Assembly: GCA_963848295.1 (NCBI GenBank)
Contig: CAWKDB010000010.1
Location: forward strand, 1,056,001 to 1,120,000
Origin: an uncultured delta proteobacterium
GTDB taxonomy: Bacteria > Myxococcota_A > Polyangia > Haliangiales > Haliangiaceae
Reading direction: 5' to 3'
Length of the DNA stretch: 64,000 nucleotides
Below the pieces are notes generated by a model. The model was not told the origin of the DNA. It ran no database searches and worked only from the letters and a program-made list of their open reading frames with translations. Shown one piece after another: positions 1-64,000 of the stretch (position 1 is the stretch's first letter; each line of letters opens with the position of its first letter). Made by a program: the position numbers and the translations under genes.

Positions 1-1141
1 AGCTGCTGCGGCGCGCCGATTACGTGTTGCGCGTCGCCGAGCGCACGGCCCCGCACGCGATCGCGCATGCACTCGTCGCGATCGGGCGCGCGACTCGCGA
101 CGGCGATGCGCTGACGTTGCTCGGGCTCGCGAGTCACATCGCGCGGCGCGGCGGCCCGTGGCCCCGTCGCGTGTTCTTCGCGCGCGGCGACGTGTTGCAC
201 GCATGGCGCATCGCCGACGTACGCACACCGCTCAGGGCCGATGCGATCGCCGCGATCGTGACCGCCGCACGCGGCGAGCTGGTCGCGCGGGCGCGCAAGC
301 ACAAGTTGTTCGCACGGGCGGTGCTCGACCGCGCGCTCGGTGATCTCCCGCTCGCCGCCGGCGATCCCCCGGCGATCGCGGCCCTCGCGTGCTGGCCGCG
401 CGGCAGCGAGGTCGCCCTACCCCCGGCGACGCGTTGCGCATCACCGCCGACCGCGACGCCTTATCGGTGATCGCGTTCGACGCCGACTGGCGCCACCTCA
501 CCACCTTCGCGACCGACGCGGCGCTGTCGATCGAGACGCTGTACGCCGCGGGCGCGCGCCAGCTGGTCGTCGCGGTCGCCGGTCGCTGCCGTCATGTCGA
601 GCTCGCGACCGCCGCCGCGACGCAGCACTTCGACCTCGCCGGCCGCGCGCTCGTCACGTGTGCGCTCGCGATCGATCTCGGCGAGCGCCGGACCCGTTGG
701 CTCGGCGTGCCGATCGCCGATCGCGCTGCGCTCGCCGCCGCTGGAGGGTTTCGCGCCGCGCTCGCTCACGCCGCCGCCGACGTCGCCGCCCACAGCGCGA
801 GTCAGGCACGGGCGACGTTGTGGGACCTCGCTTGTGTGCATGCCGCGGCGCGCGCGAACGTCGTGTACATCCGCGAGCGCGACGGCGCGATCACGATGTA
901 TCGCCGTCGCGACCACGAAGACCCGGTCCTCCGGCTCGCCCGCGTGCTGTCCGGTGCGAACGACGATGGCACCGCCGCCGCGATCCCGGTCGCCGACGCG
1001 CCGACGCTCGTCGCGGTGCTCGCGGACGACCTCGCGATCCCGCGCGGCTCGGCTGGTTACATTCTCGATGCGCGCCGCACCGGAGCCGCGGGGGTTACGC
1101 GGATGTCCGCGAACGAGCTCGTCGCGACCCTCAACGCGTAA
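1..1141 (+). CDS. 5'-truncated hypothetical protein, possibly the C-terminal part of an MXAN_6230/SCO0854-like protein; apparent 1-nt frameshift at ~420-424
   Basis: ORF 24..470 (...WPRGSEVALP) joins ORF 389..1141 (PGDALRI...ARATLWDLACVHAAAR) if one C is added to the C5 run at 420-424. Family resemblance is from recalled motifs only. Confidence 0.45.
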
Positions 1142-1183
1142 CAATCGGGCGGCGGTCGCGGAACCTGGCGTGATAAGTTCTAG

Positions 1184-1780
1184 GTGGTGAGCGGTCAACT
1201 CGGGCTCGTCGGTCTCGCCGCGCTGTTCGTCGCCGCGTGCGCGCAGGGGAGCACGCCGGGCTCGGGCCCACCCGACGCGTCCGGCAACAAGCTCGACGCG
1301 CCTCGGTCGATCGACGGCTTCACGCCGACCGCCGACGCGCCTGCCGCGGATATGTGTGCGAGCGCGGCGACCTGCACCGCCGCGGTCAACCTCGGCGGCG
1401 TGAGCGGCGACACCGGCGAAGACACGCTGATGGCGAGCGGCTATCAGGCCGCGTGGTACAGCGTGCGCGTCACCGAGAACGACAGCGGCGTGTTCGGCGT
1501 GCCGCAAGAGCTGCTGACCGAGCTGACCTCGCCGGCCAGCGAGCAGTACGACCTGTTCGTCTACGTCAACACCGGCAGCGACGTCATCGATTGCACGAGC
1601 GCGACTGGCTCGATCATGGTCAGCGGCACCACGGAATCGAGCAGCCTCACGTGGGGCGAGACCGGCACGTTCTCGAACGGCGATGACGATAGCCGCACCG
1701 TCTCGATCCAGATCGTGCCGAAAGCCGGGACGTGCTCGCCGGCGAGCCCATGGCACCTCGTCGTGGACGGCGACATCTAG
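1184..1780 (+). CDS. Putative lipoprotein, Cys-containing, beta-rich C-terminal domain
   Basis: Hydrophobic N-terminus with lipobox FVAAC; Pro/Asp/Ala linker; GC3-rich codons. Confidence 0.75.
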   Translation: MVSGQLGLVGLAALFVAACAQGSTPGSGPPDASGNKLDAPRSIDGFTPTADAPAADMCASAATCTAAVNLGGVSGDTGEDTLMASGYQAAWYSVRVTENDSGVFGVPQELLTELTSPASEQYDLFVYVNTGSDVIDCTSATGSIMVSGTTESSSLTWGETGTFSNGDDDSRTVSIQIVPKAGTCSPASPWHLVVDGDI

Positions 1781-1790
1781 CTCTCGCCGA

Positions 1791-2087
1791 TCAGCCCTGC
1801 GGATACCCGAGCTCGCGCTGATGCCGAAGACCTAGGATCGCGACAACATCCCGGCTTGGATCGAAGCGGTAGAGAGCGAGAAATCCGGTCCGGCCTCGGG
1901 AGATCACGAGCTCTCGAAGTCCATCATCCACGACGCGCCCGATCAGCGGGTGATGTCCGAGAATCGAGATCGCCTCGATCACCGCGTCGATCTGGGAGCG
2001 CGCCAGACCCGGGTCATCGCGCGCGTAGAAGTCGAAGACGCGCTCGAAGTCTCGGAACGCGCGTGGCGCGAAGACTATCTGCGCCAT
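1791..2087 (-). CDS. Type II toxin, RelE/ParE family
   Basis: 98 aa; HPLIGR...GLRELVISRGRTGFLALYRF...ILGLRHQRE is typical of ParE-like toxins; overlaps the upstream antitoxin. Confidence 0.85.
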   Translation of the reverse strand: MAQIVFAPRAFRDFERVFDFYARDDPGLARSQIDAVIEAISILGHHPLIGRVVDDGLRELVISRGRTGFLALYRFDPSRDVVAILGLRHQRELGYPQG

Positions 2088-2362
2088 CGCTTAGGTCGCG
2101 GGCGCTTGACCGACTTGCCACCGGCGCGAGCAGTCATGTAGCGAAACACATCCTCCGCGGCGAAATGAAGTCCGGTTCGGTTCAGCTCGCGTTCGGCGCG
2201 AAGAGCCTCGGCGACGAAGGCATCGTGGCGTTCCGCGCGCGTCGTTTCTTGCTCGATCGCATCGATCATGAAGGCGTGCGGCGTCTTGCCTGCCGCCTCG
2301 GCGACCGCCGTCACTCGTGACTTCAGCGCACCCGGCAACTTCAGGCTCGTCGCAGTCGGCAT
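2075..2362 (-). CDS. Antitoxin, ribbon-helix-helix (CopG-like)
   Basis: TSLKLPGALKSRVTAVAEAAGKTPHAFMIDAI RHH pattern; directly upstream of and overlapping the toxin. Confidence 0.8.
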   Translation of the reverse strand: MPTATSLKLPGALKSRVTAVAEAAGKTPHAFMIDAIEQETTRAERHDAFVAEALRAERELNRTGLHFAAEDVFRYMTARAGGKSVKRPRPKRWRR

Positions 2363-2431
2363 CGGTAGTCAGATGTTACTACCAGCGGACGCCGAGCGCC
2401 AGGACCGGCGCGGCATCGCCCGATGGCGCGG

Positions 2432-4597
2432 TTATCGCGCGAGCTGCGCGAGGATGAACGTCTGGACGTCGGCGAGCAGATCGATCTGCTCGGACATCGA
2501 TGACCCCATGCCATGCCCGGCCTTGTCGCTCGTGCGCAGCAAGATCGGCGCGCTGCCGGTCTGGGCGGCTTGCAGCGCCGCGATCATCTTGCGCGACTGC
2601 CAGGGCGAGACCCGTGGATCGTTCGCGCCGGTCGTCATCAGGATCGCCGGATAGCTCGCGCGCGCGACGTGATGGTACGGCGAGTATGCGTACAACGCCT
2701 TGAACTGGTCGGCGTCGGCGACCGTGCCGTACTCGGTCGTGTTGTAGATACCGTTCGGCGACAGCTCGACGCGCAGCATGTCGTAGATGCCGACCTCGGA
2801 CACGACGGCGTGCGCGAGCTCGGGATGTTGCGTGATCATGGCGCCCATCAGCAGGCCGCCGTTCGAGCCGCCTTCGATCGCGAGCTTGGCAGGGCTCGAG
2901 TACTTGTTGGCGATCACGAACTGCACCGTCGCGGCGAAGTCGTCGAACACGTTCTGCTTGTTCGTGAGCGCGCCGGCCTGATGCCACGCTTCGCCGAATT
3001 CGCCGCCGCCGCGCAGGTTGGCCTCGACGTAGCAGAAGCCCCGGCGCAGCAACGGCGCCCAGCGGGCGAGAAACACCGGTTCGAGGCTGATCCCGAAGCC
3101 ACCGTAGCCGGTGACCACGCACGGCGTCGAGCCGTCCCTCGGTGCGCCCTTGGGCCACACGATGTCGAGCGGAATGGACGTACCGTCCTTCGACGTCGCC
3201 ATCTCGCGCGATACCTCGAAGCTCGACAGATCGACCGGCGGTTTCGGCGAGAGCGCCGGCAAATCGGTCGCCGTGCCGTGCGCCGGATCGAAGTAGCGAT
3301 AGGTCCACGGCGTGGTGAACGACATCACGCCGTAGATGATGCCGGTCTTCCACGCCGTGGCCCCACCGACGGTGCTGATCGGCGGCGCCGCGGGTGCGGC
3401 CGCGGGCTTGCCGTCGCGAGTGAAGGCGCGCAGCTCGCTCGGCCCTCCGAGCTGATAGCTGACGAACACGCGGTGTCCTGCCGAGACGATGTTGTGGTGC
3501 TCGGTGAACTCGGTGACGATCGCGTCCTTGCCCTCGGGCACGACGAGCTTCGCGTCGGCCGAGCTCTTGGCGTGCGCGGCCAACCGCAACAACTTGCCGC
3601 GTAGCGCGTTCGCGCGCGAGACCAGCCAGAGCTCGTCGGTCTCGCCGAACTCGACCGCGACGATGTGATCGTTCCAATCGTCGAGCTGGCGCCAACCCGA
3701 TTTGTCGCGGAGGTAGTGGCGGAACGTCCCGCCGTCGCCGTTCTGGACCGATGCGATCACCCGGCCGCGCGAATCGGAGGCGAGCTCGATCTCGGCGATC
3801 CGCGGCAAGTCCTTCGCGAGCTCTTGCCGGTCGCTCGCGATCGGTGTGCCGAGCTGGTGGAACCACACGGTCATCCAACCGTCGAGCTCGTTCGCAGGCT
3901 TCTCACCCGGCGACGGGTAGCGCGTGTAGTAGAGCCCCTTGCCGTCGGGCGTCCACGCGACGTCGCCGCCGCCGGTGCCGTGTTGCACGTTCGGGATCAC
4001 CGGCTCGAGATCCTTGCCGTCGAGATCGACGATATGGAGCGCACCCGCCTCGCTGCCGCCCTCCGAGATCGACAGCGCGACCTTCGTGCCGTCCGGAGCC
4101 GGCCTCGCCCAATCGATCGTCTGTTGCGCGCCGCCGCCGGCGGCCGGATCGAAGATCAAGTGCGCATGTTCCGGCGCCGCGGGATCGGCCATGACGACGA
4201 GCTCGGCCTGCTCGTGAGTCGGCTGCTTGCGGAACGCGAACATCTTGCCGCCCGCGCTCGTCAGGCTCGCGTAGCGGACGATCGGCGCGGTGAGGATGTC
4301 GCGCAGCTCCTTGCGCACCGTCGCGAGCTCGGGGAGGTGGTCGAGATACGCGCGCGCGTGCTCGTTCTGCGCCGTGCTCCACGCGCGAACCGCGGCGCCG
4401 TCGCCCTCGAGCCAGCGATACGGATCGGTGACCGCGACGCCGTGATAGGTGTCGGTCACCGGCTTCACCGCCGCGACGAGCGGATTCGCGACCGCCGCGA
4501 TCGGCGCGGCGCGCGGATGCTCCACCGCCGCAGACGGACGCTCTTCGCCCGTCGAGCCACACGCTGCGAGCAAGACCACGAGACCGGCGCGCTTCAT
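2432..4597 (-). CDS. Prolyl oligopeptidase (S9A), lipoprotein signal
   Basis: DPYRWLE, NLRGGGEFG, GGSNGG catalytic Ser, DPRV Asp and AGHG His; start MKRAGLVVLLAAC. Confidence 0.93.
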   Translation of the reverse strand: MKRAGLVVLLAACGSTGEERPSAAVEHPRAAPIAAVANPLVAAVKPVTDTYHGVAVTDPYRWLEGDGAAVRAWSTAQNEHARAYLDHLPELATVRKELRDILTAPIVRYASLTSAGGKMFAFRKQPTHEQAELVVMADPAAPEHAHLIFDPAAGGGAQQTIDWARPAPDGTKVALSISEGGSEAGALHIVDLDGKDLEPVIPNVQHGTGGGDVAWTPDGKGLYYTRYPSPGEKPANELDGWMTVWFHQLGTPIASDRQELAKDLPRIAEIELASDSRGRVIASVQNGDGGTFRHYLRDKSGWRQLDDWNDHIVAVEFGETDELWLVSRANALRGKLLRLAAHAKSSADAKLVVPEGKDAIVTEFTEHHNIVSAGHRVFVSYQLGGPSELRAFTRDGKPAAAPAAPPISTVGGATAWKTGIIYGVMSFTTPWTYRYFDPAHGTATDLPALSPKPPVDLSSFEVSREMATSKDGTSIPLDIVWPKGAPRDGSTPCVVTGYGGFGISLEPVFLARWAPLLRRGFCYVEANLRGGGEFGEAWHQAGALTNKQNVFDDFAATVQFVIANKYSSPAKLAIEGGSNGGLLMGAMITQHPELAHAVVSEVGIYDMLRVELSPNGIYNTTEYGTVADADQFKALYAYSPYHHVARASYPAILMTTGANDPRVSPWQSRKMIAALQAAQTGSAPILLRTSDKAGHGMGSSMSEQIDLLADVQTFILAQLAR

Positions 4598-4614
4598 CCG
4601 CGCACCGTACACGC

Positions 4615-5685
4615 TCAGGTTTCGAACCGAAACCGCCAGATACCGAGACCGGCGAACAGCGCCGAAAACCCGGCGAGTGCCCCGAGCGACGGCGCGATGT
4701 CGACGAACGACGTGCCCTGGCGCACGAGCAGCGCGTAGTAGCCGTCGAGCGCCCACGAGTGCGGCACGCAATGCCCGAGCTGTTGCATGAACGGCGGCAT
4801 CAGCAGGCGCGGGAACATGCAGCCGCCGAGCAGGCCCATCACCAGCAACAACACCGGGACGGTGCTGCCGATCTGCTTCTCGGTCCAACCGAACGACGCG
4901 CACAACACGCCGAGGCTCGTCGCGCACAGCACGACCATCAGCGTCAGCACGACGAGCGCGACCACGCTGCCCGCGACCTGCATGCCGAACACGCCGGCGC
5001 CCAGGCCGAAGATCAGCCCGAGCTGGACACAGCCGATCAAGTAGTACGGCACGAGCTTGCCGAACAGCACCTTCCAGCGCGGCACCGGCGCGGCGAGCAG
5101 GCGGCGCCACGTACCGGAGTGGCGCTCGCTCGAGAACGACATCGCGACCATCATCGCGATGAAGAACCCGAACAGCACGCCGTTGCCCGGGACGGTGACC
5201 TGAAACCCGCTGATCCCGTCGAGCACCTTCGCGACGCCCGGCGGTTGCACGATCGTGATCGGTGGCGGTGCGGTCACGAGCGAGAGCCCGCGCATCACGA
5301 CCGCGACCAGCGCGCCTTGCAGCGGCCCGATGACCTGGACCGGTGCGCCGGAGTCGATCACGAGCTCGATGTTGCCGGTCGCTGGCACGACGAAGCCGGC
5401 GCCGACCTCCTCGTGGCCGACCGCGGCGCGCACGGCGTCGGCCGACGGCTCGTCGCGGGGCGCGAACCCGGTGCTCGCCGCGAGTGCCTTCTCGATCTGC
5501 TCGCCGCGCACATCGCCGGGAGCATGCCAGATCGCGATCGGCCGAGGCTCGCCGCGATCGGGGCCGAACTTGAACATCGAGCCGAACACCGCGATGAAGA
5601 TGATCGGCATCGCGATCAGCATCAGCAGCCGGCCGCGGTCGTGGACGAGCAGCGCGACGTCCTTGCGAATCGCCGCGGCGATCAC
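4615..5685 (-). CDS. ABC-2 type transporter permease
   Basis: Multiple TM helices; SERHSGTWRRLLAAPV motif; GTG start overlaps the ATPase stop. Confidence 0.88.
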   Translation of the reverse strand: MIAAAIRKDVALLVHDRGRLLMLIAMPIIFIAVFGSMFKFGPDRGEPRPIAIWHAPGDVRGEQIEKALAASTGFAPRDEPSADAVRAAVGHEEVGAGFVVPATGNIELVIDSGAPVQVIGPLQGALVAVVMRGLSLVTAPPPITIVQPPGVAKVLDGISGFQVTVPGNGVLFGFFIAMMVAMSFSSERHSGTWRRLLAAPVPRWKVLFGKLVPYYLIGCVQLGLIFGLGAGVFGMQVAGSVVALVVLTLMVVLCATSLGVLCASFGWTEKQIGSTVPVLLLVMGLLGGCMFPRLLMPPFMQQLGHCVPHSWALDGYYALLVRQGTSFVDIAPSLGALAGFSALFAGLGIWRFRFET

Positions 5686-6617
5686 GACGCCGACTCGTCG
5701 CGAAGTGCCTTGCCGGTCAGTGCGAGAAACGCGGTCTCGAGGCTCGCCTCGCGCGACCGTAGCTCCGCGATCGTCGCGGCCGTTTCGATCGCCGCGATCA
5801 CCGGCGCGAGCGCGGCCTTCGGCACGACGCGCACGACGTCGGAACCTGCGGCGTGCTCGACCGTCGCGTGCGACTCGGCGGCGCGAACGGCGGCTTCGAC
5901 ATCGCCCGCGATCGTCAGCTCGTAGCCGGCGCCTGCATACTGCGCGACGAGCTCGCCGATCGATCCGATCGCGACGATCTTGCCCGCGTCCATGATCGCG
6001 ACGCGATCGCACAGCGCCTCGACCTCTTCCATGTAATGGCTCGTGTAGATCACGGTCGTCCCGCCAGCGGCGAGCGCCTTGACGGTCTCGAAGATGTGAT
6101 TGCGACTCTGCGGATCGACGCCGACCGTCGGCTCGTCGAGGATCAGCAACTCGGGCTTGTGGACGAGCCCCGCGGCGATGTTGAGCCGGCGCTTCATGCC
6201 GCCCGAGTAGGTCTTGACCCGATCGCGCGCGCGATCGGCGAGCCCGACGACCTCGAGCGCCCACGCGATGTGTTCGGCGAGCACCGCACCGGCAAGGCCG
6301 TAGAGCGCGCCGAAGAACCGCAAGTTGTGGAGCGCGGGCAGCTCCTCGTACAGCGCGAGCTCTTGCGGCACGAGCCCGAGCTTGCGCTTGGCCGCGAACG
6401 GATCGCGCCCGAGCTCGACGCCGCCGACCACCACGCTGCCGCGGCTCGGCGTGATCACGCCGCACGCCATCGAGATCGTCGTGGTCTTGCCGGCGCCGTT
6501 CGGGCCGAGCAGGCCGAGGATCTCGCCGCGGGTGACGTCGAGATCGAGTGCATCGACCGCGACGCGCTCGCCGTACGTCTTGCCGAGGCCGCGCAGCTCC
6601 AGCACGTGCGCGGTCAC
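5682..6617 (-). CDS. ABC transporter ATP-binding protein (DrrA-like)
   Basis: Walker [10 protein letters not shown], signature YSGGMKRR, Walker B LLILDEPT. Confidence 0.93.
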
Positions 6618-7648
6618 GGCTGCAGCACGACCTTGCCGAACGCCTCGCGCGCCTCGAGCATGCGATGGCCATCCGCGGCGCGGGCGAGCGGCAACACGGC
6701 GTGCACGACCGGCTGCAACCGACCGGCCGCGACGTGACCGAGCACGGCGAGTAGGTCCGCCTTGCTCGCCATCGTCGAGCCGAGGATCGCGAGCTGGCGA
6801 AAGAAGATGTGGCGCAAGTCGATCGCGGGGTGAAAGCCGGCGGTCGCGCCGCACGTCACGATCGTGCCGCCGTTCCTGACCGCGCGGATGCTCGCCGCGA
6901 ACACGTCGCCGCCGACGTGCTCGATCACCGCGTCGACGCCGCGCTTGTCGGTCAACACGCGGCACTCCGCGGCGAAGTCTTGCGTCGTGTAGTCGACCGC
7001 GACGTCCGCGCCGATCTGCCGCGCCCGCTCGCACTTGACGGCGTTGCCCGCGGTCGCGATCACCCGCGCGCCGTGCAGCTTCGCGATCTGGATCGCGGCG
7101 ACCCCGACGCCGGAGCCCGCACCCTGGACCAGCACGACCTCGCCGGGCTGGACCCGCGCCTTGTGCACGACCATCTGCCACGCGGTCATGAACGTCAGGA
7201 TCGAGGCCGCCGCCTGCGCGTAGTCAAGACGCTCGGGATACGGCGCGAGGTTCGTGTCGGGCACGACGATCGCCTCGGCGTAGCCACCCTGCGCGTTCTC
7301 GCCCAGGATCTTGTAGTAGCGGCACAGGTTGTCGTGGCCGCCGAGGCACTGCGCGCACTGGCCGCACGACAGGCCCGGTTGGACCACGACCTTGGCGCCG
7401 AGCTTCGCGCGCGCACCGGCCCCGAGCGCCTCGACCTCACCGACGAGGTCCGAGCCGAGCCGATGCGGATACTCGAGCTTGAACGCCGGCCCGCCGCGGC
7501 GCACCCAGAGATCGAGGTGGTTGAGCGCGATCGCGCGGATCCGCACGCGGACCTCGCGCGGTCCCGGCTCGGGCAGCGCGATCTGCTCGAGCTGCAATAC
7601 CTCGGGCCCGCCGTGCTCGCGCAGCACGACCGCGTTCATGGTCGCCAT
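6614..7648 (-). CDS. Zinc-binding alcohol dehydrogenase / quinone oxidoreductase (MDR)
   Basis: CGQCAQCLGGHDNLC structural-Zn motif; GAGSGVG NAD(P)-binding motif; FGKVVL C-terminus. Confidence 0.9.
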   Translation of the reverse strand: MATMNAVVLREHGGPEVLQLEQIALPEPGPREVRVRIRAIALNHLDLWVRRGGPAFKLEYPHRLGSDLVGEVEALGAGARAKLGAKVVVQPGLSCGQCAQCLGGHDNLCRYYKILGENAQGGYAEAIVVPDTNLAPYPERLDYAQAAASILTFMTAWQMVVHKARVQPGEVVLVQGAGSGVGVAAIQIAKLHGARVIATAGNAVKCERARQIGADVAVDYTTQDFAAECRVLTDKRGVDAVIEHVGGDVFAASIRAVRNGGTIVTCGATAGFHPAIDLRHIFFRQLAILGSTMASKADLLAVLGHVAAGRLQPVVHAVLPLARAADGHRMLEAREAFGKVVLQP

Positions 7649-7677
7649 GACGCGAACATACGCGCTAGGGTTCGCGC

Positions 7678-8448
7678 ATGCGAGTCGTCCCGGTGCCGTG
7701 TCTCAAAGACAACTACGCCTACCTGGTAATCGACGGCGGCAGCGCTGCGGTCGTCGATCCCGGCGAGGCTCCGCCGATCGAAGCGGCGCTCGCGCGCGAG
7801 CACGTCACCCTCGCCGCGGTCTGGGCGACTCATCATCACTACGATCACACCGACGGCATCCCGGCCCTCGTCGCGGCGCATCCCGGCATCGAAGTGATCG
7901 TCGGCCAGACCGACGCCGACAAGGTCAAGCACGTCACCCGCATCGTCAAAGCCGGCGACGAGGTCACGCTCGGCGACGTGCGCGCGAAGATCATCCACAA
8001 CCCCGGCCACACGCTCGGCGCGGTCAGCTTCTACGTCGCCGACCCCGGCTGGGTGTTCACCGGCGACACCCTATTCGCCGGCGGTTGCGGGCGCGTGTTC
8101 GAGGGCGATCCCGCGATGATGCGCGCCTCGCTCGCCAAGCTCGCCGAGCTCCCGCCCGACACCAAGGTCTACTTCGGCCACGAGTACACCGCGGCGAACC
8201 TCAAGTTCGCGCTCGCGGTCGAGCCCGACAGCGGGCCGATCACGAAGCGCGCGCATGCCGTCGCCGAGCTGCGCGCCCGCAACGAATTCACGACACCCTC
8301 GACGATCGCGGACGAGCGCGCGACCAATCCATTCCTGCGCACCACCGAGCCGCGCGTCTACGCCGCCGCGCAGAACCGCGACGACTCGGTGAGCGACCCC
8401 GACACCGCGTTCGCCGCGATCCGGACGTGGAAGAACAACTTCAAGTAG
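7678..8448 (+). CDS. gloB: Hydroxyacylglutathione hydrolase (glyoxalase II)
   Basis: DNYAYL, THHHYDHTDG, PGHTLG, FTGDTLFAGGCGR, GHEYT, ERATNPFLR. Confidence 0.93.
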   Translation: MRVVPVPCLKDNYAYLVIDGGSAAVVDPGEAPPIEAALAREHVTLAAVWATHHHYDHTDGIPALVAAHPGIEVIVGQTDADKVKHVTRIVKAGDEVTLGDVRAKIIHNPGHTLGAVSFYVADPGWVFTGDTLFAGGCGRVFEGDPAMMRASLAKLAELPPDTKVYFGHEYTAANLKFALAVEPDSGPITKRAHAVAELRARNEFTTPSTIADERATNPFLRTTEPRVYAAAQNRDDSVSDPDTAFAAIRTWKNNFK

Positions 8449-8458
8449 AGCGCGCCCG

Positions 8459-9841
8459 TCACTCGACCGGGCACGCCGTCGCCGGGCACGTGTTCTCTGC
8501 GTTCGGGATGTTGGTCTCGATGCAGCCCGCGATCCCGGTGAATGTGTTCGTCGTGAGGAAGTCGACATCGACCGTGCTCCACCCGCGGTACACCCCGACG
8601 CCGGCGCTATTCGAGAACGCGGTGTTCGAGATGAACGCGGAGGGCACGACGCCGGGCGCGAGGCCGATGATCACGGAGCCATCCTCGCGACTGGAGCCGA
8701 CCCCGGGCTTCCACTCGCACACGCCGACCGCGAAGCTCGGCCCACCGGCGTTGCGAATGCTCGCGTAGGTGATCGAGGTCGCGGGATCGACCGCGTTGCG
8801 GAACTCGAGCCCTTGCCAGTCGCCCGCCGCGGGCGTACCTGCAGCCGAGTCGAACACGACAGGCTTTGCGGCGGTGCCGGCGACCACGAGCGCGCCTTGC
8901 GCGGTGCCGTCAGAATGCCCGCGCACTTGGATCCGGCTCGAGCTCGACATGCCTTCGGGTGTGAACAGCATCATCACGCCCGCATCGATCGTCAGCTTCG
9001 CCGGTGCGTCACCGACCACGCCGTCGCCGACGACGATCGTCGCGGGCACCAAGCCCACGCGATATGGCACGCCGGGATCGTGGAGCGTTACGTCGGCGAG
9101 CAAGGTGCGCCCCTGCTCGAACGCAGCCGAGGTGCCCGAGCTCTGCAGCAGGATCGCATCGTTCGCGTTGCCGGTATACGACCCCTCCGGGAGATCGGTA
9201 GCGGAGTCCGCGCCGAGCAAGATCGGATACGCGCCCGAGCTCGCGATCGTCAACGCGGTCGACCCCGGGACGAACCGCGCCGAATTCATGAACACCGCGA
9301 TGCCCGACGAGTGCTCGACGGTCACGTGATCGACCGCGAGCAGCAGCGGCAACGTAGCATCGCCGCGCGCCACGATCGTCGCGCCGAGCTGATCCGCGGT
9401 CGTGTAGTCGCCGGCCGTGCCGCCGCCGTCGAACGAGGCGTACGCGAGGTGCAACGTCGCGGGCCCGAACGCAGAGACGTGGCCCCATGGCGACCCCGCG
9501 GTGTCTTGCACGAAGCGGATCGGAGCCGCAGCCGTTCCGTTCGCGATCAACGCGGTCGCACCTGGAGTCAGCTCGATGCTGGCATCGGGAGCGAGCCGGA
9601 CTTCGCTGCAGCCCTCGATCGTCAGCGTGCCGGCGGTGACGTTCACCGTCGCGGTCACCTCGTGGATTCCCGACGCCCACGTCTCGTCCGCCGCGATCGC
9701 GCCGGCATGCGTGATCGGTGTACCTGATGGCACGCACGCGGGAGCATCGATACCACCGTCCGCGGCCGCCGCGTCGGGTAGCCCGTGCGAGCTACCGCCG
9801 CCACACGCCGTCATCAACACACAGCAGACAAGTCCACGCAC
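8459..9841 (-). CDS. Lipoprotein with pectin-lyase-like/beta-helix repeats
   Basis: AAGGAG RBS, GTG start, lipobox LMTAC; two GTAAxP(I/V)xF...W repeats. Confidence 0.7.
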   Translation of the reverse strand: MRGLVCCVLMTACGGGSSHGLPDAAAADGGIDAPACVPSGTPITHAGAIAADETWASGIHEVTATVNVTAGTLTIEGCSEVRLAPDASIELTPGATALIANGTAAAPIRFVQDTAGSPWGHVSAFGPATLHLAYASFDGGGTAGDYTTADQLGATIVARGDATLPLLLAVDHVTVEHSSGIAVFMNSARFVPGSTALTIASSGAYPILLGADSATDLPEGSYTGNANDAILLQSSGTSAAFEQGRTLLADVTLHDPGVPYRVGLVPATIVVGDGVVGDAPAKLTIDAGVMMLFTPEGMSSSSRIQVRGHSDGTAQGALVVAGTAAKPVVFDSAAGTPAAGDWQGLEFRNAVDPATSITYASIRNAGGPSFAVGVCEWKPGVGSSREDGSVIIGLAPGVVPSAFISNTAFSNSAGVGVYRGWSTVDVDFLTTNTFTGIAGCIETNIPNAENTCPATACPVE

Positions 9842-9948
9842 GGGCAACTCCTTCTCACCAGGAGCGCGCTCGCGCAATTCGTCGCACGGTTTTCTGCGCT
9901 CGCTTGCGTCGGCCGCGAAAGGCGTTGGTTCCCGCAGACTTGCGAGTG

Positions 9949-12156
9949 CTACTTCGCGATCAACAACGCCAAGGCGCGTGAATCGAGATCGTAGGTCGGG
10001 GTCGTGACGAGTTGCTCGCTGCCCGGCGGCGCGATGTTGTTGCTCGCCTCGAGGAACGCGGCGGTGTTCGCGACGCGGTACCACGCCTTGCCAGCCGGAG
10101 CGGCCGGCAGCGTAACGGTCACCTTCGCCATGCCGCGGTTGTAGAGCACGAACAGGGCAGCGTTCGGCTCGTTCGGTATCGTCGTGCCGTCGATCCACCA
10201 CGCGACGATCGGTTGGGTCGCGTCGGCCATGTAGCCCGCGCTCGCCGGCGCGCCGGTCGCGTCGTAGAACGTCGGCGCGGTCCACGTCGCCGGGCGCAAC
10301 GCCGGATGCGCGGCGCGAAATTGCATCATGCCTTGCGCGAACGACCACAGCGGCGTGCCCTGGCCGGTCCAGTCGAGCCAGGTCGCGGTCGAGTCGAGGT
10401 TGTACGGGTTGTTGTTGCACGCGACCGAGCGGCCGAGCTCGTCGCCGCCCTCGATCATCGGCACGCCGGCGGACAGCAGCTCGAGCGCGAGCCCGGTGCG
10501 CACGGCCTGGCGCTGCGCGACCGGATCGCCGCCGTGATCCCACGAGTAGTTCGACGTGCTGCCGCCGTTCGACGGGCCGAACGGCCACGGCTGGTTGTTG
10601 CTCGGCGCGTCGCACGCGTAGAGATCGTGCAGCGTGAACCCGTCGTGCGAGACCAGGTAGCTGACGCCGGCGGCCGGCGCGCGGGCGCCGAACAGATCCG
10701 GCGAGCCGGCGATGCGTGTCGCGAGCGAGCTCGGCGCGACCGGCGCTACGTTCTGATCCTGGCGCACCGTGTCGCGGATGTGATCGTTCCACTCGCTCCA
10801 GCCGGCGGGGAACTTGCCGATCGCGTAGCTGTTCGCGACCACCGCCCACGGCTCGGCGACGAGATCGATGCCCGCGCCGCCGTCGGCCGGGCGCGCGCGC
10901 GCCGCGATCTGCGTCGGCAAACCGGTCGGATCGAACGTGAAGCAGCCCGGGCCGCACGCGTTGCCCAACACCGGGGCGAGATCGAAGCGAAAGCCGTCGA
11001 CGCCGAGGTCGTCGGACCAGTAGCGCAGCGAGTCGAGCACGAGGCCCTGGGTCAGCGGCTTGGTGCCCGCGAGATCGGCGCCGACACCGTTCGAATTCGT
11101 GAACCCGGTGCCGGCGGCATCGAGCTGGTAGTAGCCGGCGTTATCGAGGCCGCGTAGCGACAGCAGCGACGACCCGCTGCCCTCAGCGGTGTGGTTGTAG
11201 ACGACGTCGACCATGACCTTGATGCCGAGGTCATGAAACGCCTTGACCATCGCGCGCAGCTCGCGCGTCGGGCCGCCCGGCGACTTGTCGCACGCGTAGC
11301 GGCGATCCGGCGCGAAGTACGCGAGCGTCGAGTAGCCCCAGTAGTTGTCGCCGTTGTCGTCGGTAGGCGACACGTCGTTGCGATCGTTCTCGGTCTCGGC
11401 GAGCGGCATCAGCTCGATCGCCGTGACGCCGAGACTCGCGAGGTACGGCGCGCGCGTCGCGGCACCGGCATAGGTGCCGGCGCACGTGCCGGCTTGCGGA
11501 TCGGCTTGGGTGAAGCCGCGGACGTGGACCTCGTAGATGATGTCATCGCGAAACGCGCGGGTCGGCTTCGCGCCGATGTCGACCGGGCCGTCGCGCAGCA
11601 CGATGCCCTTCGGCGCGACCGCCGCGGAGTCGATCGCGCGCGAGCTGCCGGTCGCGTACGCCGAGCCGCTCGGCTGCGTCGGCGTCTCCGGATCGTGCGA
11701 CAGCTCGACCGCGTACGGATCGAACAGCAGCTTGTTCGGGTTCATCCGGTCGCCGTCGCTATCGACATCGGTCTGCCAGCCGGCGGTCGAGCCGGGCATC
11801 CACGCGGGGTCGTAACTCCAGTTCGGCCCCCACACGCGATAGCCGTAATAGATCGTCGCGGGCAGCTGCGCCGCCGGCACGGTCGCGGTCCACGTCGTCG
11901 GCGAGTCCTGGGTCAACGCGACATGCAGCACCGGCGTGGCGGTGGTCGGCGCGTCGAAGATCCACAACTCGATCCGGGTCGCATGCGCCGAGCCCACCCG
12001 AAACGCGACGCCGCTGCCGTCGGCGGTCCAGTGCGCGCCGAGCGCGGGTTGCCATGCCGGGCCGGCGTCGATCGCGGTCGACGCATCGCCGCCGACACCG
12101 ATGCTCGGGCGATGAGCGCAGGCAACGAACAACAGCGTTACAGCGAGCCGGCGCAT
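9949..12156 (-). CDS. Isoamylase / glycogen debranching enzyme (GH13, GlgX-like) with N-terminal signal peptide
   Basis: NPNKLLFDPYA, IYEVHVRGFT, NYWGY, DVVYNHT, GVDGFRFDLA, AEPW, SHDGFTL. Confidence 0.92.
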   Translation of the reverse strand: MRRLAVTLLFVACAHRPSIGVGGDASTAIDAGPAWQPALGAHWTADGSGVAFRVGSAHATRIELWIFDAPTTATPVLHVALTQDSPTTWTATVPAAQLPATIYYGYRVWGPNWSYDPAWMPGSTAGWQTDVDSDGDRMNPNKLLFDPYAVELSHDPETPTQPSGSAYATGSSRAIDSAAVAPKGIVLRDGPVDIGAKPTRAFRDDIIYEVHVRGFTQADPQAGTCAGTYAGAATRAPYLASLGVTAIELMPLAETENDRNDVSPTDDNGDNYWGYSTLAYFAPDRRYACDKSPGGPTRELRAMVKAFHDLGIKVMVDVVYNHTAEGSGSSLLSLRGLDNAGYYQLDAAGTGFTNSNGVGADLAGTKPLTQGLVLDSLRYWSDDLGVDGFRFDLAPVLGNACGPGCFTFDPTGLPTQIAARARPADGGAGIDLVAEPWAVVANSYAIGKFPAGWSEWNDHIRDTVRQDQNVAPVAPSSLATRIAGSPDLFGARAPAAGVSYLVSHDGFTLHDLYACDAPSNNQPWPFGPSNGGSTSNYSWDHGGDPVAQRQAVRTGLALELLSAGVPMIEGGDELGRSVACNNNPYNLDSTATWLDWTGQGTPLWSFAQGMMQFRAAHPALRPATWTAPTFYDATGAPASAGYMADATQPIVAWWIDGTTIPNEPNAALFVLYNRGMAKVTVTLPAAPAGKAWYRVANTAAFLEASNNIAPPGSEQLVTTPTYDLDSRALALLIAK

Positions 12157-12168
12157 GGCCGAAGAGAG

Positions 12169-12184
12169 AGCAACGCCCGTACCG
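12169..12184 (-). promoter_or_regulatory. Putative sigma-54 promoter of the isoamylase gene
   Basis: Minus strand CGGTACGGGCGTTGCT = GG-N10-GC; palindrome GTTGCGA-A-TCGCAAC upstream at 12225-12239. Confidence 0.5.
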
Positions 12185-12478
12185 CGCTAACCCCGCGGAG
12201 TCGGGGCGTACCGGCGCGAAAACAGTTGCGAATCGCAACGCGGTGGCGCGTTCTGACCGAGAGGGCGTAGATCGGTCGCCACTGCAAGCACTGCTTCCCG
12301 ACTCGAGATAGCGGGAGCGCGCGCGACAGGCGAAGCTGCACAGGGGCCCAAGCGCGTAACTTCCGATCATCATGCGTCGGCGTAGCAAAACGCGTTGCAC
12401 CGCACGTTGTTCCGCACCGCCGCTCGCGCGCCGCGCGCAGGACCCTGTGGCAGCTGAGCCAGCGCGCGCGCCGCGGCG

Positions 12479-14473
12479 TTACTCGCGCGGCAGCCGAAGC
12501 GTGAACTCGGTGCCGCCGCCCGGCGCGGGCCGATGATCGAGCTCGCCGTTCATCGCGCGGGCGAGCGACCGCGACAGCGCGAGGCCGAGGCCGAGGCCCG
12601 CAGGGCCGTCGCTGTTGACGCCGCGCGAGAACGGCCGGAACAGCCGGGTCTTGTCCGCGATGCCCGGGCCGCGATCGGTGACGACGATCGCGATCGCGTC
12701 GCCGGCTTCGCGCGCGACCAGCGTGATCGATCGATCGGTCGCCCCGCGCGCGTACTTCTCCGCGTTGTCGAGCAGGTTGCTGACGATCCGCGCGAGCGCG
12801 TCGCGATCGAACCGCGCGCGCAGGTCGCGAGCGACGTCGACGTGCAGCGTGGCGCCGGCGCGCTCGAGCGTCGGTCTCGCGCCATCGGCGAGCTCGTGCA
12901 ACGCCTCGCCGACCGCGCCGGGCTTCGCCTCGATGCTGAGGTTGCCGCGCTCGAGCTGCGAGAACCCGAGCACGTTCGACACCACGCGCCCGAGCCGCGA
13001 CGCCTCCTCGCTCATCCGCTTCGCGTAGTCGCGCAGCTTCGTCGGGTCGCCGAGGCCATCGGCGAGCATGTCGCCGTACAGTTGCAAACCGGCGAGCGGC
13101 GTGCGCAGCTCGTGCGCGGCGGCGGCCGCGAACTGGCTGCGTTCGCGCGCCAGGCGCTCCGCGCGCGCGACGAGCAACACGACGAACGCCGCGGCGAGCG
13201 CCGCGATCCAGCCGACCGCGATGAACTTGACGACGAAGTCCTGCGCGAGCGAGGCCGCCTCGGTCGACGCCGCGAGCAACGCGCGCGGATTCGGGGCGAC
13301 CGTGAGCTGCCAACCCGCGGCGAGCTCGGTCGCGCCGGTGCCGCCGCTGTCGTGCAGCTCGGCGACCTGATCGCCGACGCGCGCTGCGAGCCAGCTTGTC
13401 AGCGTCGCGCGATCGACGACGAAGCCCTGCGCGTAGCCGCCATCCGGCGTCTGCACCGAGCGCACCGCGACGAGCGCGGGGTGCCCGGCAAACGGTTGCG
13501 AATGCCACTCGAGCGACGACACCGTGATCAGCACCGGTGCGGGCGGCGGTGGCGGCGGCGCCGGCGGCGGGACGATCGCGCGGACGCGCAGCCTGCGATG
13601 CGGGCGCGGCGCGGGCGTCGGCCTCGGCGCCGGCGCGGTCATCTGAGGTTGAAGCGCCTGCGGCTGGTCGATCTGGGCCGGTGCGTTCGCCTGTTGCGGA
13701 TATGCAGCCTGCGCGTTGGCTTGGGGATATGGCTTGGTCTGCTGTTGCCGGTAGATATTCGTCGCGGCGTTGTTGGTCAGGTAGCTCTGCTGATCGATCG
13801 CGATCTGCTTGGTCTTCTTGCCGACCGGCTTGACGGCGACGAGCTTCACGTCGTCGTCATCGGCGGCCGACTTCGACTTGCTCGGTCCGGGATCGTCCTC
13901 GTAGTAGTACTCGTACTTCGGCGTCGGCTTCGGATCGGCGGCGGCGACGAGCACCGGGGGCTTGCTCGACACCGGCACCGGCGGCGGTGCGAGCGACCCG
14001 AGATCGCGCGCGACCTCGGCGCGAAATTCGCGGTTGTCGGCGAGGTGAGTCGACTCGGACAGCGTCGGCACCGCGTCGTTGATCGTCGGCGTGCTCGCTT
14101 GACCTTTCGAGTCGAGCTGGAAGTAGCCGAGCACGAGCGAATCGTCGGGCTCGCCGGCGAGCGGCGACGGCGTGACGTTATCGCCCGCCGATGCGCGCGG
14201 ATCGTGGAACAGGTTCTGGTAGTGGAAGTACGGTCGCTCGCTCTCGTGCGCGATCAACTCGGTCAGCTCGCCGCGCAGCTCGCGCGCGAGCTCGGCGGCG
14301 CGCTGATCGGCCGCGAGCTTGGGCGCGGCCTCGACCTCGTGTTGCCGCGCGCGCACGCCGGCCCAACCCGCGAAGAACCACGCGGTGAGCAGCGCGGTCA
14401 GCGCCGCGGCGAGCAAGACCGCCGCGTACAGCGTCCGCGGCAGCTTGCGCCGCGCTAGCGCGCCAGGCGCCAC
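12479..14473 (-). CDS. Sensor histidine kinase with a long low-complexity extracytoplasmic insert
   Basis: H-box AAHELRTPL, N-box NLLDNAEKY, DRGPGI, GLGLGLAL; two TM helices; start approximate. Confidence 0.88.
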   Translation of the reverse strand: MAPGALARRKLPRTLYAAVLLAAALTALLTAWFFAGWAGVRARQHEVEAAPKLAADQRAAELARELRGELTELIAHESERPYFHYQNLFHDPRASAGDNVTPSPLAGEPDDSLVLGYFQLDSKGQASTPTINDAVPTLSESTHLADNREFRAEVARDLGSLAPPPVPVSSKPPVLVAAADPKPTPKYEYYYEDDPGPSKSKSAADDDDVKLVAVKPVGKKTKQIAIDQQSYLTNNAATNIYRQQQTKPYPQANAQAAYPQQANAPAQIDQPQALQPQMTAPAPRPTPAPRPHRRLRVRAIVPPPAPPPPPPAPVLITVSSLEWHSQPFAGHPALVAVRSVQTPDGGYAQGFVVDRATLTSWLAARVGDQVAELHDSGGTGATELAAGWQLTVAPNPRALLAASTEAASLAQDFVVKFIAVGWIAALAAAFVVLLVARAERLARERSQFAAAAAHELRTPLAGLQLYGDMLADGLGDPTKLRDYAKRMSEEASRLGRVVSNVLGFSQLERGNLSIEAKPGAVGEALHELADGARPTLERAGATLHVDVARDLRARFDRDALARIVSNLLDNAEKYARGATDRSITLVAREAGDAIAIVVTDRGPGIADKTRLFRPFSRGVNSDGPAGLGLGLALSRSLARAMNGELDHRPAPGGGTEFTLRLPRE

Positions 14474-15135
14474 GCGTACCCCGCGCCTTTGACCGAGACG
14501 ATCACGGTCGGCTTGCCCGGATCGGCCTCGACCTTCTTGCGCAACACCGCGATCGCCATGTCGACCGCGCGCGTCTGCAAGTCGCCGCGTTGACCGAACA
14601 CCCGCTCGAGCAACTCGGCGCGGGTCACGACCCGCTCGCGATGGCGATACAGCCAACGCACGATGCCGACTTCGCGCGGCGTCAGCGCGACGTGCTCGCC
14701 ACCGCGCACGACGATCATCCGCGCGAGATCGATCGTCGCGCCGTCGACCTGGACCTCGTCGAGCGATTCGCCGACGGGCGCGCGCCGGCCGAGCACGCGG
14801 ACCCGAGCGAGCAGCTCGCGCGCGGAGAACGGCTTCGTGACGTAGTCGTCCGCGCCTTCGATCAGACCGCGCACCTTGTCGTCCTCCGAGCCGCGCGCGG
14901 TCAGCATCAAGATCGGCGTGCCCGGGCGCGCCGCGCGCAGCCGGCGGCACACCTCCATGCCATCGAGCCGCGGCAGCATGAGATCCAACACGACGAGGTC
15001 GAACGCCTCGCGCAAGCCGGCCTCCGCGCCTGCCATACCGTCGCCGACCGCGAGGACGTCGTGGCCGTCGCCCACGAACAGATCGACGATGCCCTCGCGC
15101 AGGCTCGCTTCGTCTTCGACCACCAAGATCCGCAC
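14455..15135 (-). CDS. OmpR-family response regulator
   Basis: RILVVEDE, LDLMLP, LMLTAR, GADDYVTKPF, winged-helix C-terminus VKGAGY. Confidence 0.95.
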   Translation of the reverse strand: MRILVVEDEASLREGIVDLFVGDGHDVLAVGDGMAGAEAGLREAFDLVVLDLMLPRLDGMEVCRRLRAARPGTPILMLTARGSEDDKVRGLIEGADDYVTKPFSARELLARVRVLGRRAPVGESLDEVQVDGATIDLARMIVVRGGEHVALTPREVGIVRWLYRHRERVVTRAELLERVFGQRGDLQTRAVDMAIAVLRKKVEADPGKPTVIVSVKGAGYAWRLAR

Positions 15136-15160
15136 GCCGCATCATTGTGCCACGTCGCGT

Positions 15161-15199
15161 GTAAGCGGGACGTAAGAGCCGCCCTTACCGAGACTTGAC
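15161..15199. promoter_or_regulatory. Putative OmpR-type tandem binding boxes in the divergent promoter
   Basis: GTAAG at 15161 and 15172 (11-bp period); opposite-strand GTAAG/GTCAAG at 15184-15188 and 15194-15199. Confidence 0.45.
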
Positions 15200-15233
15200 C
15201 GCGCGCTCGGCGGTCCGCGCGTACGTTTTGACC

Positions 15234-16550
15234 ATGCCGAACGGTTTTCGCCCTGCCCTGTTGCTCGCCGCAGCGATCGCCTTGCCGGTCGCCGCCGAAC
15301 CCGCGCCGACCTCGCCCGCCGACGAGCTCGCGGCGCTGCGCAGCCAAGGCCCGGCCGGGTTGCGCACGCTATTGAAGCGATACGACGCGATGCTGCCCGG
15401 CCCGGCGCGCGACGCGCTCGCGCTCGACGTCGACAGGGTCGCCGGCCAGCGCTACGCGACGGTGTCGCGATTGTACTGGTTCACCGAGCTCGCCGCCGCC
15501 GAGGCCGAGGCGCACCGCGAGCACCGGCCGATCCTCGAGCTGCGCATGCTCGGCCGGCTCGATGAGGATCTGTCGTGTGCGAACAGCCGGCTGTTCCGTG
15601 CGACGCTCTACGCGAACCAGCAGGTCTCGACGTTGCTGCGCGACGACTTCGTGTTGTTGTGGACGACCGAGCGCCCGGTGCCCAAGGTCACGATCGAGTT
15701 CGGCGACGGCCGCAAGATCGTCCGCACGACGACCGGCAACAGCGCGCACTACATCCTCGACGAGCACGGCAACGTGCTCGACGTCCTGCCCGGGCTGTAC
15801 GCGCCGTCGGCGTTTCGCACCGAGCTGCAGGGCTCGCTCGCGTTCGCTCGCGCGGTACGCGGCAAGACCGGCGACGTGCTCGCGCAGGCGATCGCGACGT
15901 ATCACACCAAGCTCGCAGCGCGCGCGCAGAACCAGTTCGCGGCGATCGCGAACGCGCCGTACATCGCGGCGACCCACCACCTGTCGACCGCGGCCGAGCT
16001 CGAGGACGCGCTCGCCCGTGCGCAGCGCGCGACGATGTCCAAGGCGGTGATCGAGATCCGCGACCTGAAGCGCATCGGGCTCTACCCGGGCGCGCTGCCC
16101 GATGACGCGCCGTACTGGGCGGCGGTCGGCCAGCGGCTCTACAACATCGGCGACGTCGCGGCGTTCCACGAAGCCGGGACCCCGTCGCGGCAGGCGACCG
16201 CACCGCACGCCACCACGCCGCCGGCCGTGCTCGACGCGCGCAGCCGCGCGCTGATCGAACAGCTCCACGACGCCGTGCCGACCGAGCTGGTCGCGACCCC
16301 GGCCCAGCTCGCCGACGTGATCGCCAGGCTCGAGCAGCACCTCGTGGCCGACTCCGCGCTCGATCAGCTCCGGCTCCGCCCCCAGATCTCGCGGTTCATC
16401 GCGAGCCGGCACGGCCGGATCGATTTCGACACGCTGAACCACTGGGTCTACGCGACGGTGTTCGACACGCCGGCCTCCGACCCGTGGCTGGGCCTAATGC
16501 CACGCACCGACTTCAGCGGACTGCCCGGAGACGGCATCGAATCGTTCTGA
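15234..16550 (+). CDS. Secreted protein with a SelN-like thioredoxin-fold domain
   Basis: Signal peptide; segment WFTELAAAEAEAHREHRPILELRMLGRLDEDLSCANSRLFRATLY...LLRDDFVLLW. Confidence 0.7.
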   Translation: MPNGFRPALLLAAAIALPVAAEPAPTSPADELAALRSQGPAGLRTLLKRYDAMLPGPARDALALDVDRVAGQRYATVSRLYWFTELAAAEAEAHREHRPILELRMLGRLDEDLSCANSRLFRATLYANQQVSTLLRDDFVLLWTTERPVPKVTIEFGDGRKIVRTTTGNSAHYILDEHGNVLDVLPGLYAPSAFRTELQGSLAFARAVRGKTGDVLAQAIATYHTKLAARAQNQFAAIANAPYIAATHHLSTAAELEDALARAQRATMSKAVIEIRDLKRIGLYPGALPDDAPYWAAVGQRLYNIGDVAAFHEAGTPSRQATAPHATTPPAVLDARSRALIEQLHDAVPTELVATPAQLADVIARLEQHLVADSALDQLRLRPQISRFIASRHGRIDFDTLNHWVYATVFDTPASDPWLGLMPRTDFSGLPGDGIESF

Positions 16551-16568
16551 CGCGTTATACTCGCCGCG

Positions 16569-17816
16569 ATGGCTCGGATCGCCCCGCTCGCGCTCGCGTT
16601 GGTTTGCATCTCGGGCGTCGCGGCGGCGGACGTCCCGCTCGTCGGCGCTTGGTTCGGCCCGCGGATCTTCGCGAACAACTCGACGCTCGGCTACATCAAC
16701 GACGCGCCCGACCATCCGATGCTCGAGACCTCGATCGAGCTCGGCGTGCGGATCAGCCACGACTTCATCGTGCCGTGGCTATATCCCGAATTCGAGCTCG
16801 GCTTCTCGCCGACCCACACGACGCCGACCGGCGCCCCGTCGGTGAGCGTCGCGTGGCTCGATCCGCGGTTCAACTTGCGGTTCGAAGTCTTGCGCCACGG
16901 CAAGCTGCACCCGTTCGTGCTGGTCGGCGGCGGTTCGCCGATCGCGTTGTCGTCGGCGCGGATGACCTACAACTCCGGCATCGTCGGCGACGGGTACGGC
17001 GGCGTCGGCGTGCGCTACGACACCGGCCGTGGCTTCCTGCTGCGGTTCGACGCGCGGCTCGCCGTCGGTCCAGGCGTCGATCTCGCGACCGGCGACAACC
17101 GCGCCGCGTTCGAAGGCGAGTTCGGGTTCGGCGTCGAGATCGACTTCAACCACAAGGGCAGCACCGGGTCGAATCAGCACCGGCCGATGACCGACACGAC
17201 CGACAGCGATGGCGACGGCATCCCGGACGCGGTCGACAAGTGCCCCGATCGCCCCGAGGATTTCGATGGCTTCGAAGATCAAGACGGCTGCCCCGACATC
17301 GACAACGACGGCGATCACGTCCTCGACATCGCCGACAAGTGTCCGAACGTGCCCGAGACCTACAACGGCTACGAAGACGAGGACGGTTGCCCAGACACGA
17401 TCCCCGCCGATGTCGCCGGCATCGTCGGAACGGTCGAGGGCTTGATCTATGCCGAGGCAGAGACCGGCGTGCACGACTCGGCGCTCCCCGCGATCGCGAA
17501 GATCGCGACGGTGTTGAAGGCCCATCCCGGCGTCCGGATCGTGCTCGTCGGCCACACCGACGATCGCGAATCCAAGGTGTTCGCGACCAAGCCGGCCGAA
17601 GGCGAGCCCGAGCCCGACCTCGCCGCGATCGCCGCCGACCTCTCGCACGGCCGCGCCGAAGCGGTGAAGCAGGTCCTGGTCAAGGACGGCATCCCCGAAG
17701 GCCGGATCGTCGTCGACGGCGAGGGCGCGGAAGATCCGGTGATGGACAACGCCACCCCGAAGGGCCGACTCGCGAACCGCCGCGTCTCGGTCAAGCTGTT
17801 CATCCCGGCGCACTGA
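16569..17816 (+). CDS. OmpA-family protein: beta-barrel, TSP3-like Asp repeats and peptidoglycan-binding domain
   Basis: DSDGDGIPDAVDKCP/EDQDGCPD repeats; VGHTD...LSHGRAEAVK...NRRV. Confidence 0.92.
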   Translation: MARIAPLALALVCISGVAAADVPLVGAWFGPRIFANNSTLGYINDAPDHPMLETSIELGVRISHDFIVPWLYPEFELGFSPTHTTPTGAPSVSVAWLDPRFNLRFEVLRHGKLHPFVLVGGGSPIALSSARMTYNSGIVGDGYGGVGVRYDTGRGFLLRFDARLAVGPGVDLATGDNRAAFEGEFGFGVEIDFNHKGSTGSNQHRPMTDTTDSDGDGIPDAVDKCPDRPEDFDGFEDQDGCPDIDNDGDHVLDIADKCPNVPETYNGYEDEDGCPDTIPADVAGIVGTVEGLIYAEAETGVHDSALPAIAKIATVLKAHPGVRIVLVGHTDDRESKVFATKPAEGEPEPDLAAIAADLSHGRAEAVKQVLVKDGIPEGRIVVDGEGAEDPVMDNATPKGRLANRRVSVKLFIPAH

Positions 17817-18046
17817 TGGCGCTCGGCGCCGCCGCGATCTCGTCGATCGACATCGCGCTCGGCAACGGCAAGTGGACGACCGATCGCGGCATCGCTGCCG
17901 GCGCGAGCGCGAACCAGATCGTCGCCGCGTACGGCAAGCCGCGCCGCCGCACGCGCCACGGTGCAGAGACCTCTCTCGCGTATCCGCGGATGACGTTCGA
18001 GCTGAAGCGCGACAAGCTCGTCGCGCTGACGTTGACGAGCGCTTAG
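17816..18046 (+). CDS. Small hypothetical protein (possibly a fragment)
   Basis: ATG overlaps the OmpA TGA; RGIAAGASANQIVAAYGKP. Confidence 0.45.
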   Translation: MALGAAAISSIDIALGNGKWTTDRGIAAGASANQIVAAYGKPRRRTRHGAETSLAYPRMTFELKRDKLVALTLTSA

Positions 18047-18078
18047 CTGATCTCCCCCGCAGGAGTTACCATCCGCAC

Positions 18079-18618
18079 ATGGCAAAGCTCGTGTTCGGGA
18101 TGTCGCAGTCGCTCGACGGCTACGTCGACGACGCCGCGGGTACGCTGTGCATGCCGCCGCCGCGCCCGGCGCTGTTTCGTCACTTCGTCGAGGTCGTGGC
18201 CGGCCACGCCGGCGCCATCTACGGCCGCCGCATCTACGAGGTGATGCGCTACTGGGATGTCGATCGGCCGGACTGGGACGCGGCGGAGCGCGAGTTCGCC
18301 GCCGCCTGGCGACGGCAGCCGAAGTGGATCGCGTCGCGCACGCTCGCGTCGGTCGGGCCGAACGCGACGTTGATCCGCGGCGACCTCGACGCGTTCGTGC
18401 GCGATCTGAAGGCGACGGTCGACGGCGAGCTCGACGTCGCCGGGCCCGAGCTCGCGGCCGCCGTCGCGCCGCTGATCGACGAGTATCGGCTCTACTTCAG
18501 GCCCTACGTGCTCGGCGGCGGCAAGCCGTACTTCGCCGGCGCGAGGCCGGCGCTGCGGCTCGTCGCCACGGATCTCATCGGCGAGGACGACGTCCGGCTG
18601 ACCTACGTTCCCGCGTGA
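18079..18618 (+). CDS. Dihydrofolate reductase / RibD C-terminal family protein
   Basis: SLDGYV, YGRRIYEVMRYW, IDEYRLYFRPYVLGGGKPYF. Confidence 0.9.
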   Translation: MAKLVFGMSQSLDGYVDDAAGTLCMPPPRPALFRHFVEVVAGHAGAIYGRRIYEVMRYWDVDRPDWDAAEREFAAAWRRQPKWIASRTLASVGPNATLIRGDLDAFVRDLKATVDGELDVAGPELAAAVAPLIDEYRLYFRPYVLGGGKPYFAGARPALRLVATDLIGEDDVRLTYVPA

Positions 18619-18623
18619 GCCGC

Positions 18624-19727
18624 TCAGCTCTTCTTGCGCCCGAACAGCCCGCGCTTCTCTTTGACTTCTTCGCCGAGGTCGGCCGCGAGCTCGCGCATGA
18701 GCTCGTGCTGGCGCGCGCTCAGCTTCTTCGGGATCTCGACCTTCCACTGGACGACCTGCTCGCCGCGGCCCGATGCGTTGACGTGCGGGATGCCGTGACC
18801 GCGCCGGACGAGCACGTCGCCCGGTTGCGTGCCGGCCTTGAGCTCGACCGTCGCGGTGCCGTTGCAGTTGTCGTCGAGCGTGTGGATCTCGACCTCGCCG
18901 CCGAGCGTCGCCTTGACGAAGCTGATCGGGATCTCGGTGAGCACGTCGTCGCCCTCGCGGCGAAACCGATCGTCGCCCTGAACGTGGAGCACGACGTAGA
19001 GATGACCGGCGGCGCCGCCCGGCGCGGTCTCGCCCTTGCCGGCGAGGCGCAGCGTCTGACCATCGTCGACGCCAGCGGGCACGGTGACCGACAGCGTCGT
19101 GGCCTCTGGCTTCGTGCCGCGACCGCGGCAGTCCTCGCACGGATCCTTGATCGTCTTGCCCGCGCCGCGACAATGCGGACACGTGCTCTGCACCATGAAG
19201 AAGCCCTGCGCGTGGACGACCTGGCCCTTGCCTTTGCACGTCGCGCAGCTCTCGGGCTTGGTGCCCGGCTTCGCGCCGTTTCCGCCGCACGTGCTGCACG
19301 CGACGTCGCGCGAGACCTTGACCTCCTTGGTCACGCCCCACACCGCCTCGGGAAACGTCAGGCCGAGATCGACGCGCAGATCCGCGCCGCGCTGCGACCG
19401 CCGACCACCGCCCCGACCGCCGAGGAAGTCGCCGAACAGATCGCCGAACGCCGAGAAGATATCTTCGACGTTCGAGAACCCCGGGCCTTGGCCCCGGCTC
19501 GCCGCGCCCTTCAACCCGTCGAAGCCGTAGCGATCGTAGGCCGCGCGCTGGTCGTCATCCGACAGGATCTGGTACGCGTTCGCCGCTTCCTTGAAGCTCT
19601 CCTCGGCGACTTTGTCGTCGGGATTCTTGTCGGGATGAAATTGCTGCGCGAGCCGGCGATAGGCCTTCTTGAGATCAGCCTGGCTGGCTCCTCGCTCGAC
19701 CCCTAGTACTTCGTACAGATCACGCAT
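18624..19727 (-). CDS. dnaJ: Chaperone DnaJ
   Basis: J domain with HPD, G/F-rich region, four CxxCxGxG repeats, C-terminal domain. Confidence 0.96.
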
Positions 19728-19792
19728 GTTCTAAAGAGAATCAGGACCTTGGGTAATGCGGGAGGCGGGCGCTGTCAAGGTATGGTTCGCGC

Positions 19793-20964
19793 GTGTTCAC
19801 GGCCGACGAGCTCGCGCACGGCGCGCCCGACGATCGCGACACCCGGCTCCGCGCCGAACGGCTAGTCGAGGCGATCGCGCAAACCGGCCTGGATCTCGGC
19901 GAGTTGGGAGACACGGCCCGGACGATCGCGCAGCTCGCTTGTCAGCGCGCCCCTACCTCGCCACTCTTTTGGTGCGCGATCCGCACCGGTTGGCGAGGGT
20001 CGCCGACGATCCCCACCTCAGCCGCGAAAAGCCGCGGCCCGAAGGCGCGAAAGGCGCGATCGCGAGCTCGCTCGCGAGCGTCGAGCGCTACTACGAGACG
20101 TTCGGCCGGCCGTGGGAACGCCAGGCGTGGATCAAGGCGCGCGCGAGCCCTGGCGATCCGGCGCTCGGCGCCGAGATCAGCGCACGCTGACGCCGTTCGT
20201 GTTTCCGTGGCTGCAATCGCCGGCGATCATCAACGACGTTCGCGACCTCAACCGGCGGATCAAGCGCGAGCTCGGGCGCACCGGCGACGGCTCGACGTCA
20301 AGAACGGCGATGGCGGCATTCGCGAGATCGAGTTCTTCGCGCAGGCGCTGCAGCTGATCCACACCGGCAAGCAGCCCACCCCTGCGCGTGCGCGGCACGC
20401 TGATCGCGCTCGACGCGCTGTTGTTCGCGGGGATGATGACCGACGACGAGCACCTCGCGGCGTCGACCGCGTATCGCTGGCTGCGCCACGCCGAGCACGT
20501 GCTCCAGCTCGAAGCCGGATTGCAGACCCAGATCGCGCCGGACGGCGCGACCGCGCGCGCAGGGATCGAGCGCGAGCTCGGCGGCAAAGGCGATCTCGAG
20601 ACCAGCGCGGGCGGCGTGATCGACATCGAGTTCGCCGCGCAGGACCTCCAGCTCGTGCACGGGCACGCGCATTCGACGCTGCGCACGACCGGCACGGCGC
20701 CCGCACTGCGCGCCGCCGCGAAGCTCGGGTCGTCCCCGCCGAGCTCGCCGAGCGGCTCGAACAGGGTTATCGGTTCTTGCGCGCTATCGAGCCCACATGC
20801 GGGTGGTGCACGACCAGCCCGTACATCGGCTTCCGGATGTTAAGCACGAGCTCGATAAGCTCGCGCGGCGATCCGGGTTTCCCGACGGCCCAGCGCTGCT
20901 CGAACGCGTGGAGCGCTGGCAGCACGACATTCGCGGTGCCTATCACGCCGTCCTCGGTGCGTAG
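19793..20964 (+). pseudogene. glnE: Degraded glutamine synthetase adenylyltransferase/deadenylase remnant
   Basis: Fragments in shifting frames: RYYETFGRPWERQAWIKAR, DVKNGDGGIREIEFFAQALQL, AYRWLRHAEHVLQ, GGVIDIEFAAQDLQL, GYRFLRAIE; about 1.2 kb versus roughly 3 kb for intact glnE. Confidence 0.85.
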
Positions 20965-21058
20965 GCGGCTGCGCAGCCGCAGCGCGTTAAGCTGTGCCGA
21001 TCCGATCGCGGGTCGCGTGATGCTTGTGATCCCGACGAGGCATTGGTACCAAGCTGAT

Positions 21059-21985
21059 ATGGCCCCCATCAAGAAAGTCGACGCGATCTGGGTCGACGGT
21101 CAGCTCGTCCCCTGGGACAACGCGACCGATCACGTGCTCGCGCACACGATGCACTACGGCGTCGGCGCTTTCGAAGGCATCCGCGCGTATCAACGGGCCG
21201 ATGGCCGGACGCACGTGTTCCGGTTGCGCGACCACATCGAGCGCTTGCTCGACTCGTGCACGATCTGCACGCTCGACGTGCCGTACACCGCCGACCAGCT
21301 CGTGAAGGCATCGCTCGACGTCGTGCGCACGAACAAGATGAAAGAGTGCTACCTGCGGCCGCTCGTCTATCTCGGCTACGGTGCGCTCGGCCTCGGCTCG
21401 TTCGAGCCGCCGGTGCGTACGGTGGTCGCGTGTTACGAGTGGGGCGCGTACCTCGGCGACGACGGGCTGAAGAAGGGCATCAAGTGCATGGTGTCCGGGT
21501 TCACCCGTGCGAACTCGAACGCGGTGATGAACAAGGGCAAGATCTGCGGCCAGTACGTCACGTCGGTGCTCGCGAAGCGGATGGCGATCAAGAGTGGATT
21601 CGAAGAGGCGCTGATGCTCGACCCCCAAGGCTACGTCGCCGAGGGCACGGGCGAGAACATCTTCGTGGTCAAGCGAGGCGTCGTGCGCACGCCGCCGACC
21701 TCGGCCGCGATCCTCGCGGGGATCACGCGCCATACCGCGATCGCGTTGATGCGCGAGCAAGGCATCGAAGTGCTCGAAGAGCCGATCGCGCGCGACGAGC
21801 TCTATATCGCTGACGAAGTGTTCCTCACCGGCACCGCGGCGGAGATCACTCCCGTCCGCGACATCGACCACCGCAAGATCGGCCGCGGCGAGGCCGGTCC
21901 GGTGACCCGCCGCCTCCAAGAGGGCTTCTTCTCGGTCGTGAAGGGCAACGATACGAAGCACGCCGACTGGCTGAGCTTCATCTAG
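21059..21985 (+). CDS. ilvE: Branched-chain amino acid aminotransferase
   Basis: HYGVGAFEGIRAY, KICGQY, EGTGENIF, ILAGITR, DEVFLTGTAAEITPV. Confidence 0.95.
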   Translation: MAPIKKVDAIWVDGQLVPWDNATDHVLAHTMHYGVGAFEGIRAYQRADGRTHVFRLRDHIERLLDSCTICTLDVPYTADQLVKASLDVVRTNKMKECYLRPLVYLGYGALGLGSFEPPVRTVVACYEWGAYLGDDGLKKGIKCMVSGFTRANSNAVMNKGKICGQYVTSVLAKRMAIKSGFEEALMLDPQGYVAEGTGENIFVVKRGVVRTPPTSAAILAGITRHTAIALMREQGIEVLEEPIARDELYIADEVFLTGTAAEITPVRDIDHRKIGRGEAGPVTRRLQEGFFSVVKGNDTKHADWLSFI

Positions 21986-21988
21986 CCA

Positions 21989-22077
21989 GGTGCACCTGCG
22001 GTGCAACTGCGGTGCATCAGGTGCACCCCGCGCCTGCGCGAGCGATCTCGCCGCGTTGCGATGGCATCGCGCGTGCT
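21989..22077 (+). promoter_or_regulatory. Putative sigma-54 promoter with upstream GGTGCA repeats
   Basis: TGGCATCGCGCGTGCT (GG-N10-GC) at 22062-22077; GGTGCA at 21989, 22000, 22011, 22020. Confidence 0.55.
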
Positions 22078-22092
22078 ACGCGAGCCATCGCC

Positions 22093-23802
22093 ATGTCGAA
22101 GCTCTACGCACTCCTCATCATCGCCCTGAACGTCGCTGGATACGGCCGAGCGACCGCCGGTGGGTTCAACCCGACGCCCGCGCCGCAGCGCGGCGACACC
22201 GCGGGATGTCCGTCGGTCGAGGTCCTGTCGCAAGGCCCGGCCGACGCTCATTCGCGCGGGTACTACCTGACCGACCCGAAGATGAAGATCGATCCGGCGA
22301 AGCTCGAGCGCAAGCTCAACGCGATCAACGGGCTCAAGGGCAAGCTCGAAGACCCGGAGGCGTGGAACGACGCGAACAACGCGATGGCGACGCTGTGGGG
22401 CATGCACTGCGCGTACTGGCAGGACGCCGGGATCGCGAACCTGCTCGAGCGCGCGCGCACGCTCTACGCGCAGATCACCGGCATCGATCGCGAGACCTCC
22501 AAGGCGCTGCACCTGCTGCTCGTCCCGCCCGGCGTGGCGAAGTCGCAATGGGATACGGTGTGCAAGCCGAACGAAGCGTGGCCGATCGTCGCCGAGCCCG
22601 ACCGCTCCGCGTTGATCTTCGCGATGGGCGGCTGCTACGGCGGCGAGCCGATCCACGCGCAGTCGTACCTGTGGACCGCGCTGGATCAAGGCGCGACGCA
22701 CCAGGTCGGCGCCGCGGCCGCGGTCATCGCGTGCAGCTACGGCCGCCGCTACTTCACGTGGCGGATCTGCGAGGCCGACGCCGCCACGATCACACCCGAC
22801 GCGCTCGCGAAGGATCTCGACGCGATCCACGCACCGCCGTACGCGCGGTTCCTCATGCTCGGCCGCTACCAGATGGCGCTGAATCGGCTCGCGGCACGTG
22901 CGAACGAGATGGCCGAGCTCGAGAAAAACTATCCCGCCGACAAGGCGCTGTTCGACGCGGTCTACAAGCAGGTCGGCGAGCACTACGTGCCGATGTTCGC
23001 GAAGTGGGGCAAGCAGCTGGCCGAGCTCGATGCGTGGGAGTCCGGGCTCCGGCGCGGGCCCGGCAACGCGGGCGATTGCGTGCCCAAGTGGACCACCACG
23101 CTGCAGAGCTATGTCGATTCGGTGGTCCCCAAGGCCAACAAGGACGCGCTGCTCGCTGCGCTCAAAGATCCTATCGGCCACCGCTTCACCCACGCGCTCG
23201 CGGTGTGCCTCGACGCGAAGGGCGACGGCGACAGCGCGGCGATGATCGACTCGCTGGCGGGCGGGGAGACCGTGATCGGCATCCACGACGCGGTCGGCGA
23301 CCTGCTGCGGCGGAACGGCGTCGGCGGCAAGTACCAGGGCGTCGCGCTGCACGATCAGCAACCCGACCTCGACTACTACCTCTACGAGCCCGGCGTCCGG
23401 CTCGAGAACACCCGGCGCGTCACCGAGCACGAGTCCACCGTCGCGAGCGTGACGACCGTCGGCGACAAGCAGCGGATCGCGTTCGTTCACAAGAGCGAGC
23501 GCCAGTGGGCGAACAACATGTGCGAGGTCGACTACAAGACCGTCGTCGGGATCGACGACTACGGGAACTTTCGCTACGCGATGCGCAACTGCAAGGCGGT
23601 CTACGAGAACGTGAACCTCACGCCGTCGCCGCTGCTCGTGCCGCGGGGCAGCGCCGGCCCGGTCGCCAAGGGGCTCCGGGTCGGGAAGTCGTACGACACG
23701 CCGCACGCCGACGACGAGAAGGTCGACCAGCCCGGGCGCGTCGCGTGGATCCGCCGCGGCCTCGACGTGATCTGGGTCGCCGGCGGGATCGTCGCGCGGT
23801 GA
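22093..23802 (+). CDS. Secreted Cys-rich, mostly helical hypothetical protein
   Basis: Signal peptide MSKLYALLIIALNVAG; strong GC3 bias; no recognised family. Confidence 0.75.
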   Translation: MSKLYALLIIALNVAGYGRATAGGFNPTPAPQRGDTAGCPSVEVLSQGPADAHSRGYYLTDPKMKIDPAKLERKLNAINGLKGKLEDPEAWNDANNAMATLWGMHCAYWQDAGIANLLERARTLYAQITGIDRETSKALHLLLVPPGVAKSQWDTVCKPNEAWPIVAEPDRSALIFAMGGCYGGEPIHAQSYLWTALDQGATHQVGAAAAVIACSYGRRYFTWRICEADAATITPDALAKDLDAIHAPPYARFLMLGRYQMALNRLAARANEMAELEKNYPADKALFDAVYKQVGEHYVPMFAKWGKQLAELDAWESGLRRGPGNAGDCVPKWTTTLQSYVDSVVPKANKDALLAALKDPIGHRFTHALAVCLDAKGDGDSAAMIDSLAGGETVIGIHDAVGDLLRRNGVGGKYQGVALHDQQPDLDYYLYEPGVRLENTRRVTEHESTVASVTTVGDKQRIAFVHKSERQWANNMCEVDYKTVVGIDDYGNFRYAMRNCKAVYENVNLTPSPLLVPRGSAGPVAKGLRVGKSYDTPHADDEKVDQPGRVAWIRRGLDVIWVAGGIVAR

Positions 23803-24043
23803 ACGCTCAGTGCGCGCCCGCGATCGCGAGCGCGGTGCACTCGGTGACGAAGCTGGTCCCGACGCCGCGCAGGCACACCTGCCCGTAGTAGCGCGTCGCA
23901 TCCCCCGCGCCCGGTGCGACGCCGAAGCCGCGCATGCAACGATACGAAGCACGAGCAGTGGCTCATGTACGTCTAACGATTCTCGTTACACCTACATTGT
24001 AGCCATCTCGGCGGCGGGCCGGCCGGCCTGCTAGAATATCCTA

Positions 24044-25567
24044 GTGGAGGAGCCCGGCACCGTACTGCTCGGCAAGTACCGAGTCGACGCGGTGCTCGGC
24101 ATCGGCGGGATGGCGCGAGTCGTCCGCGCATCGCACCTCTATCTCCAGCAACCGGTCGCGATCAAGATCCTGCTGCCCGCGGTCGCCGAGAGTCCGGCGG
24201 CGGTACAGCGGTTTCTGCGCGAAGCGCAGGCGACGGTCAAGCTGCGCAGCGAGCATATCGCGCGCGTGATGGACGTCGGCACGATGCCGGACGGCACTCC
24301 GTTCCTCGTGATGGAGTACCTGGACGGCAGCGACCTCAACCAGATCCTGCGTCACCACGGCCCGCAGATGGCGCCGATCGTCGTCGATCTGATGCTGCAA
24401 GCGTGCGAAGGCATCGCCGAAGCGCACTCGATCGGCATCGTGCATCGCGACATCAAGCCGTCGAACTTCTACGTGACGCGCCGGCCCGATGGCTCGATGT
24501 TGCTCAAGATCCTGGACTTCGGTATCTCGAAGACGCAAGAGGGCCTGAGCGAGCTCACCGGCACCCAGACCGTGATCGGGACCCCGACGTACATGGCGCC
24601 CGAGCAGATGCGCGCCGCGAAGCATACCGATCCGCGCAGCGACATCTGGTCGATGGGCGTCGTGATGTACCAGATGCTTTGTGGCCGGCCGCCATTCGAG
24701 GCCGAGAGCTACGCCGAGCTCGTGCTCAAGGTCGGTACCGAACGACCATCGCCGATCCACGTCGCGCTGCCGCCCGGGTTCGGTGAGATCGTGATGCGTT
24801 GCCTCGACAAGGATCCAAACCAGCGGTTTCAAAACGTCGGCGAGCTGGCGCGGACGCTCGCGCCGTTCGCGTCGGACCCGTACGCGGGTCAGCAAGCGGC
24901 CGAGCGCGTCACTCGGATCATCGGCGCGCGCGGCTCGGCGCAAGGGCTGCCGCTGTCGTCGGGCAATGGCTTGCTCGCGCCGAATCCGCCGACGCCGGCG
25001 AACCTCACGCCGCGTAGTTGGCCCGGCCACGGCGGGACCGGGGGCAGCAGCCTCTCTCACGGCGTCGGTCAGATGACCGCGAAGACGCGCGGCGGACGCG
25101 GCAAGTTGATCGCGGGATTGCTCGGAATGGTCGCGGTCGCCGGCATCGGTGGCTTCGCCCTCGCCGTGGCCACCGGAGGCTCGGGCGGAAGCGGATCGGA
25201 TGGCGCGCACGTGACCGCGCCGGAGCCAGCGCAGAGCGCGGATACGACGGCGACCGTGACGCCGACGCCGACCGTGACGCCGACGCCGACCGTGACGCCG
25301 ACGCCGACCGTGACGCCGACCGTGACGCCGACGCCGACCGTGACGCCGACGCCGGTTGCGAAGACGCCGACGCCCGCGCCGACGGTCGCCAAGACGCCGA
25401 CGGTTGCCAAGACGCCGACACCGACGGTCGCCAAGACGCCGACGGTTGCGAAGACCCCGACCGTCGCCAAGACGCCGACCGTTGCAAGGACACCGACGCC
25501 CACGACCATCAGAAAGCCCCCGGCCAAGAAGCCGAAGGACGACGATCTGTTCAACTCGCGTAACTGA
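24044..25567 (+). CDS. Membrane Ser/Thr protein kinase with Thr/Pro-rich extracellular tail
   Basis: LGIGGMARV, VAIK, HRDIKPSN, DFG, GTPTYMAPEQ, DIWSMG; TM helix; (TPTV/AKTPTV)n. Confidence 0.95.
   Translation: MEEPGTVLLGKYRVDAVLGIGGMARVVRASHLYLQQPVAIKILLPAVAESPAAVQRFLREAQATVKLRSEHIARVMDVGTMPDGTPFLVMEYLDGSDLNQILRHHGPQMAPIVVDLMLQACEGIAEAHSIGIVHRDIKPSNFYVTRRPDGSMLLKILDFGISKTQEGLSELTGTQTVIGTPTYMAPEQMRAAKHTDPRSDIWSMGVVMYQMLCGRPPFEAESYAELVLKVGTERPSPIHVALPPGFGEIVMRCLDKDPNQRFQNVGELARTLAPFASDPYAGQQAAERVTRIIGARGSAQGLPLSSGNGLLAPNPPTPANLTPRSWPGHGGTGGSSLSHGVGQMTAKTRGGRGKLIAGLLGMVAVAGIGGFALAVATGGSGGSGSDGAHVTAPEPAQSADTTATVTPTPTVTPTPTVTPTPTVTPTVTPTPTVTPTPVAKTPTPAPTVAKTPTVAKTPTPTVAKTPTVAKTPTVAKTPTVARTPTPTTIRKPPAKKPKDDDLFNSRN
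25250..25505 (+). repeat. Coding tandem repeats (ACCGTGACGCCGACGCCG-type 18-mers) in the kinase tail
   Basis: Repeated TVTPTP and VAKTPT units visible in DNA and protein. Confidence 0.85.
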
Positions 25568-25575
25568 GACGCGAG

Positions 25576-26592
25576 CTACATCGGGCCGCCGAACACCAGG
25601 CCAACGCCGTCTGGGCCGACTCGCGGCGTCAGATAGAACGACTCGTCGGTGCGGCGACGGCGGCTCGGCTTCGGCGCGGTCACGTAGATCACGATGCCGC
25701 CGATCACCGCGGCGGCACCGCCAATGAATACGCCGGTCGCGATGTTCGCGTTGCGCCGAGCATCGTGGGTGTCGGTCAGGCCCTGTGCCGTGCACATGTC
25801 GGTGGCGTTCGCGCACTCGGAGGCGAGCGCGTCGCGATACTTGTTGCGCGCCGATAGCGCGAGGTAGCTCGACACCGCGATGCCGGCCACGCCGACGCCG
25901 CCGACCACGTATGCGGCGATGCGTTGTCCCCTGCCGGGATCTGGCAACGGCCGCTCGGGCTCGTCATCGTGCTTGACGACGTTGACCGGATGCTCGTCGG
26001 GCTTGGCCTGAACGTCGACGTTGTCTTTGACCGTCGCCTTCGGAATATCGAGCCGGACGACCGAATCGCCACCGCGCTCGACCGGGACGGTCTTGTTCTT
26101 CTTCTCGCCGTCGGCGAGTTGGTACTCGAGCAAGTGGGGGCCGGGGTCGACCATCTGCGGTTTGCCGAGCTGATCGACGTCAAACGGTGCACCGTCGAGC
26201 TTGAGCTCGAGGCCCTTGCTATCCGCGCCGTCGGGCAGCTTGACCGTCAGCCTCGGGACATCGGGCTCGAGCTTGTCGACGCGCGGTCGAATCTGCGCGA
26301 CGCGCTGATCGTGCTGCTCCTCGGCGAGCTTTGCGGCGGTCTTGTAAGCGCGGTACGCCGTCGCGATCCGGCCCCATTCCTCGTAGCACCTCGCGACGTT
26401 GAGCTCGACACCGATCTCCGGATCGATCTTGTAGCTCTGCTCGAACGCCTTGCAGGCGTCGGCGTAGCGCTTCTCGCCGAGCAGCTTCTTGCCCTGCCTG
26501 AACAGCTGATCGGCCTTGTTGTCAGCGGATGCGGTACCGGCAGTCGCAGCGAGCGCGACGATACAGGCGAGGGACATGCGTGGTTGGATCAC
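25576..26592 (-). CDS. TPR/PEGA-like myxobacterial membrane protein
   Basis: ADQLFRQGK...ACKAFEQSY...LNVARCYE TPR; VDPGPH PEGA-like segment; C-terminal Gly-rich TM segments. Confidence 0.8.
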   Translation of the reverse strand: MIQPRMSLACIVALAATAGTASADNKADQLFRQGKKLLGEKRYADACKAFEQSYKIDPEIGVELNVARCYEEWGRIATAYRAYKTAAKLAEEQHDQRVAQIRPRVDKLEPDVPRLTVKLPDGADSKGLELKLDGAPFDVDQLGKPQMVDPGPHLLEYQLADGEKKNKTVPVERGGDSVVRLDIPKATVKDNVDVQAKPDEHPVNVVKHDDEPERPLPDPGRGQRIAAYVVGGVGVAGIAVSSYLALSARNKYRDALASECANATDMCTAQGLTDTHDARRNANIATGVFIGGAAAVIGGIVIYVTAPKPSRRRRTDESFYLTPRVGPDGVGLVFGGPM

Positions 26593-28088
26593 TGGGCGCT
26601 CACGGTGAAGGCTCCACTGTCATGGTAACCGACGGACATGGGGAACTGCGTGGTTTCGATGTCTCCAGTTGCGAGCGCCGGGTAGCCTCCCGTACGACAA
26701 AACGCGCGAATCGTGTAGATGTGGCCCGCGACGAACACCGAGGTCGGGATCGTCACCGTTGGTTGCACCGCGTAGGCGTCGAGCCGCGGCGAAGCGGTGA
26801 GCGCGGTCGTCCCCGGTTCCAGCTCGTAGACCGTCCACTCGTACAGGTCGTTCGTGGGATGGTCGCGGCTGTCGATCGAGAGCACCGCGGTTCCGGTCGC
26901 GCCGAGGTCGAGTCCCACCACCATGCCATCGGTGACCAGCGGCATCTGGTCGATCGATACGGTGAGCGGCACGCCCGCCGGCAGGTCGAGCGGATCGGTG
27001 CTCGACGCATCGACGAACTGCTGCAGACCGGTGCTCAGCGCGATCGACTGGCCACTCGCGCTATCCGTGAACTGGCGCGACTCCGAGGCGAGCCATGCGA
27101 GGGCCGAGCCCCAACCGAACGACCCGAACGGGTTGGCGTAGCTCGCGTCGATCGGCCCCGGAGCCTGCGTCGCCGGCACCGCGCCGGCGTTGAGCTGCGT
27201 GCCGCCGGCTTCGCCGTGTTGGCTATCCACCGCGGCGAGGACTTCCCACGACATCGACAGGCCGCTCGGAGCGGGACGCGCGGCCGCGAGTCGCGGGCCC
27301 GGCGCGGTCGGATCGATCGTCTGCGTCAGTGTCTTGTTCGCGGTGTTGACCGACATCGTGCCGGTCACCGAATCGGTGCCGGTTCCGGCGAACGGCGGGT
27401 ACGGCAAGTAACCGGTCAAGGTCGAGCCGGCATAGCGCAGCAGCAGCAGCTGATCGGCGGTCGTGATCCCGGCGAGCGGAGCCGACGTGCCGGGGGTGAA
27501 GTGACCGGACGCGCTATCGTAAGGCAACGTCACGCCGATCGAGGTCGCGCCGGTGTCGGGTGCCGGAAGCTCGGCGGCGGTCAGCGTGTGCGCCCCCCAC
27601 GTGCCGACCGAATAGACTTGGAAGGCCTCGGCCGACACGTAGCTCGATGGCAACGTGGCGTGGATCGCGATCGTCGCGCCGGCCGGCGCGGGCTGCGGAT
27701 TCGGATGCTCGAAGCGTACGTAGCCGATCGTCAGGGAGCGCGCGCCGAGATCGAAGACGCGCGGAAACGGCGTCGGCACATCCGGCAGCGTGAATTCGAT
27801 CGGCGGTGTGCCGTCGGGGATCGTCGCGGTGAACACGCCGGTGCCGGCGGTTGCGATCACCGCGCCCGTCGCCGTGGTGTAGGTCGCGGTCTGGCCGGTG
27901 AGATCCTGCGGCGTCGTGGCGACCTCGGCCGCGATCGAGATGTGATCGATCTTCGCGCTGACCTCGCCGGGTGGCAGCCCGCCGTCGCTGCCGGACCCGG
28001 TCGTCTCGTCGATGCCGAACAGCTGCGCGCAACCGGACCCGGCGAACGCGACGCTGACTCCCACGACAAGCCGCGGCAGCCCGCTCAT
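26589..28088 (-). CDS. Thr/Pro-rich lipoprotein
   Basis: Lipobox-like GSGCAQLFGIDE; beta-rich; coupled to the TPR gene. Confidence 0.72.
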   Translation of the reverse strand: MSGLPRLVVGVSVAFAGSGCAQLFGIDETTGSGSDGGLPPGEVSAKIDHISIAAEVATTPQDLTGQTATYTTATGAVIATAGTGVFTATIPDGTPPIEFTLPDVPTPFPRVFDLGARSLTIGYVRFEHPNPQPAPAGATIAIHATLPSSYVSAEAFQVYSVGTWGAHTLTAAELPAPDTGATSIGVTLPYDSASGHFTPGTSAPLAGITTADQLLLLRYAGSTLTGYLPYPPFAGTGTDSVTGTMSVNTANKTLTQTIDPTAPGPRLAAARPAPSGLSMSWEVLAAVDSQHGEAGGTQLNAGAVPATQAPGPIDASYANPFGSFGWGSALAWLASESRQFTDSASGQSIALSTGLQQFVDASSTDPLDLPAGVPLTVSIDQMPLVTDGMVVGLDLGATGTAVLSIDSRDHPTNDLYEWTVYELEPGTTALTASPRLDAYAVQPTVTIPTSVFVAGHIYTIRAFCRTGGYPALATGDIETTQFPMSVGYHDSGAFTVSAQ

Positions 28089-28095
28089 CGCGGCC

Positions 28096-28620
28096 TCACT
28101 TGCCGGACTTCGTGTCTTTGTCGGCGCGCTTGAGCCGCACCGACGCCTTGACGTCGGGCTCGGCGCCGCCGAACCGCTCGCTGTTCGGGATGAACCGAAC
28201 CTCGGTCTTGATCTCGAACGACAGCGTGGTCAGCAGCTTCGCGATCTCTTCAGTCAGGTTGAGATTCGACAGGAACTCGCGAGTCTCGCGCGCGATCACC
28301 TCGAACACCTTGTCCTTCGCGCCGTCCGCCGACGACGCGAGGTAGCCAGCGACATCGGGCAACGAGACCTCGCGCGCCATCTTGCGCAGACCCTCTTCGG
28401 TCGAGAACACCGCGCCCATGCCGGCGGCGAACGTCTTCTTGACCAGCTCGGGCACGAGGTGCTCGAGCCGCGAGCGGATCGCGTCGGACAGCGTGTCTTT
28501 TTCTTCGCGATCGCCGCGCTCGGGGCGGTCGGGGCGCTCGCCTCGATCCGGACGGTCGGCGACCGGTACGATACGGATGTCGCGGTCGGCCTTGGCGCCA
28601 GCATCGTCGTCGGTGGCCAT
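28096..28620 (-). CDS. Hypothetical protein (weakly phasin-like helical)
   Basis: ELVKKTFAAGMGAVFSTEEGLRK; divergent from the ABC1 kinase. Confidence 0.65.
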   Translation of the reverse strand: MATDDDAGAKADRDIRIVPVADRPDRGERPDRPERGDREEKDTLSDAIRSRLEHLVPELVKKTFAAGMGAVFSTEEGLRKMAREVSLPDVAGYLASSADGAKDKVFEVIARETREFLSNLNLTEEIAKLLTTLSFEIKTEVRFIPNSERFGGAEPDVKASVRLKRADKDTKSGK

Positions 28621-28663
28621 ACCAGTGTCGTACCACACGACCGCTCCTGGTAGAATTACCGCG

Positions 28664-30451
28664 ATGGTCGAGCCTGCGCGCACGCCTCAGCCGGCGCAGG
28701 ACCCCGGTCCGGGCGATTCGATCTTTGCGATCGCGCAGAACCGGCGCTATCGCGGGGAGCGCGAGTCGCGACCGGCGCCGATGCGAGTCCGGAGCTTGCG
28801 CGCCTACTGGACGACTTGGCTCGTGATCTGGAGCTACCTGTGGGTGCGGTTCCGCTCCCGGTTCCACTCCGAGACGTGGGTCGAGCACACGCTCCGCGCC
28901 GTTCACCTACGCAACGCGCGCCGCATCGAACGCACGATCATCGGGCTGCAGGGCCTGTTCATCAAGGTCGGCCAGCTGATCAGCATCATGACGAACTTCT
29001 TGCCCGAGGAGTTCCGCCGCGAGCTCGAAGGGCTACAAGACGCCGTTCCGCCGCGGCAGTACAAGGACATCGAGACGCGGATTCGCGAAGAGCTCGGCAG
29101 CTCGCCCGACGAGCTGTTTCAACACTTCGAGCGCCGGCCGATCGCATCGGCCTCGATCGGTCAGGTCCACATCGCCCGGATGAAGGACGGCGCGAAGGTC
29201 GCGGTCAAGGTCCAATACCCCGACATCGAGCAGATCGTCCGGCGCGACCTCAATACGCTGCGCCGGATCTTCGGCATCGTCGAGTGGTTCATCCCGTATC
29301 AAGGCCTCGACGAGCTGTATCGCGAGATTCGCTCGATCGTGATGGAGGAGCTCGACTATCGCGCCGAGGCCGACAACGCCGATCGGATCGCGGCGAACTT
29401 TGCGGGCCGCACCGACGTCGCGTTCCCCCGCGTCGTCCGCGAGCTGTCGACCCAGCGCGTGCTCGTCACGCACTTCGAGCTCGGCTGCAAGCTCACCGAT
29501 CGCAACGGGGTGCGTACGCTCGGGCTCGAGCGCGGCCACCTCGCCCGTCAGGTCGTCGAGATCTATTGCCAGCAGATCTTCACCGACGGCGTCTATCACG
29601 CCGATCCGCATCCTGGAAACCTGCTCGTGCGCACGAGCGAGGCCGGTGGGCCACCGACGATCGTGTTCTTGGACTTCGGTGCGGTCGCCGAGATCCCCTC
29701 CGGCGTACGGCAAGGCATCGTCGGGCTGATCCAAGGCGCGTTGCTGCGCGATACCCGCAAGATCGTCGGAGCGATGAAGCAGATGGGGTTCGTCGCACGC
29801 GGCGCGAACGAGCAGGTGTTCGAACAGGTCATCGAATACTTCCACGAGCGGTTCCAGGAGAACATCTCGCTCGACTCGCTGAACTTGAAGGACATCAAGT
29901 TCGATCCGCAGAAGGGGCTCGAGAGCGTCGCCGACCTCCGCCGCATGGACATCTCGCTGCGCGAGCTCAGCGAGAACTTCCACGTGCCGAAAGAGATCAT
30001 CGTCCTCGAGCGCACGCTGTTGCTCATCATGGGCCTGTGCACCGAGCTCGATCCGACGCTGAACCCGATGACCGTGATCCGGCCGTACCTCGAGCAGTTC
30101 GTGCTCGGCGAAGACGGCGACTGGTCGGAGCTGCTGGTCGAGACGAGCAAAGACGTCGTGATGTCGATCACCGCGCTGCCCGCGGAGATGCGCAAGTTGA
30201 TGCGCGCCGCGCATGCCGGCGAGATCCAGCTCAAGTTCCGCAACATCGAAGCGCCGGCCAAGCTGATGTACCGGCTCGGCCACCAGTTGATCTTTGCCGG
30301 CATCGGCATCGCCGGTGCGGCGTTCGCGGTGATCCTCGAGGGCCGCGGCGAGGATGCGCGCGCGATGTGGGGGTGGTGGACCGCGCGCGGTGCCGCCGTG
30401 TTGCTCGCGTGGAGCTGGTGGGCGTCGCGCAATCTGCTCGGCAAGCGCTAG
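28664..30451 (+). CDS. ABC1/UbiB/AarF-family atypical kinase
   Basis: FIKVGQ, LQDAVPP, IASASIGQVH, VAVKVQYP, EELDY, HADPHPGN, LDFG. Confidence 0.93.
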   Translation: MVEPARTPQPAQDPGPGDSIFAIAQNRRYRGERESRPAPMRVRSLRAYWTTWLVIWSYLWVRFRSRFHSETWVEHTLRAVHLRNARRIERTIIGLQGLFIKVGQLISIMTNFLPEEFRRELEGLQDAVPPRQYKDIETRIREELGSSPDELFQHFERRPIASASIGQVHIARMKDGAKVAVKVQYPDIEQIVRRDLNTLRRIFGIVEWFIPYQGLDELYREIRSIVMEELDYRAEADNADRIAANFAGRTDVAFPRVVRELSTQRVLVTHFELGCKLTDRNGVRTLGLERGHLARQVVEIYCQQIFTDGVYHADPHPGNLLVRTSEAGGPPTIVFLDFGAVAEIPSGVRQGIVGLIQGALLRDTRKIVGAMKQMGFVARGANEQVFEQVIEYFHERFQENISLDSLNLKDIKFDPQKGLESVADLRRMDISLRELSENFHVPKEIIVLERTLLLIMGLCTELDPTLNPMTVIRPYLEQFVLGEDGDWSELLVETSKDVVMSITALPAEMRKLMRAAHAGEIQLKFRNIEAPAKLMYRLGHQLIFAGIGIAGAAFAVILEGRGEDARAMWGWWTARGAAVLLAWSWWASRNLLGKR

Positions 30452-30474
30452 ACCGTCAGGCCCCGAGCGCCTGG

Positions 30475-30894
30475 CTATTTGACGTCGAACGCGACCTTGC
30501 CGAGCGACGTGCCGTCGGCGGTCGTGACTTCGACTTCGTAGCTGCCCGCGGTCGGCAGCGCGCGGCGCGACATCGTCGACCAGGTCTTGCCGCCGATCGC
30601 GAGCGTCGCGGTCCACAGCTCCTTGCCGTCCTTCTTCCACACGTGCTTGATCGAGTCGCCGGCGTTGTTGACCTTCGACCAGACCCACACGGTCGTGCCC
30701 GGCGCGAAGCTCGACGCCTCGCCGACGATCTCGTGCTTCTCGACGCCGGTGCCGGCCTTGACCTCGGCAGAAGCACTCGCGTCGCCCTTTTCGGCCGGTG
30801 GCGGCGCGGGTTTGGCGTCGTCGGCGAGCGCCGAGCCCGCGAGCAGCGCCGTGCACAAACAACCGATGATCGAGATCGCTTTCGTCTTGCTCAT
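30475..30894 (-). CDS. Secreted DUF2914-like Ig-fold protein
   Basis: Signal peptide; IKHVWK...WSTMSR...GSYEVEV...LGKVAFDVK; GGAGG RBS. Confidence 0.72.
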   Translation of the reverse strand: MSKTKAISIIGCLCTALLAGSALADDAKPAPPPAEKGDASASAEVKAGTGVEKHEIVGEASSFAPGTTVWVWSKVNNAGDSIKHVWKKDGKELWTATLAIGGKTWSTMSRRALPTAGSYEVEVTTADGTSLGKVAFDVK

Positions 30895-30937
30895 GGTTCC
30901 TCCGCCGAGAGTAACGCGGAGGGCGCGCGGCTAATTG

Positions 30938-31936
30938 CTAATTGCTAAAGATCGCCGCCTGGTTCGCGATGATCTCGTCACACGTCGTGCCATCCGGAAC
31001 CCGCACCGATTGAAAGATCGAAGGATTATCCGGCTGCTGCGACACGACCGGGTTGAGCGCCTGGACCGCGTGGAGATCGGCGCCGATGCACATCGAGCCA
31101 TCGGTCTCGAGGCAGCCGAGCACGCCGGTGTCGAGCGAAGCGTCGACCGTGCCCTCGACGAGATCGCCGCTCCACACCTGACCGTGGAGCGAGAACGTCG
31201 TGCGCAACGTCGCGTACACTTGGTCGAGCTTCACCGCGGGCACGTTGTGCGCGATCAGCGTCGCGCCGGGGTTGCCATCGCCTTCCTGATCGCACGCGCA
31301 GTCCGTGCCGGTCGCGGTCGCACACGTCGCACCGGGGTCGCCGGCGCACGTCGTGAAGTTGCCGCTGCCGTCCGCCGCCGGGAGCGGCTCGGTCTGGATC
31401 ATCGTGGGATCGAGGCGAGCGCCGAGCACGAGCGTGATCGGATCGGTGTCGAGGTTCGCGCACGTCGCGTCGGCCGAGGACAGCGTCGCGCTCGCGGTGA
31501 CGACGCCGACCGACGTCAGCGTTGCATCGGGGACCTCGAACTGGATCGGCATGTCCTGGCCGGCGAGCGGCACGTCGGGGATGTGAATCGAGCACGCGGT
31601 CGCGGTGACCGAGACGGTCGTGCCGGTCTGGGTCAGGGCGAGCTCGAGTAGCAGCGTCGACGTCGTGTCGACCATGATCAGCCCGCCGGCGTCGACGTGA
31701 ACGTTGAGCGTGCCGAGCACCGCGGCGGTGCCGGTCAACGGCGTGAAGCTCGGCGGGGTCGGGACGCACACCGGGACGTAGTTCGGTGCGTCGACCTCGA
31801 CCTTCTTGCCGCCACCACACGCGACGAGCGCCGCGAGCGCGAGCGCCCCGGCGATCGAGCCAACCACTTCGAGGACGGAGCGGCGAGCAACGGAGCGTGG
31901 CGCGTCGGAGGTTTCGGTCATCGCGGGTTCCGACAT
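30938..31936 (-). CDS. Cys-rich lipoprotein
   Basis: Lipobox LVAC; DQEGDGNPG Ca-binding-like motif; start uncertain. Confidence 0.68.
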   Translation of the reverse strand: MSEPAMTETSDAPRSVARRSVLEVVGSIAGALALAALVACGGGKKVEVDAPNYVPVCVPTPPSFTPLTGTAAVLGTLNVHVDAGGLIMVDTTSTLLLELALTQTGTTVSVTATACSIHIPDVPLAGQDMPIQFEVPDATLTSVGVVTASATLSSADATCANLDTDPITLVLGARLDPTMIQTEPLPAADGSGNFTTCAGDPGATCATATGTDCACDQEGDGNPGATLIAHNVPAVKLDQVYATLRTTFSLHGQVWSGDLVEGTVDASLDTGVLGCLETDGSMCIGADLHAVQALNPVVSQQPDNPSIFQSVRVPDGTTCDEIIANQAAIFSN

Positions 31937-31956
31937 CCCTAACACGCCGACCCTCG

Positions 31957-32880
31957 TCATTTGCGGTTTTTTCGCGCCGGCGGCTCGAGTCGCGATTTGT
32001 CCCAGTGCGGGTCGAGCCACGTGATCGGCGCGTAGCCGGCGACGAGCAGCACGATCATCAGCATCGCGAACCAGGCGACCGGGCCGAACATCACGCCGAT
32101 CAACAAGTGCATCGCGACCCCGTACGCGAACGCGTAGGGCCGGGTCCACTTGAGCCCGAACCACAGCGGCGCACCGATCTCGAACGCGAGCGTCGTCGCT
32201 TGCATCACCGGCCACGCCCAGGTCGGGAAGTGGTTCGCAAACTCCCAGCTGATCCATGTCTGGTACGAGTCGTGGAGCTGCGTCCACAGCACGTACGGGG
32301 TCTTCAACCAGTCCGCCTTCGCCTTGAGATAGCCCGAGGCGAAGTAGAAGATCGGCAGCATGAGCTGGAAGAAGCGCACGCTGCCGCCCGAGACGAACCG
32401 CGGCGCGATGTACTTGGGGTTGCGTCGCCGTTTGCGCCACGCGTCGACCGACCAACGCGCACCCGCGGGCGACGCGCAGATCGCGATCGCGATGATCGGC
32501 GCGAGCTTGCTGACCGTGAACGTCGCGAGCCGATCGGCGAGCGCGACGTACGCGAGAGTGACCGCGAAGATCCCGCTCGACCAGCGCGTGAACGCACCCG
32601 CGATCGTCATGAGGCCGGCGATCACGAGCACGGTGCAGACGACGTAGGCCTGCCACGGCTCGAGCGGCGCCCACGACACCGGCTGGCGGTAGTCGCCCGG
32701 CATCGGCGGCGGATGAAAGCCCGCGGTCGACAGCCAGTCCGCGGCGTGGGCGATGCGCGTCGACAGAAAGCCGAGGATCGCGAGCGGCGCGCCGATCCGG
32801 ACGACCTCGAGCCGCACGATCGGTTGCGGCGCGAACGTGCGCGTCAGCTGGTCGTCGAGAAACTCCGCCGCGGTCGCCAC
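31957..32880 (-). CDS. HTTM-domain membrane protein (gamma-carboxylase/SdpB-like TM domain)
   Basis: WSVDAW, QLMLPIFYFASGYLK...W, TLAFEIGAP, MHLLIGVMFG. Confidence 0.85.
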   Translation of the reverse strand: MATAAEFLDDQLTRTFAPQPIVRLEVVRIGAPLAILGFLSTRIAHAADWLSTAGFHPPPMPGDYRQPVSWAPLEPWQAYVVCTVLVIAGLMTIAGAFTRWSSGIFAVTLAYVALADRLATFTVSKLAPIIAIAICASPAGARWSVDAWRKRRRNPKYIAPRFVSGGSVRFFQLMLPIFYFASGYLKAKADWLKTPYVLWTQLHDSYQTWISWEFANHFPTWAWPVMQATTLAFEIGAPLWFGLKWTRPYAFAYGVAMHLLIGVMFGPVAWFAMLMIVLLVAGYAPITWLDPHWDKSRLEPPARKNRK

Positions 32881-33461
32881 TACTTCGCTCCACTTGACGG
32901 GCAGTGCTTCGCGAGCCGAGCGTCATCGGTCGTGAACAACACCTTGCGCTCGACGTCCGGGGCTGGATCGAGCGGGCGATAGACGTAGCGCTCGGCGCCC
33001 ATCCCCGGCGCCGGCACGACGCGGCGGACCACCGACACCCGGATGCCGCCGATCGGGCCGTGCATGCCATCGTCGGGCGCGTCCTTCGCGTGGTGCTCGC
33101 GCACGAACCGATCGAGCGCGTTCATCACGTACTTGCTGGGCGCCTGGTCTGCATAGAAATAGCCGAGCCTCTGGAACCGCGACTCCTTGTCGTCGGCCTC
33201 GAGCGGAAAGTACGCGCGCGGATCGAGCAGCTCCCAATCGCGCGCCTCGCACGACCAGCCCTCGAGTCGGTACTCGAGCGTGTGCTCGATCGCATTCGGG
33301 AACAGCTTCGTCGCCTCGGTGAAGAACGTGAACATCCGCAGCCCCGGCCGCTGCGCCGGGTGCGAGACGAGCGCGGCATAGTAAAGAAGGGCAAGCGCCG
33401 CGAGCACGATCCGCAACCAGCGCGGGCCCGGTCCGCGAGCGATCTCGGCCTCGGTGATCAC
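32880..33461 (-). CDS. HTTM-partner protein (single TM plus soluble domain)
   Basis: Stop overlaps the HTTM start; TM helix followed by FFTEATKLFP; start approximate. Confidence 0.65.
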   Translation of the reverse strand: MITEAEIARGPGPRWLRIVLAALALLYYAALVSHPAQRPGLRMFTFFTEATKLFPNAIEHTLEYRLEGWSCEARDWELLDPRAYFPLEADDKESRFQRLGYFYADQAPSKYVMNALDRFVREHHAKDAPDDGMHGPIGGIRVSVVRRVVPAPGMGAERYVYRPLDPAPDVERKVLFTTDDARLAKHCPSSGAK

Positions 33462-33599
33462 GCTGAACAAGTAACACAGGACCTCCGACCCGCGAGATCC
33501 GCAGTGGTGTGAACGGTTCGCTGCGAGTTCCGCAGGCCGGTCGGCTTTCGATCTCGTTAATGCGCGGCGAAGTCCGCGACTTTGTGGTCCGCCCGCGAC

Positions 33600-33615
33600 C
33601 GGCACGGCAGCTGCT
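33600..33615 (+). promoter_or_regulatory. Putative sigma-54 promoter
   Basis: CGGCACGGCAGCTGCT (GG-N10-GC), followed by GGAGG RBS at 33629 and ATG at 33642. Confidence 0.55.
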
Positions 33616-33641
33616 TTAGCAACGCAGTGGAGGTACGACTC

Positions 33642-33911
33642 ATGCGCAATCTCATGGTCCTCGGAGCGGTTTCTCTCGGCCTATTCAGCGGCTCCAGTGC
33701 ATTCGCGGATTCGCGCCACGACCGCGGCAGCGAAGCCAGGCGCGGCAACGAGCGTCGCGAGGTCCGTGGAGACCGTCGCGACATCCGCGGCGAGCGCCGC
33801 GGGGTCGAGTCGTTTCGCGATCGCCGGTTCGAGCGGCCGGTCGTTCGCGGCTGGGGTGGCGAGTACCGGCTCGAGGGCAACGCGTGGCAGTGGAACCACG
33901 GTCGCCGGTAG
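33642..33911 (+). CDS. Small secreted Arg/Asp/Glu-rich protein with Trp-rich tail
   Basis: GGAGG RBS, signal peptide ending AFA, (R/D/E)-rich heptads, GWGGEY...WQWNHG. Confidence 0.65.
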   Translation: MRNLMVLGAVSLGLFSGSSAFADSRHDRGSEARRGNERREVRGDRRDIRGERRGVESFRDRRFERPVVRGWGGEYRLEGNAWQWNHGRR

Positions 33912-34148
33912 CTAGTGGCCGCAGCTGAGGACGGCGACGAGCACGGGTTGGCCGGCGGCCGGGCACGCCGGCGGTGCGCACTTGAAGCACACGCCGAGCA
34001 TGCTGCAGCCGTCGTCGACCTCGCGCGTCGTGCAATCGATCGTCACCGGCCCTGGTTCGAGCCGCCAGTGATGGCGACCGCCCTGGATGCAGACGAGCGC
34101 GGCGAACACCGCGAGTGGGAGTAACCAGAGCCGGCGGCGGTTGCTCAT
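33912..34148 (-). CDS. Small membrane-anchored Cys-rich protein
   Basis: MSNRRRLWLLPLAVFAALVC..., 78 aa, 7 Cys. Confidence 0.45.
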   Translation of the reverse strand: MSNRRRLWLLPLAVFAALVCIQGGRHHWRLEPGPVTIDCTTREVDDGCSMLGVCFKCAPPACPAAGQPVLVAVLSCGH

Positions 34149-34271
34149 CGCCTGATCGAGCCACACCCGCCGGCTCGGCGCCCGCACTTCTTCGTCGCGA
34201 GCTGTCCGCGGCTGGCGACAAGAGCGTCGCGCCGCTTCCGCAACCGGCGACGGTCGTGATACGCGACCTCG

Positions 34272-35597
34272 ATGCGGCCGCGCCATGCGCTGATCCTCGC
34301 CCTCGTGGCGAGCGCGACGCGCGCCGGTCACGCCGATCCGCTCGAGGTGTTCGGCCTGACCTCGCGCCGGGCCGCCCAGGCGAACGCCGGGGCCGCCTCG
34401 GTCGACGACGCGTCGGCGCTCTACTACGACCCCGCCGGCCTGGTCGGCGGCCCCGCCGAGGTCGAGCTCGGCGCGATCGGCGGAGTCACGCACCTCGCGG
34501 GCGGTGACAGCACGTCGTCGGCCCTCTCGGATCCGTACGGCTTCCAGCTCGCGGTGCGCGCGCCGTTGCCGCTGCGCGGTGCGCTGCATCGCCGGATCGC
34601 GGTGGGCATCGCGCTCCACTTGTTGCCGGTCGACATCGCGCGCGTCACGGCGCCGGCGCCCGATCGAGCGTTCTACCCGATGTACGGCGACAGCACGTCG
34701 CGCATCGTCGTGTTGCCCGGCATCGCCGCGAACCTCGGGCACGGCGTCTCGGCCGGCCTCGCGATCAACGTGCTCGCGGGATTGTCCGGCACGATCTACG
34801 CCGCCGAGGGCGCGACGCGTGCGATCGATTCGCGCGTCGACGAGCGCACGCCGACGATCGCGCGGCTCAATGCCGGCATCGCGTGGCAGGTGCAGCCCGA
34901 CCTGCGCGTCGCGGCGGTGTATCGAGAGAAGTTCGAGGTCCCGTTCGAGACCGCGGCGACGACGCTGGTCGCCGGCGAGCCGATCGATATCGATCTGCGC
35001 GCGACCGGCCAGTTCACCCCGGACGAGCTCGTGGTCGGTGGCGCGTGGTCGCCCGATCCGCTGACCCTGTCGCTCGACGTCGAGTACGCGCGGTGGTCGT
35101 CGTACCCGGGGCCATACGTTCACGTCGACAGCACGCTACCGCTCGTCGGTGCCGTCCCCGGGCAGACCCCGGCGGTGCCGTTCAAAGACACCGTCGCGAT
35201 CCGGCTCGGCGCGGAGAGCAAGCTCGCGCGCGGCCACTGTGGCTTCATCTGGCGCGGCGGAGTCGCGTTCGAGACCTCGCCGGTGCCCGCGGTCCAGACC
35301 GGGATCACGAACCTACTCGACGGCCCGAAGGAGACGATCGCGGGCGGCGTCGGCTACTCGTGGCCGCGCGTCGGTAAGGGCGTCCGGCTCGATGCACACG
35401 TCATGCTGCAGATCGTCGACTCGCGCACGATCACGAAGCAGATCTGGGATGGCGCCGGCACCTACGATCCGTTCACGAGCCTGCGCGACGAGGACATCAA
35501 CACGCCAGGCACGCAGATCTCGAACCCGGGGTATCCCTCGATCAAGTCCGGCGGCGAGGTCGTTTCCGGCGGGCTGACGTTGGAGGTCGGGCTGTGA
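34272..35597 (+). CDS. FadL/TodX-like outer membrane transport protein
   Basis: Signal peptide; NAGAASVDDASALYYDPAGL hatch motif; beta-barrel pattern. Confidence 0.8.
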   Translation: MRPRHALILALVASATRAGHADPLEVFGLTSRRAAQANAGAASVDDASALYYDPAGLVGGPAEVELGAIGGVTHLAGGDSTSSALSDPYGFQLAVRAPLPLRGALHRRIAVGIALHLLPVDIARVTAPAPDRAFYPMYGDSTSRIVVLPGIAANLGHGVSAGLAINVLAGLSGTIYAAEGATRAIDSRVDERTPTIARLNAGIAWQVQPDLRVAAVYREKFEVPFETAATTLVAGEPIDIDLRATGQFTPDELVVGGAWSPDPLTLSLDVEYARWSSYPGPYVHVDSTLPLVGAVPGQTPAVPFKDTVAIRLGAESKLARGHCGFIWRGGVAFETSPVPAVQTGITNLLDGPKETIAGGVGYSWPRVGKGVRLDAHVMLQIVDSRTITKQIWDGAGTYDPFTSLRDEDINTPGTQISNPGYPSIKSGGEVVSGGLTLEVGL

Positions 35598-36861
35598 GGG
35601 CGGCGACGATGATCGGGCTCGGGCTCGGGCTCGGGCTCGGGTCCGCACACGCCGATCCACTCGACGACCTCGGGTTCGGCGCCGCCGAGACGGCCCTGGC
35701 CTCGTCCGATGCCGCGACCGCGGCCGGGGTCGCCGCCGCTCACTCGAACCCGGCCGGGCTCGCGCGCGCGGTCGAGCCCGAAGTGATGATCGGCTACCAG
35801 TTCTCGCTCGAGCACCTCCAGATCGACGGCCACGACGCCGGTGTCACGAACAGCCACGGCACGACGCTCGGCCTCGACGTCCCGATCGACCTCGGGCCGG
35901 TCCGGGTCGCGACCGGAGTCGCGCTGTACTTGCCCGATCAGTTCCTCGCGCGGATCGAGCTCGATCCGGTCGCGGAGCCGCACTTCGTACGGTTCGAGAA
36001 CGCGACCCAACGGGTCGAGGTCGAGCCGTCGCTCGCGCTGCAGATCGGAGACTTCGCGATCGGCGGCGGCGCGACGTTCTTGGCCGACGCGCGCTCGAAG
36101 CAGCTGACGTTCGACGTCGGGGTGATCGCCGGGCAGAAACAAGGCGACGCGAACCTCGACGTCGGGTTGCCGTTGCGCGCCGCGCCGCACGCGGGGGTGT
36201 GGTGGCGCCCGGATCGCAAGGTCGAGCTCGCCGCGACCGTGCGCGGCCCGCTGTCGCTCGATACCGCGCTCGATATCCGCGCGAACGTCTCCGTGCCGGG
36301 CGTCGTCACCGGCGACGCGATCGTCTCGTTGCGGTCGACCAGCTACTACACGCCGCTGCGCGCGGACCTCGCGGCGGCGGTGCACGCGACCGAAGATCTG
36401 ACGCTGACCGCGGACCTCGCGTTCCAGCGCTGGCACGCGCTCGGCTCCGGCGTGCCCGATGTCAAGGTCCTCGTCGACCTCAGCCTGGCCCCGCCGCTCG
36501 TTCAGGGCGAGCCGCCGCCGGCGCACTTCCACGACGTCGTCGAGCCGCGGCTCGGCGCCGAATGGCATCGCGATCGGCTGCGGTTGCGCGCCGGCTTCGC
36601 GTACTTGCCCTCGCCGGTGCCGCCGCAGACCGGCTTGACCAGCTTCGCCGACGGCGATCGCACGCTCGCCGCGCTCGGCGCAGGCTGGCGGCTGCCATCG
36701 CTCGGTCCGCTCGCCGAGCCGGTCGACCTCGACGTCGCACTCGCGTGGCAACACGTGATGCACGAGCTGGTCGAGAAGGACGAGGCGCTCGTCCCCGGCG
36801 GCGCGTTCTCGGCCGGTGGCGATATCGTGCAGGCAACGGCAACCGCCACGGTGAGGTTCTG

Positions 36862-36862
<1 letters not shown>
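35594..36862 (+). CDS. Second FadL/TodX-like outer membrane protein
   Basis: AAHSNPAGLA motif; RLRAGFAYLPSPVP; C-terminal Phe. Confidence 0.8.
35611..35641 (+). repeat. GATC(GGGCTC)4GGG, left arm of a 31-bp inverted repeat
   Basis: Exact reverse complement of 36897-36927. Confidence 0.85.
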
Positions 36863-38325
<1,463 letters not shown>

Positions 38326-38520
38326 TCAAATTGAGTGCAGGGCAGAACTTGCCCACGACGTCATTCGCGCGCGACGATTTCGAAACATGCTCAGCCGTAG
38401 GAGCGTTGTCTCTTCATGATCCCAGTCATCGGAAACGTCATCGCGGGGATCGGCGTCCTCAGCTTATTCGCCGCGACACTTCGCCTGACGCGGCCCGCAA
38501 AACAAAAGTAGACTCGATGG

Positions 38521-39573
38521 GTGGTCGCCCCCGTCCTGCCGCGCGTCGCGCGCCCGCCAAGTGCGGGTGAGCTGACCCTCGGCGACGTCGAAGCGGTTCG
38601 CCTGCTGTTGCGCGGCGACTCGGTGATCGACTGGTATCACCTCGGGTTCGTCGATCACGCCGACGTCGATCGGTTCTTGCGGCTCAACGAGTTCGATCCC
38701 GAATCCGAAGACGAGATCGGCCGTCTCGAGGATCTGCGCGGCGACGCGGTCGACTACCTCGCCCGTGCGTTCGCGATGGCGATTCCAGACGAGGTCGCCG
38801 AGGATCTGCCGGCGCGCGACCTGTTTCTCGTCGCGTCGAGCACCGGGCCGCATCAGAAGTGGGCGTGCGTCGTGCTCAAGGTGATGCACATCATCCACCA
38901 CATCGCCGGTCGCGAAGGCCTGCTCAAGATGTCGGTGTCCGACGAGATCATCTTTCGCGAGATCGAGCTCAAGGTCGTGCAGGTCGTCGAGCAGTTGCGA
39001 GCCGCCGGCGCTCCGCTCGCCGAGTTCGAGTGGAGCCGCAAGCCGCGCGATTCGCAGATCACGAAGTTGATGGCGAAGCGCTCGACGCTCGCCGCGAACA
39101 TCTACGACAAGCTGCGATTCCGGCTGATCGTGCCGCAGCGCGAGGATCTCGTGCCGATGCTCGCGACGCTGACCCGCCAGCTCGTGCCGTTCAACTACAT
39201 CGTGCCCGGCGAGTCGGTCAATCAGCTCGTCGATCTGCGCGAGCTGATCGCGCAAGGGCGGGCACCGACGAGCGACGGCGTGCACAAGCGCGACGAGCTG
39301 CCGTTCAACGAGTTCTCGGGTCCCGAATACAAGATCGTGAACTTCGTCGCCGACCTGCCGCTCCGGGTCGATCGCCTGATCCCGCGCGCCGAGATCCCGG
39401 ACGATCTCAGCCACGTCGTGTTCGTGCTCACCGAGTTCCAGGTCTGCGACAAGGCGACCGCGATCGGCAACGAGAGCGGCGCGTCGAGCCATGACGCATA
39501 CAAGCAGCGTCAGCACGAGCGCGTGCGGATGCGTCTGTTTCGCGACAAGGACGATCCTCTCCCGCCCGACTGA
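38521..39573 (+). CDS. TIGR04552-like protein (RelA/SpoT-like nucleotidyltransferase pattern)
   Basis: LRGDSVIDW, LKVMHIIHH, SRKPRDSQITKL, IYDKLRFRLI, EFQV, SHDAYK. Confidence 0.75.
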   Translation: MVAPVLPRVARPPSAGELTLGDVEAVRLLLRGDSVIDWYHLGFVDHADVDRFLRLNEFDPESEDEIGRLEDLRGDAVDYLARAFAMAIPDEVAEDLPARDLFLVASSTGPHQKWACVVLKVMHIIHHIAGREGLLKMSVSDEIIFREIELKVVQVVEQLRAAGAPLAEFEWSRKPRDSQITKLMAKRSTLAANIYDKLRFRLIVPQREDLVPMLATLTRQLVPFNYIVPGESVNQLVDLRELIAQGRAPTSDGVHKRDELPFNEFSGPEYKIVNFVADLPLRVDRLIPRAEIPDDLSHVVFVLTEFQVCDKATAIGNESGASSHDAYKQRQHERVRMRLFRDKDDPLPPD

Positions 39574-39595
39574 CTTTAGGTGAGTGGCATTGGGG

Positions 39596-41871
39596 CTAGT
39601 TCGGCTCGCCCTCGTCTTCGCCCGGCTCGCAGCGCACGGTGATCTCGCCGTCTTTGACATCGACGAACGCGGTGCCGCCATGATGTAGCTTGCCGAACAG
39701 GATCTCGTTCGCGAGCGGCGCCTTGAGCGTCGACTGGACGATGCGCTCCATCGGGCGCGCGCCCATCGCCTTGTCGTAGCCGTGCTCGACGAACCAATCG
39801 ATCGCGGCCGGCGAGATCTCGAGCTGTACCTTCTTCTCGGCGAGCTGACCGTCGAGCTGGTCGAGGAACTTGCGCGCGACCTTGCGGATCACTTCCACCG
39901 GTAGCGCGTCGAACATCACGGTGGCGTCGAGCCGGTTGCGGAACTCGGGCGTGAACACGCGCTCGAGCGCCTTCTTGCCATCCTTGGAGTCCGCGATCGA
40001 ATCGCCGAAGCCGATCTTGCCGGAGGCCATCTCGCGGCTGCCCGCATTGCTCGACATGATCAGGATGACGTTGCGGAAGTCGCTCTTGCGGCCGTTGTTG
40101 TCGGTGAGCGTCGCGTGATCCATGACCTGCAACAGGATGTTGTAGATGTCGGGGTGCGCCTTCTCGATCTCGTCGAGCAACACGACCGAGTACGGGTGCT
40201 TGTTGATCGCATCGGTCAGCTGACCGCCCTGGTCGTAGCCGACGTAGCCGGGCGGTGCGCCGATCAGGCGGGACACCGTGTGCTTCTCCATGTACTCCGA
40301 CATGTCGAACCGAATGAACTCGACGCCCATCACCGCGGCGAGCTGCTTCGCGAGCTCGGTCTTGCCGACGCCGGTGGGGCCGGCGAACAGGAAACACCCG
40401 GTCGGCTTATCGGGATTGCCGAGGCCGGCACGCGACAGCTTGATGACAGTGGTCGAGCCGATCGATCGCGGTGTCCTGACCGTAGATCGCTTTTTTGAGC
40501 TCGGCGTCGAGGTTCTCGAGCTTTGCCTTGTCGGCGACCGACACCGAGCGGGTCGGGATCCGCGCGATCTTCGCGACGACCTCTTCGATCAGCGACGGCC
40601 GGATCTCGGCGGGTCGATCCGCCTCGGCCATCAGCCGGACCTTCGCGCCGGCCTCGTCGATCACGTCGATCGCCTTGTCCGGCAGGTGTGCGCCGCTGAT
40701 GTGGCGCGCCGACAGCTCGACCGCGGCCTCGATCGCCGGGTCGGTGTACTTCACGCCGTGATGCTCCTCGTACTTGACCTTGAGGCCCTTGAGGATCTCG
40801 ATCGCCTCGGGCACGGTCGGCTCGCCGACGTCGATGCGCTGGAACCGACGGGCGAGCGCGCGATCGCGCTCGAACGCCTGGCGATAATCCTTGAACGTCG
40901 TCGAGCCGATGCAGCGGAGCTCGCCGTTCGACAGCGGTGGCTTCAAGATGTTCGCCGCGTCCATCGTGCCGCCGCTCGTCGCGCCGGCGCCGATGATGTT
41001 GTGGATCTCGTCGATGAACAGGATCGACTTCGGATCGCCGATCAACACCTTCATCACGGCCTTCAACCGCTCTTCGAAGTCGCCGCGATAGCGGGTACCC
41101 GCGAGCACCGCGGTCATGTCGAGCGAGTAGACCTTCGCGTCGAGCAGGGGCTCGAGGCACCTTGCCGTCGACGATGCGCAGCGCGAGGCCTTCGGCGAGC
41201 GCGGTCTTGCCGACGCCGGGCTCGCCGATCAGCAGCGGGTTGTTCTTGCGCCGCCGCGACAGCACCTGGATCATGCGCTCGAGCTCGTCGGCGCGGCCGA
41301 TCATCGGATCGATCTTGCCGTCGCGCGCGCGCTGCGTCAGGTCGACGCAGAAGCTCTCCAGCGGGTTCGCGACCTTGCCGTCGCTCTCGCCGTCGTCCTC
41401 GACGCCACGCACCCGCGGCACAACCGGGCCGCCGGCGTCGACCTTGGACACCCCGTGCGAGATGTAGTTGATCACGTCGAACCGCGTGATCCCCTGCTTC
41501 TCGAGCACGTACACCGCGTGCGAGTCGCGTTCGCGGAACATCGACGCGAGCACGTTACCGGTCGTCATCTGCTGGCGGCCGGCGGCTTGAACATGCATCG
41601 CGGCGCGCTGCAGCACGCGCTGGAACGCGAGCGTCTGGTCCGGCCCCGAGTCCTCGTCCTCCGGTAGCTCCTCGGTCTGCTCGGCGAGGAACCGCTCGAG
41701 CTCGCCGCGCATCTTCTCGATGTCGCCGCCACACTTCGTGAGGATGTCGACGCCACTGGGGTCATCGAGCATCGACAACAGCAAGTGTTCGAGCGTCAGG
41801 TACTCGTGGCGGCGACCGCGCACGTCGTCGACCGCGCGCTGGATCGTGGATTGAAGCTCCGGCGACAGCAT
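39596..41871 (-). CDS. clpA: ATP-dependent Clp protease ATP-binding subunit ClpA, two +1 frameshifts (~41155, ~40454)
   Basis: [69 protein letters not shown] spread over three frames; downstream of clpS. Confidence 0.92.
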
Positions 41872-41952
41872 GGTGTCCGGACAGTGTAGGGCGTTGCGGC
41901 CCCGCGTGCAGGCCCTCGGGCGCCAGCGATTTCGGGTAGGTCGGGGAGCGAT

Positions 41953-42294
41953 TTACTCGGTCGGCTCGATCGAGAGCTGCAACGGGAACTGCTGCTGCTT
42001 CGCGAGCGCGAGCGTCTTGGTGACCTTGGTCTCGGCGATCTCGAACGTGTAGACGCCGGCGATGCCTAGGCCGTTGTTGTGGACGTGGCTCATGATCGCG
42101 ACCGCGTCGCTCTCGTTCTTGTGAAACACGGTCTGCAACACCCACACGACGAACTCGCGGGTCGTGTAGTCGTCGTTGTGGAGCAGCACCTTGTACAGCG
42201 GGGGCTTCTTCGTCTTCGTGCGCTCGTCGAGCACGAGCCCGGTCTGGCGCTCGCCGTCGCGCTTTTGACCGGGGGGCTTCTTCTCGTCCGCCAT
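41953..42294 (-). CDS. clpS: Clp protease adaptor ClpS
   Basis: [20 protein letters not shown]...[10 protein letters not shown]...FPL. Confidence 0.96.
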
Positions 42295-42414
42295 GACGCC
42301 CTCATCTTACGGGACCGCGCGGCCGAGGGTAGAGCCGATCGCGACAGCGATTTCGGGCAGGATGGCTCGAAATGTTTCCCGGGGGTTGGCGCACGTCGCG
42401 TTATAGAGCGGGCG

Positions 42415-43068
42415 ATGGCGCTCTTTGGCTGGATCCCCGAGGCGTCGGGCACGCGCTCGGTCGCGACGACGTTCGTGTCGATCAGCGCCCTGCCGCTGTG
42501 GCCAGTGCGCTCGGAGCTCGTCGACACCGCGACGATGGTCATCGACCGCGGCAAGCCGTCGCGGCACAGCGATTGGCTCAATCCGCGGAGGACGTACCAA
42601 TCGACCCCGCTGCCGCTCGATCGGCGATCGATCCTCGCGGCGTACCTGCGCTCGTGGGGCGTCCTGCTCGCGTTTGTCGGGGTCGTGAGGATCTCGGGGG
42701 CATCGTGGGAGCCGATCGTGTATGCGGGAACGTGCGCGGCCGCCGTCGCGCGCGGACTGCGCCTATGCTCGTTCATCAGGGTCGGCAGCTACCTGACGAT
42801 TCTCGCCTGGGGCGCCGCCTTTAGTGCGATCGCGGCGGCCTTGCTCCCGCGGGCACCCGGCTTCGCATTTGCCGCGTGCGCGCTGCCCGCTTGGCGCTCG
42901 TTGCATTGGGAGCGCGGCGCGATCGAGCTGCCAGAGATGACGGTGATCGAGCCCGAGCCGGCGCCGCGAGCGCACACCGATATGTCGCCCACGATCCTCG
43001 CGCCGCTGGCGTCGGTCGCGCCGGCTCCCGTCGAGCGCGTCGTCGATCAGCCGCGGCTGCTCACCTGA
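42415..43068 (+). CDS. Hypothetical membrane protein
   Basis: VATTFVSISALPLWPVRS...PLDRRSILAAYLRSW followed by TM helices. Confidence 0.55.
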   Translation: MALFGWIPEASGTRSVATTFVSISALPLWPVRSELVDTATMVIDRGKPSRHSDWLNPRRTYQSTPLPLDRRSILAAYLRSWGVLLAFVGVVRISGASWEPIVYAGTCAAAVARGLRLCSFIRVGSYLTILAWGAAFSAIAAALLPRAPGFAFAACALPAWRSLHWERGAIELPEMTVIEPEPAPRAHTDMSPTILAPLASVAPAPVERVVDQPRLLT

Positions 43069-43846
43069 CCGGGTGCACGGTCGCGAACGTGACCGCGCCC
43101 GCGTAGACCTTGACCGGCGATTGCCTCGCCAGCTCGGTGCCCGGCAGGGTCGCGGCGATCGTCACGTCGCCGGGCGGCTCGCTGAAGCCGTCGGCGTGGG
43201 TGTACGGCGGCCAGGTGGTCCCAGCGTCGGGTGGATACGGGTCGCTGCCAGCGCCCGTGTAGCCGATGTGCCCCGGCTCGGGCGAAAAGTCTACGACGAC
43301 GCCGTCGAGTGGACCGCCGGCGCAGTCGAACGTTTGCACGTCGATCGTGCCGGTGCCGCCGACCTGCGACACGCCGGCCGCGCTGTAGACCGCGCCGAGC
43401 GAGCCGCTGGAGAACACGTTCGGGTCGTACGCATAGTCGCGGTCGAGCGCGACCGCTGGATACTCGTAGACATCGAGCAACCCGACCTTCGAATACTTGA
43501 TGTAGACCAGCAGCGGAACGCCGGCCGTCGCGATCGCGATCGAGTACGTCCCGTCGCTCGCATCGCTCGTGACCGCGCCGAGCAGCGAGTCGTCAGCCAC
43601 GGCGTGGACTTCGACATCGACCGACGGCGAGGGCGTCGTGCCGCCGGAGAAGTTCGTGACCTGGATCGTCTGGCCGCTGACCGTCAGCGGATCCGGCGCG
43701 GTCGTGCCGCCGCCGCAGGCATCGGCATCGATGGGCGCGGGCGGTTCGCTGCCGTGCGAGTCGTTCGGCTGCGCGTCGAAGCCCCAGCGTCCGCACGACG
43801 CGAGGCCGAACAGCACGAAGAGCACACGGAACACCAGCTCCAGCAT
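43061..43846 (-). CDS. Lipoprotein (CGRxGF-type N-terminus)
   Basis: LASCGRWGFD lipobox; beta-rich domains. Confidence 0.68.
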   Translation of the reverse strand: MLELVFRVLFVLFGLASCGRWGFDAQPNDSHGSEPPAPIDADACGGGTTAPDPLTVSGQTIQVTNFSGGTTPSPSVDVEVHAVADDSLLGAVTSDASDGTYSIAIATAGVPLLVYIKYSKVGLLDVYEYPAVALDRDYAYDPNVFSSGSLGAVYSAAGVSQVGGTGTIDVQTFDCAGGPLDGVVVDFSPEPGHIGYTGAGSDPYPPDAGTTWPPYTHADGFSEPPGDVTIAATLPGTELARQSPVKVYAGAVTFATVHPVR

Positions 43847-43866
43847 ACATCGAGTAGAGTCCGGCC

Positions 43867-45285
43867 ATGCCTGTCACCGACGCAACCGCCAGCTGGGTCG
43901 CCGACACATTTCGCGAGTCGATCGTGCCGACCCTCGTCGAGTACATCAAGATTCCGAACAAGTCCCCCATGTTCGATCCCGAGTGGCGCAAGACCGGCCA
44001 CATGGACAAGGCGGTCGAGCTATTCGCCGGCTGGGCGCGCAAGCACTTACCCGAAGGCGCCACGCTCGAGGTCGTTCGTCTCGGCGAGCGCACGCCGGTG
44101 ATCTTCATCGACGTGCCCGCGACCGGCGGCAAGCCGGGGGACACGGTGATGCTCTACGGCCACCTCGACAAGCAGCCCGAGATGAGCGGTTGGCGCGACG
44201 GTCTCGGCCCTTGGACGCCGGTGCTCGAAGGCGACAAGCTCTACGGGCGCGGCGGCGCCGACGATGGCTACGCGATCTTCGCGTCGCTGATGGCGCTCGG
44301 TGCGTTGCGCCGCGACCAGCGCCCGCACGCGCGTTGCGTCGTGTTGATCGAAGCGTGCGAGGAATCCGGCAGCTACGACCTACCGGCGTACATCGATCAC
44401 CTCGCGCCGCGCATCGGCGAGCTGTCGCTCGTGGTGTGCCTGGACTCCGGTTGCGCGAACTACGATCAGCTGTGGTCGACGACCTCGCTGCGCGGCCTCG
44501 TGATCGGCAACCTCGAGGTCTCGCTGCTGACCGAAGGCGTGCACTCGGGCGACGGCACCGGCGTGATCGCAGCGAGCGAGCGCGTCGTCCGCCAGCTGCT
44601 CGATCGGCTCGAGGATTCGCACACCGGTCAGATCAAGCTCGATGCTCTCGCGACGCAGATCCCGCGCCAGCGGATCGCCCAGGCTGAGCGGACCGCCGAG
44701 GTTCTCGGCGACGAAGTCTGGGACAAGTTCCCGCTCCAGCCCGGCGTGAAAGCCGTCGCGGCGAGTAACGTCGAGCTGATCCTCAATCGCACGTGGCGGC
44801 CCGGCCTCGCGATCACCGGCGCCGATGGCTGGCCGCCGATCGGCAACGCCGGCAACGTGTTGCGCCCGTCGACCCGATTGAAGCTCTCGATCCGCATCCC
44901 GCCGCGCGTCGATCCCAAGGCCGCGGCCGCTGCGGTCAAGCAAGCGCTCGAAAAAGATCCGCCCTATGGTGCGAAGGTCGCGTTCACCGACATCGGCTCG
45001 AACGCCGGCTGGGATGCCCCCGAGCTCGCGCCGTGGCTCGACCAAGCCCTCGACGCCGCCTCGCAAAAATACTTCGGCAAGCCGTCGATGTTCATGGGCG
45101 AAGGCGGCACGATCCCGTTCATGTACATGTTGGGAGAGAAATTCCCCAAAGCGCAGTTCTGCATCACCGGCGTCCTCGGCCCGGGCTCGAATGCGCACGG
45201 CCCCAACGAATTCCTGCACGTCCCGACCGCGCGCAAGCTCAGCCTCTGCGTCGCCGACGTCATAGCCGCGCACTCCCAGCACTAG
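43867..45285 (+). CDS. M20/M25/M40-family metallopeptidase
   Basis: YGHLDKQP, YGRGGADDG, EESGS, HSG, GGTIP, NAHGPNE. Confidence 0.93.
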   Translation: MPVTDATASWVADTFRESIVPTLVEYIKIPNKSPMFDPEWRKTGHMDKAVELFAGWARKHLPEGATLEVVRLGERTPVIFIDVPATGGKPGDTVMLYGHLDKQPEMSGWRDGLGPWTPVLEGDKLYGRGGADDGYAIFASLMALGALRRDQRPHARCVVLIEACEESGSYDLPAYIDHLAPRIGELSLVVCLDSGCANYDQLWSTTSLRGLVIGNLEVSLLTEGVHSGDGTGVIAASERVVRQLLDRLEDSHTGQIKLDALATQIPRQRIAQAERTAEVLGDEVWDKFPLQPGVKAVAASNVELILNRTWRPGLAITGADGWPPIGNAGNVLRPSTRLKLSIRIPPRVDPKAAAAAVKQALEKDPPYGAKVAFTDIGSNAGWDAPELAPWLDQALDAASQKYFGKPSMFMGEGGTIPFMYMLGEKFPKAQFCITGVLGPGSNAHGPNEFLHVPTARKLSLCVADVIAAHSQH

Positions 45286-46401
45286 GGACGGTGTTCACTT
45301 TGACAACCGGCGCCCCGTCCGAGCGCGAGCAAGAACGGATACTTACCTGGGGACGGTGTTCACTTTGACAACCGCAGCCCGGCTCGGCCGATACGCGCCC
45401 CATGCGCATCCCGCGGCAAATCGATCCCGGCACGACGTATCACGTCATCTCGCGTTTCATCGACGAGCGATTCCTGCTGCGCGACGACGAGGACCGTTGC
45501 CTCTACCTAGATCTCTTGGGGCCTGCGCTCGAACGCAGCGACTGGATGTGCCTCGCTCATGCGTTGATGAGTAACCATATCCATCTCGATCTGGTCGCCG
45601 GCGAGCAGGCGCTTGGCGACCTGCTCAAACGCGTGAACTCGCCGTTCGCGCGTTTGCTCAACGAGCGGCATCACGGACGCGGACCCGTGTTTGCGGAGCG
45701 AGCCGACGCTTGGAGTATTCGACCCGCGCACGAAGCGAAGCTCATCGCGTATATCCACAACAACCCCGTTCGCGCTCATGTCGTCGAACATGCGCGAGAC
45801 AGTACGTGGACAAGCCACCGCGCCTACGTCGGGCTCGCAGTGAGACCCAAGTGGCTTGCCATCGAGCAGGGCTTCGCACGGTGCGGAGTGCCCCCCTCGG
45901 AATTCGACGCTTGGGTCAACAGCACCGTCGAGGCGAACCGCGTCGAAGGCATCGCTGAGATCCAGCGTGCACTCCACCGGCGAGGCGCGCTCGAGCCTGC
46001 GACCCCGCTCGCAAACCCAACTTGCGTTCCCTTGGTTGCTCGGCTCCACGCTCGCGTTCGTCCCGACCCTCGCGAGGTGGTGGCCAGTGTCGCGGCCGCG
46101 CTCGGCGTCGAAGCAAGGCGATTCGGCGGTCGTGCAACCGATCGGGATCTCGTGTGGGCGCGGAGAGTGACGGTTCAGACCGGGCTTGCCGTTGGCCTCA
46201 CGAGGAGCGACATGGCAACCGCCCTCGGCTTGAGCCGTCAGGCAGCCGCTAAGCTCGCTGCCGTCGAGCTCCCGTCACACCTGCTGGCCGTCGTCGCCTA
46301 TGTCGCCTCTCGGTTGACAAAGTGAACACCGTCCCCAGGTAAACACCCAGAACCTCACGGGTCTATCCAGCGGTCCGGTTGACAAGTCGAACACCGTCCC
46401 C
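45285..46401. mobile_element. RAYT locus bracketed by two left and two inverted right REP-like repeats
   Basis: GGGACGGTGTTCACTTTGACAACCG at 45285-45309 and 45350-45374; inverted copies at 46311-46336 and 46376-46401; inner pair extends to 32 bp with 1 mismatch (45343-45374 / 46311-46342). Confidence 0.85.
45402..46325 (+). CDS. REP-associated tyrosine transposase (Y1/HUH) with C-terminal HTH
   Basis: YHVISR, LMSNHIHL (HUH), YIHNNPVRA (catalytic Tyr), WTSH; weaker GC3 bias than neighbours. Confidence 0.9.
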   Translation: MRIPRQIDPGTTYHVISRFIDERFLLRDDEDRCLYLDLLGPALERSDWMCLAHALMSNHIHLDLVAGEQALGDLLKRVNSPFARLLNERHHGRGPVFAERADAWSIRPAHEAKLIAYIHNNPVRAHVVEHARDSTWTSHRAYVGLAVRPKWLAIEQGFARCGVPPSEFDAWVNSTVEANRVEGIAEIQRALHRRGALEPATPLANPTCVPLVARLHARVRPDPREVVASVAAALGVEARRFGGRATDRDLVWARRVTVQTGLAVGLTRSDMATALGLSRQAAAKLAAVELPSHLLAVVAYVASRLTK

Positions 46402-46417
46402 GATAGTCCGCGGCGAA

Positions 46418-47245
46418 ATGGCCACGCACCTGCCTGTTATCGGGGGACATGCGGAGGGATTCGGCGCCACTGCTCGCACCGACGGCTGGTGGCAGGGGCC
46501 TGCACTGACGTTCTTCGTGTTCTCGACTTTCGTCGTGTACACGACGTGGGCGGCTCTCCAGGGCAACCACTACTTCAGCGATCCTTACCTCTCACCGTTT
46601 TATTCGCCGGTTCTGTTCAACGATCCGAGCGTCGTCGGGGCCGCCCCGCACAGCTGGTTCGGCGGCATTCCTAGCTTCATGCCGCACTGGATCCCGGGCT
46701 GGTTCTCGCCCGCGATCTACATCTTGGTCTTCCCGGGCGCGTTCCGCTTCACTTGTTACTATTACCGCAAGGCGTACTACCGGTCGTTCGCCGGATCGCC
46801 GCCCGGTTGCGCGGTCGGCCCGCTCGCGGCCAAGCGCAAGTATCGCGGCGAGACCGCGCTGCTGCTGTTCCAGAACCTGCACCGCTACGCGATGTACTTC
46901 GCGCTCGTGTTCATCGTCATCCTCGGCAAAGATGCGGTCGACGCGTTCTGCTACCACGGCCATTTCGGCGTCGGTGTCGGCAGCATCATCATGGTGATCA
47001 ACGTCGTGCTGATCGCGGCCTACACGTTCGGCTGTCACTCGTTCCGCCACATCATCGGCGGCCGCAAGGACTGCATGTCGAACTGCGGCAAATCGACGGC
47101 CGCGCTCGGCGCCTGGAAAAAAGCGAGCTGGTTCAACGGGCGCCACATGCAGTTCGCGTGGGCGAGCCTCGTGTGGGTCATGGTGACCGACGTCTACATC
47201 CGTCTCGTGTCGATGGGCGTGATCCACGATTTCCACACCTGGTAA
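46418..47245 (+). CDS. Succinate dehydrogenase membrane anchor, Sdh1 (Rv0249c)-type
   Basis: YLSPFYSP, FRFTCYYYRKAYYRSF, QNLHRY, YTFGCHSFRH, HMQFAW. Confidence 0.85.
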   Translation: MATHLPVIGGHAEGFGATARTDGWWQGPALTFFVFSTFVVYTTWAALQGNHYFSDPYLSPFYSPVLFNDPSVVGAAPHSWFGGIPSFMPHWIPGWFSPAIYILVFPGAFRFTCYYYRKAYYRSFAGSPPGCAVGPLAAKRKYRGETALLLFQNLHRYAMYFALVFIVILGKDAVDAFCYHGHFGVGVGSIIMVINVVLIAAYTFGCHSFRHIIGGRKDCMSNCGKSTAALGAWKKASWFNGRHMQFAWASLVWVMVTDVYIRLVSMGVIHDFHTW

Positions 47246-47257
47246 GCGAGCATCACC

Positions 47258-49102
47258 ATGGCCCTCGACGCATCCGAAATTCAAACCATCGACCACGACG
47301 TCCTCGTGATCGGCGCCGGCGGTGCCGGCTTGCGCGCCGCGATCGAATGCAGCGCCCAGAAGCTATCGACCGGCGTGATCTCGAAGTCCCTGCTCGGCAA
47401 GGCCCACACGGTCATGGCCGAAGGCGGGATGGCCGCGGCGATGGGCAACGTGGATCCGCGCGACAACTGGAAGGTCCACTTCCGCGACACGATGCGCGGC
47501 GGCAAGTTCCTCAACGTCTGGCGCATGGCCGAGCTCCACGCGAAGCAGGCGCCCGAGCGCGTTCGCGAGCTCGAAGAGTGGGGCGCGGTCTTCGATCGCA
47601 CGAAAGAAGGCCTGATCTCCCAGCGCAACTTCGGCGGCCACCGCTATCCGCGGCTCGCGCACGTCGGGGATCGCACCGGGCTCGAGCTGATTCGCTCGCT
47701 GCAGGATCACGGCATCCATCAGGGCATCGACTTCCACATGGAGTGCACCGCGCTCGAGCTGCTCAAGGACGGCGATCGGATCGCCGGCGTGCTCGCGTAC
47801 TGGCGCGAGACCGGGCGGTTCGTCGTGTTCCGGTGCAAGGCCGCGATCCTCGCGACCGGCGGCGGCGGCAAGGCGTGGAAGATCACGTCGAACTCGTGGG
47901 AGTACACCGGCGACGGCATCGCGATGGCGTACGAAGCCGGCGCCGAGCTGATGGACATGGAGTTCACGCAATTCCATCCCACCGGCATGGTGTGGCCGCC
48001 CTCGGTGCGCGGCACGCTCGTCACCGAAGGCGTGCGCGGCGATGGCGGCATCCTCAAGAACAGCGAAGGCAAGCGGTTCATGTTCGGCTACATCCCCGCG
48101 AAGTTCGCGGCGGAGACCGCGGATACCGTCGAAGAAGCGACGCGCTGGCTCGAAGGCGACAAGAACGCGCGCCGGCCGCCCGAGCTGCTCACGCGCGACG
48201 AGGTCGCTCGCTCGATCAACGCCGAGGTCAAAGCCGGCCGCGGCTCGCCGCACGGTGGCGTGTTCCTCGACATCGCCTCCCGCCGCCCCGCCGAGTTCAT
48301 CAAGCGCAAGCTGCCGTCGATGTATCACCAGTTCAAAGAGCTGGCCGAGGTCGACATCACGGCCGAGCCGATGGAGGTCGGTCCGACCCTGCACTACTTC
48401 ATGGGCGGCGTCCGCGTCGATGCCGACTCGCAGATGACGACCGTCCCGGGCCTGTTCGCGGTCGGCGAGTGCGGCGCGGGCCTGCACGGCGCGAACCGGC
48501 TCGGCGGTAACTCGTTGTCGGACTTGGTCGTGTTCGGCAAGCTCGCCGGCTCGGGCGCCGCGGACTACATCCGCGGTCTATCCTCGACCCCGAAAGCCGA
48601 AGACGATCAGATCGTCGGCGGCATTCGCCGCGCGACCGACGTGCTGAAGCGCGACTCCGGCACGAACCCGTACGTGCTGCACGACAAGCTGCAAGACACG
48701 ATGCAGGCGAACGTCGGGATCGTTCGCGAGAAGAAAGAGCTCGAGCAAGCGCTCGAGGATCTCGAGGGCTTGAAGAAGGACGCCGAGACGATGAAGGCGC
48801 CGGGCTCGAGCCAGTACAACCCGGGCTGGCACGAAGCCCTGTCGATGAAGTCGCTGCTGATCACGTCCGAGGTCGTCGCGCGCGCCGCGCTGCTCCGCGA
48901 AGAGAGCCGCGGCGCTCATACCCGCAACGACTTCCCCGGCGAGTCCGAGGACTGGATGCAGTACAACGTGATCGTCAAGAAGGGCGCGAACGGCATGGAG
49001 GTCGAGAAGCGCAAGCGCCCCGAGCCACCGCCGAAGCTCAAGGAGATCGCGCACGCCAAGATCGAGGATCTCGAGTCCGGCAAGGTCGGAGGCGACGCGT
49101 AA
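47258..49102 (+). CDS. sdhA: Succinate dehydrogenase/fumarate reductase flavoprotein
   Basis: GAGGAG, KAHTVMAEGG, QFHPTG, HYFMGG, HGANRLGGNSL, ESRGAH. Confidence 0.95.
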   Translation: MALDASEIQTIDHDVLVIGAGGAGLRAAIECSAQKLSTGVISKSLLGKAHTVMAEGGMAAAMGNVDPRDNWKVHFRDTMRGGKFLNVWRMAELHAKQAPERVRELEEWGAVFDRTKEGLISQRNFGGHRYPRLAHVGDRTGLELIRSLQDHGIHQGIDFHMECTALELLKDGDRIAGVLAYWRETGRFVVFRCKAAILATGGGGKAWKITSNSWEYTGDGIAMAYEAGAELMDMEFTQFHPTGMVWPPSVRGTLVTEGVRGDGGILKNSEGKRFMFGYIPAKFAAETADTVEEATRWLEGDKNARRPPELLTRDEVARSINAEVKAGRGSPHGGVFLDIASRRPAEFIKRKLPSMYHQFKELAEVDITAEPMEVGPTLHYFMGGVRVDADSQMTTVPGLFAVGECGAGLHGANRLGGNSLSDLVVFGKLAGSGAADYIRGLSSTPKAEDDQIVGGIRRATDVLKRDSGTNPYVLHDKLQDTMQANVGIVREKKELEQALEDLEGLKKDAETMKAPGSSQYNPGWHEALSMKSLLITSEVVARAALLREESRGAHTRNDFPGESEDWMQYNVIVKKGANGMEVEKRKRPEPPPKLKEIAHAKIEDLESGKVGGDA

Positions 49103-49860
49103 TGGCGACCCGAACCTTCAAGGTCTGGCGCGGGGACAAAGACGGCGGCGAGCTCGAGACGTTCGAGACCGAGGTCGGCACCGGCATGGTCGTGCTCGAC
49201 GTGCTGCACCGGATCCAGGCCGAACAGGCCAACGATCTCGCGCTGCGCTGGAACTGCAAGGCCGGCAAGTGCGGCAGCTGCTCGATGGAGATCAACGGCA
49301 AGCCGAAGCTGTCGTGCATGACCCGGATGAACACGTTCGACCCCGAAGAGACCATCACGGTGCAGCCGTTGAAGACGTTTCCGGTGATCAAGGACCTCGT
49401 CACCGACGTGTCCTGGAACTACCGGCAGAACAAGAGGATCCGGCCGTTCAAGCCCAAAGCCAAGGGCGCCGACGGCACGCATCGGATGTACCAAGAAGAC
49501 GTCGACCGCGTGCAGGAGTTCCGCAAGTGCATCGAGTGCTACTTGTGCCAGGACACCTGCCACGTGCTGCGCGATCGCGACGGCACCGAGGGCGACAAGT
49601 TCGTCGGCCCGCGGTTCATGATCCGGCTCGCGAGCCTCGAGATGCATCCGCTCGACGACGACGACCGCATCCCCGAGGTCAAGAAAGAGTTCGGCTCGGG
49701 CATGTGCAACATCACGCGGTGCTGCACCGAGGTCTGCCCCGAGCACATCGGGATCACCGACAACGGCATCATCCCGTTGAAGGAGCGCGTCGTCGATCGC
49801 TACTACGATCCGGTCGCGATCATCGGCCGCAAGCTGTTCGGAATTCGCAAGCGGACATGA
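49102..49860 (+). CDS. sdhB: Succinate dehydrogenase/fumarate reductase iron-sulfur subunit
   Basis: CKAGKCGSC, CIECYLCQDTC, CNITRCCTEVCP. Confidence 0.95.
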   Translation: MATRTFKVWRGDKDGGELETFETEVGTGMVVLDVLHRIQAEQANDLALRWNCKAGKCGSCSMEINGKPKLSCMTRMNTFDPEETITVQPLKTFPVIKDLVTDVSWNYRQNKRIRPFKPKAKGADGTHRMYQEDVDRVQEFRKCIECYLCQDTCHVLRDRDGTEGDKFVGPRFMIRLASLEMHPLDDDDRIPEVKKEFGSGMCNITRCCTEVCPEHIGITDNGIIPLKERVVDRYYDPVAIIGRKLFGIRKRT

Positions 49861-50357
49861 CCGCGTTCACGCTCAAGAAGATCGAGGCCAGCGGCATCGC
49901 GCACGCGCTCGAGAAAGCCGAGCGCTACCGGCTGCTCAACGATCCGGCGCAGGCCGAGAGCATCTGCCGCGACGTCCTCGACGTCGAGCCCGCGCACCAG
50001 GACGCGCTGCGCTACCTGATCCTGGCGCTCACCGATCAGTTTCATTCGCCGAGCGGCGGCTCCGGAACCGGCCGCGAGGCCCGCAGCTACATCGCCCAGC
50101 TCACCGACGAGTACGAGCGCACCTACTACACCGGCATCGCGTTCGAGCGCGAGACCCGCGCGTACCTCGAACGCAAGAACGTGATCCGCTCCGCCGCGTA
50201 TGACGGTTTTCGCCACGCGATGGAGTGGTACGAGCGCGCCGAGCAACTACGCCCGCACGACACCGACGCGCGGTTGCGCTGGAACAGCTGCGTGCGCGCG
50301 ATCGAGCGCGAGAAGCTCGAGCCCGAGGTCCGCGGCCACGAGCTGCCGCTCGAATAG
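49857..50357 (+). CDS. Helical (TPR-like) protein translationally coupled to sdhB
   Basis: ATGA overlap; ALEKAERYRLLNDPAQAESICRDVL...LRWNSC. Confidence 0.75.
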   Translation: MTAFTLKKIEASGIAHALEKAERYRLLNDPAQAESICRDVLDVEPAHQDALRYLILALTDQFHSPSGGSGTGREARSYIAQLTDEYERTYYTGIAFERETRAYLERKNVIRSAAYDGFRHAMEWYERAEQLRPHDTDARLRWNSCVRAIEREKLEPEVRGHELPLE

Positions 50358-50414
50358 ACAGCAGCTATGCCCGATCGTCGCGCCGCAACGGCGAGCGATG
50401 CGATACTCGCGCCC

Positions 50415-51161
50415 GTGCGCTGGCTAGTCGCGATGTCGTGCGTCGTTGGGTGCTATGCGACCGATCCGCCGCCGGGCGCGGACTGCGCGGCGAACAACGC
50501 CTGCCCGACGCCGCTCGCCTGCTCGCTGGTGACGAATACGTGCGAGGTGCATCCGATCAACGTCGTCCAGCAGATCACCGCGTATTCGCCCGGCGCGGGC
50601 ACGCTGTCGGCGACGTTGCCGCAGGCCCCCGCGGCCGGCGACGTCCTCGTGATGATCGGCGGCAACCCGCACAACACGCTCGCCGCTGTCACCGGCGCCG
50701 GGGTCGCGTGGCAGCGCGCCGCGAGGTCGACCGACAACGCGAACATCGAGCTGTGGTACGGCACGACCGACGGCTCGGACGCCACCGTGACGATCGCGCT
50801 TCCCGGCGCGACGTTACCGATGTCGCTCGAGGTCGTCGAGTGGACCGGGCTCGCGTCACCCGCCGTGCTCGAGGCCGGGACCGGTGTCTCGGGGCTGTCG
50901 AGCCCGGCGAGTGCGGGGACGCTCGCGACGACCGCGCCCGATCTGATCCTGTTCGCCGTCGGCGACGATACCCCGAACACGTTCGGGACCCCGTCGCCCG
51001 GTGCGTGGATCGCGCTCGACAGCATCCTCGAGTCCGGTCACCAGCAGGCCGCGTGGTTCGTCGTCGCGGAGCCCCCCGAGACGGTCGCTCCGGCGGTCAG
51101 TGAAACCGCGAACAGCTGGGACGCCGTGGTCGTCGCTCTCGAGCTCGGGCCGAACGACTAA
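50415..51161 (+). CDS. Lipoprotein with Cys-rich N-terminus
   Basis: VVGCY lipobox-like; CAANNACPTPLAC. Confidence 0.65.
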   Translation: MRWLVAMSCVVGCYATDPPPGADCAANNACPTPLACSLVTNTCEVHPINVVQQITAYSPGAGTLSATLPQAPAAGDVLVMIGGNPHNTLAAVTGAGVAWQRAARSTDNANIELWYGTTDGSDATVTIALPGATLPMSLEVVEWTGLASPAVLEAGTGVSGLSSPASAGTLATTAPDLILFAVGDDTPNTFGTPSPGAWIALDSILESGHQQAAWFVVAEPPETVAPAVSETANSWDAVVVALELGPND

Positions 51162-51202
51162 CGGTTACTGGACGCCGTAACCGGCGTACGTCGTTCCCGT
51201 CG

Positions 51203-52201
51203 TCACGCGCACGTCGTCGCTCGGTGTGGCATCCAATCGGTCGGATCGCTGTGGGGTGCCGTGCCCGACGACGCATGGATCGCTTGGTAGTTGTTGTCCT
51301 GGTAGCGGCCGAGGCCGTTATCGAACCAATGCAAGCCGCCCGAGATGAAGGTGTTGTGATGGACGTGCGAGTTGTCGCCGAGATCCTGGATCTGGAGCGC
51401 CTCGTTGCCGGTGCGCAAGATCCGGTTGTTGTAGATCTGCAGGCCGGCGAGCTTGTTCGCGGGCGGATCGCCGGTCGAGCCGAAGTAGTAGCCCTCGGCG
51501 CCGGTGTCGTGGACGTACGTGTCGTTGATCGTGACGTTCGCGATCGGCTCGTCCATCGTCGGATCGTTGAGCAGCCGGATGCCGGCGAACCCCGAGCGCT
51601 CGACCTCGACGTACTCGATCTCGAAGTCATGCGCGTCGGCGACCGCGAGGCCCATATGCAAGTACGGCGCGGCGAACGCAAAGTCGTCGTCGCTCATGAT
51701 GCCGTAGTGGCCCGGAGAGTCGGCGTAGTGGCCGCACGCGTGACCGGGAAATGCGACGTCGCCGGTCATCGATACCGGATCATAGCGGCCGGTGAGGATC
51801 CAGTTCGAGCCGCCGCTGAACGACCACAGGTAATTGCCGTTCGGGTTGTTGCCGACGAAGAACTGGCCGCCGAGGTTCGTGATCACGAGCGGACGGTCGG
51901 CGGTGCGATCGGGCAGGTTGCCGAGCAAGATGTTCGTGTACTGGCCGGCAGGCAGATACAGCCGGTCGAGCATCGACCAATCGACCTGCGGAAACGCGGC
52001 TTGAACATCGTCGTACGAGATGCTCGGACCGGTGCTCGGCAGCGTGAACGTCGTCGTCGGCACGCCGAAGTGGCCAGGCGGATCGCACGACGACACGATC
52101 GCATCCGGGATGACACCGTCGGGCCCCCCGCCACCGTCGCCGGCGCGATGGGAGTGGCCGCCGCACGCGACCAGCGCGAGCATCGTCCATCGTGCAAGCA
52201 C
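51203..52201 (-). CDS. Lipoprotein with right-handed beta-helix, possibly C-terminally truncated
   Basis: LVAC lipobox; YVHDTGAEGYYFG, IYNNRILRTGNEALQI beta-helix repeats. Confidence 0.65.
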   Translation of the reverse strand: MLARWTMLALVACGGHSHRAGDGGGGPDGVIPDAIVSSCDPPGHFGVPTTTFTLPSTGPSISYDDVQAAFPQVDWSMLDRLYLPAGQYTNILLGNLPDRTADRPLVITNLGGQFFVGNNPNGNYLWSFSGGSNWILTGRYDPVSMTGDVAFPGHACGHYADSPGHYGIMSDDDFAFAAPYLHMGLAVADAHDFEIEYVEVERSGFAGIRLLNDPTMDEPIANVTINDTYVHDTGAEGYYFGSTGDPPANKLAGLQIYNNRILRTGNEALQIQDLGDNSHVHHNTFISGGLHWFDNGLGRYQDNNYQAIHASSGTAPHSDPTDWMPHRATTCA

Positions 52202-52239
52202 GCCTCCACGCTAACACGCACGGTGTTACGCTCCGCGCG

Positions 52240-53388
52240 ATGTCGATGGCGCCGAAGTCCGTCTACCAGCTCGTGTCGTTGCCGGGAGATGGAATCGGGG
52301 TCGAGGTTGTCGAACAAGCGCGCGCACTTCTCGAGGTCGTCGCCCCGGCGATCGGCGTTCAGTTTGCGATCGACGAGATTCCGTGTGGCGGAAAATATTT
52401 CCTCGACCACGGCCGCGACTGGCCCGAAGGCTCGGAGGACAAGTGCCGCGCCGCCGATGCGATCCTGCTCGGCGCGGTCGGCTACCCGGGCCCCGGCGGC
52501 AAGCCGGTGACGATGCCGAACGGCCAGATGGCCGGCTGGTCGCCGGTGATCGGCAACCGGATCAAGCTCGAGCTCTACGCGAACATCCGCCCGGTGCGTT
52601 GCCTACCAGGCACGAAGCACTCGATCTCGGGCTCGTTCTCGACCGTATGGAAGCCCGAGCACGTCGACATGGTGATCGTGCGCGAAGGGACCGAGGGCTT
52701 GTACTCCGGGATCGGCGAGCGCACCGCGGACCGCGCGACCGATCTGCGCGTGATCACGCGGCTCGCGTCGGAGCGCGTGATCGCCAAGGCGTTCGAGCTG
52801 TCGCGCGAGCGCGGCACCGGCGCGCCTGCGGACGGCAAGCAGCGCGTCACCTGCATCGCGAAGCACAACGTGCTCGAAGGCTGCCGGCTGTTCGTCGAAG
52901 TGTTCAACGAGGTCGCGAAGCGCTATCCCGAGATCGAGCCGGACATCGCGATCGTCGATTCGTTCGCGATGTTCGTGTTGACCCAGCCCGAGCGCTACGA
53001 CGTGTGCGTGACGACGAACATGTTCGGCGACATCGTCACCGATCTCGCGAGCGTGTTGCAGGGTGGCATGGGCATGGCGGTCGGTTGCAACGTCGGCGAC
53101 GATCACGCGATGTTCGAGCCGATCCACGGCTCGGCGCCGCCGCTCGCCGGCAAAGATCGGGCGAACCCGATCGCGATGATGCTCGCAACCGGCGAAGCGC
53201 TCGCGTGGCTCGGCCGGCGTCACCGCGACGATCGCCTGCTGCGCGGCCATCGCGCGATCGAGACCGCGGTCGCCGACGTCGTCGCGCGCGGCACCACGCT
53301 CACCGCCGATCTCGGCGGCACCGCCGGGACGAACGCGGTCGCGCAGGCGATTCGCGACGGCGTGCGCAGCCGGCTAACGCAGGCGTAG
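52240..53388 (+). CDS. Isocitrate/isopropylmalate/tartrate dehydrogenase family protein
   Basis: PGDGIGVEV, LYANIRP, VREGTEGLY, NMFGDIVTD, FEPIHGSAP, ANPIA. Confidence 0.92.
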   Translation: MSMAPKSVYQLVSLPGDGIGVEVVEQARALLEVVAPAIGVQFAIDEIPCGGKYFLDHGRDWPEGSEDKCRAADAILLGAVGYPGPGGKPVTMPNGQMAGWSPVIGNRIKLELYANIRPVRCLPGTKHSISGSFSTVWKPEHVDMVIVREGTEGLYSGIGERTADRATDLRVITRLASERVIAKAFELSRERGTGAPADGKQRVTCIAKHNVLEGCRLFVEVFNEVAKRYPEIEPDIAIVDSFAMFVLTQPERYDVCVTTNMFGDIVTDLASVLQGGMGMAVGCNVGDDHAMFEPIHGSAPPLAGKDRANPIAMMLATGEALAWLGRRHRDDRLLRGHRAIETAVADVVARGTTLTADLGGTAGTNAVAQAIRDGVRSRLTQA

Positions 53389-54450
53389 CTCGAGACCGAC
53401 ATCGACGCCGTATGCGGCGCCGCCGATCTTCCACGTCTCGGGAATCGGCGCCTCGCAGATGCCCGCGCAGTATTCGACCTGCTGCGTGGTCTTGTACGTG
53501 GTCGCGCCATCGACCCGCGCGCCGGCGACGATCGCGAACGACGGGATGATTTCGTACGACACCCCGAGCCGCGCCGCCGCGATCGGCGCCCAGATGCTGA
53601 CGTCGCCGATGGGGAAGGTGTCTACGCGACGTGCGGTGAGCGCGAGGTCTTGCAGGCCGAGCTGCGCTTGCACTTCCGCGCCGAATCGCTCGGACCGCAA
53701 CGGTAGGCGATACGCGACCACCGCGCTGCCGGCGTACGCGTGCGCATCGTCGCTGTTCGAGATCCGATACTCGAGCGCGCCGCCGACGCGGAAGTCTCCG
53801 AGGTACTTCCGGACCTGCACCTGCACCGTCGCGCGCGCGGACGGATCCGCTCTGACCTGCGTCGGGTTGCGCGCGCCGAACGTGCCGCCTTGGAACACCG
53901 TGTCGAGCGCGGCATCGCCCCACAGGCTGCGGCCGTCGCGGGCATGCGACCGTTGCTCCGCTTCGGTGAGGCCGTCGTCGTCGCTCGGCGGCTCGCAAGG
54001 CTTGACGGTGAAGTGATCGCCATCGGGCACGCCGGTCAACTGCACACCCTGCTCGTCCCACTTGGCGAAGCAGCCGACCGGGTGGCCACGCACGTATCGG
54101 CCAACGCTCTTGCGCTTGCCGTCGGGATACCAAACGCCCCACACGCCGTCCGGCACCGACGCGGTCCCATCCGCCACGTAGTTGCCGGCCGACTCGACCG
54201 CGCCATTCGGATACCAGTGCGTGTAGGGGCCGACGAGCCGGCTTAGCGTGGCTGGATGGGCCATCCCGAGCATCGTCGAGTAGTCGCGCCCCGGCTCGGG
54301 CAACGCCGCGACGCTGTTGGTCGTCAGCGCGCACGACTCGACGCGTCCCGTCGGTGGGTCCTTCGTCGAGAGCTGAGACTCCGGCGGACACGTCCGGGCC
54401 GTGATCGCGCAGGCCCCGACCCCGGCCACCACCCCCAACATCCTGTACAT
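53374..54450 (-). CDS. Hypothetical protein with MORN-variant repeats and C-terminal beta-barrel-like region
   Basis: GPYTHWYPNG, DGVWGVWYPDG, GCFAKWDEQG; start uncertain. Confidence 0.65.
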   Translation of the reverse strand: MYRMLGVVAGVGACAITARTCPPESQLSTKDPPTGRVESCALTTNSVAALPEPGRDYSTMLGMAHPATLSRLVGPYTHWYPNGAVESAGNYVADGTASVPDGVWGVWYPDGKRKSVGRYVRGHPVGCFAKWDEQGVQLTGVPDGDHFTVKPCEPPSDDDGLTEAEQRSHARDGRSLWGDAALDTVFQGGTFGARNPTQVRADPSARATVQVQVRKYLGDFRVGGALEYRISNSDDAHAYAGSAVVAYRLPLRSERFGAEVQAQLGLQDLALTARRVDTFPIGDVSIWAPIAAARLGVSYEIIPSFAIVAGARVDGATTYKTTQQVEYCAGICEAPIPETWKIGGAAYGVDVGLELRLR

Positions 54451-54555
54451 ATCCCAGCACCGTACACCGACGGCCCCGGGCATTGGATCGTCAACGCGCT
54501 CTCGCCTTCTGACGCGTGATGCAGACAAGCAGCAAGGTTGTCGCATGGCGCTGCC

Positions 54556-54642
54556 AAGCTCGACGTCGACGCGACCGTTAACGCCGCGAACACGCGCCTG
54601 CTAGACGGCGGTGGCGTTGACGAAGCGATCCACCGCGGAGGC
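54556..54642 (+). pseudogene. Macrodomain (YmdB-like O-acetyl-ADP-ribose deacetylase) N-terminal remnant
   Basis: KLDVDATVNAANTRLLDGGGVDEAIHRGG matches the macrodomain VNAAN..GGGVDGAIHR motif, then runs into a microsatellite. Confidence 0.75.
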
Positions 54643-54678
54643 GACGGCGATTCTAATGACGCGCTGGCGGTAGGTGTG

Positions 54679-54804
54679 CCGCTACCGGTTCCGGTGCCGC
54701 TACCGGTTCCGGTGCCGCTTCCGCTTCCGCTACCGGTTCCGGTGCCGCTGCCGCTGCCGCTGCCGCTGCCGCTGCCGCTGCCGCTTCCGCTGCTGCTTCC
54801 GCTT
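54679..54804. repeat. Degenerate CCGNNN hexamer array (21 units)
   Basis: CCGCTA/CCGGTT/CCGGTG/CCGCTT/CCGCTG units in phase. Confidence 0.9.
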
Positions 54805-55053
54805 CTCTGATTGGAATTCCGTCGATGGAGGCTCGGGCGGGGCGTCGTCGTCGTCGCCCCTGGCCGCTTGCGCGCTCGCGCCTCGCCGAGCGCCGCGCGC
54901 GCCGACGCCTGCGAACGACAGCCGCCGAGTTGATCGACCGCGATCTGCGAACCGCCGACGGCGCGCTCGTCACGGCGCCCGCGCGCTTGGCGGGCAACGG
55001 GGCGAACGACAACGACGACGCCCCACCCTCACTTGCCCTCTCAGGAGAATCCC

Positions 55054-55377
55054 ATGCCATTCGATGCTCTCGAAGTCTCGCTCACGATGCTGCGTGAGCT
55101 CGCTCCACTCGAAGCGAAGCTCCGGCACCGCCGCAAGTCGCTCGCCAACGAAGTCATCCGCACCGGCGAGAGTGTCGCGCTCAACATCAGCGAAGGTCGC
55201 GCGCGTGTCGGGCTCGATCGGCCCGACTTCTATCGCCGCGCCGCCGGCAGCGCGAACGAGCTGACGACCGCACTGCGGATCGCTGAAGCGCGCGGCGTGA
55301 TCTCGAGCGCCGAGCTCGCTGCGATCGCGCCGCTGCTCGATCGCATTCGCGCGATGCTGTGGAGGCTCACCCACTGA
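55054..55377 (+). CDS. Four-helix-bundle protein (23S rRNA IVP / bAvd-like family)
   Basis: [27 protein letters not shown]...[16 protein letters not shown]...LLDRIRAML. Confidence 0.85.
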
Positions 55378-55393
55378 ATCTCCGACGCGGACG

Positions 55394-55596
55394 CCAGCTC
55401 CGGAGCCGCTGCTGCGTCCGGAGCCGCTGCCGCGACTGGAGCCGCTGCCGCGACCGCAACCGCAACCGGCGTCCGGAGCCGCAAACGCGTCCGAAGCCGC
55501 AACCGCAACCGCATCCGCATCCCGCCGCTGCCGTGCCGCAACCGGGTCCGGTGCCGCTGCCGCAACCGCCTCCGGTGCCGCCGCCGCAACCGCCTC
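55394..55596. repeat. Degenerate CCGNNN hexamer array
   Basis: CCGCAA/CCGCAT/CCGCTG/CCGGTG/CCGGAG units. Confidence 0.8.
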
Positions 55597-56644
55597 CGGA
55601 GAGTCCGACGCCACGCGCCTTCGGCGCGCGGCCGCCGCTCGCCTCCGGCGAGCGCGCGCTCCGGCCGCGAGGCGCCGCAGGCGCCGAGTGCCGGAGGTCG
55701 GACTGCCCGTCTGCTCCTCGGACTCGTTGTGCCCGCGGGACTCGCGCCGCACCGCGCAGCGGCGCGGCGCGGGAACCCGCGCGTCGGAGAGTCCGACGCC
55801 ACGCGCCTTCGGCGCGCGGCCGCCGCTCGCCTCCGGCGAGCGCGCGCTCCGGCCGCGAGGCGCCGCAGGCGCCGAGTGCCGGAGGTCGGACTGCCCGTCT
55901 GCTCCTCGGACTCGTTGTGCCCGCGGGACTCGCGCCCCACCGCGCAGCGGCGCGGCGCGGGAACCCGCGCGGCGGAGAGTCCGACGCCACGCGCCTTCGG
56001 CGCGCGGCCGCCGCTCGCCTCCGGCGAGTGCGCGCTCCGGCCGCGAGGCGCCGCAGGCGCCGAGTGCCGGAGGTCGGACTGCCCGTCTGCTCCTCGGACT
56101 CGTTGTGCCCGCGGGACTCGCGCCCCACCGCGCAGCGGCGCGGCGCGGGAACCCGCGCGGCGGAGAGTCCGACGCCACGCGCCTTCGGCGCGGGGCCGCC
56201 GCTCGCCTCCGGCGAGCGCGCGCTCCGGCCGCGAGGCGCCGCAGGCGCCGAGTGCCGGAGGTCGGACTGCCCGTCTGCTCCTCGGACTCGTTGTGCCCGC
56301 GGGACTCGCGCCCCACCGCGCAGCGGCGCGGCGCGGGAACCCGCGCGGCGGAGAGTCCGACGCCACGCGCCTTCGGCGCGCGGCCGCCGCTCGCCTCCGG
56401 CGAGCGCGCGCTCCGGTCGCGAGGCGCCGCAGGCGCCGAGTGCCGGAGGTCGGACTGCCCGTCTGCTCCTCGGACTCGTTGTGCCCGCGGGACTCGCGCC
56501 GCACCGCGCAGCGGCGCGGCGCGAGAACCCGCGCGGCGGAGAGTCCGACGCCACGCGCCTTCGGCGCGGGGCCGCCGCTCGCCTCCGGCGAGCGCGCGCT
56601 CCGGTCGCGAGGCGCCGCAGGCGCCGAGTGCCGGAGGTCGGACT
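55597..56644 (-). repeat. tRNA-linked 188-bp tandem repeat, 5 full units plus a partial one
   Basis: TGCCGGAGGTCGGACT at 55689, 55877, 56065, 56253, 56441 and 56629 (exact 188-bp period); the last copy is the tRNA 3' end; units differ by only a few SNPs. Confidence 0.95.
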
Positions 56645-56711
56645 CGAACCGACATTCCCGTCAGGGAAGGGGCTTTTGAGACCCCCGAGTCTACCATTTC
56701 TCCACTCCGGC
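56629..56711 (-). tRNA. tRNA-Leu(CAA), CCA not encoded
   Basis: GCCGGAG/CTCCGGC acceptor stem, TGGTAGAC D-loop, anticodon loop CTCAAAA, long variable arm TTCCC-TGAC-GGGAA, GTCGG-TTCGAGT-CCGAC T-arm, discriminator A. Confidence 0.95.
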
Positions 56712-56813
56712 AAAAAGCGAGACGCGCCGGCCACAGGCGCCGGCGCATTCCGTTTCAGAGACGATCGCTAGACGGCGATCAGCACGTGCTGATCGCTTGG
56801 TCTAGCATGCGGC

Positions 56814-56999
56814 TCACATCGCGCCGCCCGAGCCGGCCATGCCGCTGCCGCTGCCCATGTCGGCCGAACCGCCGCCACTGCCAGCCGCAGCCGAGCCCAT
56901 ATCGGAGCCACCCGCCGCGGGGGTGGTGGCTGCCTTCTTGTGGTGGCAGCCAGCAAGCGCCGCCGAGACGAGAATCGCAATCGCAAACATCTTCTTCAT
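56814..56999 (-). CDS. Small Gly/Ser-rich lipoprotein
   Basis: [18 protein letters not shown] lipobox; GAGGA RBS. Confidence 0.7.
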
Positions 57000-57065
57000 A
57001 AGTAGTCCTCTCTCTGGTTTTTCACGCCGCTGGCGCCTGCCAGGCAGCAACTAACACTGGTTGGT

Positions 57066-57257
57066 TCAGCCCCCGCACGGATCGCCGGTCGGGGAAGACG
57101 GTGTGGCAGCGCCGCTACCGGCGCTGCCGCTCGTCGCGCCCGAGCCCTTGTCGGTCATCGTCGGGTCGGGCTTGGGCGTCGTCGAGCCCTTCTTGCCGCC
57201 GCCGCACGCGGCGATGGCGATCGCCGTGACAAGTGCAATCACGAGGGTGGTCTTCAT
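57066..57257 (-). CDS. Small Gly/Ser/Thr-rich lipoprotein
   Basis: MKTTLVIALVTAIAIAAC lipobox; ends DPCGG. Confidence 0.7.
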   Translation of the reverse strand: MKTTLVIALVTAIAIAACGGGKKGSTTPKPDPTMTDKGSGATSGSAGSGAATPSSPTGDPCGG

Positions 57258-57304
57258 GGCTTTCATGGCGGGTGTCACGTGGTTGGCGGTCGCGGCTCGC
57301 GGTG

Positions 57305-57616
57305 TCAGTTGCCGAGCTCGGCGAGCGCGCTCTCGAGCTCGCCGAGAGCATGCTGATCCCCGGTTCGGGAGGCAACTTCGATGCCTTTACGAAAGATCTC
57401 CATCGCCTCGGCCTTGCGACCGAGCGATACGTGCGTGCTGCCCGCCATCAGGTACGTCGGCACGTAATCGGGGAAGGTCGTCATCAGATCGGAGAACGCG
57501 GCGGCAGCTTCAGCCAGCTGGCCGCGACCTTTGAGCTCCATCGCCAGGCCATACCGAGGGAAGGGATCGGTCGGCGTGCGGGCGATGAAGGTCCGGAATG
57601 TCTCGATACGATCCAT
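57305..57616 (-). CDS. Small TPR protein
   Basis: PTDPFPRYGLAMEL...PDYVPTYLMAG...GDQHALGEL. Confidence 0.8.
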   Translation of the reverse strand: MDRIETFRTFIARTPTDPFPRYGLAMELKGRGQLAEAAAAFSDLMTTFPDYVPTYLMAGSTHVSLGRKAEAMEIFRKGIEVASRTGDQHALGELESALAELGN

Positions 57617-57752
57617 GGACAGTGGCGACGTTGAACGCCCATGCAAGCCGGGGCTTACAGGGACGAGGACCATATCGCAGGACTTTCTTCCAAATGCCAG
57701 TGCCCTAAGACGAATTCCGCAGTCGCGGCCGTGCTACAAATGAGGAGATCGG

Positions 57753-58592
57753 GTGAAGCGGCCGTTCACTAGGTTCATCGGTGTCGACCTTGGCGGAGGA
57801 CGTGGCAAGACCACCGCGGTCGCCGAGATCCGGAGTGCGGCCGGCCGAGGAGCCGAGGTCTTCGAGGTCGCCACGCGCTCGGACCGACGCGCGTGGACCG
57901 ACGACACGCTGATCGAGCGACTCGCCGCGCTCGACCCCGCGCGCGTCATCGCGATCGATGCACCGCTGACCAAGACGGCGTGCGCTCGGTGCGTCCGGCC
58001 GGTGTGCCCCGGCATGGAAGCGTGTGAAGAGCCAGCCGTGGCGTGGCTGCGAACGACCGGGCGCGCGCTGGTCCAACAAGTCGCCGCCGAGATCGTAGGT
58101 GGTCGCAGCGGCAGCCGGCCTCAGCACGCATCGCAGGTTCGGCTCGCCCCGTACGCGCATCGCGCGACCGACGTCGTGATGACCTACGAGCGCGGGTTGC
58201 TACCCCTGTCGGTGCTCGGCCAGACGAACGGCGCGATCGCGGCGCGCGCGAGCCAGCTGCGCCGCCGTCTCGCGAGCACCGGCTATCACATCAACGAAAA
58301 TCTCTTGGAGGTATCGCCATCCGCGACGATCGCGGCGCTGTGCGGTACCCGACTCGCTCGTGGCTACAAGCGCGACGCAGATCCGTGGCGAACGCGTGCG
58401 ATGATCCTCGAGCAGCTCGGTGATCTAAGCTTCGCGCCGCAGAGTCGGATGGCGCGCGAGGACGTGCTTGGCAATGACCATTGCTTCGACGCCGTGATCG
58501 CCGCTTACACCGCATACCTGTGGGCGCGCGACGGCTGGGACAAACCCGGCGACCTGTTCGATGAAGACGGCTGGATCGCCGCACCGCCCTGA
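57753..58592 (+). CDS. DUF429-like RNase H-fold predicted nuclease
   Basis: FIGVDLGG, IAIDAPL, LLEVSP, FDAVIAAYTA; GAGGAG RBS. Confidence 0.8.
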   Translation: MKRPFTRFIGVDLGGGRGKTTAVAEIRSAAGRGAEVFEVATRSDRRAWTDDTLIERLAALDPARVIAIDAPLTKTACARCVRPVCPGMEACEEPAVAWLRTTGRALVQQVAAEIVGGRSGSRPQHASQVRLAPYAHRATDVVMTYERGLLPLSVLGQTNGAIAARASQLRRRLASTGYHINENLLEVSPSATIAALCGTRLARGYKRDADPWRTRAMILEQLGDLSFAPQSRMAREDVLGNDHCFDAVIAAYTAYLWARDGWDKPGDLFDEDGWIAAPP

Positions 58593-58624
58593 CCTGGTCG
58601 CGCGCGCTCGGCGTGCGAACCTGA

Positions 58625-59404
58625 TCACAACAGCGCTTCGTATGCGGCGGTGACTTCGGCGAACCGCAGCTCGAGCACGCGCCGGCGATCACCGTCGGCC
58701 TCCGGCTGCAGATCGGGATGCAACGAGCGCGCGAGCCGGCGATACGCGCGCTTGACCGATTCGACGTCGGCTCGATCGTCGACCCCGAGCAGTCGCCGCG
58801 CTGCCTCGCGGCGCGGATCGATCGTGCGATTCGGCGCGCTGCGCTCGGCGACCACGCCCTCGACCGACAACGCATCGACGCTGCGCAGGAAGTGGATGAA
58901 CGCGAGCAACCGAAACCGCGGGGTGCGCGCGAGCGGCCAGATCTGATCGAGTCGGCGCGGTTGGGCCATCGCCGCGAGCATCCGGCGATCCGCCTCGTCA
59001 CACGTCGCGAGCTCGGGCCCGAGATCGGCGCGCACCGAGAGGCGGATGCCGGCGAGCTCGCGCACGACGATGTCGGCGAGCGAGGCATCGAGCTGGTGCT
59101 CGAAGTGGCTGCGCGTCCACTCGGCGAGCGCGACGACGTGGGGTGCGCCCGGTGGATACGCCGGCACGCCGCCCGCGAACGACGCGATGACGCAGTCGAG
59201 CGAGACCAGGCGATTGAGCCGAACCCCGAGCGCGCGCTTGGCGTGCTCGCCCTCGCCGACGATCACGCCGCCGCGGCGCAAGACGAACAGCTCGCGGCGA
59301 TCGCCGGTGACGGTCAGCACCCCGCTCGCGCCCTGTCGGCCGAGCCGATACAGCATGCGCGCGAGCTGGCCGCGGCCCAACGCATCGCGAGATTCTGCCC
59401 TCAC
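58625..59404 (-). CDS. Protein with C-terminal J domain
   Basis: LLGV...VKRAYRRLARSLHPD...FAEVTAAYEAL; start uncertain. Confidence 0.8.
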   Translation of the reverse strand: MRAESRDALGRGQLARMLYRLGRQGASGVLTVTGDRRELFVLRRGGVIVGEGEHAKRALGVRLNRLVSLDCVIASFAGGVPAYPPGAPHVVALAEWTRSHFEHQLDASLADIVVRELAGIRLSVRADLGPELATCDEADRRMLAAMAQPRRLDQIWPLARTPRFRLLAFIHFLRSVDALSVEGVVAERSAPNRTIDPRREAARRLLGVDDRADVESVKRAYRRLARSLHPDLQPEADGDRRRVLELRFAEVTAAYEALL

Positions 59405-59454
59405 CCGGGCATCGTCGGCCCGGCGATCGGGCTGGGCAATTTTTTTAGCCTTCG

Positions 59455-60639
59455 CTACGGCGTGACGCCGGTTTCGAGCAGCGCAAACGTCGGTGGCGAC
59501 ACCGCGACGTCGGCCTGGAGCATGACAAAGCCATTCGCGCCGAGGCTCGCGTCGTACGCGCAGGCGCCCGAGAACCCGCTGCCCATCGTGGTGCGCACCG
59601 GGTCGGGCTGACCGTCGCTGTTCGCGTCGACCAGCGAGCCGGCCGGCAGCGTCAGTTGATACTCGATGCAGCCGAGGTAGGTCTCTCCGGCGGTCGGAGT
59701 CGCGAGCAGATAGGTCGCGCCGCCCGCGCTGAACAACGCGGGTGCGCCGAAGCCGGTGAGTCCGGCGTTGATGTGCTGCGCCTCGGTCTCGCCGAGCAAG
59801 CGCGACACGTACTGCCAGCTGCCGGTGCGCGGATCGGAGACGAGCACGATGCGCGATGTGGCCGGATCGCCGGTCCCGCACGCGAGCGCGAGCCAGCGCG
59901 CGCTGGTCGTCGCGATCAAGCCCGGCTCGGTCAGCACGGCGCAGTCCGCGAGCGCTGGGTCGATCGCGGCGAACTGGATCTCGGGTGGCCCGAGCACGCC
60001 GTCGTTATAGGCCTGGACCTCGGGGGTGGACGCATAGCCGGCGCCGGCGAATAGCTTGTGCTCGGATGCCGCGGCGAGCGCCAGCGGCGACGCCGCGCGA
60101 CGCTCCTCGATCCACGAGTATTGGAACTGGCGCTCGTCGGCGGCGCCGGTGTTCGCGATCAGGTAGCGCTGCCACTCGAGCCGCCACGCCTCGTCGGCCG
60201 GTGCGAATGGATCGTAGATCAGCGTCGACACTTCGTGATTCCAGAACGTCGCGATGCCCGCGAATTCGGTCGGCGGTGTCGCGATCGCGGCGGCGGCGTT
60301 GATCTCGCCGGCGTCGCAGAACGTCGTGCCGCCGTCGTCGGTGTACGCGAGCCGCGTACTGACGAGGCCGAAATCGCCGGGTCCCGGGGCGACGCTCGAA
60401 TACGACATCCACGTCCGCACACCGTTTGGATCGAGCGCGAAGCTCGCGTCGCCGACGCCGTTGGCCCCCGCCGTCAGCGGGATCGCGCGTGGGTACGTGC
60501 CCGACACGTGCTCGCACATCGGTGCGTCGGTTTTCGCGACATCGGAATTCGCGACGTCGAGCGCCGCCGCGTCGCCGTGCTCGGCGGCCGGGCCGTGGCA
60601 TGCGGCAACTAGGAGTACGGCCGCGAACAGCTTCGCCAT
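59455..60639 (-). CDS. Lipoprotein, sialidase/glycoside-hydrolase-like propeller
   Basis: LVAAC lipobox; YTDDGGTTF Asp-box. Confidence 0.68.
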   Translation of the reverse strand: MAKLFAAVLLVAACHGPAAEHGDAAALDVANSDVAKTDAPMCEHVSGTYPRAIPLTAGANGVGDASFALDPNGVRTWMSYSSVAPGPGDFGLVSTRLAYTDDGGTTFCDAGEINAAAAIATPPTEFAGIATFWNHEVSTLIYDPFAPADEAWRLEWQRYLIANTGAADERQFQYSWIEERRAASPLALAAASEHKLFAGAGYASTPEVQAYNDGVLGPPEIQFAAIDPALADCAVLTEPGLIATTSARWLALACGTGDPATSRIVLVSDPRTGSWQYVSRLLGETEAQHINAGLTGFGAPALFSAGGATYLLATPTAGETYLGCIEYQLTLPAGSLVDANSDGQPDPVRTTMGSGFSGACAYDASLGANGFVMLQADVAVSPPTFALLETGVTP

Positions 60640-60683
60640 CGCGCGACGGTCTTGCACATGGCGTGCTCAGCCGTCGTGCGCGA

Positions 60684-60926
60684 TCACATGAAGCCGGCTT
60701 TGCGGCGTTCGACGATGAACTCGATGACGACGTTGCGAACGTCCTCGCGGAACTTCACGAGGCCGGCTGCGATCTCGCGCAGCGCGGTGACCGCCGGCTT
60801 GTTGTCGCAATCGACGCCGGGAGTCGCGCCGCGCGACAGCTGCCGCGCGCGCTCGGCGGCCAGCACCACCAACGCGAAGCGATTCGGGATCTTATCCAGG
60901 CAATCTTCGACGGTGACGCGAGCCAT
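60684..60926 (-). CDS. rpoZ: RNA polymerase omega subunit
   Basis: [10 protein letters not shown]...[16 protein letters not shown]...[11 protein letters not shown]. Confidence 0.97.
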
Positions 60927-61048
60927 AGAGCGGCGGAACTTACAGTACTTCGCGCAGGTGTCAAGGGCGCGCTTGCCAGAGTCTGGCTCACCGACTACCT
61001 TGGGTAGTGCAGTTCGGCTACCGGCAAGTAGCTGCCTGTACTTAACTT

Positions 61049-61741
61049 ATGCCTGTCCGTCCGCCTGTGCCCGTGTCACGTGGGCCCGTTCGCATCGAGC
61101 TCGACTGGGATGCGTTCGAGGTCGCGGTCGAACGTAACTCGCCCGATAGCGATAGCTATCTCGACCTGACGACCGGCCGAGTTGTCTCGATCACGACCGG
61201 TGATCCAGAAGCCGCGCTGAGCCGGCAGACCGTCTCGGAGAACATCCGTAATTTCTTGCGGATCGAGCCTGCATCGTCTCGCGAGCAATACCGGTGGATG
61301 GAGAAGTTCGTAGGCTCGGTCGCCGAGGAGCCGCTGCGCGAGCGGCTGATCATCTCGATCGACGGCAAGGGCGCGTTCCGCCGGTTCAAAGACGTGTTGC
61401 TCGCGTATCCCGCGGAGCGCGAGCGCTGGTTCACCTATCGCGCCGAGCTCCTGCACTGGCACATCCAGCAGTGGCTCGAGCAACACGAGATCGTCGCGAC
61501 CAACGATCCGCCGTGGGGCCAGATCCAGCCACCGGCCGAGCTGCCGGCCGTCGCGCACCCGGTCACGCACGGCACCGAGGCACCCGGCGAGACGCTGCGC
61601 CGCCAAGCGCGTGAGTTGATCGAGACGATGGCGGCGATCGAGCTGCCGACCGCGATCGCGTTCCTGGAGTTTCTCAAGCAACGGAGCATCGACGCGATCG
61701 TCAAGGACCGCGATCTCGATCCCGACGACGAGAAATCATGA
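61049..61741 (+). CDS. UPF0158-family protein
   Basis: [35 protein letters not shown]. Confidence 0.85.
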
Positions 61742-62079
61742 TCGACGCGATCGAGCCGCTGATCACGCGGCTCGTCCAGCAGGCACCCGCGCTCGACACC
61801 GCCGTGATCGCCGAGCTGCGGGACGCGCTCGCGCTGGTCGGTACCCCACTCGCGCTCGCGATCTCGCGGATCGTCGAGCTCGTCGGCGAGCAGCTCGTCG
61901 ACGCCGGCGTCGCGCTGCCCGCGCTCGCCGAAGCGTGCGCGACCCTCGTCGCCGGCGCCGATGCGCACGCTCTCGAGGCGGCGCGCTTCCGCGTCGACAC
62001 GCTGACCCCGATGCCGGATTCGCCGGCGCGGATCGCAGTGCCGGATGTGCTGATCCGCGATCTGAGACGGAAGAACTGA
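61738..62079 (+). CDS. Hypothetical protein
   Basis: ATGA overlap with the upstream gene; good GC3 bias. Confidence 0.6.
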
Positions 62080-62139
62080 CGCCGAGGTTTGCGTGTTCAC
62101 GTGCAACGTGCACGTCCACGTTCACGATCTCTTGGCGGG

Positions 62140-63390
62140 TCACCCTCGAACGGCTACCAGGAACTTGAGGTAGCTCGACTCGGGGAAGCCCGGCAGCGTC
62201 GGGAAATCGGTCGGCAGCGGGCGGCGATCGATGATCTGTAACCGCGTGCCGGCGCCGAATGCGCCTTCCGCGAGCGCGGCCTCGTGCTCGACCGCAGACA
62301 TCTTGTGGGTCGACGACGCGGTCGCGAGCAGGCCGCCGGGTGCGGTGACATCGAGGGCCGCGGTGACGAGCTCGGCGTAATCGCGGACCGCGCTCCACGG
62401 CTTGCCGCCGCGCGCCGCTGCACTCGCGAAGGCCGGCGGATCGAGGACGACGAGATCGAACACGCGCTTACGTTCGTGCATGCGTGCGAGGACCTTGAAC
62501 ACATCGCCGACGACATGCTCGGCGGTCTCGGGGTCGAACCCGCTCGCCGCGAAGTTGCGGCGCGCGCGGGCGTGCGCCTTCGCCGCGACATCGACCGCGC
62601 ACACCTCGGTCGCACCGCCGGCTCGCGCGTAGACCGAGATCGCGCCGGTGTACGAGAACAGATTCAGCACGCGCCGGCCCTTGGCCCACTGGCGGACCGC
62701 GCGGCGGCCTTCGCGCAGGTCGCCGAACAAGCCCGTCGACAGCGGTGCGGTCACATCGACGACGAACTTCAGATCGTCCTCGACGACTTCGAGCTCGACC
62801 GGGGCCGCCGATCCACGCACGAGCTCGGCCGCGACCTGCCGCGGCGCATCGCCGGCGAGCGACTTGTAGCGACGCTGCTCGTAGATCGCTTTCGGCGCGA
62901 GCTCGGCTTCGAGCGCGTCGTACAACGCGTCGCGCAGCGAGTGGACCGCGGAGGTGAACAGCTGGACGACGAGGTAGTCGCCGTAGCGATCGACGCAGAT
63001 CCCGGGCAGACCGTCCGACTCGGCGTTGACATAACGGATCGCGCCGAGCCGATCGAGATCGAGCAGCCGCTTGCGCAGCGCGACCGCTGCGCTGACCCGA
63101 TCGCGCAGCAGCTTGCCGTCGATCGCGGTGTCCGGGTTCCGGACAAACACGCGCAACGCGATCGTACTGTCGGCGTCGTACAGCGCGCGGCCGACGAACT
63201 CACCGTCGACATCGACCAGATCGATCGAGGTTCCCGGCTCGGGCGGCGCGGCCCGCTGGCCGAGCGCCTCGCGATACACCCAGGGATGACCGGCGCGGAC
63301 CTTGTGCGCGACGTCGGGCGCGAGCCGCACGGTATTCTTGCGGACGATCGGCGCAGGCCGGCGGCCACGAGTCGGGCGGTTCGATGCCAT
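62140..63390 (-). CDS. RlmI/RlmK-like 23S rRNA methyltransferase (PUA + SAM domains)
   Basis: GHPWVY, ESDGLPG, TGLFGDLRE, VLNLFSYTG, LDPPAF, YLK. Confidence 0.9.
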   Translation of the reverse strand: MASNRPTRGRRPAPIVRKNTVRLAPDVAHKVRAGHPWVYREALGQRAAPPEPGTSIDLVDVDGEFVGRALYDADSTIALRVFVRNPDTAIDGKLLRDRVSAAVALRKRLLDLDRLGAIRYVNAESDGLPGICVDRYGDYLVVQLFTSAVHSLRDALYDALEAELAPKAIYEQRRYKSLAGDAPRQVAAELVRGSAAPVELEVVEDDLKFVVDVTAPLSTGLFGDLREGRRAVRQWAKGRRVLNLFSYTGAISVYARAGGATEVCAVDVAAKAHARARRNFAASGFDPETAEHVVGDVFKVLARMHERKRVFDLVVLDPPAFASAAARGGKPWSAVRDYAELVTAALDVTAPGGLLATASSTHKMSAVEHEAALAEGAFGAGTRLQIIDRRPLPTDFPTLPGFPESSYLKFLVAVRG

Positions 63391-63495
63391 GACGGATGCG
63401 GTTTATGGCGCATGTCACCCGTAACTCCAAGGGCCGCCCCGAAAGTTTCGGTAGACAGCTCCGATCCTGGCTAGTAGGGTGCATCCGCTTTCGCC

Positions 63496-63783
63496 ATGCC
63501 AACCGCGCCCTCCGTCGCCACGCTCGAGCCCGTTCGGTTCGGCGAGTTCCTGCTCGCTCGAAATTTGATCAGCGACGAGCAATGGCTCGCGGCCCTCGCC
63601 GAGCACTGGAGCGCGGCCCAGCGCGGCAAGCGCCGGCGCATCGGGAGCACGATCGTCGAACGCGGATTTCTCAGCCGCGAAGTGATCGAAGCCGAGGCTC
63701 GGGCGTTTCACGACGACATGGATGTGGTCGAGATCGTTCCGCGCTCCGAAGCGGCGACCGTCCCGCCGCCGTACCGTTCATAA
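63496..63783 (+). CDS. Stand-alone MshEN-like (c-di-GMP-binding-type) protein
   Basis: RFGEFLLARNLISDEQWLAAL and RIGSTIVERGFLS tandem motifs. Confidence 0.65.
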   Translation: MPTAPSVATLEPVRFGEFLLARNLISDEQWLAALAEHWSAAQRGKRRRIGSTIVERGFLSREVIEAEARAFHDDMDVVEIVPRSEAATVPPPYRS

Positions 63784-63843
63784 ATTCGAGGCATACCGTC
63801 TCGGATCGCTGCTAAACTCCCGACCCGACGTTTCCGGAGACCC

Positions 63844-64000
63844 ATGATGGCAGTCGAATCGAAGCAGACCCCGGCGCAGACCTCGCTCGGCATGGCCGCG
63901 GCGGCCAATGGCTCTAGCGGCATGCGGACCAAGCGGGCCTCTCAGCTCATGCAGGCGAAGTCGGCGCTGCCGTCGGTCGAAACGTCACTCGACGAGTTCA
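63844..64000 (+). CDS. Hypothetical protein, 3'-truncated by the window edge
   Basis: GGAG RBS, ATG, frame open to the end. Confidence 0.5.
   Translation, partial: MMAVESKQTPAQTSLGMAAAANGSSGMRTKRASQLMQAKSALPSVETSLDEF

Follow-up and report, generated by a model that had tools for sequence, protein, structure and literature searches.

The repeats termed TLRs are defined by a position directly downstream of a tRNA or rRNA gene, and have been known since 1978, though the part of PMC8144298 drawn on here gives them neither a function nor an origin. In E. coli that source counts 22 such repeats at ten loci; each locus has one to five of them, their last 18-19 bp being those of the upstream gene, and RrA, RrB and RrF are described as transcribed and processed, RrB being processed 3 nt past its repeat (PMC8144298). 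The E. coli TLRs include the tyrT 178-bp repeats, whose RtT RNA (Rfam RF00391) is likewise reported to be co-transcribed and processed. The annotated RttR of E. coli lies over one repeat unit.

An array in the genome of an uncultured member of the Haliangiaceae (G000), found in a window, i.e. the whole stretch of DNA that was analysed, of 64,000 nucleotides, has what marks a TLR: a position directly behind a tRNA gene, a copy of the end of that gene, and five full units followed by a partial one. As in E. coli the copy starts at T-loop A58; it is 19 nt with CCA there and 16 nt without CCA here. An earlier reading made from the letters of the window, termed here the sequence-only reading, had described a tRNA-Leu followed by 188-nt tandem units, which ARAGORN, Rfam and TRF all bear out, and had pointed to E. 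coli tyrT and rtT as precedent, which is indeed the closest known kind. The features of the array are as follows.

56629..56711, minus strand: tRNA-Leu(CAA), no encoded CCA (ARAGORN; Rfam RF00005, 53.1 bits)
56441..56628, minus strand: unit 1, 188 nt, first acceptor pair A.C (unit alignment)
56606..56628, minus strand: linker of unit 1, 23 nt, a GGCGCC-TGC-GGCGCC hairpin with a GCA triloop on the other strand
56599..56605, minus strand: in unit 1, complementary to the 3' strand of the acceptor stem (tRNA positions 66-72)
56573..56598, minus strand: hairpin 1 of unit 1, C-GGA-G triloop
56550..56572, minus strand: hairpin 2 of unit 1, C-GAA-G triloop
56542..56549, minus strand: in unit 1, complementary to the 3' strand of the T stem and to T-loop bases 58-60
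56457..56541, minus strand: insert Y of unit 1, 85 nt, a long hairpin
56441..56456, minus strand: in unit 1, direct repeat (16 nt) of the tRNA 3' end, A58 of the T loop through the discriminator
56253..56440, minus strand: unit 2, 188 nt, first acceptor pair A.C (unit alignment)
56065..56252, minus strand: unit 3, 188 nt (unit alignment)
55877..56064, minus strand: unit 4, 188 nt (unit alignment)
55689..55876, minus strand: unit 5, 188 nt (unit alignment)
55597..55688, minus strand: partial unit 6, 92 nt, with linker, acceptor complement, two hairpins and T complement

The Leu(CAA) gene is the single one called by ARAGORN in G000, and the array joins it without a gap as five 188-nt units and a 92-nt partial unit, a copy number that rests on the assembly (TRF: period 188, 5.6 copies, 98% matches, score 2033). 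Units differ from one another at 0-5 positions, e.g. by C for G in hairpin 2 of units 1 and 3 and by a G to A change in hairpin 1 of unit 4. Division of each unit into a 23-nt linker and a 165-nt module, the pair of hairpins, the complement of the T stem, the ACCGGAG of the two units nearest the tRNA and identity of the last 16 nt with the tRNA 3' end are all as first described; the insert, given then as ~83 nt, is present and measures 85 nt between the two 8-nt T helices. The 16-nt tRNA end is repeated six times in the array, with 172 nt of hairpins between successive direct repeats. A family tag, CTC(C/T)G, directly follows the T complement, and insert Y has a T-arm-like build, opened in its loop, together with a further T-arm 3' fragment. 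Since partial unit 6, which ends at 55597 and there adjoins a hexamer satellite, is without a downstream partner, the sole fold available to it is back onto the preceding copy. The pattern of tRNA end, complement and repeat occurs once in the 64-kb window and in 0 of 100 shuffles, and the array is real and non-random. A coding role was rejected, the long ORFs in several frames being read-through of stop-poor GC-rich repeats and 188 not being a multiple of 3, as was a CRISPR, the units being 98% identical and without unique spacers.

The units can pair in two registers. In one, the complement of unit n pairs with the downstream copy in a cloverleaf-like manner; in the other it pairs with the upstream tRNA end or copy and the linker closes the resulting fold-back, of which it is the symmetry centre. 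The same four-way junction is predicted from both. Forced folding of the whole array gives -763.9 (cloverleaf) versus -779.8 kcal/mol (fold-back) as RNA, and -462.5 (cloverleaf) versus -457.4 kcal/mol (fold-back) as DNA; by these models the fold-back register is as stable as the cloverleaf or more so, and with calculated energies that tie, folding alone decides neither the register nor against an RNA cloverleaf. Co-transcriptional folding would presumably favour the cloverleaf register. The module has a z of -4.0 against 100 dinucleotide shuffles, a value also found for the opposite strand, and in a 175-nt precursor the tRNA 3' strand is in the fold-back with a probability of 0.99, which is an equilibrium value with modified bases and tertiary contacts outside the model.

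When modules are folded in isolation each is predicted to fold as the sequence-only reading drew it, acceptor pairing included, with a 7-bp acceptor helix in units 3-5 and one of 6 bp in units 1-2, and then a free A. The T stem runs into the 85-nt insert and the loop of hairpin 1 is 3 nt. Of the tRNA-like four-way junction that had been put forward, the junction itself is conserved as predicted structure and a cloverleaf register is possible in RNA, but the units are without a T-loop, a D-loop and a 7-nt anticodon loop, and ARAGORN and RF00005 call the true tRNA alone and none of the units. The cloverleaf register is secondary, and arises whenever the tRNA end is copied again.

Whether the relevant structure is one of DNA or of RNA is a question on which the loops are informative. 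C-GNA-G triloops make up 23 of the 93 hairpin loops in 11 family elements (shuffles, mean 1.15, maximum 5) and 19 of the 23 are on the template strand, i.e. opposite the tRNA; GNRA or cUUCGg tetraloops are absent from the same 93 loops. Clusters of at least three such hairpins number two in the 7.8-Mb genome, both of them tRNA-linked arrays, and a search for the junction motif in G000 gave two tRNA loci and one unrelated match. According to the part of PMC13037366 used here, an extra-stable DNA mini-hairpin is formed, among 64 triloops, by GNA alone, and DNA confers far greater stability on GNA mini-hairpins than RNA does, the RNA comparison being made for the GAAA loop. A tight four-way junction (at most 4 unpaired bases) is predicted on the template strand of 10 of the 11 elements, and on the tRNA strand of 7 with RNA parameters and 9 with DNA parameters; shuffled middles had the junction in 26 and 45 of 1100 cases (2-4%), the control being on the tRNA strand only. 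Across the family the acceptor/T junction is where the two hairpins are placed, exactly or to within one base. The tRNA strand has two fixed G.T pairs that would be mismatches on the template strand, which favours the tRNA strand. Loop types and predicted junctions together point to folded single-stranded DNA. The same loop-type argument is used in PMC2864571, and bioinformatics is said in PMC5737381 to separate single-stranded DNA from RNA poorly, each as far as the part consulted goes.

Among 66 tRNA calls in G000, 51 have a canonical T loop, and two of these 51, Leu(CAA) and Leu(TAG), have a complement of their own T arm within 300 nt together with tandem end copies.

G000:C10:2152522-2153225 (L036/L068), minus strand: second array, behind tRNA-Leu(TAG), 4.6 units of 140 nt

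This second array carries the complement of its own host, and the core of insert Y is common to both arrays. Similar units behind other tRNAs, which the sequence-only reading had proposed to look for, follow Leu (CAA, TAG, CAG, AAG) and Lys (CTT) genes in the family; by pattern scan, 13 of 138 family genomes matched (reversed control, 0). Two of the 14 places (G460, G500) are not tRNAs and were dropped; G499, probably a chance match, was kept as a miss in the host-matching count and left out of the loop, cluster and junction counts; and G532, a poor fit, was kept in all counts. The tag follows the complement in most family elements and is common to five genera, and its pattern was found in 0 of 333 genomes of the class outside the family. 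At the Leu(CAA) gene the array is absent in all 23 congeners read (24 were searched, one without a match), a set that includes the unpublished G010, counted as a negative only, and one congener with 34 nt of flank. An orthologous element is present in G508, and the metagenome contig L069 has an orthologous 161-nt unit and the first part of a second. In run X1 a contig of 292 nt spans the tRNA and the greater part of unit 1, aligning with 16 differences and 21 gap positions. Among orthologous units the main difference is in hairpin length, which is increased or reduced symmetrically.

In the phylum, 5 of 401 genomes matched (control, 0), with a full array in G283 alone, a tRNA-Ser with a T-arm complement and a degenerate copy in G303, a reversed tRNA-end fragment in G432, and a match in G160 that has no tRNA call. 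A GTDB-wide scan with a restrictive pattern yielded 17 loci, in Clostridia, Patescibacteria, a Rikenellaceae, a Leucobacter and others (L052 was dropped as a repeat of a counted locus and L042 kept despite having no tRNA call), and the insert-Y pattern had 0 matches in GTDB. Scans of viral contigs gave 1 and 0 matches, the one being a clostridial-type unit, i.e. the same design in another phylum. The clostridial L038, L040, L049, L054 and L076, and also L044, L046 and L047, have insert families common to Leu, Thr and Arg tRNAs. At L058 (G441) a cluster of at least 11 tRNA genes, perhaps a phage or island tRNA array, includes a 97-nt near-minimal unit behind Leu(CAG), and at L057 (G440) the element-carrying tRNA-Leu has the anticodon AAG, which is unusual on tRNA-Leu in bacteria. 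A different type of observation is that the congeners L011, L014 and L017 have tandem degenerate second copies of the tRNA-Leu(CAA) gene, one of them called Phe(GAA) by ARAGORN.

Because the search patterns fixed part of the complement, it is two positions per locus that test host tracking. Of 13 family rows, 10 have an exact complement of the host at these two free T-stem positions and three do not; with two orthologues dropped the match is 8 of 11, across six different host stems, against a permutation mean of 1.64 (p 3e-5). For other phyla the corresponding figures are 12 of 16 exact and four misses (mean 6.25, p 0.002), several of the loci being close kin and not independent. Given these counts the covariation test is passed, and the earlier expectation that the complementary strands would follow the host tRNA is upheld.

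The origin of the complement is also pertinent. In every row its continuation reads as the T loop in reverse complement, not as a TTC loop; in G000-TAG, G283, G436, G440 (13 bp), G441 and G503 pairing extends through the discriminator into the flank; and in G436, G440, G504 and G514 the complement is present without a downstream acceptor copy. For these reasons the 3' strand is taken to be the template from which it was copied, and the order of copies is direct - inverted - direct. Where the host acceptor has G.T pairs, the complement follows the 3' strand (G503, L053; by eye). The strand bias of wobble pairs, likewise judged by eye, is mixed: the tRNA strand has A.C in two array variants and at three outside loci, and G.T in the two fixed pairs and at one outside locus. 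In L069 the discriminator position is occupied by T in place of A, and a hairpin with a loop of 3 nt joins the copied end directly to the complement that comes next. Beyond the family, a terminator-like hairpin lies at the centre of symmetry of the complement and recurs after the direct copy (L041, L044, L046, L047).

The immediate surroundings of the array include two further features.

56712..56748, minus strand: terminator-like hairpin with a T run, abutting the 5' end of the tRNA (terminator scan)
55051..55377, plus strand: four-helix-bundle gene, a neighbour and not part of the element (TIGR02436, 45.4 bits; PF05635)

The terminator scan found 2 sites against 1.1 expected in shuffles, a weak excess, and gave no terminator-like site within or after the array. 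The hairpin at 56712-56748 leaves no room for a promoter or leader, and several congeners have a spacer here. No sigma-70 site came from a promoter scan, and the array is at this stage only presumed to be transcribed. Hexamer satellites flank the four-helix-bundle gene at about 55399-55599 and 54677-54803 (TRF); a link between this gene and the array was considered and rejected, there being 30 matches above cut-off in the genome and none beside the Leu(TAG) array. Many of these matches are in close opposite-strand pairs about 1 kb apart. A short ORF at window 54538-54810 (plus strand) runs into the hexamer satellite; its start resembles, by eye, what is presumably a macro-domain fragment, and it is possibly a gene broken by the cassette. 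Upstream of the tRNA, at window 56813-57266 on the minus strand, are two short ORFs, of 61 and 66 aa, that begin like lipoproteins, end in Gly/Ser-rich tails and have no family match. G000 also has numerous near-perfect tandem arrays with a period of exactly 57 nt, which belong to at least two sequence families and have GNA-type hairpins (among them C2:41667, C2:158776, C10:73701, C10:3927607, C10:2727945, C10:4706693 and C11:700842), and arrays of 84-85 nt at C2:162447, C10:2836769 and C10:230468. An Rfam E-value scan over the window gave sub-threshold M23, mir-3960 and isrG matches, taken as chance; a gathering-score scan gave 0 matches and missed even the tRNA, so it is not a valid negative.

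The explanation preferred here, to which a probability of roughly 0.55 is given, is that the tRNA-linked repeat is a folded single-stranded DNA element that originated when the end of the gene was copied by fold-back, followed by tandem amplification via its direct copies. A nascent strand would fold back at a hairpin behind the tRNA and copy the gene end backwards to the T loop, where, the T arm being an inverted repeat, it could return to the forward template and recopy the 3' end together with the downstream hairpin. The outcome of such a return would be a miniature inverted triplication. The family scaffold, i.e. the two junction hairpins, the tag and insert Y, would pass between tRNA genes with its arms corrected against the new host, and unequal exchange between direct copies would build the array; the mosaic unit variants are consistent with exchange between copies. 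In a read-through transcript the direct copies would give the complements partners other than the tRNA, allowing the tRNA to mature, and RNAs of ~165-190 nt would be by-products, like rtT. Processed RNAs as by-products are plausible. Charged mimics are unlikely, since charging is not to be expected without a tRNA elbow. Plain fold-back copying has against it that a contiguous complement would be expected, as in L051, L053 and E. coli tyr. The hairpins at the acceptor/T junction, in the places of the D and anticodon arms, are also unexplained by copying and fit selection on a tRNA-like shape equally; their placement therefore keeps an integrase or resolvase substrate and a tRNA-shaped RNA in play. 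Tentatively, the elements may be an overlooked and widespread class of very small, non-autonomous mobile single-stranded DNA four-way junctions that move between tRNA genes and rewrite two arms per host, and it is a similarly speculative extension that the E. coli TLRs, the clostridial and patescibacterial units and the present family would be independent sequence families that share a single mechanism, their folded DNA being read by a host or mobile recombinase. No enzyme linked to the element was found in nine Y1 transposase flanks or among neighbouring proteins.

It is rather unlikely that the array is instead a minimal integrative element, with a tyrosine integrase acting in trans to insert a small circle at the T-loop site, the junction being its substrate (compare integron attC) and each insertion restoring the tRNA while displacing its 3' end. 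The direct repeat does start in the T loop in every case seen, and presence of insert Y at two tRNA loci, of the tag in five genera and of several T-arm fragments per unit would be in keeping with arrival of this sort, but the proposal explains the direct copy and not a host-matched inverted copy running past the discriminator. Beside the array there is no integrase or cargo gene (none of ten neighbouring proteins scanned is an integrase), and near-identical tandem units with a partial end fit amplification better than repeated arrival. The T loop is a known integrase sublocation (bioRxiv 2020.11.02.365908, in the part used here). What the sequence-only reading had put forward, a transcript cut into 165-nt tRNA-shaped RNAs that would be acceptors of CCA or leucine, or decoys, is judged unlikely. 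The targets of such decoys would be tRNA-binding enzymes or anti-tRNA nucleases. The predicted fold of isolated modules, with acceptor helix, free A and four-way junction, the branch point at the acceptor/T boundary across the family, the lack of a terminator-like site after the tRNA, and the RttR annotation and RrB processing referred to above all speak for it. However, LeuRS, RNase P and RNase Z read the tRNA elbow, and the units have neither the loops nor a tRNA call from ARAGORN or Rfam. Further, the 3' strand is the template of the complement, the discriminator is T in L069 and base-paired in six relatives, and four relatives, those without a downstream acceptor copy, are unable to close the mimic. 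The DNA-type loops, mostly on the other strand, and the absence from 23 of 23 congeners also count against mimicry, as, weakly, does the lack of an RNase Z above family cut-off in this 85%-complete genome.

A cis role for unit 1, the fold-back opening the acceptor and T stems of the tRNA so as to lower or time its yield, or providing a processing or termination signal, has to recommend it the equilibrium fold-back probability of 0.99 once 175 nt are made and the weakened first pair of the tRNA-proximal units; it is nonetheless quite improbable, most relatives being without the element, five further units being superfluous to it, the element being present also after Leu(TAG) and Lys(CTT) genes, and the loops being DNA-type. 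Lastly, an assembly artefact is very improbable: copy number does rest on the assembly and no contig of the listed runs spans the array, but the units vary at 0-5 positions, orthologues are present in G508, L069 and the run X1 contig, and similar arrays occur in G283 and at the second locus.

The locus, with its relatives, contributes three testable facts: a host-tracking inverted copy, a conserved tight four-way junction and DNA-type loops. Should fold-back copying be correct, ends of tRNA genes would be recurrent sites of templated fold-back copying throughout bacteria, and among annotated small RNAs several may be its by-products, whereas if the units were after all mimics, a family-specific class of tRNA-shaped RNAs would exist. 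No published description of the inverted copy or of the junction was found, but the subscription papers Rudd 1999 and Bosl and Kersten 1991 may mention it.

Several known systems offer parallels. The attL and attR of islands integrated in T loops share the direct repeat from T loop to 3' end, but here there is no integrase or cargo, and there are a host-matched inverted copy and near-identical tandem units. Another is the rearrangement by template switching known as tandem inversion duplication or inverted triplication (compare ODIRA). Its likeness to the array is in the direct - inverted - direct order with palindromes at both junctions; the difference is that the present case involves ~15 nt and not kilobases, is recurrent at tRNA ends and has a family-specific scaffold at the junctions. 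With REP, BIME and REPIN elements and with single-stranded DNA sites of attC type the array has in common clustered GC-rich hairpins with GNA triloops, and likely structure at the level of DNA, but there are two loci in G000, both at tRNA ends, and the form is branched and not a simple hairpin. A link to RAYT found no backing in G000, where nine Y1 transposase flanks were without similarity apart from one 20-nt match at E 0.015.

The comparison with E. coli was made with 14 of the 22 K-12 units, which follow tyr, lys, pro or arg genes, the copies at rrB and behind serV and alaX being outside the 14. Each of the 14, partly by eye, holds a host-matched T-arm complement: exact complements are 10 nt at tyrV, 8 at argV and 11 at lysQ and lysV, and those seen by eye are 9/10 at other lys genes and 7/8 at argZ and argQ. 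This internal complement, like the fold-back register and the DNA-type triloops, was left out of the sequence-only reading. E. coli units too have hairpins with GAA or GCA triloops, GNA accounting for 6 of 20 loops against 0.11 in shuffles, but those are mainly on the tRNA strand (5/6) and the ones here on the template strand (19/23). The E. coli complement is contiguous and mostly shorter, whereas here it extends over the entire acceptor stem, with two hairpins dividing it into a tight four-way junction, and unlike the E. coli TLRs the array family is patchy and strain-specific. The RF00391 model had 0 matches at E 0.001 in G000, with 150 of about 1500 candidates scored and the E. coli control detected, and there was no RtT match at E up to 5 over the array. 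The array is accordingly TLR-type by position and design, but of an unrelated sequence family with a branched complement, and presence of the same inverted copy in the E. coli TLRs makes the old TLR question testable in a laboratory strain.
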